64,000 nt of DNA, taken from positions 62,001-126,000 of the forward strand of contig JAVKOQ020000091.1 of NCBI GenBank assembly GCA_031835245.2. Reading direction: 5' to 3'. How positions within the stretch are numbered: the stretch's first letter is position 1; every line of letters starts with the position of its first letter. Below are positions 1 to 64,000 of this stretch, piece by piece. The translations under genes and the position numbers were made by a program. Source of the DNA: Balamuthia mandrillaris (lineage: Eukaryota). The notes beneath the pieces are model-generated. The model made no database searches, was not told where the DNA came from, and saw only the letters and a list, made by a program, of their open reading frames with translations.

Positions 1-117
1 GTTACCTTAAATTTTAAGGACTTTGAAGAAAGAAAGAAAAAGAGAAGAAAGAAAGCAGCGATTCGATTCGACTGATTGGGCGACAGGGATTGATTTTTGT
101 GCGATAAAATAACAAAG

Positions 118-606
118 ATGGCGTTCCGGTTGTCGAGCGGTGTAACTTCCTTTTCCACTTCCTCACTGAGGGGTTGCTCTTTGGGCAGGGTCGGCGGAGC
201 TCTCAGGAGCTATGGCTCCCTCTCCTCCTCCCCTCGCTTTGCCCCTTTGTCGCGACAGTGGTTCACTGCCACCACCCGCTCTGGCTCCCAGCTGCTCGCC
301 CCAGCTACTCGGGCCTCTGTCTCGGCTTTTAGCGGAGCGTCCAAGCGCTTCTATGCTTCTGATAGTGGTATGGCGCTACTTTTTTGTGTTGATTTTTAAA
401 TTGTTGGATTGATTTCGAGTTCTGACAAAAAAAAAACACAAAGGAGTGTACTCCAAAGCCATTGTCTCTGTTTGTGAGACGGAGCTGGAGAACCTTCAAC
501 TGGAGGACACTGAGACCGAGCTCAACGATTTCCTCTCCCGCCATAACTATTCTGTAAGTATTTTCGTCTTCTCTCTCTTCTTCCTCCTTTTCGTTGCTTC
601 TCTTGT

Positions 607-655
<49 letters not shown>

Positions 656-1367
656 GTCGCGCTCTCTGTTTTCCTTCCCTTTCTTTTTTTTCTTCACCTA
701 CTTTTCACTTCTTTCTAATCCTACTTGCAAAACTCAAGATTGCCAAAGAAGGCGATAAAGTTATCTTGCATAAAGACTTGGACAACAAAAAGTAACCTCT
801 CTCTCTCTCTCTCTCGACTTGTCTCTTCTGACCTCCAAAAACAGGATCAGAATAACTGTTTGGCGCAACGACGTAGAAGAGACCCCACACAACCACACAC
901 ACCCCGAAGGCACGGAGGAGGCCGAATATGCTGATGACCAACAACCCTCCGAGGAAGGAGAGGAAGAGCAACAAGACCAATCCGAAGCGGTGGAACGCTC
1001 CCCGGACCTCTTCGAAGTGGAAATCAAACGCGGCAACCAGAGCTTGACCCTTCACTGCGCCGCCGGCGACAACTTTTACGACATCCTCTCCATCACCCAC
1101 CACAGTGGCGCGGAGGAGGAGGAGGGAGTCTCGGAGGACCTTCCCGACGGCGAGGAGATAGAGACACACTTTAAGGGCTACCTGCGGGACACTTTGGGCA
1201 TTGGGGATGACTTTGGGCAGGTGGTCGACACGGCCTTGGGCTACTACGAGGACAAGCACTTTGCAGATTGGCTGAGCCGCGTGTCCGCCTTCATGAAGGA
1301 GGAGAGCGGAAGCGGAGGTGGCTCTCATCATCAGGAGAAGAAGAAGTCTTCTCGCAGTCGCAAGTAA
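118..1367 (+). CDS. Mitochondrial acidic matrix protein, MAM33/p32 (C1QBP) family; 4 exons
   Basis: Arg/Ser-rich presequence MAFRLSSGV...KRFYASD, followed by GT-AG-spliced exons giving an acidic body. The C-terminus ends GYLRDTLGIGDDFGQVVDTALGYYEDKHFADWLSRVSAFM, matching the terminal helices of the MAM33 family. Confidence 0.7.
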
Positions 1368-1558
1368 GGCGGCGCAAATGCTTCACCTTGCCGAGTAAAC
1401 TTTTTTTTTGCCAAAACTCTTTTATTGTTGTTCTATCGAATATTGTTGATCTATAACGTGATCGAACCAATTGAAAATCAATGATATCAAATATTTGTTG
1501 AAATTAATCACAAAAATATCGTAAAAATTGTGCGAATGCCGTCAAAAAAATCGCCGTT

Positions 1559-2210
1559 TTAGCTCAACTCTTTGTCCAGATGGTAGAGCAAGCCCTTGAC
1601 CTTGGAGTAGGCCTTCACCTTCTCCAGGATCTCGGTGACCTCGGCCTCGGCGTTGACCTGCTCGTCCACGAAGAACTGGAGGAAGCTGTAGGCGGCGTGG
1701 TCCTTGCTGTTGAGAGCAATGTCAGCGAGCTCGCTGATGTTCTTGGTGTTCTCCTCCTCCACCTTGAGGAGGTCCTCCCAAACCTCTTGGGCGGTGGTCC
1801 ACTCTGCCTTTGGTGCTTTCTGCTTGTTTGTTTATTTGAGAGACAAAAACATTAAGAAAGAGATGAAATCAACAAAAGAAAAAGAAAAAAGAAAAAAGAA
1901 AAAAGAAAAAAGAAAAAAGAGAGAAAGAAAATAGAAAACAAAATAAAAAAAAAGAAAAGAGAAAAAGCAAAGTTTTTGTTACCTGCTCTCCAAGGACAGG
2001 GGTCTTGCCACGCTTCAAGATGAAGTCGGCCATCTTCAGGCCATGAGCCCTCTCGCTCTCGCTCTCCTTTCGCAGGTAGGAGGCGATGCCTTTGAAATTT
2101 TGGCTTTCGAACCAGAAGGAAGCGGCGAGGTACTGCTGCGAAGCCTGGAACTCCACCGCGATCTGTTTTTCGAGAGCTTCCTTGATGGTGTCGCTAAAGT
2201 TGGAGGCCAT
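1559..2210 (-). CDS. Ferritin, non-heme prokaryotic (FtnA-like) type; 2 exons
   Basis: MASNFSDTIKEALEKQIAVEFQASQQYLAASFWF...ESESERAHGLKMADFILKRG / ...KVEEENTKNISELADIALNSKDHAAYSFLQFFVDEQ...GLLYHLDKELS. Four-helix ferritin pattern with ferroxidase E, Y, ExxH, E and Q residues. One intron at about 1823-1982. Confidence 0.93.
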
Positions 2211-2502
2211 TGTGGTTTGCTTGTGTGGGTGTGCGTGTGAATAGATCAATTTGGGGGCGAAAGTCTCCTTTTCTTTTTTTTGGCGGAGAGAAATAAAAGA
2301 CAAACAGGGTATTTTTCGTCGACATCATATGTTTTAGGGTAAACCATCAATATTATTTATTTTTTGATTTTCGATTGGCCAGCTGAAAAATAATTATCAA
2401 AAGATACAAAGTTTTCGATGGTGTTATCATAAATTCACAACTTGTTGAAAATTCATGATAATCGACAAAAGATTCTTCATTATTGGCCATTTTTATTCCA
2501 TT

Positions 2503-3175
2503 TTATGTCTCCTCCTCTTCCGCTTTTCTCATCTCCCGTTGAAACACTTTGCCAAAGCGATCCACCAGGACATCTCTCGCCATCTCCACATCCACCGCCC
2601 CCTCCCCACCTTCGCCATATACATGTTGCCTCTTCGTTTCGTTGCCCACGGAAACGTCCCTCATCATCCGTCTCTTTCTCGCCAGCTCTGCGGCCAAGGA
2701 GGTCACCTGCTTGTCCACTATGCCGCAGGGGACTATCAAGTCAAAGTAGGACAGGTCGGTGGTGACGTTCAAGGCGAGGCCATGGCTGGTCACCCATTGG
2801 GAGACCTGGATGCCGATGGCACCCAGCTTGCGGTCTTCGGTCCATATGCCTGTTCTGCCTTCCTCACGTTGAGCTGGGATCTTCCAGTGCCACGCTGTCT
2901 CTATCATCACCTGTTGTTGGATTGTAAAGAAACAAGAGGAGAGAGAATGAACGAAAGAGAACGAGAGATGAGAAGTAAGAGAGACAAGAGTTGAGAGAGA
3001 AATGAGAACAAGTTACCTATCAATAAAGCAACGAGGAGATGGGAGAGAATGAAAGAACAAAGAGAAGAAGAGAGGCGAAATGACGAGGAAGAAAGAACAG
3101 AGAAGAGAGCAGAGGACAGCGATAGCAAAGTAGCATAGAGAACGATGCATAGATAAAAATGAGGACATGTGAAGA

Positions 3176-3208
<33 letters not shown>

Positions 3209-3948
3209 AGAAGAAGAAGAAGAAGAAGAACAAGAACAAGAACAAGAAGAAGAACAAGAACAAGAAGAAGAAGGAGAAGAACAAGGAGAAGAGTGTGGAA
3301 GAACAAGAAGGGAGAAGGAGGGAGACAAGGAGGATGAGAAGAAGAAGAACAAGAACAAGAACGAGAACAACAAGAAGAACAACAAATGCAGAAGAAGGAG
3401 GAGAAAGCGTCAGCAAATGACAAACCTCTTCCAACTGATGCAGATACCAACGCAAGTCCTGTTTGTGGTGCCGCAGGTCCAAGATGGGATAGGCCACCAG
3501 CTGTCCAGGCCCATGGAAGGTGATGTCACCCCCACGATGCGTGTAGACCGTGTCTGCGCCATACTTGCTCTTCAGCTCAGGCAGCGGCACTCGAAAGTTA
3601 TTCACAGACTTTTTGGTATAGGTATAAACTGAATGAATGGTAAGAGAGAAATAGAGAAAGTAGAGAAGAAGAAGAAGAAGAAGAAGAACAAGAACAAGAA
3701 CAAGAAGAAGCAGAAGAACAAGAACAAGCAAAGAGAGGTGTCAGTCATTCATCCAATTTTTTTTTTGATCCCATGAATAAAACAAGAGAAAGACAGAAAG
3801 AAAAAAAAAGAAGACCAGGTGGATGTTCCACTAGCCAAAGCATGTCAGGCACCGCTCCGGCCTTGCGTTTCTGTACAAGCACGGCCATTTCCTCCAAGGC
3901 GGAGGCGTAGGGCCGTCTTCCTCCCCATTTCCACAGCACGCTCCGCAT
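2503..3948 (-). CDS. LIPT2: Lipoyl(octanoyl) transferase LipB/LIPT2; 3 exons
   Basis: Motifs [54 protein letters not shown] and LIVPCGI. Confidence 0.95.
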
Positions 3949-4262
3949 TTCTCCCTCTTCAAAAAATTCCTGGAATTTTTTGCATTCCTTTCTCAACGAA
4001 AAAACTTTCTTGTCATCACTTGGGATCGAACCCTGTCCATATGTGACCCACGCGCAATGGTTTGGTTTGGGATTAGTCCTTGTCGACATCGATTTTGCCC
4101 GCTGAAGGTGGCAGGGAAGCGCAAGGACTTTTTGGTTGTCCTTTTTTCCCTTGCCATTTCTTTTTCAGTCATATATAAAAATTTGTCATCAGCAAGATTC
4201 GAACCGACGAACGTGCCTCTTGGCAAAAAAATGAGAAAAGAATTAAACTCTTTTTTTTTTGT

Positions 4263-7200
4263 TCAAATGTTGTTTGCTTTGGCGAGAGCGTCATCATCAT
4301 CATCATCAGCACCATCGGGAGCAAGTCGGAGGTGGTACTCAGCGAGTTCCTCTGCGGAGACCTCAGAGGGAGCGCCGCTCATGAGCTCGTTTCCGGTGAC
4401 GGTCTTGGGGAAGGCGATCACTTCTCTCAAGCTTTTGGCGCCGCAGAGAATGGCCATCAGACGATCGAACCCAAGCGCTATGCCGCCTATTAATGTTGTT
4501 CATTGTGGTTTGTTTAAAATACGGGTGGTAAAACAGATAAAGAGAAACGAAGAGATAAAACAAAGAAAAGAGAGAAGAGAGAACAAGATGCAAACCATGA
4601 GGCGGGCAACCCATGCTCAACGCATCGGTGAGATGACGGAACCTGCTCTTCAGATCATCGCTAAAGCCCAACAGCTCAAATACTTGCTTTTGCAAAGCAG
4701 CATTATGAATACGAATGGAGCCTCCTCCCAGTTCCACTCCGTTCAGCACCACGTCATAGTGTTGTCCTCTAATTTCTCTAAGAATGGAGTAATATTCTTC
4801 TTCGTTGCTTCTGTTCTCTTCCAACTTTTGCAATAGAGGAAGATCTTCTGCTCTCGGAGCGGTAAAAGGATGATGAGTAGTTGTGACCTTCAGTTTTCCT
4901 TCTTCTCCTTCTTCTTCTTCCAACGTGAAGAGAGGAAAGTCCTCCACCCATAAAAAGTTGAATTGATCTTTCGGCAAGTGCAATAGTCCCCTTTGTTGAA
5001 GGATCTGAGCAGAAAGCACACGCAACGCTCCCAAAACTTTGCAGACTTTCTCTTCGGAGGTTGGATGAGCTGCGAGGAGCAAGATGCTGCTCTCCTCCTC
5101 TGGTTGTTGGTCCAGAGAGAAAGCGGAAAGGAGGCGTTGCTTTGCCTCGGGGGTCATGTGTTTGGCTAAAGGCGACTCCCATTTGGTCGTTCCTTGGATT
5201 CGTATCTTCGTAATTTCCTGTATGATGAAACAAAGATAAGAGTGAATGAAAGAAGATAAGGAGAGTACGATTAAAAAAAAAAGGGAAAAAGCACGGAAAA
5301 TAATAGAAACAGAGAACAAAAAAAGAAGTAAAAGGAAAAAAAAAAACGAAGCTTGTAAGAGCAGGAAAGGTGACTCACAGGAATGCCAAGTTCTTCTGCC
5401 TTACGTTTAAGCATTTCCAATTCACTCTTATTCAAATCCATGGTCTTCTTCATCTCCAGCTTGATGCCCTTCACGCAACCTCCTTTCTTCTTCAACATCT
5501 CCTCAAAGACCCTCACCCCTCCTCCCGTTCGAAAAACATGTGATACATCCGTCAGTTTCATATCGTATCTCATGTCCGGTTTGTCGGAGCCATAATAAAG
5601 CATAGCATCGTTGTGGGTCATTCGAGGGAACGGAAGGTGAATGTCTTGGTTTAGGGCCTTTTTCCAAACGCATTGTAGCATTCGTTCAATCACGGATTGT
5701 ACGTCTTTGGCTGTCACGAAGGAAAGTTCCATATCCACCTTTTTTTAAAACAACAACAAATGAAAAGGTATTTGAAAAGGTGTTAATGCTGTCGTTTCGC
5801 TTTTGATTTTCTTCTCTCTCACTCACTCTCCTCTAATAGTTATCTTACCTGCGTGAATTCAGGTTGACGATCCGAGCGAAGACCCTCATCGCGATAACAA
5901 CGAGCCAACTGAAAGTATCGATCGATGCCTCCGGCCATAAGCAGCTGTTTGTACTGTTGTGGGCTTTGAGGCAGAGAATAGAAGCGTCCTTTGTTTCTAG
6001 TTGGAACTAAGAACTCGCGAGCTCCTTCTGGTGTGCTGCGAAACAATGTTGGAGTCTCCACTTCCGTAAAACCTTCAATTACAAGAAGCAAATGTTAATG
6101 TAAAAACAACAAATAACAGAGAAGGAGGGGAAGGTGAAGAACAATTGCAAAGAGGAAAGAAGATAAGAAGAATGAGAAATGAACCTTCGGTATGCAAAAA
6201 GTTCCTTATGGCCAACGAAACTTGCGAACGAGTCTTCAAGTTGTGCTGCAGATGAGGTCTTCTAAGCTCCAAATATCTGTACCTCAATCGCAGCTCTTCC
6301 GTTTGCATTCTTTCAGCAGCAGCAACAGCCGAAACAACCTCTTCTTCCCCGCTGCCTTCTTGCCCTTTCTCTTTTGTTGTTTTATCCTCCCAAATGGTTG
6401 AAAAGGGGATTCGCTCGATGCTTGGATTGAGGACGTGCAGCTCTTCGAGCTCCACCTCGATGGCGCCCGTTTGCATGTTCTCGTTCTTCATGTTGACGGG
6501 ACGGGCACGGACCACTCCTTTTATCTTTTTTGTTTGCATGTATTTGTTTTTGTTGTTTGTTGTTTCTTGTGTGAGGAGATAACAGGGACAATAAAAAATA
6601 AAAGAAAAAGAAAAAGAAAATAAAGAGAATAAAGAGAATAAAGAGAATAAAAATAAAAGAATAAAAAGAAAAAAGAAAATAAAGAAAATAATAAAGAATA
6701 ATAAAGAATAATAAAGAATAAATAAACAATAAAATAAACAATAAAATACGAAAAAATTACAGAAAAAAAAATAAAAATAAAAAATAAAAAATATCAGAAA
6801 AAAAAAAAGAAAAAATAATAAAAGAAAAAGAAAAAGAAAAAAGAAAAAGTTAATAAATAAAAACAAACCGAAAGAATGCTCTCCACGTGGACTTTCTGGT
6901 TGGAGGCTATCTCCTCCTTCTTCTCCTGGCTCAGCCAGGGGTTGTCCTCGTCGATGCAGACCTGGACGGAGCCCGTGGCATCGCTCAGCACCAAAAAGAG
7001 TAGCGGCCCAAAGTTGCGCTTGATGGAGAGCCAGCCGCAGAGGGAGACGCACCGGCCAATGTCGCTCTCCCTGAGCTGACCGCAGCGATGGGTGCGTCGC
7101 AGGAGTTCCGCCTCCTCTTTTCCTTCCGTTGGTGCTGTGCGTTGAGGAGAGGAAAGAGAAGCGGAGGAGGAGGAGGAAGAAGAAAAAGAGCGATTAAAGT

Positions 7201-7375
7201 TTGATGGAGAGGAGAAAAGTGGAGGAAGCCGACGAAGTTTTTGTATGGAGAGAATCGGGGAGAGAGAAGAAAGAGGTTTGGTGGGAGGAGAAAGAGGAAG
7301 AAGGAGCAGAGGTCTGGAGGTGGGAGGTACGCAGTGAAGGCCCGGCCCTCGAACAACACCTGAAACGCTCTTCAT
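4263..7375 (-). CDS. DARS2: Mitochondrial (bacterial-type) aspartyl-tRNA synthetase; multi-exon
   Basis: Motifs [107 protein letters not shown] and REVIAFPKT, preceded by an N-terminal presequence. Confidence 0.96.
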
Positions 7376-7612
7376 CAATTTTTTTTCTTTTCGTTCATTC
7401 CAAGAAATGAGGCCAATCTGACCACAAAAGCATCCGCACTGCAGCACAAAAGGAGCAGCCTCATTTGTCGACTCAATAGTTTATCAATTTTCGCAATAAC
7501 ATTTCGAATATATTTTCGTTTTTTACAAATAATTGCGGAAGTCGACCGAAAATGGAGGACGCGAGAGAGGAGAGGAGATTAGGGCAAAAACAAAAGAAAA
7601 GAAACCAAAAAG

Positions 7613-9098
7613 ATGGGCAATATGAGCGGCACGTTTGTTCCTTGCTCCATGGAGCAGAGGGAGAAGTACCAACAGGCGCGCGTGGAGTGCAGCTACGAAG
7701 GCATGGCCGCTTCTTGCAACTCTGCCGCCTTTTATCGTTATCAAATGGCTTTTCAAGCAAGGCTTCCCTCTTGTCTTCCTGCTTCTTGTTCTCCTTCTGC
7801 TTTTTCTTTTCCTTCTTCTTCTTCTTCTTCTTCTTCTTCTTCTTCTTCTTCTTCTTCTTCTTCTTCTTCTGCTTCTTCTTCTTCGTTCTTTCTTCTTCGT
7901 TCTTTCTTCTCACAAAAAAAAAAAAAAAAGGATCAAGCGATGATGGACGTTGCAGCAATGGAAGAGGTTTGGAACTACTACAAGCAGGGGTGTGAGCTGG
8001 GAGACGTCGAAAGCTGCCTTCATGCTGGCTTTCTCCAGTATGAAGGTCTCTACACCAAAGAGTTTGTTCTTCTCTCGTTCTCTCCGCTCAGCTTCTCTCG
8101 TCTCTCTTCTCTATTCTCTCATTCTCTCATTCTCTCATTCTCTCTTCTCTCTTCTCTCTTCTCTCTTCTCTCTTCTCTCTTCTCTCCTCTTGCTTCTGAC
8201 AAACTGCAATAAACAAACAACAGCAACAAACCGATCCTAGAACGAGACCTTGCTTCCAGCGCTCACTATCTGCAATCTGCTCTCCAACATGCTCATTCCA
8301 GAGCCAAGCAATCCTACTCATCCTGCGAGTCCATCGCACCAACAAATATAAAGAGGAAAGAAGAAGGAGGAGAAAAAGAAGAAGCAGAAGAAGAAGCACA
8401 TGAAGACAAAAAAGAGGAGGAGAAAAAAGACGACAACGAAGAACCTTTGCCAGAAGACAAAGAGGCTGTTGTGGCGTGTTTGCGTTTGTTGGGTGATCTT
8501 CACAGCCGTCTCGAAGAGCATGATCCCGAAGAAGAAGAAGAAGAATATGAAGACGAAGAACGAGAAGAAGAACGAGTTCAAGAAGCAAGGAAGGAAGCAA
8601 AGAGATGTTACAAAAGTGCATGTTTACTGGGAGATGCGTATTCCTGCGGAAGAACAGGTCGTATGATACTTCAGCGCATGGAGGAAGAAAAGCTCAATTT
8701 CGCTTCTTACCTCTCGACGTCTTCCACTGGCAACGAAGTCGATAAAAGAAGAAAGAGGAGCTTAGACGAAGAGCTTCAAAAGGCCGTCAAATGGTTCGAT
8801 AGAGGTTGCGCTGCTGGCACCAACGAGATGTGCGAGTCTAGGAGGAGGTTGCAGAGTCTTCTACAAGGGGCGTCTTCTGTAGACAAGGACAGAGTAATCA
8901 TGCTCTCTCGTTTTCCTCTATCTTCACTCTTCTTGTTATCTCTCTGCTCTCTGTCTACTCTCTCCTCTCGAAGGAAAGCCAATGTAACAATATTCGATTT
9001 ACTTACAAGCCCTTTCTTCCCTTTTGCAGGTATTCCCTTCCGCTGTAAAGCGACAACAAGCGAACTCGTGGAACGCCTCCAAGGAAGATAGAATATAA
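7613..9098 (+). CDS. Cys-rich Sel1-like repeat protein (COA7/HcpA-like); 3' end uncertain (9091-9098)
   Basis: Repeats such as YYKQGCELGDVESCLHAG, CYKSACLLGDAYSCGRTG and AVKWFDRGCAAGTNEMC fit the Sel1 pattern with a C-x7-C disulfide spacing. Confidence 0.65.
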
Positions 9099-10396
9099 GA
9101 CACTTCTCGTTCCACCAACGAAAGACTTTGTGCGCTCGCTTTCAATTCCAACAGTTGTTGCGAGAGAGAAGAAGCAGACGCCAAGCAACGCAAAACACAC
9201 AGCAGAACGATCGTTAACAGTTCAGCAGCAACAGAAGACCCTTTTGCAAAGGTAACAATTCCGTTCTTGTCTTCCTCTTCTCCTTCTTCTTTATCTTTAT
9301 CTTTCGTTGGTTTTGTTTGATGGAGTTGACTTTGTACTTCGGCATACAGAGGAAGAGAATGAAGTTCGTCGAACAACTTTTCCAGAATTTGAGTTTGTTC
9401 TACCGGCATGTGTTCTCTATTGCAGTTCAAATAAATAAATAAATAAAAACAAAAACAGGAGCAAAGAGAAGAAAGAACGGGCGAAGCAAAGAACAGAATA
9501 AAGAAAGGATAGAGGAGTACTTTTCTAAAGGAAAAGCAGCAAAGATCTTTAGTAGATGTTTCTCAGCACGGTCCAAATAGGCGAAAACTCGTTGCACAAA
9601 ATCGTGTACGGATAAAGGTGCGATGGCGGTCGTCGCTTCTAGAGCTTTCGGGATGTCATCGTAGAAAAGATAAACAACCTCTCTCCAACAATCCGTTCCT
9701 GCCACAAGTCTACGAGAGAAAGAAAAGGTTCAAAACCACAAAGGGAAAAAGGAGAAAGAATAAACATACCGACAGAACGAATGCCTTGCAGCAGTGTTGG
9801 CAGACATGGCTACAAACGCGCGAGAACGCCTTGTGACAGGATCTTCCGGCAACATCGCCTCGAAAAGTAGCGATACAGGAACCCAATGCGGAGGATACTT
9901 GAAACGAGCCACGTCCATCAACAACACTGATACAGGAAGCAAAAAAAATGTTACACAACAGCGAGAACGAAAGCATTCAAGAAAGAGGCGACAGGAGAAC
10001 AAACCCAAATCACGTTGTGGATGGTATCCAGCGATGGGGCTGAAATGTCCAGAGCCGGTTTGCCCCAAGACACGGCGATCGTAGCTAACCACCATATACG
10101 TCCTTTCTTCTTTTGTTATCTCCATTATCTTTCTTCGAAAGCTTTCAACATCACTTTTTTTTTTAAAAAAAAAACAAGAATAACAATAAATACATCAAAC
10201 GAAGAAACAACGAGAGAAGACGTTAAAAACCTGTCTGAAGCATAAGTGATGTCGGCAAGAGCACCGTTGCAACGAGCCAAACAGCCAAACTCAGGAATGG
10301 TTATTCCTTCTTTTTGTACAATCTTTCAAAAGAGAAAACAAAGAAAAGAGAGAACTGTAAGCAGAGAAGGAGAGAGAAGGAGAGAGAGCGAGAGAG

Positions 10397-10443
<47 letters not shown>

Positions 10444-10679
10444 AGAAAACACAATAGAAAAAGAGAAGAAGAAAACAGGAAAAAAATACATGCAAAGGTT
10501 TACAGCAGTCCAATAGTTCCTCGCTGAACCATCGCCACGGAGCCTTCCACACTCGCTGTGGATCTATTTCCAGCGCGTTCAGTATCATCGCCAGAGTCGC
10601 AAGTCCACAATAGCTTCAATGCGATTGATTGTTTAAATGTTATAAATGAAAGAGAAACGACGAAAGCGAAAGAGAGAGG

Positions 10680-10721
<42 letters not shown>

Positions 10722-10810
10722 GAAAGAGAAAGAGAAAGAGAAAGAGAAAGAAAGAAAGAGAAAGAGAAAGAGAAAGAGAAAGAAAAAAGAAAGAGAAGGA
10801 AAGAGAGAAG

Positions 10811-10850
<40 letters not shown>

Positions 10851-11161
10851 AAGAAACGACAAGAAAGAAAGAACGAAACTACAAGAAAGAGAAAACAAGA
10901 AAAAACGCAAAAACAAAAAACTTAAAAAAAGCGTTGATAGACGTACGCAGGTTCGTTTTGGGTGTGAAACTGGGCAGCAAGGCCGAAGAAGCCTTCCATC
11001 TGGCCGCTGCTCAGCGCTTCTCTGAAGAGGGCTTTTCCTTCGGCGGAGGCAAAGTCCACGCATACAGCCGGCAGAGCGCGCCGATAAAAGCTGCGGCTCA
11101 CAGAGGGAACGGGGCGAGGAGGGCCGTTCGCTACGCCTCCGCTCGTGTGGGATGGAAGCAT
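8999..11161 (-). CDS. Phytochelatin synthase (glutathione gamma-glutamylcysteinyltransferase); multi-exon
   Basis: SFYRRALP...[64 protein letters not shown] and [15 protein letters not shown] contain the Cys-His-Asp catalytic triad. The C-terminus is Cys-rich. Confidence 0.96.
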
Positions 11162-11279
11162 CGTCAATCTTTTCTTTTCTTTTCTGGTTTTTGTTTGAAC
11201 CAGCGTTGCATCACGACGACATGGTTGCAAGGAGATCAGGGAAACTGTTGTTTTGAAAAACTGAGAACGGGCATCAATT

Positions 11280-11351
11280 TCCGCTGTGGTGTAGTTGGCA
11301 ACATTGGTGGCTCTCACCCACCCGCCCCGGGTTCGATTCCCGGCAGCGGAA
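11280..11351 (+). tRNA. tRNA-Glu(CTC)
   Basis: TCCGCTG acceptor stem pairs with CAGCGGA; anticodon arm GGTGG-CT CTC AC-CCACC; T-loop GGTTCGATTCC; T-run terminator downstream. Confidence 0.95.
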
Positions 11352-11694
11352 TTTCTTTTTGTTGTCTGAGCTTCTGTTTTTTTTTTTGTTTTTTTGTTTT
11401 GTTTTGTTTGTTTTTTTTTTTTTTTTTTTTTGGCAGAAGGTGTTTCGCAGAGGAGGAGGGAGGGCTGTCGTTGAGCAGTTGCGTGCTGTTTGACAGTTCG
11501 CAACGGAAAGAAAACCAGCGGGTTTTATTTACCATTGGATGTAAGTAGCCGACTCAGATTTAATTGGTACTTCTGTATGACTTATCATTTTTCTTTACAA
11601 AACAATATTATATATTTTGTAATATATTGTACGTTCAGAATTGAAGCAGGACAAACAAAATAACAAAAAAACGCCAGACAAAAAAAATAAGAAA

Positions 11695-11766
11695 TTCCGC
11701 TGCCGGGAATCGAACCCGGGGCGGGTGGGTGAGAGCCACCAATGTTGCCAACTACACCACAGCGGA
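11695..11766 (-). tRNA. tRNA-Glu(CTC), identical inverted copy
   Basis: Exact reverse complement of 11280-11351. Confidence 0.95.
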
Positions 11767-12084
11767 AATTGATGCCCTTTCTCAGTTAGGATTGAGAATT
11801 TTTTTTAACGATGGTTTGCGTTAACTCACTGGAAGTTGCTCTTAACATGGCCGTACCTCCCGGTTGCGGTGTAGCTTACCGTTCTTCTTTGCAACACAAC
11901 AACAACAAGCAAGCAATATGACCAATGGAGCATCTGTACGCTACTGTTGCTGGGCCGATTGACACAGCCTTGAGAAAATAGGAAAAGTGCTGGGGCTGTG
12001 CATCGAGGGCTGCATCAAGCCACCCCTCTTCGGGACGATCTGCAAGAAGTGGAGAACAAAACAACTACGAGCAAAAAAAGAATG

Positions 12085-12155
12085 TGCATCCGCCGGGAGT
12101 TGAACCCGGGCCTCCCGCGTGGCAGGCGGAAATCATGCCCCTAGACTACGGATGC
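12085..12155 (-). tRNA. tRNA-Gly(GCC)
   Basis: Reverse complement GCATCCG...TTCCGC-CT GCC AC-GCGGGA...GGTTCAACTCC...CGGATGCA folds as a cloverleaf. A T-run follows downstream. Confidence 0.93.
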
Positions 12156-12297
12156 TTGTTATGCATGTGTGGTCGCTATGCAGCCTTGTTGGTGATAGAC
12201 ACAGATGATTAAAATACTTATTATTTTTTAATATTTTTTGTTTTTTTGTTTTGTTTTTTTTTGGGTTTTACTTTTTTCTTTTATTTCGTTTGTGTGT

Positions 12298-15200
12298 TTA
12301 GTATCGCCAGAACAAGGACCAGTTTCGGCCCATGGAGATATTGAACGTGAACTGCAGGCTGTGGGAGGTGCTGTTGTAGTTGAAAGCGGTGCTTTGGCCG
12401 TTGAGCTGCGCAGAGGTTGGCGCTTTCGGCACTCCCATGATGGTTACTTTGCCTAGCCTCAATCTGAATCCAGACAAAAGGAAAGAAAAAGGGAGAGGAG
12501 AGCGTCAACCACAATGAAAGGAGGAATGTGAGGATGAAACCCATAAACAAACAGAACTATAAAAGTTCAACAAGCAAAGAAATAAAGAGATGGAATAACA
12601 ACAAAACAAACAAACAAACAAACAAACCTTGGAAGGAAGGAATAGCTCGAGCGAACAACTTTAGCGTTCAGCTGTGTAAAGTTGGAAAGGGTGTACTCGA
12701 TGAGGGCATAGGCGCCTCCAGCGATGGTGTCGAGAGAGTCTCCATCGTCAACAAAGAGAGTTCCCTTGGCGGAGCCGTTGAGCGAGGAGGCCACTAAAAG
12801 AGAGTAAGGATTGAGGCGTGTTTGTTGGGTGGTCAGGGCAGGCACTTGCATAGGTATGATGTGTCCAGCTCTCACGTGAAGCTGTGTTTATTGTGTTAAC
12901 GGAAGAGCAAAGCAGAATGAGGAAGAAAAAGAAGAAAACGTTAGAAAAGGAGAATGAGATGAGAGAGAAAGAAAGAGAGGAACCTGAATTTTATCCAAAG
13001 GAGTGTCCAGAGTGATCCATTGCGCGCTTTTACCATTCGTAACCTGCTCATTACTCCAGAAATCATACCAAACGTCCTTCGGGAAGTATACATCCAGTTC
13101 CCTCTGCCCTTGCTGCAAAACAGGGCTGACTAGCAAAGCAGGGCCGATCAGGAACTGCCTGTCGTAGAAAAGAGCGTCTGAGTCCTCGGGGAACTCGAAG
13201 AAGATCGGGCGGGCCACCATGGACTCGCCTTTGGTGTTGGCTCGGAAGAAGAGAGTGTAGTAGTAGGGCAAGAGGCTGTAGCGTGTGCGGAGGATCTGAC
13301 GGCTGATGGCGGCAACGGAGGGCCAGAGGTAGGGCTCTTGGGAGATAGTGCCGATGGAGTTATGGTTTCTGGAGAAGGGGTAGAAGGCGCCGAGTTGCAT
13401 CCATCGAGCGCAGAGCTCTTCGGTGGTGTCTCCGTCTTTCATTTGTTGATTTTGGTGAGAAAAGAGGGGCATAGAAAAGTGCAGCATAGAGGAGAGAGAA
13501 AGCGAGAGAGAGTAGAGGAAATACGAACTGAAGCCACAAATATCAGCACCAACGAGAGGAATACCAAACATTTGGAAGTTAAGCATGCCAGGAATGGAAT
13601 AATAAAGGTCGTCCCAGTCAGACTGATTGTCTCCAAGCCAATGACTAGCATGATAGCCATGTCCTGGGAATGTTGATCTGCTTATAACTATAGTTGTGGT
13701 TTGAACAAGTTAGGACAAACTAATACTACTAGAAAAAAAAAAAGAAAAGGGAGAAATAGAGAATAAAACAAGACGAGGAGAAATGCATTACCAACAGCAC
13801 GCTTGCCACGAACTTTCTCGAGAGCTACTCTCGTGGCGATGCCCTCCATGAAGCCAAACATGCTGTGAACATCGTACTCGAGTGTGTTATTGTAATGCCT
13901 TGCATCCATGTCGGCAGTCTTCGTGTTGAGCGGGAGTCTATCGCCTTTGTTGTTAATGGGATAAGGTGGATTGTTAGGATTGAAGGCTGAAAAAGAAGTA
14001 GGAAGTTGTCTTCTGGTTGATTGTTTCTTCATTTGTGGTTGTCCATCGGGTTGACATGCGCCGTTACAAAAATTACTCAATTCATTCATATCAATCCACA
14101 ATCCTTTGTATTGAAAGCAAAAAAAAAGTTAAAAGGAGTGATGCAGAAGAAACAAAATGATAAGGATCTACCATCAACAGGGACGGTCTCCAAGAAGATT
14201 TGGATCATTTGTGTCCAATATGATGTTGCGTTAGGATGGAACCAATCAGGCCACGCTGTGAAACCTGGCCATACTTTTCCAATGAACGGCTTATCTATTG
14301 TTTTGTAAAAATGCGTTAACAACATAATCAAAAAAAAAAAAGAAACCTTTCAAAACTCCGTACCGTCACGATCTTTAATCCAGACATCCATTTCAGAACC
14401 TTTGTTCCATGGCTCATAGTCTGTGTTGTTGGGAATTCCACAATCTGTGATGACAATGTACTGCATGCCGTTTTGGTGCAGCTTCTTCACAAAAGACTGA
14501 ACCACGGGAAGAGGGTAGCGTTTGGGATCAAATGTAAAGTCCTCATATAGTTCCATATAGTCGATATCAGTCCCTTGGTTTGGTTTTGTGGTTAATATTA
14601 ATAATTGTAGATCATAGAGAACAACAGAAGAACAAGAGGAAGAAAGCAGAAAGTGGTAAAAAGAGGCAAGAAAACACTTACAAATGGTATCCAAAGGAAT
14701 AGAGTGCTTGGAATAGTTAGCAACCACAGCTTCCACTTCTTGAATGGTATTGTAACCATAACGACATTGATGGAAGCCCAATGCCCAATATGGTGGCTAT
14801 TAAGGGAGTGACAGATTAGGATTGATACAAAACGCAAGAGTGAAATAGAAGCAAAAAAACGTACCATATAAGGATTTCCAATAACTTCCATGTACTGTTG
14901 AATGACATCGGAGGGAGAAGGACCCAAGAAAAAGTAAAAGTCCAAAATGCCGCCGATGATCTTGTAGGTAATTTGCTTCGGACCAACAAACACGTCCATG
15001 CCGTTGCTGTTCAGCAAGAATACTCCGTGAGAGAGCTTAGAACTATTGCGATGTTCAAGGTAGAAGGGATGATGGCCATAAAGATTGATTTCGGGAGGAG
15101 TTCCACTGTCTATTGACAAAAAAAAAACCAAATATAAAATAAGAAGCAAGAAGAGCAAGAGAGGGAAAGATATATAACACACAGAGAGCAGAGAGAAGAG

Positions 15201-16641
15201 TGTGACAAGAAAACAAAAACCAGAAAAAAGTAATACAGGAAAAAGTGACACGAGAGAAACGAACCTGTTGTGAAAAGGGTGTAGAATTTTCCAGAAGAAT
15301 CCAGACGAAGAGAATGCACGCGCTCTCCGAGTCCAAAAATGTTGGGCTCGTCGTTCGTGTCGTTGAGTTGAGTGCTGATCTCAATGTACTGATCCTCAAA
15401 GATAAGCCCGTTGAACATGGCTCTTGTAGTGTCGTTCAACCGGCTGTAAGAAGCAGACGTGGTGTTGAAAATAGTTTCTCCGTTGGAGCGACGGGTGATG
15501 GCAAAACCAAAGGGAGAAGTAGTGTAGGAAATGGAATAGAGGGTCTTGAGGGCAACGTGCTTGCAAGGAGGACTTTGGATCACGTTGGGAACTTCCCAAC
15601 GTTCATTGTTGGGGTCAAAGATCTTCACTCTAAGCCGTGACTGAATTTCAACAGAAAGAAAACAAAATAAGCATTGAAAGAAACACGATGAATGCCAAAA
15701 TGAAATATACCTCAGTTTCCAAGTAAACGTTCATTTGCAATGGAGAGATATCGATGCCGTACTTGCTTGGCCCATCAATCAACTCCAAAGTGGCCTCCAC
15801 TCCACATGCTGTTTCCTCCAGGCTAGTGATCTGGTAGCCTTCATCGTTGCGATAACGATATTAATGAACGTCAGGACGAGAGAAGAGTGAACAGAAGGGA
15901 GACAAGAGAGAAGCAGAAAATAAAAGAGGGAAGAGAGAAAAGAATATATGGTTCGATAGTTTCCAACAACCACAAAAGAAAAAGGAGGTAGAGGAAATTT
16001 GATGGAAACCATGAGTGTCGCCAGAGAGCGACACGCTTGGTTACTGTGGCACAACAAACACGCCCATGATCCACAATATGATGTGCAAGCAAAAAAGAAA
16101 ATGTTTACACCGAGTCATGGGTTCTAGCGTGTGCTCGTTTGGCTGAGGCGACAGGGATAACGAGAGAGAGCAAGAGAGAGAGAGAGAGAGAGCTAGAGCG
16201 AGAGAGGAGAAGTAGAGGAGAGACGAAGAGAACGACGAAGGAGCAGAGAGACAATGGAGAGAAGAGCACCTTTGGTGGGCGGGTTGGAGTGATAGCACCA
16301 CGGAAACGGGCTGTTCTCTCTCTCAGGGCTCCAACAACAGCCCTGGCTCACGCATAGCGACTCGGAGCAGTCCTGGCCAGCGCAACAGTCTTCACGATCG
16401 CCTCCTGGGTTACATACCTGTTTACGCGGAGAGAGAGAGAGAGAGCACACTCAAGTTAAAAAAAAAACGAAAAAAAGCAAAGCAAAAAAACACTCCAGCG
16501 AACACATCAATCGCCGAACGGATTTTTTGTCTTTCATTTCTTTCACCGCAAAAAAAAAAAAAAAAGAAAACGTACAGGAGCCGCGGAGGCCACAAAGAAA
16601 AAGAGGGCCAGGAGCAGCAACAGCGAAGGAAGAGGACTCAT
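12298..16641 (-). CDS. Lysosomal alpha-glucosidase, glycoside hydrolase family 31, with signal peptide and trefoil-like domain; many exons
   Basis: Signal MSPLPSLLLLLALFFFVASAAP; trefoil-like CVSQGCCW..PWCY; NLYGHHPFY, GFHQCRYGY, nucleophile motif WIDMNE, GADICGF, ELCARWMQLGAFYPFSRNHN. Ends ...WSLFWRY*. Confidence 0.96.
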
Positions 16642-17386
16642 CCCTTGTCTTTTTGTGTTTGTTGTTGTTGGTTCGTTTAGCTGCTGGTGGACCGAATGAA
16701 AGAAAAAGCGTGGCGTTGGTTTTTTAATACGGGGGTGGCGGGGAGGAGAGAGAGAAAAAAAAAGGACACTCGCACTACTTCGCAACGAACCTACCCACCT
16801 GCCCACCCCCAGAGAGAACAAAGCGCGTGCCCTCCTCTTTTGGCGCCGGATGAAGCAGCTTCCCTTCGCACGTGCAGCGGAACAGTGAAGAAAAGGCGGC
16901 AGAAAAGTTCCTCCTTGTTGCACTGTTCTTTTTTTTTATTTCGTCCTTTGCTAACAAATTAATTTGACCACCGCGTGACGAATCGGTTTAGGAGTGGTCT
17001 CTGATCACGGTAAGGAAGCGGAAGGACTTGTTTGCTGCCCTTTCTTGCCCTTGCCGTTTCTTCTCTGTGATTTGGAAATTTTGGTTACTTTGATAAGTCA
17101 ATTTTTTGTCGGGTCTATAATGGCTGCTTCGGCCGGGCGGAAGTTGGACGGATCACGCAGATGGGATGTTTTTCCCGTTTCAATCGGAAGACGGCGGCCG
17201 GATGGGGAAGCGCCAACTTTTTGGCAGAAATTCCAAGCCAAATTTTTTACCAGATTTGAATGTATGACGTCATTTGCCTACTCCTTATTTGGTATGGTGA
17301 CGTAGGGAAAAATTATTTTTGGAAATGTTGACGTGGCATTCTCAGTTCGTGTCGTCACAACACTCAAACCAGACAGAAAGAAGAAG

Positions 17387-19351
17387 ATGAGAAGAGGTGC
17401 TACTTCGCTCCGCTTCCATCGCGGCCCAGCATGTTCCTTTTTTTCGTTCCCTCACCACCGTTTTCCCCTCCACCATCGACCACACAGCTCTTCTTCTTCT
17501 TCTTCCGCAGTACCTCTTTTTCATCTCCTTCGTCGATCCTCCACTTCCGCACCTTCTTCTCCGCACACACGCTACCTCTCTCGTAATCTGTCTTATCATC
17601 ACCGTCTTCTCCCTCTTGGCCCAAAGTGGTGGCTTCCGCGGCCCTCTGTTTCTCCTTCACCTTTACCCCAACAACATAAACGTCTTTGCACAACGACTAC
17701 TACGACATCTCCCGAGCATCACGAAACCGATCAACAGCCGTCAACCCCCGAGGATTATGCAAAGAGGAGGCCCCATCTCGCCGCGTGGAAGCGGCTCTGC
17801 GAAGAACAGCTGGTGGCACCCTATTTGAAGCTAGACGTCTCGCGGGAGCACCTCGAAAGCTTTCAGGCCTGTCTTACAGCCCTGCAAAACAGCACCGAGA
17901 CCCTGGTGGACCTTCAAGAAGAAGAAGCAGCAGGAGAAAGAGAAGAGGAAGCGGAAGAAGAAGTAAAAGACGAGAAGGGAGACGTCATTCCTGCCGCTGA
18001 AATAGTTGGAAAGCAAAAAGCGGAAAGCACTGAAACAGGTGAAAGAGAACCAAAGAAAACGAAAGACGAAGCGGAAGAAGAAAAGGAAGAGAAAGAAGGA
18101 GAAGCGGAAGAGGAGCAGGAAGAAGAAGAGTTGACGCCAGCGGAACAATTGGACCTCTCCATAAGAGAGTGTTATAGAGACTTTTGGATGGCGCAACTGT
18201 TGGTAAGAGCAGAGCAGGATGACCTCGCCCTTCGTGCCTTGTCTCACTTTCAACGTGTGGCAGAGGATCACGTCCGGCCAAACGCGGATATGGCTGTCCT
18301 TATTGTTTGTCTCCTCTCCTCTCCTCTCCCTCTGCTGTCTTACAGTTATTCCTTTGTTCTTCCATTTTCATTTATGTCTTGCCAAACCATCGCAAACAAC
18401 CAAACATAGGATCCAAAATTGGAGGAGCTCTTTATCGTTGCAACAGCATTGCGCGGACAAGCTAACTTTCGTTCCGGCAACTTGAAAGAGGCCTTAGCTG
18501 ACTTTGACGAAGCGCTGAAAAAGAATCCAATCTACCCGTTGGCATTGGACTATCGTGCTCGCATTCACGCCACTCTTGGCAACCGCGAGCAAGCTGTAGA
18601 GGACGCCACCACCATCGTTGCGATGGAGGACACAGTCGAAAGTTATTTGACAAGAGGGAACATCTATGAGATCATGAACGACTTTGAGGCAGCAAAAAGG
18701 GATTATAACACGGCTTGGCAGAGGGACCCTGAAAACGTGATGACGCAACTTGCACTTGGATGTGCCTTGCAACAGTGCGGTATGTGCTCCTGTCGTTTCT
18801 CTCCTACTTTCTTCACCCTTTTTCCTTCTCTTCTTCTTTATATTTCGCTTATCCGTTTTTGTATGTTCATCCTAACAACAAAAGATGACGACAACGGGGC
18901 CATACAATTACTCTCTTCCGTGTTGGACGCCGAACCCGAGAATACCAAGGCTCTCCTCCATCGCTGTCGTGCCTACACCAAGCAAGGCCTCTTTCCTTCT
19001 GCCATTCAAGATGCGGATCTCCTCATCCTCGATTCCCCTAACGATGTCGACCTCTTCCTCATGCGAGCCTCCATTCGCAGCGAAGAAGGTGACCTTGATG
19101 CTGCATTGAAGGATATTGAAACTGTTTTGGAGAAGGAGCCAGAGAATGGAATGGCTTTGATCCAAAAGGCAAACTTGTTGGCTTTGATGGAGGATGAGGA
19201 GGAGGCGATGGAGGTGTGGGACCAGGTGGAGGCGTTGGCGGAGAAGGACGAGAAGATCAAACAGATGTTAGACCGATTAGAGAAGAATTTGAAGGAAGAG
19301 GAAGAAGAAAGGAAGAAGAACGAGGAGAAGACAACACGGGGCAGATCATAA
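17387..19351 (+). CDS. Tetratricopeptide repeat protein with probable mitochondrial presequence
   Basis: Several TPRs (ALADFDEALKKNP, YLTRGNIY..AKRDYNTA..DP, ALLHRCRAY, ALKDIETVLEKEPEN). The N-terminus is rich in R, S and H and free of acidic residues. Two introns. Confidence 0.85.
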
Positions 19352-19357
19352 TGGAAT

Positions 19358-20845
19358 CTATTTGGTTCCCACCGGTCCTGCTTCTTTGGAGTGAACAAAA
19401 GCACTTAGCCATTTCAACACTTTGGGTTGGTTACAGGCCTCCCAGCGAGTTTCCTCTTCGTCCCAAGGGCATCCCTGCTCTATTGCCCATTGCAACACCG
19501 CCAAATGGCCATAGGATGCAGCAAAGGAGCAAGTCCTTCTGTCCCAAGGGCATCCGTTTGCTCTGGCCCATTGCAACGCCTCCAAGTGGCCGTTGTGAGC
19601 AGCCCAAGCGCAGGTATTTTCATCCCAAGGACACCCCTTCTCTCTTAGCCAGCGCAACACCTCCAAATTGTTGTGCCAAGCAGCCCACTTGCAGGTCTCG
19701 CTGTCCCAAGGGCATCCGTTCTCTCTGGCCCACCGCAACGCTTGCCATTGCCCGTTGTTTGCAGCTTTGGCGCAGGTCCGCTTGTCCCAAGGGCATCCGT
19801 TCTGTCTGAGCCACTGCAACATCTCCACATGGCCGTGCCAAGCAACCCAGGCGCAAGTCTCTTCATCCCAAGGGCATCCGTTCTCTCTCGCCCATTTCAG
19901 CGCCTCCCATCGGGCGCAGGTGGCAGCAAAGGCGCAGGTCTGCTTATCCCAAGGGCATCCGTTTGCCCTTGCCCATTGCAACACTTCTAAACGGCCTCGC
20001 CTGGCAGCTAGCGCGCAGGTGGTTTCATCCCAAGGACATCCCTTCTCTCTTAGCCATTGCAACACCGCCAAACGACCCCTGCCAGCAGCACATCGACAAG
20101 TCTGTTCATTCCAAGGGCAACCGTTTTCTGCTAGCCATTGCAACACTTCCAACTGGCCGTTGTGAGCGGCCCAGTGAAAGGTCTGTTCATTCCAGGGGCA
20201 TCCGTTCTCTCTGGCCCATCGTAACACGGGCCATCGGCTGTTCTTTGTGGCATAGGCGCAGGTCCGCTCATCCCAAGGGCATCCGTTCCCTCTGGCCCAT
20301 TGCAGCACTTCCAACTGGCCGCTCTGTGCGGCCGCGGCGCAAGTGCGCGGGTCCCAAGGGCACCCGTTCTCTCTGGCCCATTGCAGCACTCGCAAATGAC
20401 CACCCTTGGCGGCCTCCCAGCAAGTGTTTTTGCCCCAAGGACAGCCATTGGTCCTCGCCCACTGCAACACCGCCAAATGGCCCCCCTCAGCGGCCGCATC
20501 GCAGGTGGTTTCGCCCCAGGGGCATCCGTTCTCTCTGGCCCATTGCAGCACTTCCAACCGGCCGTTCTTGGCAGCAAACTTGCAGACATGCCCGTCCCAA
20601 GGGAGGTCCTGTTGAAGACGAGACCATTGCAAAGCCGCCAACGAAGTGCAGGCCCACGGCAGGCAAAGCTTCTGCCGGAGGTGAGGCGGGCTGCAGGCGT
20701 ACCACCTGCGACAGGTCCTTGCCGCTTGCGCAACGCTTTGTTCGTCGAGCTGTTGCTCCAAGATGTAGCACAGCAGTTCGGCTGGGAGCAGCTCTTCCAC
20801 CCAACAACGGGACAAGGAAGCGCTCGTGTTGGTCTTCTCTTCCAT
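19358..20845 (-). CDS. Intronless F-box-like plus ankyrin-like repeat protein (14 x 27-aa GCPW..TC..AA..G.L.VLQWAREN)
   Basis: N-terminal LLPAELLCYILEQ...AARTCRRWY is F-box-like. An 81-bp tandem periodicity runs through the coding sequence. Confidence 0.9.
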   Translation of the reverse strand: MEEKTNTSASLSRCWVEELLPAELLCYILEQQLDEQSVAQAARTCRRWYACSPPHLRQKLCLPWACTSLAALQWSRLQQDLPWDGHVCKFAAKNGRLEVLQWARENGCPWGETTCDAAAEGGHLAVLQWARTNGCPWGKNTCWEAAKGGHLRVLQWARENGCPWDPRTCAAAAQSGQLEVLQWARGNGCPWDERTCAYATKNSRWPVLRWARENGCPWNEQTFHWAAHNGQLEVLQWLAENGCPWNEQTCRCAAGRGRLAVLQWLREKGCPWDETTCALAARRGRLEVLQWARANGCPWDKQTCAFAATCARWEALKWARENGCPWDEETCAWVAWHGHVEMLQWLRQNGCPWDKRTCAKAANNGQWQALRWARENGCPWDSETCKWAAWHNNLEVLRWLREKGCPWDENTCAWAAHNGHLEALQWARANGCPWDRRTCSFAASYGHLAVLQWAIEQGCPWDEEETRWEACNQPKVLKWLSAFVHSKEAGPVGTK

Positions 20846-21018
20846 TTCCCTTCTTTTCAATTGTTGTCGACCATTAACCATTTATGGTAACAGGGTTCCC
20901 TGCTTTGAATTCTGGTTGGTCCTTTGAAAAGATGATCTCAAATTTTGACGGCACTTCCTCATCAAAACCTTGGATAGCGGCAAAACGTGTCCAACAACAA
21001 CCTTGCGAGAGGGAAGCC

Positions 21019-21829
21019 TCACGCGGCAGGTTTATAAAGCGTTTTAGGTGGCGTCCACTTCTTTCCCAGCTTGTTCTCCCATTCGGCCATGGCTGCACCG
21101 GCTCCATGCGCGTGCACCACGTGACAACTGCTCTTCTTGGGGCAGGTCGTTACATGTCTACAGTTCCAACTCTCCGGCAAGATATAGAAGCTCAAACTGG
21201 TTATAGTGGCAAGTGGAAATGTTGGCAACAGCAAACAAACACACAAACCAACAATACAGAACAAAACAAGCTCCACACACATACCTTCTATCGGCAAACC
21301 AAAGGGCCTCCCGTAAGGCCGGTTGATCCCGATCATCCCCCGCCGGCTTCTCCACCATCAGCCTCTCCCACTCCAACACCATTCGCTCCATGGCGGGGGA
21401 GCGCCGCAGGAGGACCACCCCCGAGTTGAGCTCCAAAAAGTCGTAGGGCACGCCTGGGCGGCGGTGGTTGTTGATGTGTTGGGCGGGCGCCGCCGTCAGC
21501 AGCAGGTCAAAGCGGTCCAGCCAGGAGAAGAGCTCCAGAAGATCACCACCGCAAAAGTATGTGTCCACGTCCATGAAGAGAGTTCTGTTTTGGTATGCTT
21601 TACGTTAGACTATGCAAAGAAGAAAGAAAGAAAGAAACGACAAGAAAGACGAACTTGTCATAAGGAGTTTTGATGAAGGAGTGAAGCTTGGGGAAGCGGT
21701 CGCGAGAGTGTGTAGGAAGGTTCCAGTCGGTGACGGAAATAACTTGGTCGTATGGCTGTGGTCCCTCCCTGCTCTTTATTGTTTCCAAGTACTTTTATGA
21801 TGACAGAGCAAACGTTAGAGAACCAAGAA

Positions 21830-21865
<36 letters not shown>

Positions 21866-22949
21866 AAGAAGAAGAACAAGAAGAAGAACAAGAAGAAGAA
21901 CAAGAAGAAGAAGAAGAACAAGAAGAAGAACAAGAACAAGAACAAGAACAAGAACAAGAACAAGAACAAGAACAAGAACAAGAACAAGAACAAGAACAAG
22001 AACAAGAAGAACAAGAACAAGACGAACAAGCACAAGAACAAGAAGGAGAAGGAGAAGGAGGAGAAGGAGAAGGAGAAGGAGAAGGAGAAGGAGAAGGAGA
22101 AGGAGAAGGAGAAGGAGAAGGAGAAGGAGAAGGAGAAGGAGAAGGAGAAGGAGAAGGAGAAGGAGAAGGAGAAGGAGAAGGAGAAGGAGAAGGAGAAGGA
22201 GAAGGAGAAGGAGAAGGAGAAGAAGAAGAAGAAGAAAAAACAAGAAGAAGAAGAAGAACAAGAAGAAGAACAAGAAGAAGAACAAGAGGAACAAGAAGAA
22301 GAAGAACAAGAAGCAGAACAAGATGAACAAGAGGAAGAACAAGAACAAGAAGAACTAGAAGAACAAGAAGAACTAGAAGAGGAACAAGGAGGATGAAAAG
22401 AAGAAGGAGGCGAACAAGAAGACTGAAAAAAAAAATAAGAATAGGAGACAGGATCGAAAGAAAGAAATACAAGTCAAACACACGAACCCGAAGAATGGTG
22501 GCGTCGGCAAAGAAGGTGATGGCCATGCTCGGATAGAGCGCACGAATGCTCTTGGCCGACATCAACGCCTCGTCCGCCATTCTCGTCTCCCGCGTCATCA
22601 CATAAATAACACCCATGGTCTCCTCCTGCTCCTGCTCCTTTCTTCTCTCTTCTTCCTCTCCTTCTGTTCGTTGAATACATGGAAGAGGTACCGGTGGGGG
22701 TGGGCATGGCCCAGAGGTTGGTTCTTGTAGTTGTTGTTGCTGCTGCTCCTCTTCATGCCGTTGGTTCAACGGCTGAGGAGGAGGAGAAGGAGAAGGAGAG
22801 GAAGGTACGTAGATGAAGCGAGCGGCGGGCACGTCACTGCAGGTGGGAGGTCGATACAACAAGGGAACGAGCCAAAACAAGACCACAAGGTTGAGGGCCA
22901 AGACGCCCAAGTACTGGTAGCACCCTATTCGACTCCGCACGACCATCAT
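21019..22949 (-). CDS. Type II membrane nucleotide-diphospho-sugar (GT-A) glycosyltransferase
   Basis: N-terminal TM helix and Pro-rich stem; ALMSAKSIRALYP, KTPYDK..MDVDT (DxD), ELNSGVVLLR, DRDQPALREALW and LPESWNCR...H. The last exon is in the frame of ORF 21019-21336. Confidence 0.8.
21835..22392. repeat. Compound intronic microsatellite (AAG)n/(AACAAG)n/(GAAGGA)n
   Basis: Directly visible; lies within a glycosyltransferase intron. Confidence 0.95.
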
Positions 22950-23554
22950 GGCAGGTCATCTAATCCAATCTTTTTTTTTTTAATAACTTTTATTTCGATA
23001 AATTATTATTTTTCGGAGTTTTATTTGTAGACATAATTGATTGATCGATATTAGATGTCGACATATGATAAATTTTGGGATCTTTGGATCGATCAATAGT
23101 AGATGATGATGATATTATCATATTTTGATAATTATCGCAAAAATATTAATACATGTCGACATCTATCAATCAATTTCAATAGGCAATTTTTGTTACGATA
23201 ATTATCCTAGCGAACGAACAAATAATCGTAAAAAGTCACGTTCCCTTTCGACGAATTTCGAGAGCACAAAAGCGGGAAAAGACAAAGGAGAAAGGAAAGA
23301 AAGGAATAGGAGAGCGAAAGAGAGAAAGAGAAGAAACCCCAAGTGTCTCTTTCTTCTCGGGTTTGCCCTCTTTTTTTTTTTCTTTTTTCTTTTTTCTTAA
23401 GCAGCTCACAACACTCAGAACAAAACAACTCTGTGGTTTTGTGGTTTTATTTATTTTTTTTTGGTTTCCCAAATCCAACTTACTCCCGTTCTTTTTCATC
23501 AAACTTGATCTGTATTTATTTTCGTTTAAAAAATATTTATTTATTCTCTTCTCG

Positions 23555-25874
<2,320 letters not shown>

Positions 25875-25971
25875 ATAATACCAGAAAGAAACAACAAGCA
25901 ACAAAGAGAGAGAGAGAGAGAGAGAGAGAGGGAAGAGAAGAGAGCGAATAGGTTAAAGTGGTGTTGTTTGT

Positions 25972-26850
25972 TTAGTTGGAAGATGGCTTGTTGGTAGAAC
26001 CAAAGCCACCGGCCCCTCGGACGGTGGCTTCGATGTCGTCCACTTCCACCACGGTTGGCAGAGAGATTTTCTCGATGATGAGTTGGGCGATGCGTTCTCC
26101 TGCTTTGACTGTAGGCGTGTTTTCAATGAAAGGTAAGGAATGGAAGAAAGAAACAGAGAGAAGAGAGAGGACGAGAGAAGCACAACAAAGAGAAGAGAAA
26201 GATCGAAAGAAATAGGAAGAAGGGAGGGAGTGAGCGAGAGAGTGAGTGAGAAAAGACGAGAAGAGAACAAACCCTCAAAGTAAGTCTCTGCGTGGTTGTA
26301 GAGTACTACTTTAAGTTCGCCGCGGTAGTCACAGTCGATGACGCCTGCGCCCACGTCGATGAAGTTTTTCCACGCCAACGAAGAACGAGGAGCTGTGCAG
26401 CGGGCAACAACACCGAAAAAAATAAATAAAGAATAACAGGAGGAGAAAGGATAGAGCGAGCAAAAGGAGAGCGTGAGAACAGGAGGGAAGGCGAGGTGAA
26501 CGAGAGGTGAGAGATGAGGAAACATACCAACACGGCCGTAGTGATTTTCTGGGATAGCAACGATGAGCTGGGTGCTGACAAGAGCCTTGCCTCTGGCCGG
26601 AATCACGCAATCCTCAGCGCTATTTATTTAAATCAAAGCCACGAAGCCAACAATGGAATTATTTTTTTGAGTGTGCATCTTAAGATTTTATTTTATTTTT
26701 AATTTTATTTTTTTTTTTGGGAGGATCAGGATTACGGTACCTGCACAAGTCATAGCCAGCAGCCCCCGCGGTGGCACGCAACGGCAGGTGAGCGCGTTCC
26801 GACAACCGCTTCACCCGCAACACATTGGAGGCCTCCATGCTTTGTTCCAT
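25972..26850 (-). CDS. DUT: dUTP pyrophosphatase; 4 exons
   Basis: All five motifs are present: [34 protein letters not shown] and RGAGGFGST. Confidence 0.96.
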
Positions 26851-27094
26851 TTCTTTTTTTTTTTTCTATTTTCGCTCTACACTGGTTGCCTTTGCGTTCA
26901 AACTTTGTTTTGCGCAAACCGAGAAAATGGCGGGAAAATTCTTGGCGGGAACGATTCGTATCGACATTTTCCCAAAGTTGGAAACAAAAATCGAATATGG
27001 ACCCGTTATTTTCGATAATTTACAATTTTTATTAATCTTCCATACATTTGAAGAAAGAGAAAGAAACAACAATAACAACGGCGGTGGCTCTCTC

Positions 27095-27718
27095 TTAGGG
27101 TTGCTTTGTCATCGGAAGGAAAGTGGCCATTACCTCCACGGCAAAGTCGAACGTGTCATCGTCCTCCCATATGTTCTGGCACTCGATCTCATCCTCGTGT
27201 CCCCTCTCCACCAGCCGTCCCTCCGTTCGTCTCCTCTCCCTCTTCCCCTTGCGCCAGGCGCCCACCCACTTGTCCTCGTTGGGGTAGATGTAGACCCCAA
27301 CGCCGTCCTCCATGCCCTTGCGCCACTCCCCACAGTAGCAAGAGCCGTCGCTCCATTCCATGGCTCCCCTGCCGTGCATCCGGTCGTTCCTCCATTCACC
27401 CTCATACCGCTCTTTCCTGGGCTTTACCCTCCAACTCTCCTCGGCCTCCAACCAGGTCATCACCCCGTGGCCATGCCTCTTGTTGCGTCGCCACTGGCCC
27501 TCGTACTCGTCGCCGTTCTTCCAGAGCATGCGGCCTTGGCCGTGCAGAACGAAGACTCCACGTTGGAGCTCCTTGTATTGGCCGGTGTAGGAGAGGTAAG
27601 GGCAGGAGGGGTCGTTGGCATCGAAACGAATGGTCACCGTGTTGGTGTTGCCATCGCTCTGATTCGTTTTGAAGGATGCTCTCTTCAACATCAGAGTATG
27701 TCCTTGTGTGTTCCCCAT
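27095..27718 (-). CDS. MORN repeat protein (intronless)
   Basis: Repeats YEGQWRRNKRHGHGVMTW, YEGEWRNDRMHGRGAMEW and YCGEWRKGMEDGVGVYIY. The MG start could allow myristoylation. Confidence 0.9.
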   Translation of the reverse strand: MGNTQGHTLMLKRASFKTNQSDGNTNTVTIRFDANDPSCPYLSYTGQYKELQRGVFVLHGQGRMLWKNGDEYEGQWRRNKRHGHGVMTWLEAEESWRVKPRKERYEGEWRNDRMHGRGAMEWSDGSCYCGEWRKGMEDGVGVYIYPNEDKWVGAWRKGKRERRRTEGRLVERGHEDEIECQNIWEDDDTFDFAVEVMATFLPMTKQP

Positions 27719-28082
27719 CTTTTTTTTAAATTCTGCTCTTGCTTGAAAGCTTGTTTTTTTTTTAAAGGTTGAAAGTTTGCTGGAACTTGCAAGTCAACCA
27801 GAAGTGATGGAGCATCCCCCCGCTTTTGAGTCTTTAGCATTTGAACCATGGCGACTCTATGTCCATCAACCGAACTTGGGAGAAACGTGAAAGAGAGATT
27901 GACGAACGTCCGTCCAAAGAGCCCGAGCCCAAATAAGGAAAATATTTTATCAAAATTTCCCGCCTCTGCTCTTTTTGTTCACAGTTTGTTCACGCCACCT
28001 ATCCATCTTACCATGTCGACGCGGAATATTTTTTGATTTATTTTTTTCCTTTAAAGAAAGGAGAGAGCAGAAGCTCTGGGCT

Positions 28083-29231
28083 TCAAGAACGAAGCTTTCG
28101 CATCCACCCCGTGCCAGTACTCACTTCATGGGTCCGAGTTACCATCATTCGTTCTTCCTCCTCTGCAAGCTTCTCTTCTTCTCGCCTCCTTTCCGTTTGA
28201 TTCTCTTTGTCTTTATGCGATCCTTCCTCCTCTGCCTCTTCTCTAAACTTGGCACCATAGAGAGCAAAAGAACCAGTGCACAAGCACAGATCCACATTCT
28301 CTTTCACGTTGTCTGCTGACAGACCATATTTGCCAGAGCGAAGGACCTCTTCTTTGGCTGCTTCGTCCGTTTTCAGTCGATCTGTTGTGAAGGAGATGTG
28401 TGGCGAGGAGAGGGTGGCGTAGTCGCCGCCTTTCTTGCTGACCACATCCACAAATACTTTTCCGGTCTTGAATGTTCATTCATATCGTTAGAGAAAGAGC
28501 GCAGAAGGACAAAAAAAAAGGAGTGAGGAAAGAGAAAAGGAGGAACAAGAGAATGGAAGAAGGAGAACAAGAAGCAGAAGGAGGAGGAGGAGGAGAACAA
28601 GACGAAGACCAGCATCAAGACGAGAGAACGAGAAGGAAGAGGAGAACAGAAGAAGAAAGAAGAAGAAGCACAAGAGGGAGGAAGAAGAACAAGCAGCAGA
28701 AGCATAAGGAGGAGAACAAGACGAAGACCAGCACCAAGGCGATAGAACGAGAACATAGTTAAGTTTACAAAACCTGGAACTGCAGGAGGCGCAAGGAATA
28801 CCAAACGGGTTTGTCATCCCCAAGACAGCAGCAACAGTTCATCTCTTCGCTTGCGGGCGGCAAAGTTTCTGAATTATTCGTCACCGTAAGTAGTCATGAA
28901 CCATACAGTGGCAAAAAGTAGTGGAGCGACAGCAAGTACCCGTGGCCATCACGCCGTAGCACTGCCGGTTGGTCAGGTCTATGAAATGGCCTTGAATGCA
29001 GCTCTGCTCACCCACGTAGACAAAGCACAGCTGCGCCACCCCTTGGATGGACAAACGTTTCTTCCCGTTTTCGTTTTCGTTTTCGGTTGCAGGCAGCTCA
29101 AACACAGCTTCCTCCTCCTCCTCCTCTGCTTCTTCGCGGCCTTCTGGGTTCCTCGTGGTTGGTTGTGGTCGTGCTGGAACAGGATGCCCACCACCGCAGT
29201 GATGGTCATTGCACGAGCAGAAAGAAGCCAT
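28083..29231 (-). CDS. Hypothetical protein; about 3 exons
   Basis: Exons MASFCSCNDHHC...GHFIDLTNRQCYGVMAT / ETLPPASEEMNCCCCLGDDKPVWYSLRLLQFQ / ...VDVVSKKGGDYATL...* are separated by GT-AG introns with microsatellites. No family recognised. Confidence 0.5.
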
Positions 29232-29430
29232 CTCCTTTCTTCTTTGTTTTATCCTTTTTATTTCTAGGAAAATTTTTGAATGGAAACTACGAATTTTTGA
29301 CGACAACAGGCGTGGGCTGTTTTTGTGCTCAGATGCTTCACCTATAATAAAATTGCTGCTCAATAACTGCACGAAATGACGTCCATTTCTAAGAAAAAAA
29401 AAAAAGGGTAGCAGAAGAAGCACAACAAGG

Positions 29431-30588
29431 ATGAGACTCAAGTGCGCACGTTTGCCTGCAGCGGCCCCTCCTTGCCCCTCCCTTTCTCATGCACGAAGGG
29501 CTGCTGGCTGTTATCCAACGCCCTCCTTTTCTCTCTGCTCCCGCCGATCACCGGTCTCGGGCTCTGCTTTCCGCTTCGCTTACTCCACCTCCGCTGCGCC
29601 CACCTCCGCAACAGATGCAACGACAAATGTCAGCCAGGCAGAGGAAAACTCTGACACCGCTGCTGCCGCTTCTTCTTCTTCTTCTTCATCATCCATCTTT
29701 GCCACCTCCCAACGAGCGACCAGACAGTCAAGGCTTGATACCCTGAAGAACGCGCTGGACAACGGCGCTGCTGAGCTAGAACTCGATTTCTTCCTCCGAT
29801 CGTCAGAAGGCGAGGAGCAAGAAGGAACAGAAGCCGAACATCTCTCTTCTTCCTCTTTTTCCACCACTTCCTCCGCTGCCGCGAACAAACCTTCCAACCC
29901 CAATAAAGCCGCTCAACGAGAACGCTCCGACTACGAGCTCGAGGCCATCAAGAAGGCAGCCCGCTCCCTGCGCAAGAACCGCGAGCGCCTGCCGGCCTGG
30001 ATCAAGGCCCCCGCCCCCACCGGCGAGAAGTACCACGAGCTCCGCCGCTCCCTCGAGGGCCTTAACCTCAACACCGTCTGCCAGGAGGCACGATGCCCCA
30101 ACATTGGGGAGTGCTGGAGCGGCGGCACGGCCACCATCATGCTGCTGGGGGACACCTGCACCAGGGGCTGTCGCTTCTGCGCGGTGAAGACCTCGCGGAC
30201 GCCTCCCCCGCCGGACCCCAAGGAGCCGGCGCACGTGGCGGAGGCTATCGCGAAGTGGGGGCTGAAGTACGTGGTGCTGACCAGCGTGGACAGGGACGAC
30301 CTGGCGGACGGCGGTTCCCGCCATTTCGCCGACACCGTCCGCAACCTCAAGCGACGCCAGCCGGGCCTCCTGGTGGAGTGTTTGGTGCCGGACTTTGCAG
30401 GGGACATGGAGGCCGTCAAGGAGGTGGCCACCAGCGGCCTGGACGTGTTTGCCCACAACGTGGAGACGGTGGAGGGCCTGCAGGAGTGGGTGAGGGATAG
30501 GAGGGCCAACTACAGGCAGTCGTTGGATGTCTTGCAGGCGGCCAAGAAGTTCCAACCGGAGGTCGTCACGAAATCTTCTATCATGCTG

Positions 30589-30619
<31 letters not shown>

Positions 30620-31025
30620 TCATGCGTGGTTAATCAACGAGTCGTGTTGCAAATAGGGGCTTGGTGAGAAGGATGACGAAGTGAGACAGGCCATGCGGGA
30701 CTTGAGGGACGTTGGTGTGGAGATCCTCACCTTTGGGCAGTACCTCCGTCCGAGCAAGAGACACATCGAGGTGGCCGCTTACATCACGCCCGAGCAATTT
30801 GCCCAATGGAAGAAAGTGGGCGAAGAGGGGATGGGCTTTGGTACGTTGATTCTCTATTCCCTATCTTCCTTCTCTTTTCCTCTAGGATGCTTTTGCTGAC
30901 CGAACCTCCTCTCCACAGCTTACGTTGCAAGCGGTGCAATGGTTCGGTCTTCCTATCGCGCTGCCGAGTTCTTTACCGAAAGCCTCGTTCAGCAACGCAA
31001 AAACGCCGCCGGCAGCAGCAGCTAA
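29431..31025 (+). CDS. LIAS: Lipoyl synthase (radical SAM); 3 exons
   Basis: [54 protein letters not shown] and VRSSYRA, with a mitochondrial presequence. Confidence 0.97.
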
Positions 31026-31057
31026 TCTGGAATGGCCAACTGCACTATCCCCTCACT

Positions 31058-31115
<58 letters not shown>

Positions 31116-31152
31116 CTCTCTCGTGTAAATAAATCATAGTGCGACTAAAAAA

Positions 31153-31237
31153 ATTGATCACGTTTGTCAATATTTGCAAATAAATTACAACCTTTCGTTT
31201 TTATTGATCATGTTTGTCAATATTTGCAAATAAATTA
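31153..31237. repeat. 35-bp direct repeat (2 copies, 50-bp period) containing the palindrome TATTTGCAAATA
   Basis: attgatcaYgtttgtcaatatttgcaaataaatta occurs at 31153 and 31203 with one mismatch. Confidence 0.85.
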
Positions 31238-31567
31238 GCGCCTAAACAACAACAATTTTCGTCCCTCATTTTGTGTCGACAGTGGCTACTTGTCGCGCGT
31301 ACTGGTTCCACTACGCAATTGAAAGACAGAAAAAAAAAACAAAAAGAAAGTGGTGGAAGAGGGCAAAGAAGCATCATCCACTCGCTGTGCTCCCCCAAAA
31401 AGTAGAAAAAAAAAAGCAACATAAACCAGCAGTAGTTTGGAGGTTAACAAAACTTTGGGGAGGGGGTTAGCGGTGGGTTTTCTGTTCCCTTCCTTCCTTC
31501 CTTCCTTTTTCTCACGGTAAAGAAATAACAACAGAAGGAGGACGTCAAACCATCAACACGGAGGGAG

Positions 31568-33709
31568 ATGGGCGCCAAAGTGGTAGCCATTGCCGTTGCA
31601 TGGGGCTTAGCCAGTGCTGTGTCCCTCCCACTGGGAGCCTTTTTGGGCATGTACTTTCACCCAAGGAAGGTGGTCATCTCCACGCTCATGTCTTTTGGTG
31701 GAGGGGCGCTTCTGTTCGCCTTGGCTGTGGAGCTCTTTGCAGAGTCTCTCATCCATCCCAAGCACATGGACAAAGAGGAGGTGGACAAACACTGGTTCGT
31801 GCCTGTCTGTCTCATCCTTGGCGCCATCGTGGGTGGCATCTGTTTCTCCGTGCTGAACCACATGTTGGACAAGTGGGGAGCCTTTCTTCGCAGGCTCTCC
31901 AGCACGCAGCGCCGTCTTCGTTATCCCTTCATGCTGAGAGTGGTCAGCCAGCTGAAGCGCGTGGAAGGCTTCCGTAACGCCTCGTTCTTGGAGCTGCTGC
32001 ACTTGACGGAGCACATGAAGGAACGCACCTTTGCAGCAGGAGAGATCATCTTCAAAGACTCGCAAATGGAGGACGTGCCCATCTTCTTGGTTGTGAAAGG
32101 AGTAGTGGAAGTAAGGAACGGACAGGCGATGGGAGTGGACCAACTAAAGACAACAACGGATGCGGAGAATGAGGAAAGCGAGGAGCATCACACCAGGAGC
32201 GAAGAAGGAGAAGAAAGAAAGAGAAAGGAGAACCTTGTGGAACTGGTGGGGGCTGGTGGCATGTTTGGTAACATCGAATGCATTACAGGCAAATTTGTAC
32301 GTTCCTCGGCTACAGCGGTGGACAAGACTACAGTTATGATGCTGGATGTATTCCACGCGTTACGAGTTCTTCGTAGAGTCCAGGCACGGTATGGAACTGT
32401 TGATGGAAGGGAATTGCATGAAGACCGTCACGTAGGAGGAGAGGGTGTCACGCACGCAGCACTCAGGCCAACGGACAACGATAACTATCTTAAAGAGGAA
32501 GAATTCAGAGAGTACTATGGGGACGATAGAGAAGCATTGACAGATGACGACAGAACGGATGACTCTTCTGCTCTTGACTTTTCTGTTGCTTCCTCTTCGC
32601 CTTCCTCCTCTGAGGATGAGAATGGCTCCGCTGCAAAAAGAGGGAAGAACATATCAAGAAGAAACAAACAGAACAGGAAAGGGATACGTGAAAAAAGAAG
32701 AAAGCTCGGAAAAGCCTTGAAGTCATCTCTCGTCATCCTACCGGACAGTCGTCACGACTATTCCGGCGAAGACGTTAATTCTGAGTTGGAGTTGAGAGAA
32801 CTTCCCTCTTCATTGCAATCCCTTTCAGATAAACAGAAAACAAGGAAAGATGAGGAGGTGGAAGACGAAGGAGAAAAACAATTTTCCAACGAGGATGAGA
32901 CATCAGACGAAGAATGTGAAGAAAGCGAAGACGAAGTAGAAGGAGAAGAAGGACAAAATGAAATAAACAACACAACGAGACTTTCGCCAGTCGGTTCGCA
33001 AGAGGACTTTTTCCCTTTAGGCACTGCTGTGGACCGCACCAGCACCGACCTTCTACGCCAATCTTCGGAGCTCCCTCGAGAAATTAGAAGAAAACACAAG
33101 AAAAAAAGGCTCGCTCCTCCTCACCGCCTTTTCCGAAAATCTCAGCCAAATGCCCCTGACCTTTCTGCTGTCTCCACCGCTGCCTCTGCTCCTCAGCACG
33201 ATGAGGAGGCCCAACTAGAGGGCCACCACGACTCTGACGCTCATGCCGACACCCCGCACAACTCCGTGTTGGGCATATGGTTGGGCATCACCATCGACAG
33301 CATCCCTGAGTCGCTGATCATTGGCACCATGGCTGTGAGCAACTCCATCAGCTGGGCCTTCATCGTGGGCGTCTTTCTCTCCAACCTGCCCGAGGCCATG
33401 GCCTGCGCCCCCGGCATGCGCCTCCAGGGCCTCAGCCGGTGGAAGGTCATGCTGCTCTGGGGCAGCATCTTCATCACCACTGGCATCGGGGCGGGCATCG
33501 GCGCCCTGCTCTTCACCAGCGAGCCGGTGGGGTGGGAGCTGGCCGTGGTGGTGTTCATCGAGGGCCTGGCGGGGGGTGCCATGCTCACCATGATCGCCCA
33601 GACCATGCTGCCCGAGGCCTTTGCCCATGCCAACACGGTGGTGGGCCTGGCCACCTTGTTCGGCTTCCTGGCCGCCACCGCCGTCAAGGTCATGGGAGAT
33701 CGGTTGTAA
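31568..33709 (+). CDS. ZIP/ZupT-family metal transporter with an inserted cyclic-nucleotide-binding domain (intronless, 713 aa)
   Basis: TM1-3 include LMSFGGGALLFALAVELF; the CNB-like segment reads RTFAAGEIIF...IFLVVKGVVEV...GGMFG...R.SATA; TM4-8 include GITIDSIPES, FLSNLPEA and LAGGAMLTMIAQTMLPEAF. Confidence 0.9.
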   Translation: MGAKVVAIAVAWGLASAVSLPLGAFLGMYFHPRKVVISTLMSFGGGALLFALAVELFAESLIHPKHMDKEEVDKHWFVPVCLILGAIVGGICFSVLNHMLDKWGAFLRRLSSTQRRLRYPFMLRVVSQLKRVEGFRNASFLELLHLTEHMKERTFAAGEIIFKDSQMEDVPIFLVVKGVVEVRNGQAMGVDQLKTTTDAENEESEEHHTRSEEGEERKRKENLVELVGAGGMFGNIECITGKFVRSSATAVDKTTVMMLDVFHALRVLRRVQARYGTVDGRELHEDRHVGGEGVTHAALRPTDNDNYLKEEEFREYYGDDREALTDDDRTDDSSALDFSVASSSPSSSEDENGSAAKRGKNISRRNKQNRKGIREKRRKLGKALKSSLVILPDSRHDYSGEDVNSELELRELPSSLQSLSDKQKTRKDEEVEDEGEKQFSNEDETSDEECEESEDEVEGEEGQNEINNTTRLSPVGSQEDFFPLGTAVDRTSTDLLRQSSELPREIRRKHKKKRLAPPHRLFRKSQPNAPDLSAVSTAASAPQHDEEAQLEGHHDSDAHADTPHNSVLGIWLGITIDSIPESLIIGTMAVSNSISWAFIVGVFLSNLPEAMACAPGMRLQGLSRWKVMLLWGSIFITTGIGAGIGALLFTSEPVGWELAVVVFIEGLAGGAMLTMIAQTMLPEAFAHANTVVGLATLFGFLAATAVKVMGDRL

Positions 33710-34288
33710 AGAAGAAGAAACAAAAAAAAAAGGTGTGAAGATATACACATTTCCTGCCGACTCGCCTGTGACGTGTTCGTTGTCGACACGTGAATGGAGG
33801 GTGCCATGGTAACTGCTGTGGAGACAGAGCAGTACCCAGGAAACCTAAATTGGGTGTGTAACCTGGGTGATCAGGCTGTCTTTAAGTCACCTTTGTTGAA
33901 AAAAGGAAACCTGAAATATTCCGTTATTCCATAAACAGATTGTTGTAGACATTTCATTACCCTAAACTCAGATCTCATTTCTATTTTTGGAAATTGAAGG
34001 AGATTTTGCTTCCAAACGCCGTTTTTTGTCTGTCGTATTTCCTCGTTTTCTCACCGGTACCTTTCTTCCGAATAGCAAACAAAAGCAATACACAAAAAAA
34101 CAAAAAAATAATAATAGGGCGATTGAGCAAAGCACTCTTTTTATTTGAAGAAGGGAGACACACACACGCACGCGCAGCAGAACAATTATTACCCTCCCTC
34201 CTTCCAGCAATTCCTCTGCTTTGTTTTGTTTTTTTTCTTTCAACCACAAAAAAACAAACAAACCAAACAAACACCTACAAAAGCTTGC

Positions 34289-35920
34289 ATGGAAGAGCAT
34301 CACCATTCCTCCTCCTTTCATTCCACGTTGTGGAACAAGCTGACCGCCCTCGCCAGGAAGAAAGAGCAGCCCTCCAAGGACAAGAACGACAATGAGGGCC
34401 AGGGCCAGGGACAGGGGCAGGACCCCTGGAAGACCGCCAGCGGGCTGAACCCCAGCCCCTCCCGAGATAACTCCCAGGAGCTGACGCTGAGGCACTGCCA
34501 GAGGAGACGCGAGGAAGAGAGCGCCTCCGCGGAGAAGAAGGCCGCGCCCCCTGGTGCTAGGCTGCTTAGCGTGGCCTACGTGGGCGACTGCGAGGTCTCC
34601 GTCGGGGTGGTGGACAGCCAAAGCGGAAAGTTTGAACGCTCTCTTGAACAAGTATGCCCCCTCCTCCCCCCTTTTTTTTGTAGCTCATCTTTACTGTTTC
34701 ATCTTCAAGTTTTCGTCTTCAGCCCATCCTTTTTTTTTTTTGCAGATTTTCTAAAAAAAAATTTGCTTTGCAAAGAGCATCCATGTGGGACGCTCGTTGG
34801 AGCTTCCTCCTATTAACGGGGCTAGGGCCTGGAACCGCGACGACCGCGTCATCTACTTTATGGGCAACAAGGAGGAGGGCTCCTTCCTCTACCGCTTCGA
34901 CCTCCAGACGGGGACACTGCGCGCCTCCTCGCATGCCCTCGATCGCGGGCTCCCCTGGACCCTGGCCTATGACCCCCGCTGGCCGCAGCACCTCTGGTGC
35001 TTTGCCGTGCAGCCCTTTGTCCAGTCCACGCTCAGCCTCTACCAGGTGGAGGTGGAGACGGGGAAGATGCGGCTGGTCACCAACTTTGATAGACAATACA
35101 GCAAGCTCATCCGAGCCGGAAGGGACAACTACTGTGGAGCCTATGACGCGGCCACGTCGCGGTTCTTCCTCTACCTGGAGAAGCGTCGCGGCAAGAGCAA
35201 ACGTCACAAGCAACCGGAGGAGGCGGAGGAAGAGCAAGTAAGAGACCGGGAGATAACAGCGGATGCGGATGTCTTGATGGAGCGCAAGATGAGTCGTGCG
35301 TTGCGGCTGTATCGTCAGTTGGAGGAGGACCCTATGCTGCTCATTGTTGACACGGACACGCTGAGCACCGTGGAGGTTCCCATTCGCTTCTCTCGCCTAG
35401 AGAACGTGAAGCTCAACACGTTGGAGTCGTACGTCTACAGCAAACGCTGGAACTGCCTCTTTGGCTTTGCCTCGTTGACCAAGGAGAAGTGCATGGTGCA
35501 GCAGCGGCTCCGGATGCAGTTTGTGCGAGTGGAGGTGGCTACTGGCACCGTCACTCCGTTGGGACCAGAGTGGAGCGACTATAAGCGAGCGGAAGATGGC
35601 TTGATGGCATTGGATGAAGAACGGGGTCTCCTTTTCACGAGCATCGTTAGGTTTGTTCTCTCTCTCTCTTTCTCTCTCTCCTTTCTGCTCCTCTGCTCTC
35701 TTGTTCTCTTCTCTTTGCTAACTGCTCTTTCTTCAAAAGCGAATGGTCTTGGTTTACAACGCATTGGCGTTTTGTCACCATTGACGTGAGGACAGGAACT
35801 GTCTCTCATGAGACGACGTGGTACAACGCCTCCTCCCGAGCGCTTTGCTTCTTCCCTCCGGAGCTCTCCTCTCCTGCCAAGAGCACCAGGAAAGAAGGCC
35901 CCCAATCGTTACGTCTATAA
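34289..35920 (+). CDS. Hypothetical protein, beta-strand rich (possible propeller); 3 exons
   Basis: GC-rich exons joined by GT-AG introns. Recurring motifs include YRFDLQTGT, YQVEVETGKM, VRVEVATGTV and VTIDVRTGTV. Confidence 0.65.
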
Positions 35921-36170
35921 CACACGATGGATGAGTTGCACTGTCCATAGTAGTTTTGGCATTTATTTTTTTTTTTTTTGTTGGTGTTCTTTTTTGTTAT
36001 TCTTTGTATTTTTATATTATTATCACCAATCCAGTTTTGTTTTTTCTTATTTCTCTCGTTCTCTCTTGTTCTCTTTCATTCTTCTTTCTCACTCTCATCT
36101 CGTTTTCTCGCATTTATCTCCTCTTTCTTCACATTATCACACGGATGGGCAAGAGGCTCTTTTGTTGCGT

Positions 36171-37765
36171 TTACGTGTAGGACAGACGAAGCAACAAGGG
36201 AGGGTCAAAGTTGTCGTTCGTCAAACTGATGTAGATGGAATGATTGCCTTGGGCGGCATCGGGAAGGTTCGGATAGTAGCCACCGTAGAGCGGAAACGCA
36301 GCCAACGGCTTGCCTTCCTTGGAGAGCTGTCTCACCATTCCGGTCGCATCGTCATCGTCGTCCGCTCTTTTCGCTTTTCTCGTCTTGTATAACGCGCCAA
36401 CCACCTTTGTTCGAACAACGATGTAAGCACCAGGGACAGCATAAAAGCGGGAGAAAGGAGCAAAGGTTTTTTTTTTACCTGACTGGCAGCAAAGAGGTAA
36501 CCATCGCCAACGGTGAGGGCTTGAGGGATCTCGTAGAACGGGATGGATCCGTTGGGCGTGCAGAACTGGGTCGCCAACGTCGCGTTCAGGATGCACAGAT
36601 CGGCAAACACTTGATCCTCTGTAAAGATGAACTGTTTTTACCGACCGTTAGGCTTATCTGCCATTTCACTATGATGTTCTCTCTCTCTTTCTCTCTCTCT
36701 CCTTCTCTCTCTCTCTCTCTCTCTCTCTCTTCCTTCTCTTCTCTCTGGCTTAACACCTACCGTATCGGAAGGGTTCTGATAATTGTAGAACGGAACGGGA
36801 GGTGTCATGTGGCCAAAGGTGTAGGTCCAGTTGAGAACTTTCCAGGTGGTGTAGTCCACTTGGATGAGGCCGTAGCCTTGCCAAGAGGTTCCGCGCTGGG
36901 CTACGAAGTAGGCATTTGTTCCTTCTTGAGAGCTGTATTGAAAGATTGATATCAAAGAGAGAGAGAGAGAGAGAGAGAGAGAAACGAACGTGAAGCCATT
37001 ATAAAAGTGAGTGTAGGATCCGTTTCCAACGGTTTGTGTCTGTGGAAGAAGCGAAAAGCTCTTCGTCTCAAACTGTTTAATCCACTTTGTTGGTCACTCA
37101 AGAAATAAAGAAAGAAACGACAAGAAAGAAAGAAAGAAACAACAAGAAAGAGAAAGGGATAAAGACGGAAAGCAAAACCTGGTAGACGTAGGAAACGTTG
37201 CCCTCCACCCCTTGAAACAGATAGACCATGGAATAATCCGGCAAGACGAAGCCATTGTCCAAGTTGGTGTTGTCCACCAGCGGGAAAGGCGCGCTCTTCC
37301 TTGTCACTTTCCAGGAGACCAAGTCCACCTTTGTAGAAGAACTGGTTAACCACCACAAGACAGACTTTAAAAAACAAAAACATAACAAACCTCCAAGCCC
37401 AGGTTAGCAAACAACCACATCTTGGGCGTCACTTTCGGCGAGGACGGAGGCACGATGAAGGTCTGCACCCGCGGGAACGGGGTCAGTCCCTCGTTCGACA
37501 CGATCAGCGTTCGGGTGATGTTGAGCGTCCAGCCGTCAAACTCGGTGAGCGTGTATCCCTGCGGCCTCTCCACCACGGCATAGACGCTGCCGTTGTGGTA
37601 GTCCAGCGTGACGGGGATGCTCGCGATGCCAAAGGAGTAGTTGGCGCTGCCGGTAAAGCCCACGGCCTCCACGGCGGAGAAAGCAGAAGAAGAGGAAAAA
37701 GAGGAGAGGAGAACGTGGAAGAGTAGGCCAGTGATGCTGACACGAACGATCCGCTCTGCCGCCAT
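36171..37765 (-). CDS. Secreted hypothetical protein; multi-exon
   Basis: Signal-like MAAERIVRVSITGLLFHVLLSSFSSSSAFS; several N-glycosylation sequons; GT-AG introns; ends ...DPPLLLRLSYT*. Confidence 0.65.
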
Positions 37766-38180
37766 CGTTGCTGTGCCGGGGCTGTGGTTGAGCGGTTTGA
37801 CGAACAGAAAAGAAAAAGAAGGAAGAAAAACGGGAACGAAAGGAGAAGAAAAAGAAAAGAAAAGAAAAGAAAAGATGAGCGAAACGTCGCGCGACTTTTC
37901 CTTTTTGGAGGCCCAACAAACCAATCAGAAAGAAAGAAAGACTGAAAGAAAGAAACAACAAGAAAGAAAGAAAGAAAGAAAGAAACGACAAGAAAGAAAG
38001 AAAGAAAGAAAGAAACGACAAGAAAGAAAGAAACGACAAGAAAGAAACGACAAGAAAGAAAGAAAGAAACGACAAGAAAGAAACGACAAGAAAGAAAGAA
38101 AGAAAGAAAGAAAGAAACGACAAGAAAGAAAGAAACGACAAGAAAGAAAGAAACGACAAGAAAGAAACGACAAGAAAGAA
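37732..38180 (-). repeat. Copy A of a diverged ~450-bp direct repeat (upstream region plus first codons of the secreted gene)
   Basis: Shares gatgctga..cgaacgatccgctctgc.gccat..., aaagatgagcgaaa...ttcctttttgg and the (aagaaacgac/aaag)n tract with 40283-40725. Confidence 0.8.
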
Positions 38181-38641
38181 ACAAAAAAGTGGCCACCCTC
38201 ACCGCCACTACCACCACACCGCCACCGCCACCAGAGGAACAGTGTGCCCATCACTTCCTTTTAACTAACTACTAGAATGAGGATCCTTCAACTAAAAATT
38301 CAAGCTTTTAAAGGAACTGGATGGTGGAAGAAGAAGAAGACATAGACCAGCAACCAGGTCCCTTCTCTTCGCCGGCAAGCCCTTTTTTTTGTGACCAAAT
38401 CATATTGTTTTTTGTCCAAGGCAACCGATCAGAGAACACCACTGCTGCCGCCGCCACCACTGCCATCACTACCGCCTCGACCTCCACTAATTCTCCTTAT
38501 CTTCCAACGTGTCAACAACAACCACCACCATACTTGTTGGCTGGACACAACACATCTGAATCTTCTTCGCAAGGGCCACTACGATGCACCATTCGTGTGT
38601 GGATAGAAGATTATGGTGGAAACGGTGGCTGTGAGCTCACG

Positions 38642-39343
38642 TCACCCGACCTTCAAGCTATTGAGCCTGTTGTTGACAGCGAGGAGGAGGACCGGGACAA
38701 AACAAGAGGGCGAGGTCCCAGCGGTAGCGATCTTGTTACTTGGACTCTTTACCCCCAGTAGGGGAACGAAGCAGTGACCCAACTCAACAACCACATCGAG
38801 GTTCTGGAGACGAGACGCAAGAGAGCCCAGGAGAATTTGGCATCCCCTGTGACGATGCCTTTTTTTGAGTTGGGTCGTCAACTCTTTGTTGGAGGTTTTT
38901 AGTTGGGCCACTCGCGCCGTCAACTCTTTGTTGGAGGTTTTTAGTTGGGCCACTCGAGCCGTCAACTCTTTGTTGGAGGTTTTTAGTTGGGCCACTTCTG
39001 CTTCCAAATCGTCCAACCGTTGCAGCACGGAGTCCAGGACCTCAGCGAGTCGGTCCCGCACCACGCCTTTCAACGTCTCCTCCTCCACGCATGGAGTCAC
39101 CACCACTTTCTTGCAATCCTTGCCAAGCAAGAACGGCTTCGCTTCGGAGACATCTGCAATGCAGGCGCCCTTGTGGAACGTTTCGAGGTTTTCCTTGTTT
39201 TCCGCCCCAAGAAACAGGCCTTCGCATGTGAAAGCTTCAAACACTTGTTCCTTTTCTTGTGTTCTCCGCCTTTTGGGGTTGTCGGCCCGTGCGGAGCAGG
39301 TTCGGACTTTGCGGGCAGCTGTGCTCTTGGTTTGGTTGCTCAT
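38642..39343 (-). CDS. Intronless coiled-coil ORF with three 42-bp tandem repeats (VAQLKTSNKELTAR); possibly a pseudogene
   Basis: 233-aa ATG ORF with near-perfect 14-aa repeats (two heptads each) at 38876-38996. Confidence 0.45.
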   Translation of the reverse strand: MSNQTKSTAARKVRTCSARADNPKRRRTQEKEQVFEAFTCEGLFLGAENKENLETFHKGACIADVSEAKPFLLGKDCKKVVVTPCVEEETLKGVVRDRLAEVLDSVLQRLDDLEAEVAQLKTSNKELTARVAQLKTSNKELTARVAQLKTSNKELTTQLKKRHRHRGCQILLGSLASRLQNLDVVVELGHCFVPLLGVKSPSNKIATAGTSPSCFVPVLLLAVNNRLNSLKVG

Positions 39344-39544
39344 GGTGCAGCAGCTTGCCTGTGGTTGTGTGTGAAAATATAAAATAAAAAAAAAAAGAGC
39401 ACTTTGAGGAGTCTCTCCTCAAGGTCTTGGAGCCGCCTCCAAGGACATCGTCATCGTCGTCTTCCTCCTCATCACTATTGTCAGCATCATCACCAGGGTA
39501 GGCAATCATGTAGGGGCTTTCGTCGATGGGGACAGGATTGCTTT

Positions 39545-40115
39545 CCAAACACATAGGTTAACATCCTTGCTGAAGACAATCGATGTTGTAGCCTTATGGG
39601 AGAGACGATAGGCTTTGGCTCCTGCTTCAGGACCGAGGTAGATCGTTTCTTTGGCCCAAGCAGCAAACTTGTTTCGTTGGGACTTGGGAACATGCACAAA
39701 GGCAGAGCAACCGGATGTACGAAGATGAGCAAGGGAGGGCCAGAGGTAACTGACGGGGAGAGTTGAGGCTGATATGACCGAGACGTCGAGGCCAGAGTTC
39801 TAGGGGCATGGTGGGATGCCGCGAAGTAGAGGAGAGAGGCTATTTGGAGGGGACCGAGCTAAGCGTAGGTGTGACCGTCTTTGACGACGTGATAAGCACG
39901 GACCAGGTGGGTTCCCTTGAGCTTGGGTATGACAGCAACACATCTTTGCTTGCTGTCGTAGATAGTGCACGAGCTCAAGTTGAAGTCGACCTTGACACGG
40001 AGAGTAGGTTTGTAGTAAGGTCTGGAACTAGGAGAACGTTCCTGAGCTTCGTGGAGGTTTTGCCGCCGTCAAGGGCAAGAGGGATGTTGCTCCAGAATCG
40101 AGATACCAGCCGACG
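39545..40115 (-). mobile_element. Degenerate Ty1/copia LTR-retrotransposon pol fragment
   Basis: Across frameshifts on the minus strand: protease GWYLDSGATS, KLRNVLLVPDLTTNLLSVSR, GAG-pre-integrase LELWPRRLGHIS (compare LWHxRLGH), and post-integrase HVPKSQRNKFAAWAKETIYLGPEAGAKAYRL...IVFSKDV. The integrase core and RT are missing. Confidence 0.85.
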
Positions 40116-40282
40116 GTTTTTATTTACGACGACGTAGAAGACGAGGAGAGGGAGAGAAACCTATTTTATGTGAGGACGGAAACACCATGCTTGTCAAACG
40201 ATCTTGTTGTTTCCCCAACAACACAATCTTCAACTGCACCACCTCAAGCCAACGATCCCGACCCAGAGCTATGGAGGCAAGG

Positions 40283-40725
40283 GATGCTGATGATGCGAAC
40301 GATCCGCTCTGCTGCCATTGCTATTGTGCCGGTGCTGTCGTTGCAAGAGAAAAGAAAAAAGAAGAAAGAAAGCGATAAACAGAAACGAACAGAAGGAGAA
40401 AAAAAAAAAAGAGAAAGAAAAGATGAGCGAAAAGTCACGTCTTCCTTTTTGGCAGGCCAAGCAACGATACAGAAAGAAAGAAAGAAAGAAAGGACAAGAA
40501 AGAAAGGACAAGAAAGAAAGGACAAGAAAGAAAGGACAAGAAAGAAAGAACAAGAAAGAAAGGACAAGAAAGAAAGAACAAGAAAGAAAGAAAGAAAGAA
40601 AGAAACGACAAGAAACGACAAGAAACGACAAGAAAGAAAGGACAAGAAAGAAAGAAAGAAAGAAAGAAACGACAAGAAACGACAAGAAACGACAAGAAAC
40701 GACAAGAAAGAAACGACAAGAAAGA
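40283..40725 (-). repeat. Copy B of the diverged direct repeat; truncated start MAAERIVRIISI...*
   Basis: Homologous to 37732-38180. The reading frame stops after 24 codons. Confidence 0.8.
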
Positions 40726-40751
40726 CAGAGAACAACTCGACGTTAAGGTTA

Positions 40752-41952
40752 TTAGGCATAAATAAGAGAAAGAACCAAGGAGGATAGAGACGAAGCAGAA
40801 GAAGTGGAATAGTCGATGGGTTCGCACTGAACGTCTTCATCCAACAAAATATCAGCGGCAGCGATTGGATTGCACTGGGCGATGCAGTGGTTCGGAGTGT
40901 GAACGACGTACTCGCTGCTGGGGATGAGGGTACGATCCGGTCGGACGTAATCCGTGCTGATGATCTGGGCGCCGCTCGACCAAGCGGCCTCTTGTGTGGA
41001 GTAGTCGCTGTTTCTGGCTTCGGTTGTGTCTGAGCGTAATAATGTAAGGAAGATTATGGTAAGAAGAGGGATAAATAAGGATGAAGGAAGGAAAAGAGGA
41101 AGATAGTTGAAAAAAGCACAAGCACAAGCACAAGCACAAGCACAAGCACAAGCACAAGCACAAGCACAAGCACAAGCACAAGCACAAGAAGAACAAGAAG
41201 CAAAACTCACCCGAATCAGCTCTCGCTCTAACGATGTATCCCTTGCCCACCAAATCCTGAATATCTTCATAATGGGTCTTCGGATTGTTGCGCTTAAAAA
41301 TGGCAGCATCAGGCTCTCCGTCAGGTCTCTCTCTGAAGATGACACGCTGCAAAGAGGTATTGCTGAAGACCTGTTGGACGTCTGAAGCAGGATTGTTGTC
41401 CAGGAAGAAGATAAACTTGCCCATTGACTCGCTGATGGTCGGCCAACCTACCTCTGTGACCACTTGGGAAAGGGTCATGTTGGGATGGTCGTTTGTGAGT
41501 GAGGCAGGACTTAAAATTCGATCCTGTCATGCGAACGTTTTTAAAAAAAGAGAGAAAGAGATAAGAAGACCGCGGACGGAGGTCAGGAGAAAGCAAATAA
41601 TAATAAGACAAAACAAAACAAAAGCAAAGAAATATACCAGAGGAATAACGCTAAGGATCTCTTCTTCCAACGAAGCAAGAGCTGTGGTGTTAGCCCAAGA
41701 AAGGGGTACAACAGGGTGAAAGCCGAGTTCTTCTGCCATGGAAGGCAAGATGGGCAACGGATTGGCCTTAAGCTCTAATTGAATAAACAGAGGGGTGTGG
41801 TGGCCATCAACCGAGTTAGACCATTCCATCAGTTGCGACAGGCATTCCACCAAAGTGTAACAGTGGGTCCTAAAACAAATATTATTTTGTTTAAAGTGTT
41901 GGGTCAAGCTTACGCTTTTACCTTCGAAGCAATAATGCGAGGAGAGAGAGAA

Positions 41953-41991
<39 letters not shown>

Positions 41992-42592
41992 AGAAGAGGG
42001 ATTAAATTTACCGATAGTCTACATCTTGAACGTGGAATACTTTGCTGTTGGTCGAAGTGGCCATAACTCCTTCCGGATCGTATGGTGGCTGAAGAGTGCA
42101 ATCGCATTGCTCTACAAAGGCATGTAAGTAAAATGAAGAAAGAATACTAAAGAAAGAAACAAGAAAATGACTAGGCCGCAGAAAAAAGAAACGGAAGAAT
42201 AAGAAGGCATTTGTCACCCTCGACAACGGCGAGACCACTAGGCCTGGCGTAAAGAAAAGAAGGGTCATAAAAGACGTCAAACTCAAATGCCCTTACACGA
42301 TAGTCTTCCAACTGTTCGCGAAGAGGCGGCAACTCGTAGTCCATGAGTTGCGTTATACCAGGTATGACTTTGTCAACAACTTTTTATTCATAACGCAAAG
42401 AATATGTACGCAGGGTTAGGGAAGAAAAAAAAAGGAGAAAACGCATGAAGTAGTACAAAGTGAACGACATACCGTCTCTTACTTCACGATGAGTCCGCAT
42501 ATGATAACTTGATTAGAGCAAAAAAAAAGTGAGAGAAGAATGGAAGAACGAGGAAACAACGAAGAGGAGTGAAAGAGGGAAACGGAAGAGCT

Positions 42593-42632
<40 letters not shown>

Positions 42633-42804
42633 CGGACCTGTTGTGGGTTCCAACCACTTGTATCTGATTAAGACGGAGTTCGTCGTTCGAAGCGTCACAA
42701 ATGGGAGTAACGTCATGATCCGCGCTGCACAAGAGCGTTGTTGCCGTGGTTGACAACAAAAGAAAGAGAGCAAGCATCCTCTTGACGCTGGGCACAAGAG
42801 CCAT
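40752..42804 (-). CDS. Secreted bacterial-type Ca2+-dependent PI-specific phospholipase C (PI-PLC-C1-like); multi-exon
   Basis: Signal peptide; LRLNQIQVVGTHNSYH, KVFHVQDVDYR..C, ECLSQLMEWS...HTPLFIQLELK, GWPTISESMGKFIF, GYIVRARAD and SGAQIISTDY. The hydrophobic tail resembles a GPI signal. Confidence 0.85.
41116..41188. repeat. Intronic (GCACAA)n hexamer repeat
   Basis: About 12 perfect copies inside a PI-PLC intron. Confidence 0.95.
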
Positions 42805-43164
42805 AGTAGAAAAGAGACCAAGGGTAGGTTCGTAGGCCGTTTCTTCTTCCCTTGCTGGTGTATTTTGTGGCGGTAATGATGATGCTTTAGCACAGCCACC
42901 CTAAGGCAATAATTAATAATGTGAGATTTCGGTTGTTACCATAAGAGGGGCCCCTAGGGTGCTTCCATCTAGAGGTGCTGTGGCGTCTTTTCGTTTGCCT
43001 AAGAGACGTTTGCTGGCAGTACTCCTCTTTCTTCATCCGCATTCAGTCTTTGTTTTCCTTCCTTTCCATACCACCTGTTTTTTTTTTTGTTCTCTCTTCA
43101 TGGTGGACTATGTTTGCTGTCTACCTCTGCAGCTCATTTCTTCCAAGCATGCTTCTGTGCTTGT

Positions 43165-43758
43165 TCACTTTGCAAGTGGAATGTACTCCCAGTCCCAGGT
43201 CTTGGCGCAGCTAACGCAGTCCTTCCAATGCACGTAGGTCACGTTCCGCTGCAACACCTTCTGCCGGGCGGTATTGGCCCCGCAGTAGGGGCAGGGGAAT
43301 GGCGTGTACTTGGCCAGCAGGTCCGTCTGCACCTTCTCCTCAAAGTAGTTGTTCTTGAAGGTGACCTGCCAGGCCGTCTTGCCGTTTCTGGTGAACAGCT
43401 GAGTGGCCGGCAGGTCCTCTCCGTAGCGCCTTTTGCAGAGGGCCTCCCATAGGGGCTCCTCGTGGAATACCAGGTGAAAGCGTTTGCAGGCCCTGGCCGC
43501 CATGGCTAGGTCCCTGGGTGAGGCCAGGTGCTTGAAGATATGGAGGAGCACCTCGTCGGGGATAAATAAAAAGGGTTTCTCAGCGAGGGTGGAGCGCTCG
43601 CGTTCCGCTTGTTCTTGTTGGAGGCGCTGTAGCTCCGCCGCTTCTCTTTTCTTCTCTACCCATTCTTGCATCAGCTCTCTGTGCTTAAGGACTCGTTCTC
43701 GCAGCTTGACTCGCTTTGTGTGTTGTTGTTGTTCTTGTTAAGGACGTCGAAGAAGATG

Positions 43759-43818
<60 letters not shown>

Positions 43819-44004
43819 CGAGATGGACAAGAAACGATGCACATGGAGAAAAGAGGGGCTAGGAACCTTGAATTCCCTTCGTTCTTTTTCTTCTAAACTT
43901 AGCTGCGGGCACTGTTCGTTTTCGCTCTTTTCGAGCTCCTGCAACCGTCTCTTCAGCCTCGCTTCCACCTCCTCCTCCTTCGCCTCCATCGTCGCCTCGG
44001 CCAT
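43165..44004 (-). CDS. F-box protein with N-terminal coiled coil and C-terminal CxxC-CxxC zinc ribbon; 2 exons
   Basis: FLFIPDEVLLHIFKHL...AMAARACKRFHLVFHEEPLWEALC; CPYC...CVSC. Confidence 0.85.
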
Positions 44005-44280
44005 GTCTGTGCCAAAGACGATCATTTTCGTCGACGATCGATCTTGTGTTGTTTGAATTTTAATTGGACGATGATCATCGATCTCATCGGATGACGTGTG
44101 CGAAAAGTGACGTGTGCTCGGTCGTCGTCAAAAATGTTTGATTGGTTCATTTTGTTGAGAAAAAAAAATCCCTTCCTTTTATCGGCCAACCTCTGAAATT
44201 TTGGTTTGGATAAAGTTAAAAAAAAAGCGAAGGGGCGGAAGCGGACGGTTGAAGCAAAAGAGCGTAGGGCAGCTGAAAAG

Positions 44281-46100
44281 ATGAGACAAGGTTGGCGGTT
44301 AGTGGTGATCAGCGTGCTTCTGTGTCTCGCTCTGAGTACGGCTTTTCCTGATGTACATTTGTGGAGCATAACAGAACTTTTGACACCTTTGATCTTTTTC
44401 TCTCCTTTCAGAGGTGCATGCGGACTGCGACGAAACAGATCCGTCCTTCCAGATCTTGAACGAAGAGGAGCCCGTGCTCACCATCAGCCCCAACGGAACA
44501 GTAGTCCGAACATGCGGGGGAGTCAACCTCTGCAACCCTTACCGCGAGGACGCATCTTGTCCTACCTCTCAGGTTTGCATCACTTCTCTTTCAAAGGCTG
44601 GTGGCTTTTCCCCTATCGCCATTCCAGTAATCATTTTTTTCTATTCGCTGCTCTGTTTAGTGCTTGTTGGGATACAACCTCTTTGGTAAGTGCGTGGCTG
44701 TGCTTGAGGACGACGAGACCGATTGTTCCACCGACTCAGCTGCGCGGGACGCCGAGGTCAACGACGGTTGTTGCACGGTATGACTCCCTTAGTAGTATAC
44801 TTGTTTGTTCTCGTCATAACCTCTGGAAAACGTTTGCTTGGTCTGTAGGCTGGTGTCTGCAAGCAAAAGCTGATCACCCCTCCTAACGAGGTCATGGATG
44901 AGAACAAGGAATTCGACCTCTTCCTGGATGAGGACGATCTACCGGGTATGCTATATTAACGAAAGGCAAATCACATCCAACATACTTACATGCTCACTCA
45001 TTTCTTCTTCCACCTGTAACTGTTTCTCTCCCCAACTCTATCTATGAAGCATTCTTCTATCAGGATGATGCTGGTTGTGGCGACGACCCTGGCCCTGTGA
45101 AGTTTATTCGCTGTGCTGACTCGGCTTGCGACACTTTAGCCTTGGATACTACCATCTCCGGCACGGAGCAGGCCTTTTGCCCAGTGAAGGGGGCCTTGGA
45201 TCCTGCCACTGGTAACCCTGTGTTTGTGGTTTATGGTAACTCTCCTTTGGTTCTCTTCTATGTCCACTGCGACGACCCAGACTGTGATTCTTATGGCTTC
45301 CAGAATTGGACTATCGCTAACTACGACAACGGCTATGAGCAACCCTTCGCCGTTGGTTTTGATGGTATGTTTATGTCCTCTTATTCTCGTCTGCTCCCTA
45401 TTCTCGTTCCTCACTCTTAGTTTCAGTCAACGAAAACCCCTATATCGCCTACTGGGACGACGATGATGTCTACTATCGGTCGTGCACCGACGTCACTTGT
45501 GGCGTGGAGACCAGGACCCTTGTTGCCAACAACCTTGGTGGCAGCTGGGTGCAAGGCGTTGTGGTGGCCATCCGCTCCGACGGAAGACCCATGGTCGTCA
45601 CAAACGAGGGTTCCGGCCGACGCGTCGTCTTCTGGTCCTGCCACGACGAGACCTGCTCCACCCCTCCGTCCCAGGGATGGGAAATCACCGGAGACGATGT
45701 GGACGAGGCTGAGAACATGGCAGTGGTGGTCGGCAAGGATGACCTGGTTTTGGCCTGCTGGAAGTCGGAGGAAGGCACATTGGTGTCCCACTGCGATGAC
45801 TACAATTGCACCAGCGGCTCGTTGAGCAACGTGGGTAAGCTGATTGGCGGTAACTTTGCCTGCGACATTGTCCTCGGTGAGAACGACGAGTACCCCACGT
45901 TGTTCCTCGGAGCCCAGCAGGGCATGTTCATGGCCTTTTGCACGGACTACGAGTGCTCCGACCCTATTATCCGCCAAGTGGCCAAGGTGAAGAGGAAAAG
46001 CAAAGGTCAGTTTGTGAAGAACAGCGATGACGTTATCACGGCCATGTACTGGACCGCTGGAGATGCCACTTATGCTGGTGTTTATGACTGTGACCAGTAA
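44281..46100 (+). CDS. Secreted cysteine-rich repeat protein (probable disulfide-stapled beta-propeller); multi-exon
   Basis: Signal MRQGWRLVVISVLLCLALSTAFP; six CxDxxC-terminated repeats (CADSAC, CDDPDC, CTDVTC, CHDETC, CDDYNC, CTDYEC). Confidence 0.75.
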
Positions 46101-46509
46101 AAAGAACTCAGGTTTCATGGAACACTGTAAAAGAGAAAGAGAGAGAGGGAGGGAGAAAGAGGAAGAGAAAGAGAAAGAGAAAGAGAAAGAGAAAGAGAAA
46201 GAGAAAGAGAAAGAGAAAGAGAAAGAGAAAGAGAACGAGAAAGAGAATAAGAAGACGATGAAAGAAAAAGAGAGAGAAAGAGAGAGCAGAGGGACAGAAA
46301 ACAGGGAAGGAGTTCTGTTGCAAGTGCCATTTGCAGCCAAAAACATGCCAAGCACGATGTCGTCTCCTTACGTTTGTTGTTTTCGTTGTTGTTTTAGTTT
46401 CACTCCATGCTTTCTCACTTTTTTCTCATTAGAGAGACCTATAATAAAACTGCTATAATGGTGTCAAAAAATTAAAAAATAAATAAATATAAACAAAAAG
46501 GCCTCTAGC

Positions 46510-46840
46510 ATGGACTCTGCCGACGGAGCGAGTACTTCATCCTCTTCCTCTTTGTCTTCCGGCGATCTTGTGCGGATCTCCAAAAAACTGAGCTATGTGC
46601 TTCGTCACGGGTTGCCGATGATGGAAGCGCGAGGGGCAAAGGTCTATGCGGACGGGTGGCTCTGCTTGGACGAACTTTGGAGGCACTGCCCCGCGCCGCT
46701 CTTCAAGAAGGTCACGCAGGAGCAGCTGCTTTGTTGTGTGGCCAGCTCCAAGTCGACCAGAGATGAGCAACAGCGTTTTCAAGTGGAGGAATTTGATGGT
46801 TTGTTTACTTCCTTGTCGTTTCTTGTCGTTTCTTGTCGTT

Positions 46841-46880
<40 letters not shown>

Positions 46881-48683
46881 GTCGTTTCTTTCCTCTCCCC
46901 TCCGCTCTCTTTTCTCCTCTAACAATGTTGTGGTTGATAGATGGAAGGATCTTCATAAGAGCCACGTATGGTCACTCTTTTCCTTTGGACAACAGACCGC
47001 CGTTGTCCGCTTGCGGCGCACAACCGTTGGAACAGTTTGGGGTGGGTGCGCAAGGAACCGCGGCCGTTGTGCCTTCCCTCACTCAACAGTGTCTCTCTTT
47101 CATCACTGCCAACATTAAACGGTTTGAAGCGCTAGGAGGTAAAACCTTCATCTTCTTCTTGTTGTTGTTCTTGTTGTTCTTCTTGTTCTTCTTGTTCTTC
47201 TTCTTCTTCTCTTCTTCTTGTTCTTGTGGTTCCTTTATGATTAACAAGCGAACAAACAAAGAATGTTTGGATGATTCGCTGCTCTGCCGGTTGTTAGTGT
47301 TGTTAAAGAAAGAGAACAACACCGCTAGAGCGGTCATGAACATTCTATTGGGGAGCCAAGTGCAAACGCTTCACCTCGAGAAAACATTTGTCAGCGACGC
47401 CACGTTTCGTGCTGTTGGTAACTGCAAGCACTATCTTCTCCGTTTCTCTCTCTCTCTCTCTCTCTCATCTATTCTCCTCTCGTTTTATTTTCTGTCTTCT
47501 TCTATTATGTTTTCTTCTTTGTGCTGTTGAAGCTCATAACGCGGACAAATAACAGCCAACAAATGTCCATCGTTGTTACGGCTCAACCTCAAAGGCTGCT
47601 TCTCTGTTTGTAACGATCAAAGCATGATGTATCTGCTGAAGCGGTGTCATCACCTCCAGGTGATAAACTTGGGTATGTCTCGCTTCTCTCTCTATCTAGC
47701 ATCTCGTTGCTTATTCTATTTTGCTGTAAAAAACAAGCGAGATGTAAATACCTTACGGACAAAGCATTAGAGGCAATAGCAAAGAGCGCCTGTTCCAAAA
47801 GTTTAGAAACGTTGGACATTTCTGGACTCCCTCTTATTACTGATAAAGGCATTGCTCATTTACGACGCCTCTCTGCCCTTCGTTCTCTCACCGTACTCAG
47901 TTTCTTTTTCTTCTCTCTTTTATTCTCTTCTTAACTTCTTTCTTACAAGCCCATTTCTTTCTTTACAAAGGTTTTGGGATGTCCAAACGTTTCTCTTTCT
48001 GCCTTGACTCAACTCGAAGAATCAATCAACTCCAATCGCGACTCTTCCTCGTCTTCTTTCTCTTCTTCTCCTCTCTTGAAAGTGGAGAGCGACCATTTTG
48101 AGCCGATCTTTATCTGTGGCCCTGACGACGTTTCCTACGGCCCGCTCTCGCACAATGCGCTCTTTGCATTCTCCCTCGAAGGCGTCAGCTATCCTTCCCT
48201 CATTCATTACTATCAATGCCAAAAGTTTGTGGGCAGCGACGACGAGCATTCAGAGGCCATTCGGAACGCGGAGACGGCCTCCAAGGCGTTTCGCATGGGG
48301 CAGAGCAGGGACAAGACCATGCGAGCTGACTGGGAGAAGGTCAAGTATGATGTTATGTGGCAAGGCATGAACGCCAAGTTTTCTCAGGTTCGTCGTTGTT
48401 TTTGTTCAGGTGTTTGTTTGTTTTTTTTTCTTTTTGTTAACTCACCTGTGGAACTAGAATCCTCAACTGATAAAACTGCTGTTGGGCACCGGAGACCGTC
48501 TCATCGTGGAACGACGAAGGTTTGACTCTGTCTCCTTCTCTTGTCGCTCTTTGTGTTCTTAGTTATTCAAACCCCCCAAACAGGAACACGTACTGGGGAG
48601 ACGGGTTGGATGGCAAAGGGCGCAACAAAAGCGGCAAACTGTTGATGCAACTCCGAAAGAGTCTTGCTGCCCAACAAACATGA
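46510..48683 (+). CDS. Fusion protein: Tpt1/KptA RNA-binding lobe + cysteine-containing LRRs + NADAR (YbiA) domain; 8 exons
   Basis: ISKKLSYVLRHG..DGW...QRF...IRATYGHS; LRRs LLRLNLKGC, LQVINLARCKYLTDKALEAI and LETLDISGLPLITDKGI; NADAR HYYQCQKF...RADWEKVKYDVM...AKFSQNPQLIKLLLGTG..IVE...YWGDGLDGKGRNKSGKLLMQLR. The frame is continuous across GT-AG introns. Confidence 0.85.
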
Positions 48684-48794
48684 GGAAAAAAAAATCCATC
48701 GCTATAATATTCATGTCGTCACGATCAAATGTACTCAAGATGTGCTCTAATTCTGCAGCAAATACAATCAAAAAAAAATAAAAGAAAGAAAAAA

Positions 48795-49640
48795 ATGAAA
48801 GAAAAGCTTTCTTCTCTTTCTTCTCCCTTTCGCCACGTTTGTGCACCTTCTTCCTCCTCCTCCTCCTCCACTTCTTGGCACTTCCTCTTCGCTTCCCTTC
48901 GGCCAAAGCATCGAATACATCAACACACTCTCCGTTTGGGCACCCACAAATCCTTTTGCACCGCGTCCAGCCACGATGCACTATTGTCGGAGCAAGCGAG
49001 GATGGTGCGACACAAGCCGTTGCGGCGGTTGTCGACCGGAACGGTCCGACCCTTGGTGGTGGCCTGCATGCCCCTCAAAAGCAACGCCAACGTGAGCAGC
49101 ATCGCCCGAGTGGCCTCCAATTGCGCCGTGCAGCACCTGGTCTGCTGCGGGCAGGCTAGACTGTTGGGACCCATTGTTCGCCAGGCCAGGCTTCAACAGC
49201 AGCCGGAAGAAGAACAAAAACGAAAGAAAGGAAAGAAGAAAGGGCCACGAGCAGAAGAAGAAGAAGCAGAAGAAGCAGAAGAAGCGCAAGCAGAAGCGGA
49301 AGCAAGAGAAGAGGAGAGTAACGAAAAGCGAGCCGGTGTCGACAATAATTGGTTCATCGTGAAAAATGGTTTAAAGCACACCCTGTTGGACTACAAGCGC
49401 CAAGGCTACAAGCTGATAGGCTTGGAGCAAACGAACAACTCCCAGGACATTCATGGTTTCGCCTTTCCTCGCAAGATGGTGTTGGTGGTTGGCAACGAGG
49501 CCTCTGGGATTTCGGAGGAGATCCTGGCGATGATGGACGCGGTGGTGGAGATCCCGGTTTGGGGCCTTCCCTATAGCTACAACGTGGCTACGTCCACTGC
49601 CATGGCTCTCTACGAGTACTGCCGTCAGCATCCCTCATGA
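48795..49640 (+). CDS. SpoU/TrmH-family RNA 2'-O-methyltransferase (intronless, probably mitochondrial)
   Basis: SPOUT motifs KSNANVSSIARVA, LVVGNEASGIS and VEIPVWGLPYSYNVATSTAMALYE. Confidence 0.9.
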   Translation: MKEKLSSLSSPFRHVCAPSSSSSSSTSWHFLFASLRPKHRIHQHTLRLGTHKSFCTASSHDALLSEQARMVRHKPLRRLSTGTVRPLVVACMPLKSNANVSSIARVASNCAVQHLVCCGQARLLGPIVRQARLQQQPEEEQKRKKGKKKGPRAEEEEAEEAEEAQAEAEAREEESNEKRAGVDNNWFIVKNGLKHTLLDYKRQGYKLIGLEQTNNSQDIHGFAFPRKMVLVVGNEASGISEEILAMMDAVVEIPVWGLPYSYNVATSTAMALYEYCRQHPS

Positions 49641-50490
49641 GAGCAAAACCACCCCAACAAGAACAAAATGTTGTAGGTCTCCTTTTTTTTTTCTTTCTCT
49701 CTTCACATATATTTTTTTTGCTTACACAAGAAAAATTTGTTGTAGGTTGGGATCGAACGCATGATGTCGACATTATTAATTATCGCTCAAAAATATTATC
49801 GTCGTGGGTTGGAATCGAACGCATAACGTCGACTATAATTCACGATTGGCCGAAATTCCGCTATTTTCCCATTGGTCGGCGCCCTTTCACCAAAAAACGT
49901 CCCGTTGGGAGCAAACAGCGACAAAGTGACCAGTAAGCTGATCGATTGGGGTTGGGAGGCCTCCTCCGTCATTTTGTGTCGGACTCTACGCATTGCTCCC
50001 GAAAAAAACAAAAAGGTGAGCGAGGAGGTTTCTGAGAGGGGGAAGCTTATTTTTTTCGTTTGCTCACATCATACACTCTCATACAGCATATCTTCAGGAA
50101 CCATTTTTGAAGTTCGGTATGAGTAGTTTTTTTTTGTGTTGTGGTGTTTGCTTTTTAAGGTGAAATATCTAAAAAGAACAACCAAAAAAAAGCTGACAAA
50201 AATATTTATTTTTTCAGTTGTTTGCACAGCAAAAAGGGGGGAGGAGAGGCACTCTCTACGCTGAAGAGGCAAAAAAAAAAAGCATCGTCCTTTCGCGCCT
50301 TCTGTCGTTTGCGCTTCGTGGACTCCCTTTTTTTTATTATTGACACTTCACTCAAAAAAGAAGGAAAGAAAGCAGAGAAACGAAAACATACTCAAGGCTC
50401 TCGCGCTCCTGTACTTTTAAATCTTCTTCAAACGCTTTTTTTAGTTGCAGTTTGAAAAGATCAACTTTGCTCTAGAACCAGAAAAAAAAA

Positions 50491-52075
50491 ATGCCAAGAG
50501 AAGGAGGGGAAAAGAGCTCAAGCTCAAGAGAAAAGCATGACCGAAACTCGCGCGGAAGAAAAGAGGAGAATAACTCTTCCGCTTCATCATCTTCCTCTTC
50601 TTCTTCCTCCTCCTCTTCCGATAAACCTCGCACTTCTTCCTCCTCAAGAAAAGAACATAGGACCTCAGGGAGCCACAACAGATCCGATCCTCGCAAACTT
50701 CAACAAGAGGGAGATGCGGACGCCTCTTCTGCACGGGAAAAGTTTTCGACGGCACCCACGCGAGGGCGCGAGAGCAAAGCCCGACGCTCCGCGATGGACT
50801 TGGACTTGGAGCAAGTGGCGGCGGCGGGAGTAGGCCTCGGTGGCGGTCCCACCGATGCCGACGGCAAACCCAAGAGCGGCAGCTCCTCTGATAGCCGCAG
50901 GTTCGAAGCGGAGGGAGGTGGGGGCTCATCCGGTTCCGGCTTGGGTGGAGGAAGCGGAGCAAAAGGTTTAGGAGGAAGCACTAGCTCGTTGCCAAGTGTG
51001 AGTTCCTCAACATCGGAGGGAGGAGCGGCTTCCTCGCCAGGAGCCGAAAAGAGAAGGTTTCTCTCCAACCTGAAGAGGAAGGCCAAGCCCAGCAAGAGCG
51101 AGGGCAACCTCTCTGGCTCGGGCTCTCCAGCCTCCTCTCCTTCCTCCGACAGAGCCAGAAAGAAGGAGGAGAAAGAGGCTCGCAAACGACGTGAGAAGGA
51201 GGAGAAAGAGGAGAAGAAACGAAGAAAGAAAGAAGGCGGCGGGGGAGGAAGCGGCGTGGGTATTGCCGGTAGCAAGAACGCCGGCATTCCTGGAGTTGGA
51301 AAGCCTATTTCCGCCAGAGGAGTTGCCAACCAGCACAATGGCGACAAGACCTCCTTCAAGGCAGCGCTGGAGTCCATCGAGGCCAACAAGACCCAGATGG
51401 GAACGTCCCCTAAAGGCCTTGGACTCGTGAAGATGCCCCTCTTCAGCGGGGATGAGCTGGACTACAACGACGGATACAGCGGAGAGCGGCAGAAAATGAC
51501 CTATACAAAACAGAGCACCATTGAAGGTGAGTCGCTTTTCAAAGGGGCTGGCAAGAAGCCAGGCCTGGAAATTTGGCGCATAGAGAAGATGGTGCCGGTG
51601 CGAGTGCCAAAGTCTAAAGTCGGAAAGTTTTACGCTGGTGATGCCTACATCTGTCTTCATGTACGTTTCTTTCCGTTTCTCTTTGTTCCCTTCTGTTCTC
51701 TCCTTCTCTCCTTATTCTCCTCCTTTTCCTTCGTCATCCTCATTGTTTGTGTGTTTCAAAACAGACGGCATACAAGCATGACCGCAGCAGGACGTTGGAG
51801 TGGAATATATACTACTGGATAGGAAGAAAGGTTCCGAAGGATGCTCTTACCTCCGTTGCCATTCGTACCGTCCAACTAAACGGAGACATTGGCTCTAAGG
51901 CTATACACCATCGAGAGGTTAACACTTTGTTCCCTTGCTTCGTCTTTCTCCCTGTAGTTTAACTTTGATATATTTTTTCCGACGCAGATGCAAGGGCATG
52001 AATCCGAAAAGTTCTTGCAGTTGTTCAAGTACAGGATCAAATACCTTAAAGGCAAGCTTATCTCTACGTCTCCTC

Positions 52076-52113
<38 letters not shown>

Positions 52114-54783
52114 CAAGACGGTATTTCCACCACAATACAACAAAGGTGGTGTGGAGAGTGCTTTGAATCATGTCGAAGAAGAAGACTATGAAGTTCGTTT
52201 GTTGCACGTAATGGGCACAAAAGGTCGCGTGCGACAGGTCGATCCATTTGCTGAGTCCCTAAACGAGGGAGACGTCTTCATCCTGGACGCTGGAGAGAAA
52301 GTCTTTGTTTGGGTTGGTCACAAGGCAGGGCTGAAGAAGGAGAGCAAGGCCATGGAAATTGCCAACATTATCAACGCTGAGAACAAAGGCAAAGGCAACG
52401 TCAAGAAACTGAGTACGTGTTATCCCACCTGTGTGCTCCTTCTTCTACGAGACCTATTGCTTACGTATCACAGAGGGAAAGAAGAGAGATGAGAACAAAA
52501 GCTTTTGGGAGATCTTGGGCGGACAGGGTGAGATAGCCGAAGCCTCGGAAGCCATGAACGAGAATGAGATTGATGAAGACATGGCCGAATCCGTCTTCCT
52601 TTACAGGTCTGTGTGCTTACCAACTCTCTGTCATTTCTTTTGCCACAAAACAACACCTGACTAATAATCAAAACAGAGTGGTAGAAAAAGGAGCAGGTGA
52701 GTTCGAGGCGGTTCCAGTGGAGCAACATCCGCTCAGGAAGGAGCTGCTCAAGTCGGAGCACACATACATTCTCGACTGTGAGACCGAAATGTATCTTTGG
52801 GCCGGCAAAAACTCCGACTTTGAGAGCAAGACTCATGGCATCATTGTTGCTGATGTACGTTTGCTGTTTGTGTTTGTTTTAAAAGCATCTTCCGTGCGTT
52901 CTTCTCAAACTTCAAACACCCAACAGAAATTCTTGAAGATGTTTGATAGACCGGAATGGACGCCAATGACTCGCGTCGTGGAAGGGTACGAGAGCGTGCT
53001 CTTCAAGTCCAAGTTCCTCGGCTGGGTGGAGAGCCACCCCGTCCAAAGCTACGTACACGAGGAGCTTCGCAAGGGACGCATTGCCGAACCCATGGAACAA
53101 CCCGAGATTAACGTGGAACATCTCCTCCTAGGACAGCAAGCACCATCCTCTGCTTCCGCCTCATCGACACAGCCCTCATCGGATGAGTTCATTCCAGAAG
53201 TAGACCCTGACAGTGGAGTCATTGATATGTGGTTCATGGATGACAGCGGGATGGGACAGTCGGTGGAAGAAGAAGAGTTCGGAGAGTTCTTCTCTGGTCG
53301 CAGCTACATTGTGCTCTACTCCTACCAGCAGAGGGGGGTGCTAAAGTCGGTGGCCTACTTTTGGGAGGGCAGGCACGCCTCCTCCAAGGACTATATTGCC
53401 TACCAGAGCGGGTTGGTGGCCTCTTTGGAGGAGAAGATGGAGAGCGAGGGAGGGCACGCCCCCATCCAGGTTCGCATGAAGCAGCACAGGGAGGGCAAGT
53501 TCTTTCTCTCCCTCTTCAAAGGCTTCTTTGTAGTTCACTTGGGCAGAGGCAAGAGAAAGACCAAGTCTCTATACCAAATCCGTTCCGCTGCAGCTGCAGC
53601 TGATGCTTCTTCATCCTCCGGCGCGACCACTCAGCTCATCCAAAAAGCGGTTCAATTGGAGAAGGTCACGTCGGAGGCCCTCAACAGTGGCGCCTCCTTT
53701 GTGCTTACCTCTGCCAAGGCCATCTACAAGTGGCACGGCCAAGGCTCCTCCCCAGCGGCCAGACAGGCAGCTGACACGGTGGTTGCCAGGATTGCAAATG
53801 GTCGGAAGGCTGTGGAATGCCTGGAGGGCCAGGAGCCGCCCGAGTTTTGGAAGGACATTGGCGGCAAGAAGCCCTATGCCGATGCCCCTCTGCTCAAGAG
53901 GCAGCTTCCGCCGGGCTATCCGCGCCTCTTCCAATGCGGCATCGCTCGCGTGTTCAAAGTGGAGGAGATCGTTAACTTTATTCAGGAAGACCTGGCGGAG
54001 GAGGACGTCATGATGCTGGATGCCTACTATGAGATCTACCTGTGGTATGGCCTGGAGTCTACGGAGAAGGAGAAAGAGATGAGCAAGGAGATGACGGAAA
54101 GATACCTGCAAAAAGCCATTCAGGTCCAGAAGAGGAACGCCTCGGAGGTAAGCATTCGCGTCATTAACTCGAGGGAGGAGCCGCTGGTCTTTAGGTCCTT
54201 CTTCCTGGATTGGAAGGACAAGTCCAACCAACGGGACGTTGCCAAGGAGATTGAACACAGGAGACAGGAGAAAATACTGCAGATCGAGGATGAGAGCAAG
54301 AAGCCTGCCACACCTCTCATGGCCGAGTTCCTGAACAAGGCCAACGAGAGAATGGGGATTGATGCGGCTAAGCATGACGTTGAAGCTGCCAGAAAGAGGG
54401 AACAGCAGGAAAAAGCCAGAAGAGAGGAGGAGAGGGTCAGAAAGGAGAAGGAGAAGCAGCGCCTGCGAGAGGAGGAGCGTCGGAGAAAGCAGGAACAAGA
54501 GAGACAGAAAGAGAAGGAGAAAGAGGAGACAGAGAAAGAGAAACAGAAAGAGAAGGAAAAGGAGAGAAACAAGAGCAAAGGAAAGAAGTCTTCAGCAACG
54601 ACAAAGAAAGAGGAGGAGACCTCCTCCTCTCCTGGCGATCAAAGTCCTCGCTCCAGCAACACCTCCACGACTACCACCACCGGAGCCAGCGACGACGAAG
54701 AGCACGACGACAAAGAGAACGAACAATCCTCTGCCTCTCAGTTAAGCGGCGGTGAGGAGGAGAACGGCAATGTAAGCGAGTGA
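50491..54783 (+). CDS. Villin/gelsolin-family actin-binding protein with long disordered N-terminus and charged coiled-coil tail
   Basis: PGLEIWRIEK...GKFYAGDAYI, IYYWIG, HREMQGHESEKFL..YLKGGVES, SLNEGDVFILD, GEFFSGRSYIVLY, LNSGASFVL, EGQEPPEFW and PRLFQC..QEDLAEEDVMMLD give six gelsolin repeats. No headpiece seen. Confidence 0.93.
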
Positions 54784-54989
54784 TTTAAAAAAGATGGATA
54801 TAGATGGACATAAGTTTGGATCCGTTCCCCCCTCTCTCTGCCTTCATCCCTTGAAGCATTCTGCTCTTCGTTTTTCTTTCTCAAATATTGTTGTATTAAA
54901 GGAGGGAATTTTTTTTATAAAACAAAGGTTTCTCTTTCTTCTCTTTGTACACCACCTTCTTCTGTTGAAGACTTCGCAGTAATCAGTAC

Positions 54990-57214
54990 CTACAAAAAGC
55001 GTTTATGTTGGATCTCATCTCTGGTGCAAGTGTGGCCACATCGGTTACATCGCAACAGCTTCTTCTTGGTCACTTGTTGGTCGACATCTTCACAAAGGCT
55101 ATTAGAAACGCAAGCTCGGCATCCGACGTGGCCGCAACGCAACAACATCGTTCCTTCTTTGTGACACCACACACAGCTATTCTTTTCCTCGTTCTCGTTC
55201 TCGTTCTCTTGCTCTTTCTCTTTTTCTTGTCCTTCGTCGTCAGAATCATCAATGACAATGATACGCGGAGGAGGAGATGAAGAATGTGGTCGTTGGTGAT
55301 ACATCCTCGGTTTCTTTTGCAGGTATACTACTTTTTGTCCGTCATCTTCTGGTGTTGGTCGTTTGGAAGTTGTGCCTAATCGAAAACCTCTTCCACTAAA
55401 TGCAACGTGATTTGAAGAAGAGGAAGAGGAAGATGCAGAAGAAGAAGAACATGAGGAAGGAGAACAAGAAGAAGGTGATGATGATGATGGCGGCCGATGA
55501 AGTTGACATAGAGAAGCTATCATTGTTTGCTTATGTTCAGGTTCAATCATTTTCTCTGTATGGTAAAATACAGATGAGAGAGAGAGAGAGAGAGAGGGAG
55601 AGAAACAAAAAACAGAAAATAAAACCATTGAAAGCATTGTTACGAATAAAGGTCCGTATCTCGGATTGAAGAGAGGTATCTACTTTGATTTGGTTTTTTC
55701 GCATACTTAATCCCTATTAAATGGAAACGAAGGACAATAAGCAATCAGCAATTACTCAGCTTCTCTCTCTCTTTTTCTCTCTCTCTCTCTCTCTCCTGCT
55801 ACTCACTGTAAAAGGATCAGTTGAGTGACGCTCTAAATGTCGGTTTACTACGCAGCACGAGAGAATCATTTAGAAAAGACAAAGAGAATTTCTGAGAAAG
55901 ACAGCTAGAGAGAGGGGCAAGGAGGGAGAGAGAACGGTAGAGAGGGAGAGATAGAGAAAGAAAGAGAGGAGTATACGTGTAGAAGCATCAATATGATGAC
56001 CAGAAGGCAAAACAACCGGATGAAGCATCAACTCACACGTAATTGGATCTATATAACAGGGTGGAATCTTATGAGTAGCTATAGTGACTGCTCTTCTGCT
56101 TAGCTCTTTTTCTTCCTCTTCTTCCCCATCGTGGATGGTGTCGTTGTTATTTCTGGTTGCGGAAGAAATAGAGTGTTGCAGTTCAATAGAAGAGGTGTTC
56201 GTTTGTTCAGAGGAGGAAAGCTGATGAAGACGCGAGAGAAGAGTTTTAGATGTGGAAGAAGAGCGGTGAGAGAGCTCGCCCCACACTTGAAGAAAGGCAC
56301 ACGCGACTGCTTTTCCTTGATAAGCTTTTCAGAAAGAAGATAAGAAGGAAAGCCAACAGTGATAGCAAAACAAGGAAGGAAGGAGAAAGATGAATGAAAA
56401 GAAAAAGAAATAGAGAGAAGAAAAGGAAGAACAAACTTTTCTTGATTGTAAGCCGAAGCTTTTTAACACGATGGAGAGCTCGAAGAGAACGAGAAAATGG
56501 GATGGCAGCAAGAGAGGATCTCTGTTGCTCATTCATGTATCTTTGGCTGCGATTCGGATGGAAGAAGCGAATACCGTTTTCCTTTTGTTTAAAAGAGAGA
56601 GTGAGAGAGAATGAATGCACAAACATAGAGAATACGTGAATGCATGAGAGAGGCAGAGAAGAAGAAAGGGTGAACAGAGAGAAGAGAAGAGAGAAGAGAG
56701 AAGAGAGAAGAGAGAAGAGAGAAAAGAGAAGAGAGAAGAGAACGATGAAGAGAAGAGAAGAAAGAAGCAGAGAAGAAAGAACAGAGAGGAAAAGACATGG
56801 AAAGAGACACAGGAAAGCAAGAGAGCAAACTTTGAATCGATGCAAGTCAGCATAGTTGCCAAGAAAGGTCCATTCTTCCTGTTGTTGCTGCCTCGTGTGT
56901 TCCGCACCAGCAGCACAAACCTCCAAGGCCACGACCTGCATGCAGTGCGTGTGAACCCTATGTCCAACGACCACCGAGCAAATGCTGATCTCCTCCGGGA
57001 AGCAGAGCAGCAAATCGACCGGCGGCTTCACGAAATGAGAGCAGATGAAAGACGAATGGGTGGGTTGTTGCTGCTGCGAAAAACTGGGAAGCACCGAGGA
57101 AGACGAAGAAGCAGAGGGTTGTTGCAAAAGCTTTTGGGCTTCATGGCCGTCGAGGGTGACCGTGGAGCACGCTATGGTCGTGCCCAGTTCCTCCCTCGCA
57201 AAGTTCCACGCCAT
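54990..57214 (-). CDS. UBOX5: U-box + RING E3 ligase, UBOX5/RNF37-like
   Basis: N-terminal FICSHFVKPPVDLLLCFPEEISI; U-box IPPCYIDPITCELMLHPVVLPSGHHIDAST...DPFT; C-terminal RING CVWC...CGHVGCRAC...CNRC. Confidence 0.85.
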
Positions 57215-57517
57215 CTTTATTTTTTTTGGACTTCACTCCTGCTGGTTTTGTTCACTTTTGTTGCACGATTTCTGCTGTATAATTTATGTCGACAAAAGGA
57301 GCAATATTCCTGCTGAATTTCTGCACTTTTGCTCCTCGAGCTTTTGTATTTGTCGACACATTGGTTGTGATGCAATTCTGCACCTTTTGTACTCTAAATG
57401 TCGGCAGTTAATTATGGAGGACAAATATTACACAAATGCTGCAATATTCGTGTTCAAATATCGTTTTTATGTCGACGCCTGTTTGTCTCTTTGGCATCAG
57501 CGTGGTGTGTTTTTCAC

Positions 57518-60619
<3,102 letters not shown>

Positions 60620-60774
60620 TTCTTTTTTCTTTGTTGAATTTTTATTTTATTTTTTTTGCTGTATTGGATAATTACTGTCGACACCTTCTTCTACACAACG
60701 AGTGCTGAGTTAGACCACAAAAACAGGTCCACACGTGCACAAAAGCAGGCGTCGTTTCGCTCGGTTGCGATAAA

Positions 60775-60926
<152 letters not shown>

Positions 60927-60933
60927 GTAGAGG

Positions 60934-63475
60934 ATGTTGGGAGTGGGTGACTTTTCTCACGCCTTGGACGTGTTGCGGGAGAAGAGGAACGTCTATGTGG
61001 ATCAAAATCGCTTCGACGAGGTGGCGGACCTCCTCTTCAACCCGGCTCGTTCCCCAAAGACCATAGAGATGAGTTCCAGTCTGGAAAAAGTATCGTCCGC
61101 TTGGTTTATTCTCGTTTCCTTTGGTTCTTTCTTGCTTACTCCATATTTTTTTTTAAGTATTCAGAACAACTAAAACAACTGCGTGAGAAGCTAACACAAC
61201 AAGCTTATCCAACATTGTCAACAACATCTTCTCGCATCTCTCCAAACAAACCATCTCCTGCCTCCTCTCGATCCCGCTCGGCGTCGGAGAGCAATAAAGA
61301 TGGATGGCACGAACCGGGCACCTCTGCATCCAGAGTAGTTCGTTTTGCCGATCATAAAGCTCAGCAACTTTCGATTACCGCTTCAGAGACAAAGCAAAAC
61401 ATTGCAAGCAACAGCTCAAAGGAAACCCGAGAACTAGCTGACAAGGGTACCACTAACGGCAAGCACAAAGAGGAGCACGCGAAAACGGAAAGTAAACAGA
61501 ACAAAACAGGAATTCTGAAGAAAGAAGCCTTACCAGTATCTGTGGCATCTGTTTCTTCCACCCTCGCATTTGCTAAAGAAGAAGTGAAACCCATCAACCA
61601 TTCGGTCTATTCTTTGATGACCGAGACGGTGGAACTCATTCAGTTGCGTGAGCGGCAGTCCTCCGTCGAGCTCACTATATTTCTTCCCAGCGAGAGCTCA
61701 CCCCTGCGGTTCAGGGTACCCAGTCTTCTGTTTCTAACTCTCTTCTAGTTCTTTGCTTACTTCATTGTCTCTGCTTTAATCTTCGCATCTCTTCATCGTC
61801 ACTCTTTCTGTTTTCAAAAAGGTCCACGAGGAGACGACAGGGCATAAGGTCATTGAGATGGTGTTGAAAAAGTGCGAGGAGGAAAAGCGAGGTGGATCCC
61901 TGATCGTGGACCCCGGAGCATACGTCCTACGAATGGCAGAAGACGACGGAACTGTGGATGAGGATGACTTTGGTTGGTTTTCGAAGTTGTTGTCGTTTTA
62001 CGACTAGTTTCGCTCTTTGTTCATGCTCTTTACTCTGCTCGAAACAGACATCAACTTGGACTTGCCTTTGGTAAAGTTTGGAGACATGTTTGTGCTTCTC
62101 GTGAATGCTTCCTATCAAGGTACGCTCGTTGTTTGGCGGAACATGGAAGAGCTGTAGTACTGATGAACCTAACAAAGGGTTGCAACGAAAGGACAAGTTC
62201 ATCAAAGTCTGTCTGCCACGAAACCAATACCTGGTGCGTATCAGGATAGAACCAGATGCTAAGGGAGAGAAAGAGTAAGAAAGATAGACTGGAGAGGTGG
62301 CTGACCTCTTCGTGAAGACCATCTCCACAGATGCCGACCTGAAAGTGGGAGACTTGCTCTACAAAGTTTGTTTCAAGCGGCAGCTGCCAGTGGAGGACTA
62401 CTGCTTGCAGCTGATCGGGGACAAGAACACCGGACCGCTGAGCCTGGACGCCTTGGTAGAATCCCTCAACACCAACGCCATTCAACTCAGAGAATTCAGT
62501 TTTGCTTCCTCTCTTGTGTTCACCATCCTCTTCCTCCTTCTTCGTGATCACTAACTCCTATCTCTCTCTCTTTCTTTCTCTCTCTCTCTGGCTGATGTAA
62601 CAACAGCCAAAGAGGAGAAAGAGGAAAGTTCAAAGATGGCACCTATCAAGTTTTACAGCCAAATACGATTCACCGTAATCCTCTACTTCTTTCTTTGTTC
62701 CACTTTACGTCTTGCTTCTTCTCTCCTGCGTCGTTCTTCTTCCGATCTCTTCGTAGTTCTCCCTTCCTTCCTTCTAGCTAATTCTTTTCCTTGCTTGAAC
62801 GCTTCTCATTCATGTTTCTCTCTTTGGCGCTTGTCCTTGTGTGTGTATCAGCAATACGAGGTAACCAAGCTGGGAAGGCTGGGCAAGCAGGACCGCATCA
62901 TCGGCATCGACCGCCACCGCATCACGTTCACCAACGGCAAAGGCAAGAAAAGCAAATCTTCTATGAAACGGGTATCCATCTCTCTTTGTCTTCCTTGTCC
63001 TTCTTCTTGTTCTTCTTGTTCTTGTTCTTGTTCTTGTTCTTGTTCTTGTTCTTCATGTTCTTCTTGTTCTTGTTCTTCTTGTTCTTCTTCTTCTTGTTCT
63101 TGTTCTTCTTCTTCTTCTTCTTCTTCTTCTTCTTCTTCTTCTTCTTCTTCTTCTTCTTCTTCTTCTTCTTCTTCTTCTTCTTCTTCTTCTTCTTTGCTTC
63201 TTCTTTCTCACAAAAAACAACAAAGCCGGTTCGTCAAATAACAGAGTTGAAAAGGGTGGCTGTGGCTTCAAAGCATAAACCACGTCAGTTTACCCTAGAG
63301 TTTCATGGAGACAACAAAGCCCACACATATGAAGCCGCTTCTGCTTCGGATGCTCGTACGTTTCGCTTCTCTATTTTCTTCTCCTAATTCCGCACTAAAC
63401 TGTTAGTTAACAAAAACAACAGAGGAGATAGTGGCAAAACTTCAACTTTGTTTGGACCAACTTGTTATTTCTTGA
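60934..63475 (+). CDS. SIN1/Avo1/RIP3-like TORC2 subunit (CRIM, RBD-like and PH domains)
   Basis: CRIM AYVLRMAEDDGTVDEDDF; RBD-like LKVGDLLYKVCFKRQLPVEDY; PH YQQYEVTKLGRLGKQDRIIGIDRHRI...HTYEA. Confidence 0.8.
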
Positions 63476-63519
63476 AAGAAAAGGTATTTTGTAGTATAAC
63501 CGCATTCATGTAGCCTTTC

Positions 63520-63562
<43 letters not shown>

Positions 63563-63578
63563 CTTTCTTTTCGTGTTG

Positions 63579-63950
63579 TTAAGCGGAGACAGAGCCAAAA
63601 TGCACGGAGAGAGGAAGTTTTACGGTTTGTTCACCATTTATCAGGCTCGTGTAGGTCGCGTCAATGTTTAGATGTAACTGTTATAACATTTGTTTTGGTT
63701 TGTTAGTAAAGTTTCATTCACGTGCGAAGCTTGAACAACAGCAAAGGAGGGAAGGACAACTTACTTTAAGCTCAGAAACATTTTCGTTTGGAATAATCTT
63801 CACCAAAAGGTAAACCTTGTCCAAGTGCCGTTTGAGGATGAAGGAACACCCCTCATCTTTGGCCTTGAGCTCTTTGTATTCATCTGTCTCCCAAACGTCT
63901 TCGTATTCGTCCGCCACTCCGATAAATGTTTCGATTGTTGATGGTTCCAT
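63579..63950 (-). CDS. Small hypothetical protein; 2 putative exons (may extend beyond the window)
   Basis: MEPSTIETFIGVADEY...NVSELK, a GTAAG donor, then ...LNIDATYTSLINGEQTVKLPLSVHFGSVSA*. Confidence 0.4.
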
Positions 63951-64000
63951 CTTAATAAATTATTGTTTTGGTTTAATGGTTTGTTAGATATAGGCAAAAA

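What the first reader, a model, noticed from the sequence alone, without database searches (positions are those of the whole stretch)
46510..48683. Tpt1 RNA-lobe + LRR + NADAR fusion: a candidate reader of RNA ends or nucleic-acid ADP-ribosylation
Seen: eight exons splice in frame (about 46510-46798, 46941-47138, 47262-47417, 47556-47671, 47738-47892, 47971-48387, 48458-48519, 48584-48683). They encode (1) ISKKLSYVLRHG...DGW...QQRF...IRATYGHS, (2) about five cysteine-containing LRRs and (3) a full NADAR domain. Known: Tpt1/KptA has two lobes. The N-terminal RNA lobe carries RH, the KxRF Arg and the IRAxQGHS linker; the C-terminal ART-like NAD lobe carries HGT and RxxxH. Tpt1 removes RNA 2'-phosphate via an ADP-ribosyl intermediate and can ADP-ribose-cap 5'-phosphates. 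NADAR proteins hydrolyse N-glycosidic bonds, including guanine-ADP-ribose (antitoxin of DarT1) and damaged riboflavin intermediates (YbiA). Here the NAD lobe is missing and an ADP-ribose-eraser fold sits beyond an LRR spacer. Inference: two modules from nucleic-acid ADP-ribosylation chemistry are joined through a protein-interaction scaffold. It could sense phosphorylated or ADP-ribosylated RNA in RNA repair or anti-parasite defence. I do not know of a described protein with this architecture.
Basis: partly seen in the sequence, partly recalled or inferred. Interest (0 to 1): 0.88.

Follow-up and report, generated by a model that had tools for sequence, protein, structure and literature searches.

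The report
Half an RNA-repair enzyme turned adaptor
A real, spliced amoeba gene joins the RNA-gripping half of the RNA-repair enzyme Tpt1 to leucine-rich repeats and a worn ADP-ribose-removing domain; it likely reads phosphate-marked RNA rather than repairing it, and may pass bound partners to a ubiquitin ligase.

Summary
The gene is real. Eight exons give a 497-aa ORF once exon 4 ends at 47672. RNA shows five introns as joints and a sixth by a loose end; the other is in frame either way. NCBI holds the same model from Balamuthia mandrillaris. The order is Tpt1 RNA lobe, five LRRs, YbiA-type NADAR, with no NAD lobe.

(1) ESM Atlas matches the RNA lobe plus LRR part (0.95) to a 52-member, mainly mollusc cluster that lists PTS_2-RNA and LRR but no NADAR. 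The core may be a wider eukaryotic family, with NADAR added here; I could not fetch its sequences. (2) A BC-box consensus sits just before LRRs that resemble FBXL2, Rad7 and AMN1, suggesting a cullin-ligase substrate receptor (motif only). (3) The NADAR keeps its main catalytic Glu and Lys but differs at 6 of 28 near-invariant positions, and tested NADARs do not remove phosphate-linked ADP-ribose caps.

Best reading: a non-catalytic reader of 2'- or 5'-phosphate RNA, likely coupled to ubiquitination (0.4). I found no description of this architecture in ten literature searches. No function was tested.

The parts
46510..46798 (+). Exon 1: start codon, Ser-rich leader, most of the Tpt1 RNA lobe (S24, K25, Y29, R32, H33, Q87, R89)
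   Evidence: RNA depth
46941..47138 (+). Exon 2: end of the RNA lobe (R103, Y106, G107, H108, S109), linker, BC-box-like helix
   Evidence: intron 1 joint
47075..47104 (+). BC-box consensus match S-L-x3-C-x3-I, residues 142-151 (Elongin C binding inferred, untested)
47262..47417 (+). Exon 3: cullin-box-like hydrophobic pattern at residues 165-173 without the consensus Pro, two helices, first LRR
47556..47672 (+). Exon 4 (end corrected by one base): LRRs 2-3
   Evidence: joints
47738..47892 (+). Exon 5: LRRs 3-5
47971..48387 (+). Exon 6: end of LRR, Ser-rich linker, first two thirds of the YbiA-type NADAR (H366, N367, I383, K390, Q416, W426, K430)
48458..48519 (+). Exon 7: NADAR last strand with the family-defining Glu (E462)
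   Evidence: intron 6 joint
48584..48683 (+). Exon 8: NADAR C-terminus (N466, W469) and stop codon
   Evidence: loose end

Best explanation
The gene encodes a 497-aa protein with a Tpt1 RNA lobe, no NAD lobe, five LRRs and an altered NADAR domain; it likely binds phosphate-marked RNA without repairing it and would act as a substrate receptor that brings an Elongin C-cullin ubiquitin ligase to that RNA's protein partners. Shown: the gene, its domain order, the residues kept and lost, and the missing NAD lobe. Inferred step 1 (about 0.65): the RNA lobe grips an internal 2'-phosphate junction or a 5'-phosphate, as the lobe does in solved Tpt1 complexes. Inferred step 2 (about 0.5): the helix at 142-151 docks Elongin C while the LRRs hold a protein substrate, as in Rad7 or ZYG11B. 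Inferred step 3 (about 0.55): the NADAR is a lineage-specific addition that binds ADP-ribose with reduced or shifted hydrolase activity, and so would bias the protein towards ADP-ribosylated RNA.
For: RNA lobe: model pLDDT about 95; best structural matches are Tpt1 (mouse Z 11.5, rmsd 2.9, 89 aligned). It keeps the equivalents of the Ser, Lys, Tyr, Arg, His, Arg and Tyr that hold the 2'-phosphate junction in solved Tpt1s. The NAD lobe is absent. LRR part: nearest solved relatives are FBXL2, FBXL17 and SKP2 by sequence, and FBXL2 (Z 19.4), FBXL17 (16.4) and Rad7 of the Rad7-Elc1 complex (16.0, rmsd 3.3, 168 aligned) by fold. The BC-box consensus from PMC3355856 is matched once in strict form, in the linker just before the LRRs; shuffles place such a match there 1.5% of the time. 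Atlas: residues 15-330 score 0.95 with 203 of 256 features against a 52-member eukaryote cluster (PTS_2-RNA 94%, LRR families 40% and 21%), and an AMN1-homolog cluster ranks third at 0.86. NADAR: differs at 6 of 28 columns that are at least 90% conserved in 144 homologues, of which 98 differ at none and only 1 at six; it sits on a long branch.
Against: The BC-box is a low-information motif that I picked by eye. The Cul2-box Pro is missing. An 82-aa stretch around it found no BC-box protein among solved structures at E up to 10. The fold match rests on a single-sequence model with mean pLDDT 40.6. The Atlas hit gives no alignment and no sequences, LRR families cover under half of its members, and its calibration was not measured for protein parts; four sequence searches recovered no second protein with this architecture. 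In Tpt1 the phosphate is also held by NAD-lobe arginines, so a lone lobe may bind weakly; the ancillary Lys is Gln here, against Lys in 26 of 26 bacterial lobes. [quoted passage not shown]
Confidence: 0.4

Rival explanations
1. An RNA-targeted ADP-ribosylhydrolase: the RNA lobe tethers an active NADAR to RNA, where it removes base-linked ADP-ribose put on by bacterial or endogenous toxins; the LRRs only position it.
For: E462 and K390, equivalents of the essential catalytic Glu and phosphate-binding Lys, are kept, as are W426 and W469. The other Glu mainly positions ribose. The domain passes the Pfam and TIGR02464 cut-offs. YbiA-type NADARs reverse guanosine and cytidine ADP-ribose on RNA, and pierisin-like enzymes are reported in Amoebozoa.
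Against: Ile replaces a Glu found in 144 of 144 homologues, His an Asn found in 144 of 144, Asn an Asp found in 139 of 144, and Gln an Arg found in 121 of 144. E88Q was inactive and E88 substitutions failed to rescue in vivo. The wider RNA-lobe plus LRR cluster lists no NADAR, so hydrolysis cannot be the core job of the family.
Confidence: 0.22
2. A reader-scaffold without ubiquitin: the RNA lobe and NADAR sense marks and the LRRs recruit repair or signalling partners; the BC-box match is chance.
For: The same RNA-lobe and NADAR evidence as above. Lone RNA lobes occur in proteins without LRRs (L002 ORF, Pfam 3-92 of 177). No BC-box protein was hit by sequence.
Against: The motif lies directly before LRRs whose nearest relatives are cullin substrate receptors, the arrangement described for ZYG11B.
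Confidence: 0.2
3. A small-molecule sensor: the lone lobe binds a 2'-phosphate nucleotide such as NADP(H), or ADP-ribose phosphate, rather than RNA, and the protein couples that metabolite to protein turnover.
For: Solved Tpt1s bind 2',5'-ADP, NADP+, 5'-AMP and the pAp end of CoA in the RNA lobe. YbiA-type NADARs also act on small riboflavin intermediates.
Against: The helix-1 Tyr that contacts a flanking nucleotide is kept. No metabolic gene context was seen.
Confidence: 0.13
4. Two or three adjacent genes, or a decaying chance fusion with no joint function.
For: No single read spans the gene and intron 2 has no listed joint. Two of four NCBI models retain intron 6 or 7 and truncate the NADAR.
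Against: Joints link exons 1-2 and 3-7, a loose end links 7-8, and intron 2 is in frame without a stop. A second allele differs at 17 residues plus one indel, none at the motif residues, and keeps the full ORF.
Confidence: 0.05

Closest known systems
Tpt1/KptA/TRPT1 RNA 2'-phosphotransferase (PF01885; PDB 6E3A, 7YW2, 8TG5)
   Same: Winged-helix RNA lobe with the Ser, Lys, Arg-His, Arg and Tyr contacts to the 2'-phosphate junction.
   Different: No NAD lobe, so no HGT motif and no fourth tetrad Arg; the ancillary Lys is Gln. It cannot be a self-contained phosphotransferase.
E. coli YbiA and YbiA-family NADARs (PF08719, TIGR02464; PDB 2B3W, 8BAU)
   Same: Full domain, E 3.7e-28 to YbiA; last-strand Glu, Lys and both Trp kept.
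   Different: E43, R79, D130 equivalents and the SNF Asn and Phe are changed; fused behind LRRs; no toxin gene seen nearby.
BC-box/VHL-box plus LRR cullin substrate receptors (Rad7-Elc1 5ZB2, ZYG11B, LRR-1) and AMN1 homologues
   Same: BC-box consensus directly before a cysteine-containing LRR solenoid; fold match to Rad7 Z 16.0; AMN1 cluster 0.86.
   Different: Cul2-box Pro missing; no significant sequence match over the box; flanked by nucleic-acid and ADP-ribose modules; binding untested.
F-box/LRR receptors FBXL2, FBXL17, SKP2
   Same: Nearest LRR type by sequence and fold.
   Different: No F-box by Pfam at E up to 1; only five repeats.
ESM Atlas cluster auto-named '2'-phosphotransferase' (52 members, 287 aa, commonest Mollusca)
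   Same: PTS_2-RNA 94% with LRR families on 40% and 21% of members; score 0.95 to residues 15-330.
   Different: No NADAR listed.

Membership tests
Tpt1/KptA phosphotransferase | N-terminal winged-helix RNA lobe | tested here: met
   Pfam E 5.6e-11; model pLDDT about 95; Z 11.5 to mouse TRPT1
Tpt1/KptA phosphotransferase | First three residues of the Arg-His-Arg-Arg tetrad | tested here: met
   R32, H33, R89; each 26 of 26 in bacterial lobes
Tpt1/KptA phosphotransferase | C-terminal NAD lobe with HGT motif and fourth Arg | tested here: not met
   NAD-lobe profile from 17 sequences: no hit in the protein, best window hit E 1.8; both copies in control P0008 hit
Tpt1/KptA phosphotransferase | NAD-dependent 2'-phosphate transfer | not testable with these tools
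   needs an assay
YbiA-family NADAR | Profile match above curated cut-off | tested here: met
   PF08719 99 bits against 35.1; TIGR02464 96.6 against 73.7
YbiA-family NADAR | Catalytic Glu in the last strand (E125 type) and phosphate-binding Lys (K50 type) | tested here: met
   E462 and K390, mapped through; each 144 of 144 in homologues
YbiA-family NADAR | Second ribose-binding Glu (E43/E88 type) and phosphate contacts R79 and D130 | tested here: not met
   I383, Q416, N466; same residues in the second allele
YbiA-family NADAR | N-glycosidase or ADP-ribosylhydrolase activity | not testable with these tools
   needs an assay
DarTG1 antitoxin (BC4488 NADAR) | Asp in the last strand and an adjacent DarT1 toxin gene | tested here: not met
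   Glu at that position; no ART family among 149 of 185 selected window ORFs scanned
BC-box/VHL-box cullin substrate receptor | BC-box consensus (S/T/P)LxxxCxxx-hydrophobic | tested here: met
   residues 142-151; consensus; 1.5% of shuffles match in that linker, 8.8% anywhere
BC-box/VHL-box cullin substrate receptor | Cul2 box, hydrophobic-Pro-x2-hydrophobic-x3-hydrophobic, 8-23 residues downstream | tested here: not met
   hydrophobic spacing present at 165-173 but Asp stands for Pro
BC-box/VHL-box cullin substrate receptor | Homology to a solved BC-box receptor over the box itself | tested here: inconclusive
   Rad7 Z 16.0 from model residue 156; ZYG11B Z 10.8, rmsd 8.9, range starting at its VHL box
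BC-box/VHL-box cullin substrate receptor | Binds Elongin C and a cullin | not testable with these tools
F-box/LRR (SCF) receptor | F-box domain | tested here: not met
   none in Pfam at E up to 1
AMN1 homologues | Family-level similarity of the box plus LRR region | tested here: inconclusive
   Atlas 0.86 with 137 of 256 features, under the 0.9 lead threshold

The most novel reading that the evidence does not exclude
An undescribed eukaryotic family, from amoebae to molluscs, has turned the RNA lobe of Tpt1 into the sensing module of an Elongin C-cullin ubiquitin ligase: a ligase steered by a chemical mark on RNA (2'-phosphate junction, 5'-phosphate, or the RNA-phospho-ADP-ribose intermediate). 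The Balamuthia member adds a reshaped NADAR pocket that reads the ADP-ribose half of that mark.
Probability: 0.3. Interest if true: 0.88.

Novelty: new variant of a known kind. Interest (0 to 1): 0.64.

Why it matters
Papers seen here call the role of phosphate-end RNA ADP-ribosylation unclear (PMC11833690), and none of the listings I saw describes a protein that only reads a 2'-phosphate mark. A lone RNA lobe that keeps its phosphate pocket is a candidate reader. If it is wired to a cullin ligase, it links RNA damage or repair marks to protein destruction, and the question is testable with purified protein. The lobe could also serve as a probe for 2'-phosphate RNA. If only the NADAR fusion is lineage-specific, the Balamuthia gene is the pointer to the wider family rather than the main case.

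Tried and rejected
No genome is held, so a separate full-length Tpt1 in this organism could not be sought. No RNA holder was listed on record by the run finder; RNA rows came by species label. Same-architecture searches: exon 6 'longer', 1 hit of 628 candidates; P0001 'near', 11 of 7998, none but itself with two of the three domains; RNA-lobe profile 'longer', 1 of 6808; exon 1 against 1.84 billion representatives, 5 hits, of which P0006 and P0007 are repeat artefacts. That last search found only one ordinary Tpt1, so its reach is short. Viral contigs gave no RNA-lobe relative. BC-box by sequence against solved structures: nothing relevant. Skp1/Elongin C family in 24 viral records of 50 asked: 0, with no control ringing. 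Mixed alignments A1, A5 and A6 misaligned and were not used. The NADAR tree stayed at the quick method and does not place the domain or name a donor. Earlier scan findings: none. Two comparative-genomics papers on KptA and NADAR fusions may already list this architecture (both recalled): one was asked for and is not held, the other was not requested. The Rad7-Elc1 paper is not held. No supplements were read. Rejected: DarTG-like toxin-antitoxin pair, F-box protein, intact Tpt1.

Full report
Observation. The region is a spliced eukaryotic gene on the + strand. Ending exon 4 at 47672 gives 497 codons plus stop with seven GT..AG introns. NCBI holds a 498-aa allele, P0001, labelled 'NADAR domain-containing protein [Balamuthia mandrillaris]', and three further models in the same cluster. 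Two of these retain intron 6 or 7 and one uses an upstream acceptor in intron 5. P0001 differs from the window protein at 17 residues plus one indel, none at the motif residues discussed below.

RNA. Four of five listed runs were laid. Joints are listed for intron 1 (X1 contig, and 2 X4 reads), intron 3 (3 X3 reads), intron 4 (X1, 1 X3 read), intron 5 (X1, giving the 78-nt form) and intron 6 (X1, 5 X3 reads, 1 X4 read). A loose end in X1 continues into exon 8. X1 is only guessed to be RNA, but its contigs skip introns; X3 and X4 are recorded RNA-seq, of which about 3 and 5 in 100 were read. Intron 2 has no listed joint; it is in frame and stop-free. Nothing spans the whole gene. Neighbours are unrelated genes such as an F-box protein, a SpoU methylase and gelsolin (149 of 185 selected ORFs scanned).

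RNA lobe. Pfam PTS_2-RNA covers positions 4-84 of 177. A model built on 30 aligned lobes has pLDDT about 95 over this part, and its best matches are Tpt1 structures. Passages of PMC6333775 and PMC12170183 name the lobe residues that hold the 2'-phosphate junction. The window protein keeps S24, K25, Y29, R32, H33, R89 and Y106. The Y106 equivalence is inferred from the Gln78/Tyr80 correspondence and the profile spacing. The ancillary Lys is Q87, against Lys in 26 of 26 bacterial lobes. A NAD-lobe profile (16 of 26 bacterial loci plus one fungal copy; 10 were dropped by a pattern filter) finds nothing in the gene or window. So the protein cannot be a self-contained phosphotransferase, and two arginines that help hold the phosphate are gone. 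Other lone lobes exist: the 961-aa ORF of L002 and P0005, the closest relative, an unnamed 180-aa product that may be cut short.

Middle region. Five LRRs run from about residue 196 to 322. Their nearest solved relatives are FBXL2, FBXL17 and SKP2. By fold, on a weak single-sequence model (mean pLDDT 40.6), the top three are FBXL2, FBXL17 and Rad7. There is no F-box. Residues 142-151 match the BC-box consensus quoted in PMC3355856 (passages). This is the only strict match in the protein; 1.5% of 20,000 shuffles put one in that linker and 8.8% anywhere. I chose the motif by eye, so these figures flatter it. The downstream cullin-box pattern lacks its Pro, and no BC-box protein was hit by sequence. 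ZYG11B has the same order, BC-box then LRR (PMC13201589, passages), and aligns weakly from its VHL box (Z 10.8, rmsd 8.9).

Wider family. ESM Atlas ranks first a 52-member eukaryote cluster, commonest Mollusca, 287 aa, with PTS_2-RNA on 94% and LRR families on 40% and 21% of members. The score is 0.86 for the whole protein and 0.95 with 203 of 256 features for residues 15-330. AMN1 homologues come second and third. NADAR is not listed for that cluster. This is a lead without alignment, and four sequence searches did not recover such proteins. I infer that RNA lobe plus LRR is the older unit and NADAR a later addition.

NADAR. The domain is complete and YbiA-like. I mapped it to the Phytophthora structure through P0011 and the residue list in PMC11543638 (section 12 read in full). 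Kept: K50, W89, a basic residue at R93, E125, W133. Changed: E43 to Ile, R79 to Gln, D130 to Asn. From 160 bacterial and viral loci, 151 had a near-full domain and 144 were unique. In these the Glu is 144 of 144, the SNF Asn 144 of 144 (His here), the Asp 139 of 144 and the Arg 121 of 144. The retrieval patterns covered the Glu, Lys and first Trp, so those counts are partly by design, although Ile was allowed at the Glu. The query departs at 6 of 28 near-invariant columns, matched by 1 of 144 homologues. [quoted passage not shown] PMC11833690 (abstract and passages) reports NADARs inactive on phosphate-end ADP-ribose, which undercuts the idea that this domain erases Tpt1-type caps. The quick tree gives a long branch among bacterial YbiA-like rows without support for a donor.

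Mechanism. I commit to a non-catalytic reader of phosphate-marked RNA that would act as an Elongin C-cullin substrate receptor, with the NADAR as an added ADP-ribose-binding or weakly active module (0.4). The gene, domain order and residue changes are shown; RNA binding, ligase assembly and NADAR behaviour are inferred. Rivals are an RNA-tethered hydrolase (0.22), a ubiquitin-free scaffold (0.2), a nucleotide sensor (0.13) and a non-functional or split gene (0.05).

Literature. Ten searches were seen as listings; none showed this architecture. Passages were read from PMC9503650, PMC11125620 (also the first of six parts), PMC11543638, PMC3355856, PMC6333775, PMC12945103, PMC11833690, PMC12678800, PMC13201589, PMC10415124, PMC9485057 and PMC12170183. 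PMC9503650 already links NADAR to RNA-repair systems and KptA, so the pairing of themes is not new. Older comparative papers and all supplements were not seen and may list the fusion.

Verdict. A real gene with an architecture I could not find described, built from known parts. New variant of a known kind; interest 0.64. The main value is the lead to a possible RNA-lobe plus BC-box-LRR family.

Noticed in passing
window 31529-33706 (+): A 726-aa open frame carries a cyclic-nucleotide-binding domain (E 1e-6) ahead of a ZIP zinc-transporter domain (E 1e-16), an unusual pairing.
   Followed up: partly
L002 176-3058 (+): A 961-aa metagenome ORF has a lone Tpt1 RNA lobe (Pfam 3-92 of 177) followed by a long Gln-rich region, with no NAD lobe.
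   Followed up: partly
P0005 (unnamed, 180 aa): Closest relative of the RNA lobe, with an acidic insertion before the last strand and the ancillary Lys kept; its downstream exons, if any, could not be fetched.
   Followed up: partly
P0008 (Glomus cerebriforme, 618 aa): Two tandem Tpt1 copies in one protein; the first lacks the HGT His and the GHS motif.
   Followed up: no
window 47893-48583: NCBI variants retain intron 6 or 7, or use an upstream acceptor in intron 5; the first two would truncate the NADAR. The RNA laid here supports the fully spliced form.
   Followed up: partly
window 39509-39799 (-): Retroviral-polymerase SH3-like fragment (E 1e-16), probably a retrotransposon remnant.
   Followed up: no
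window 48708-49637 (+): The next gene is a SpoU-family RNA methylase, starting within about 110 bases of the stop codon; no link shown.
   Followed up: no
window 11279-12155: Two tRNA-Glu genes on opposite strands and a tRNA-Gly, next to or within a stretch with a phytochelatin synthase match at 10925-11524.
   Followed up: no
window 43168-43737 (-): F-box-like protein about 2.8 kb upstream on the opposite strand.
   Followed up: no
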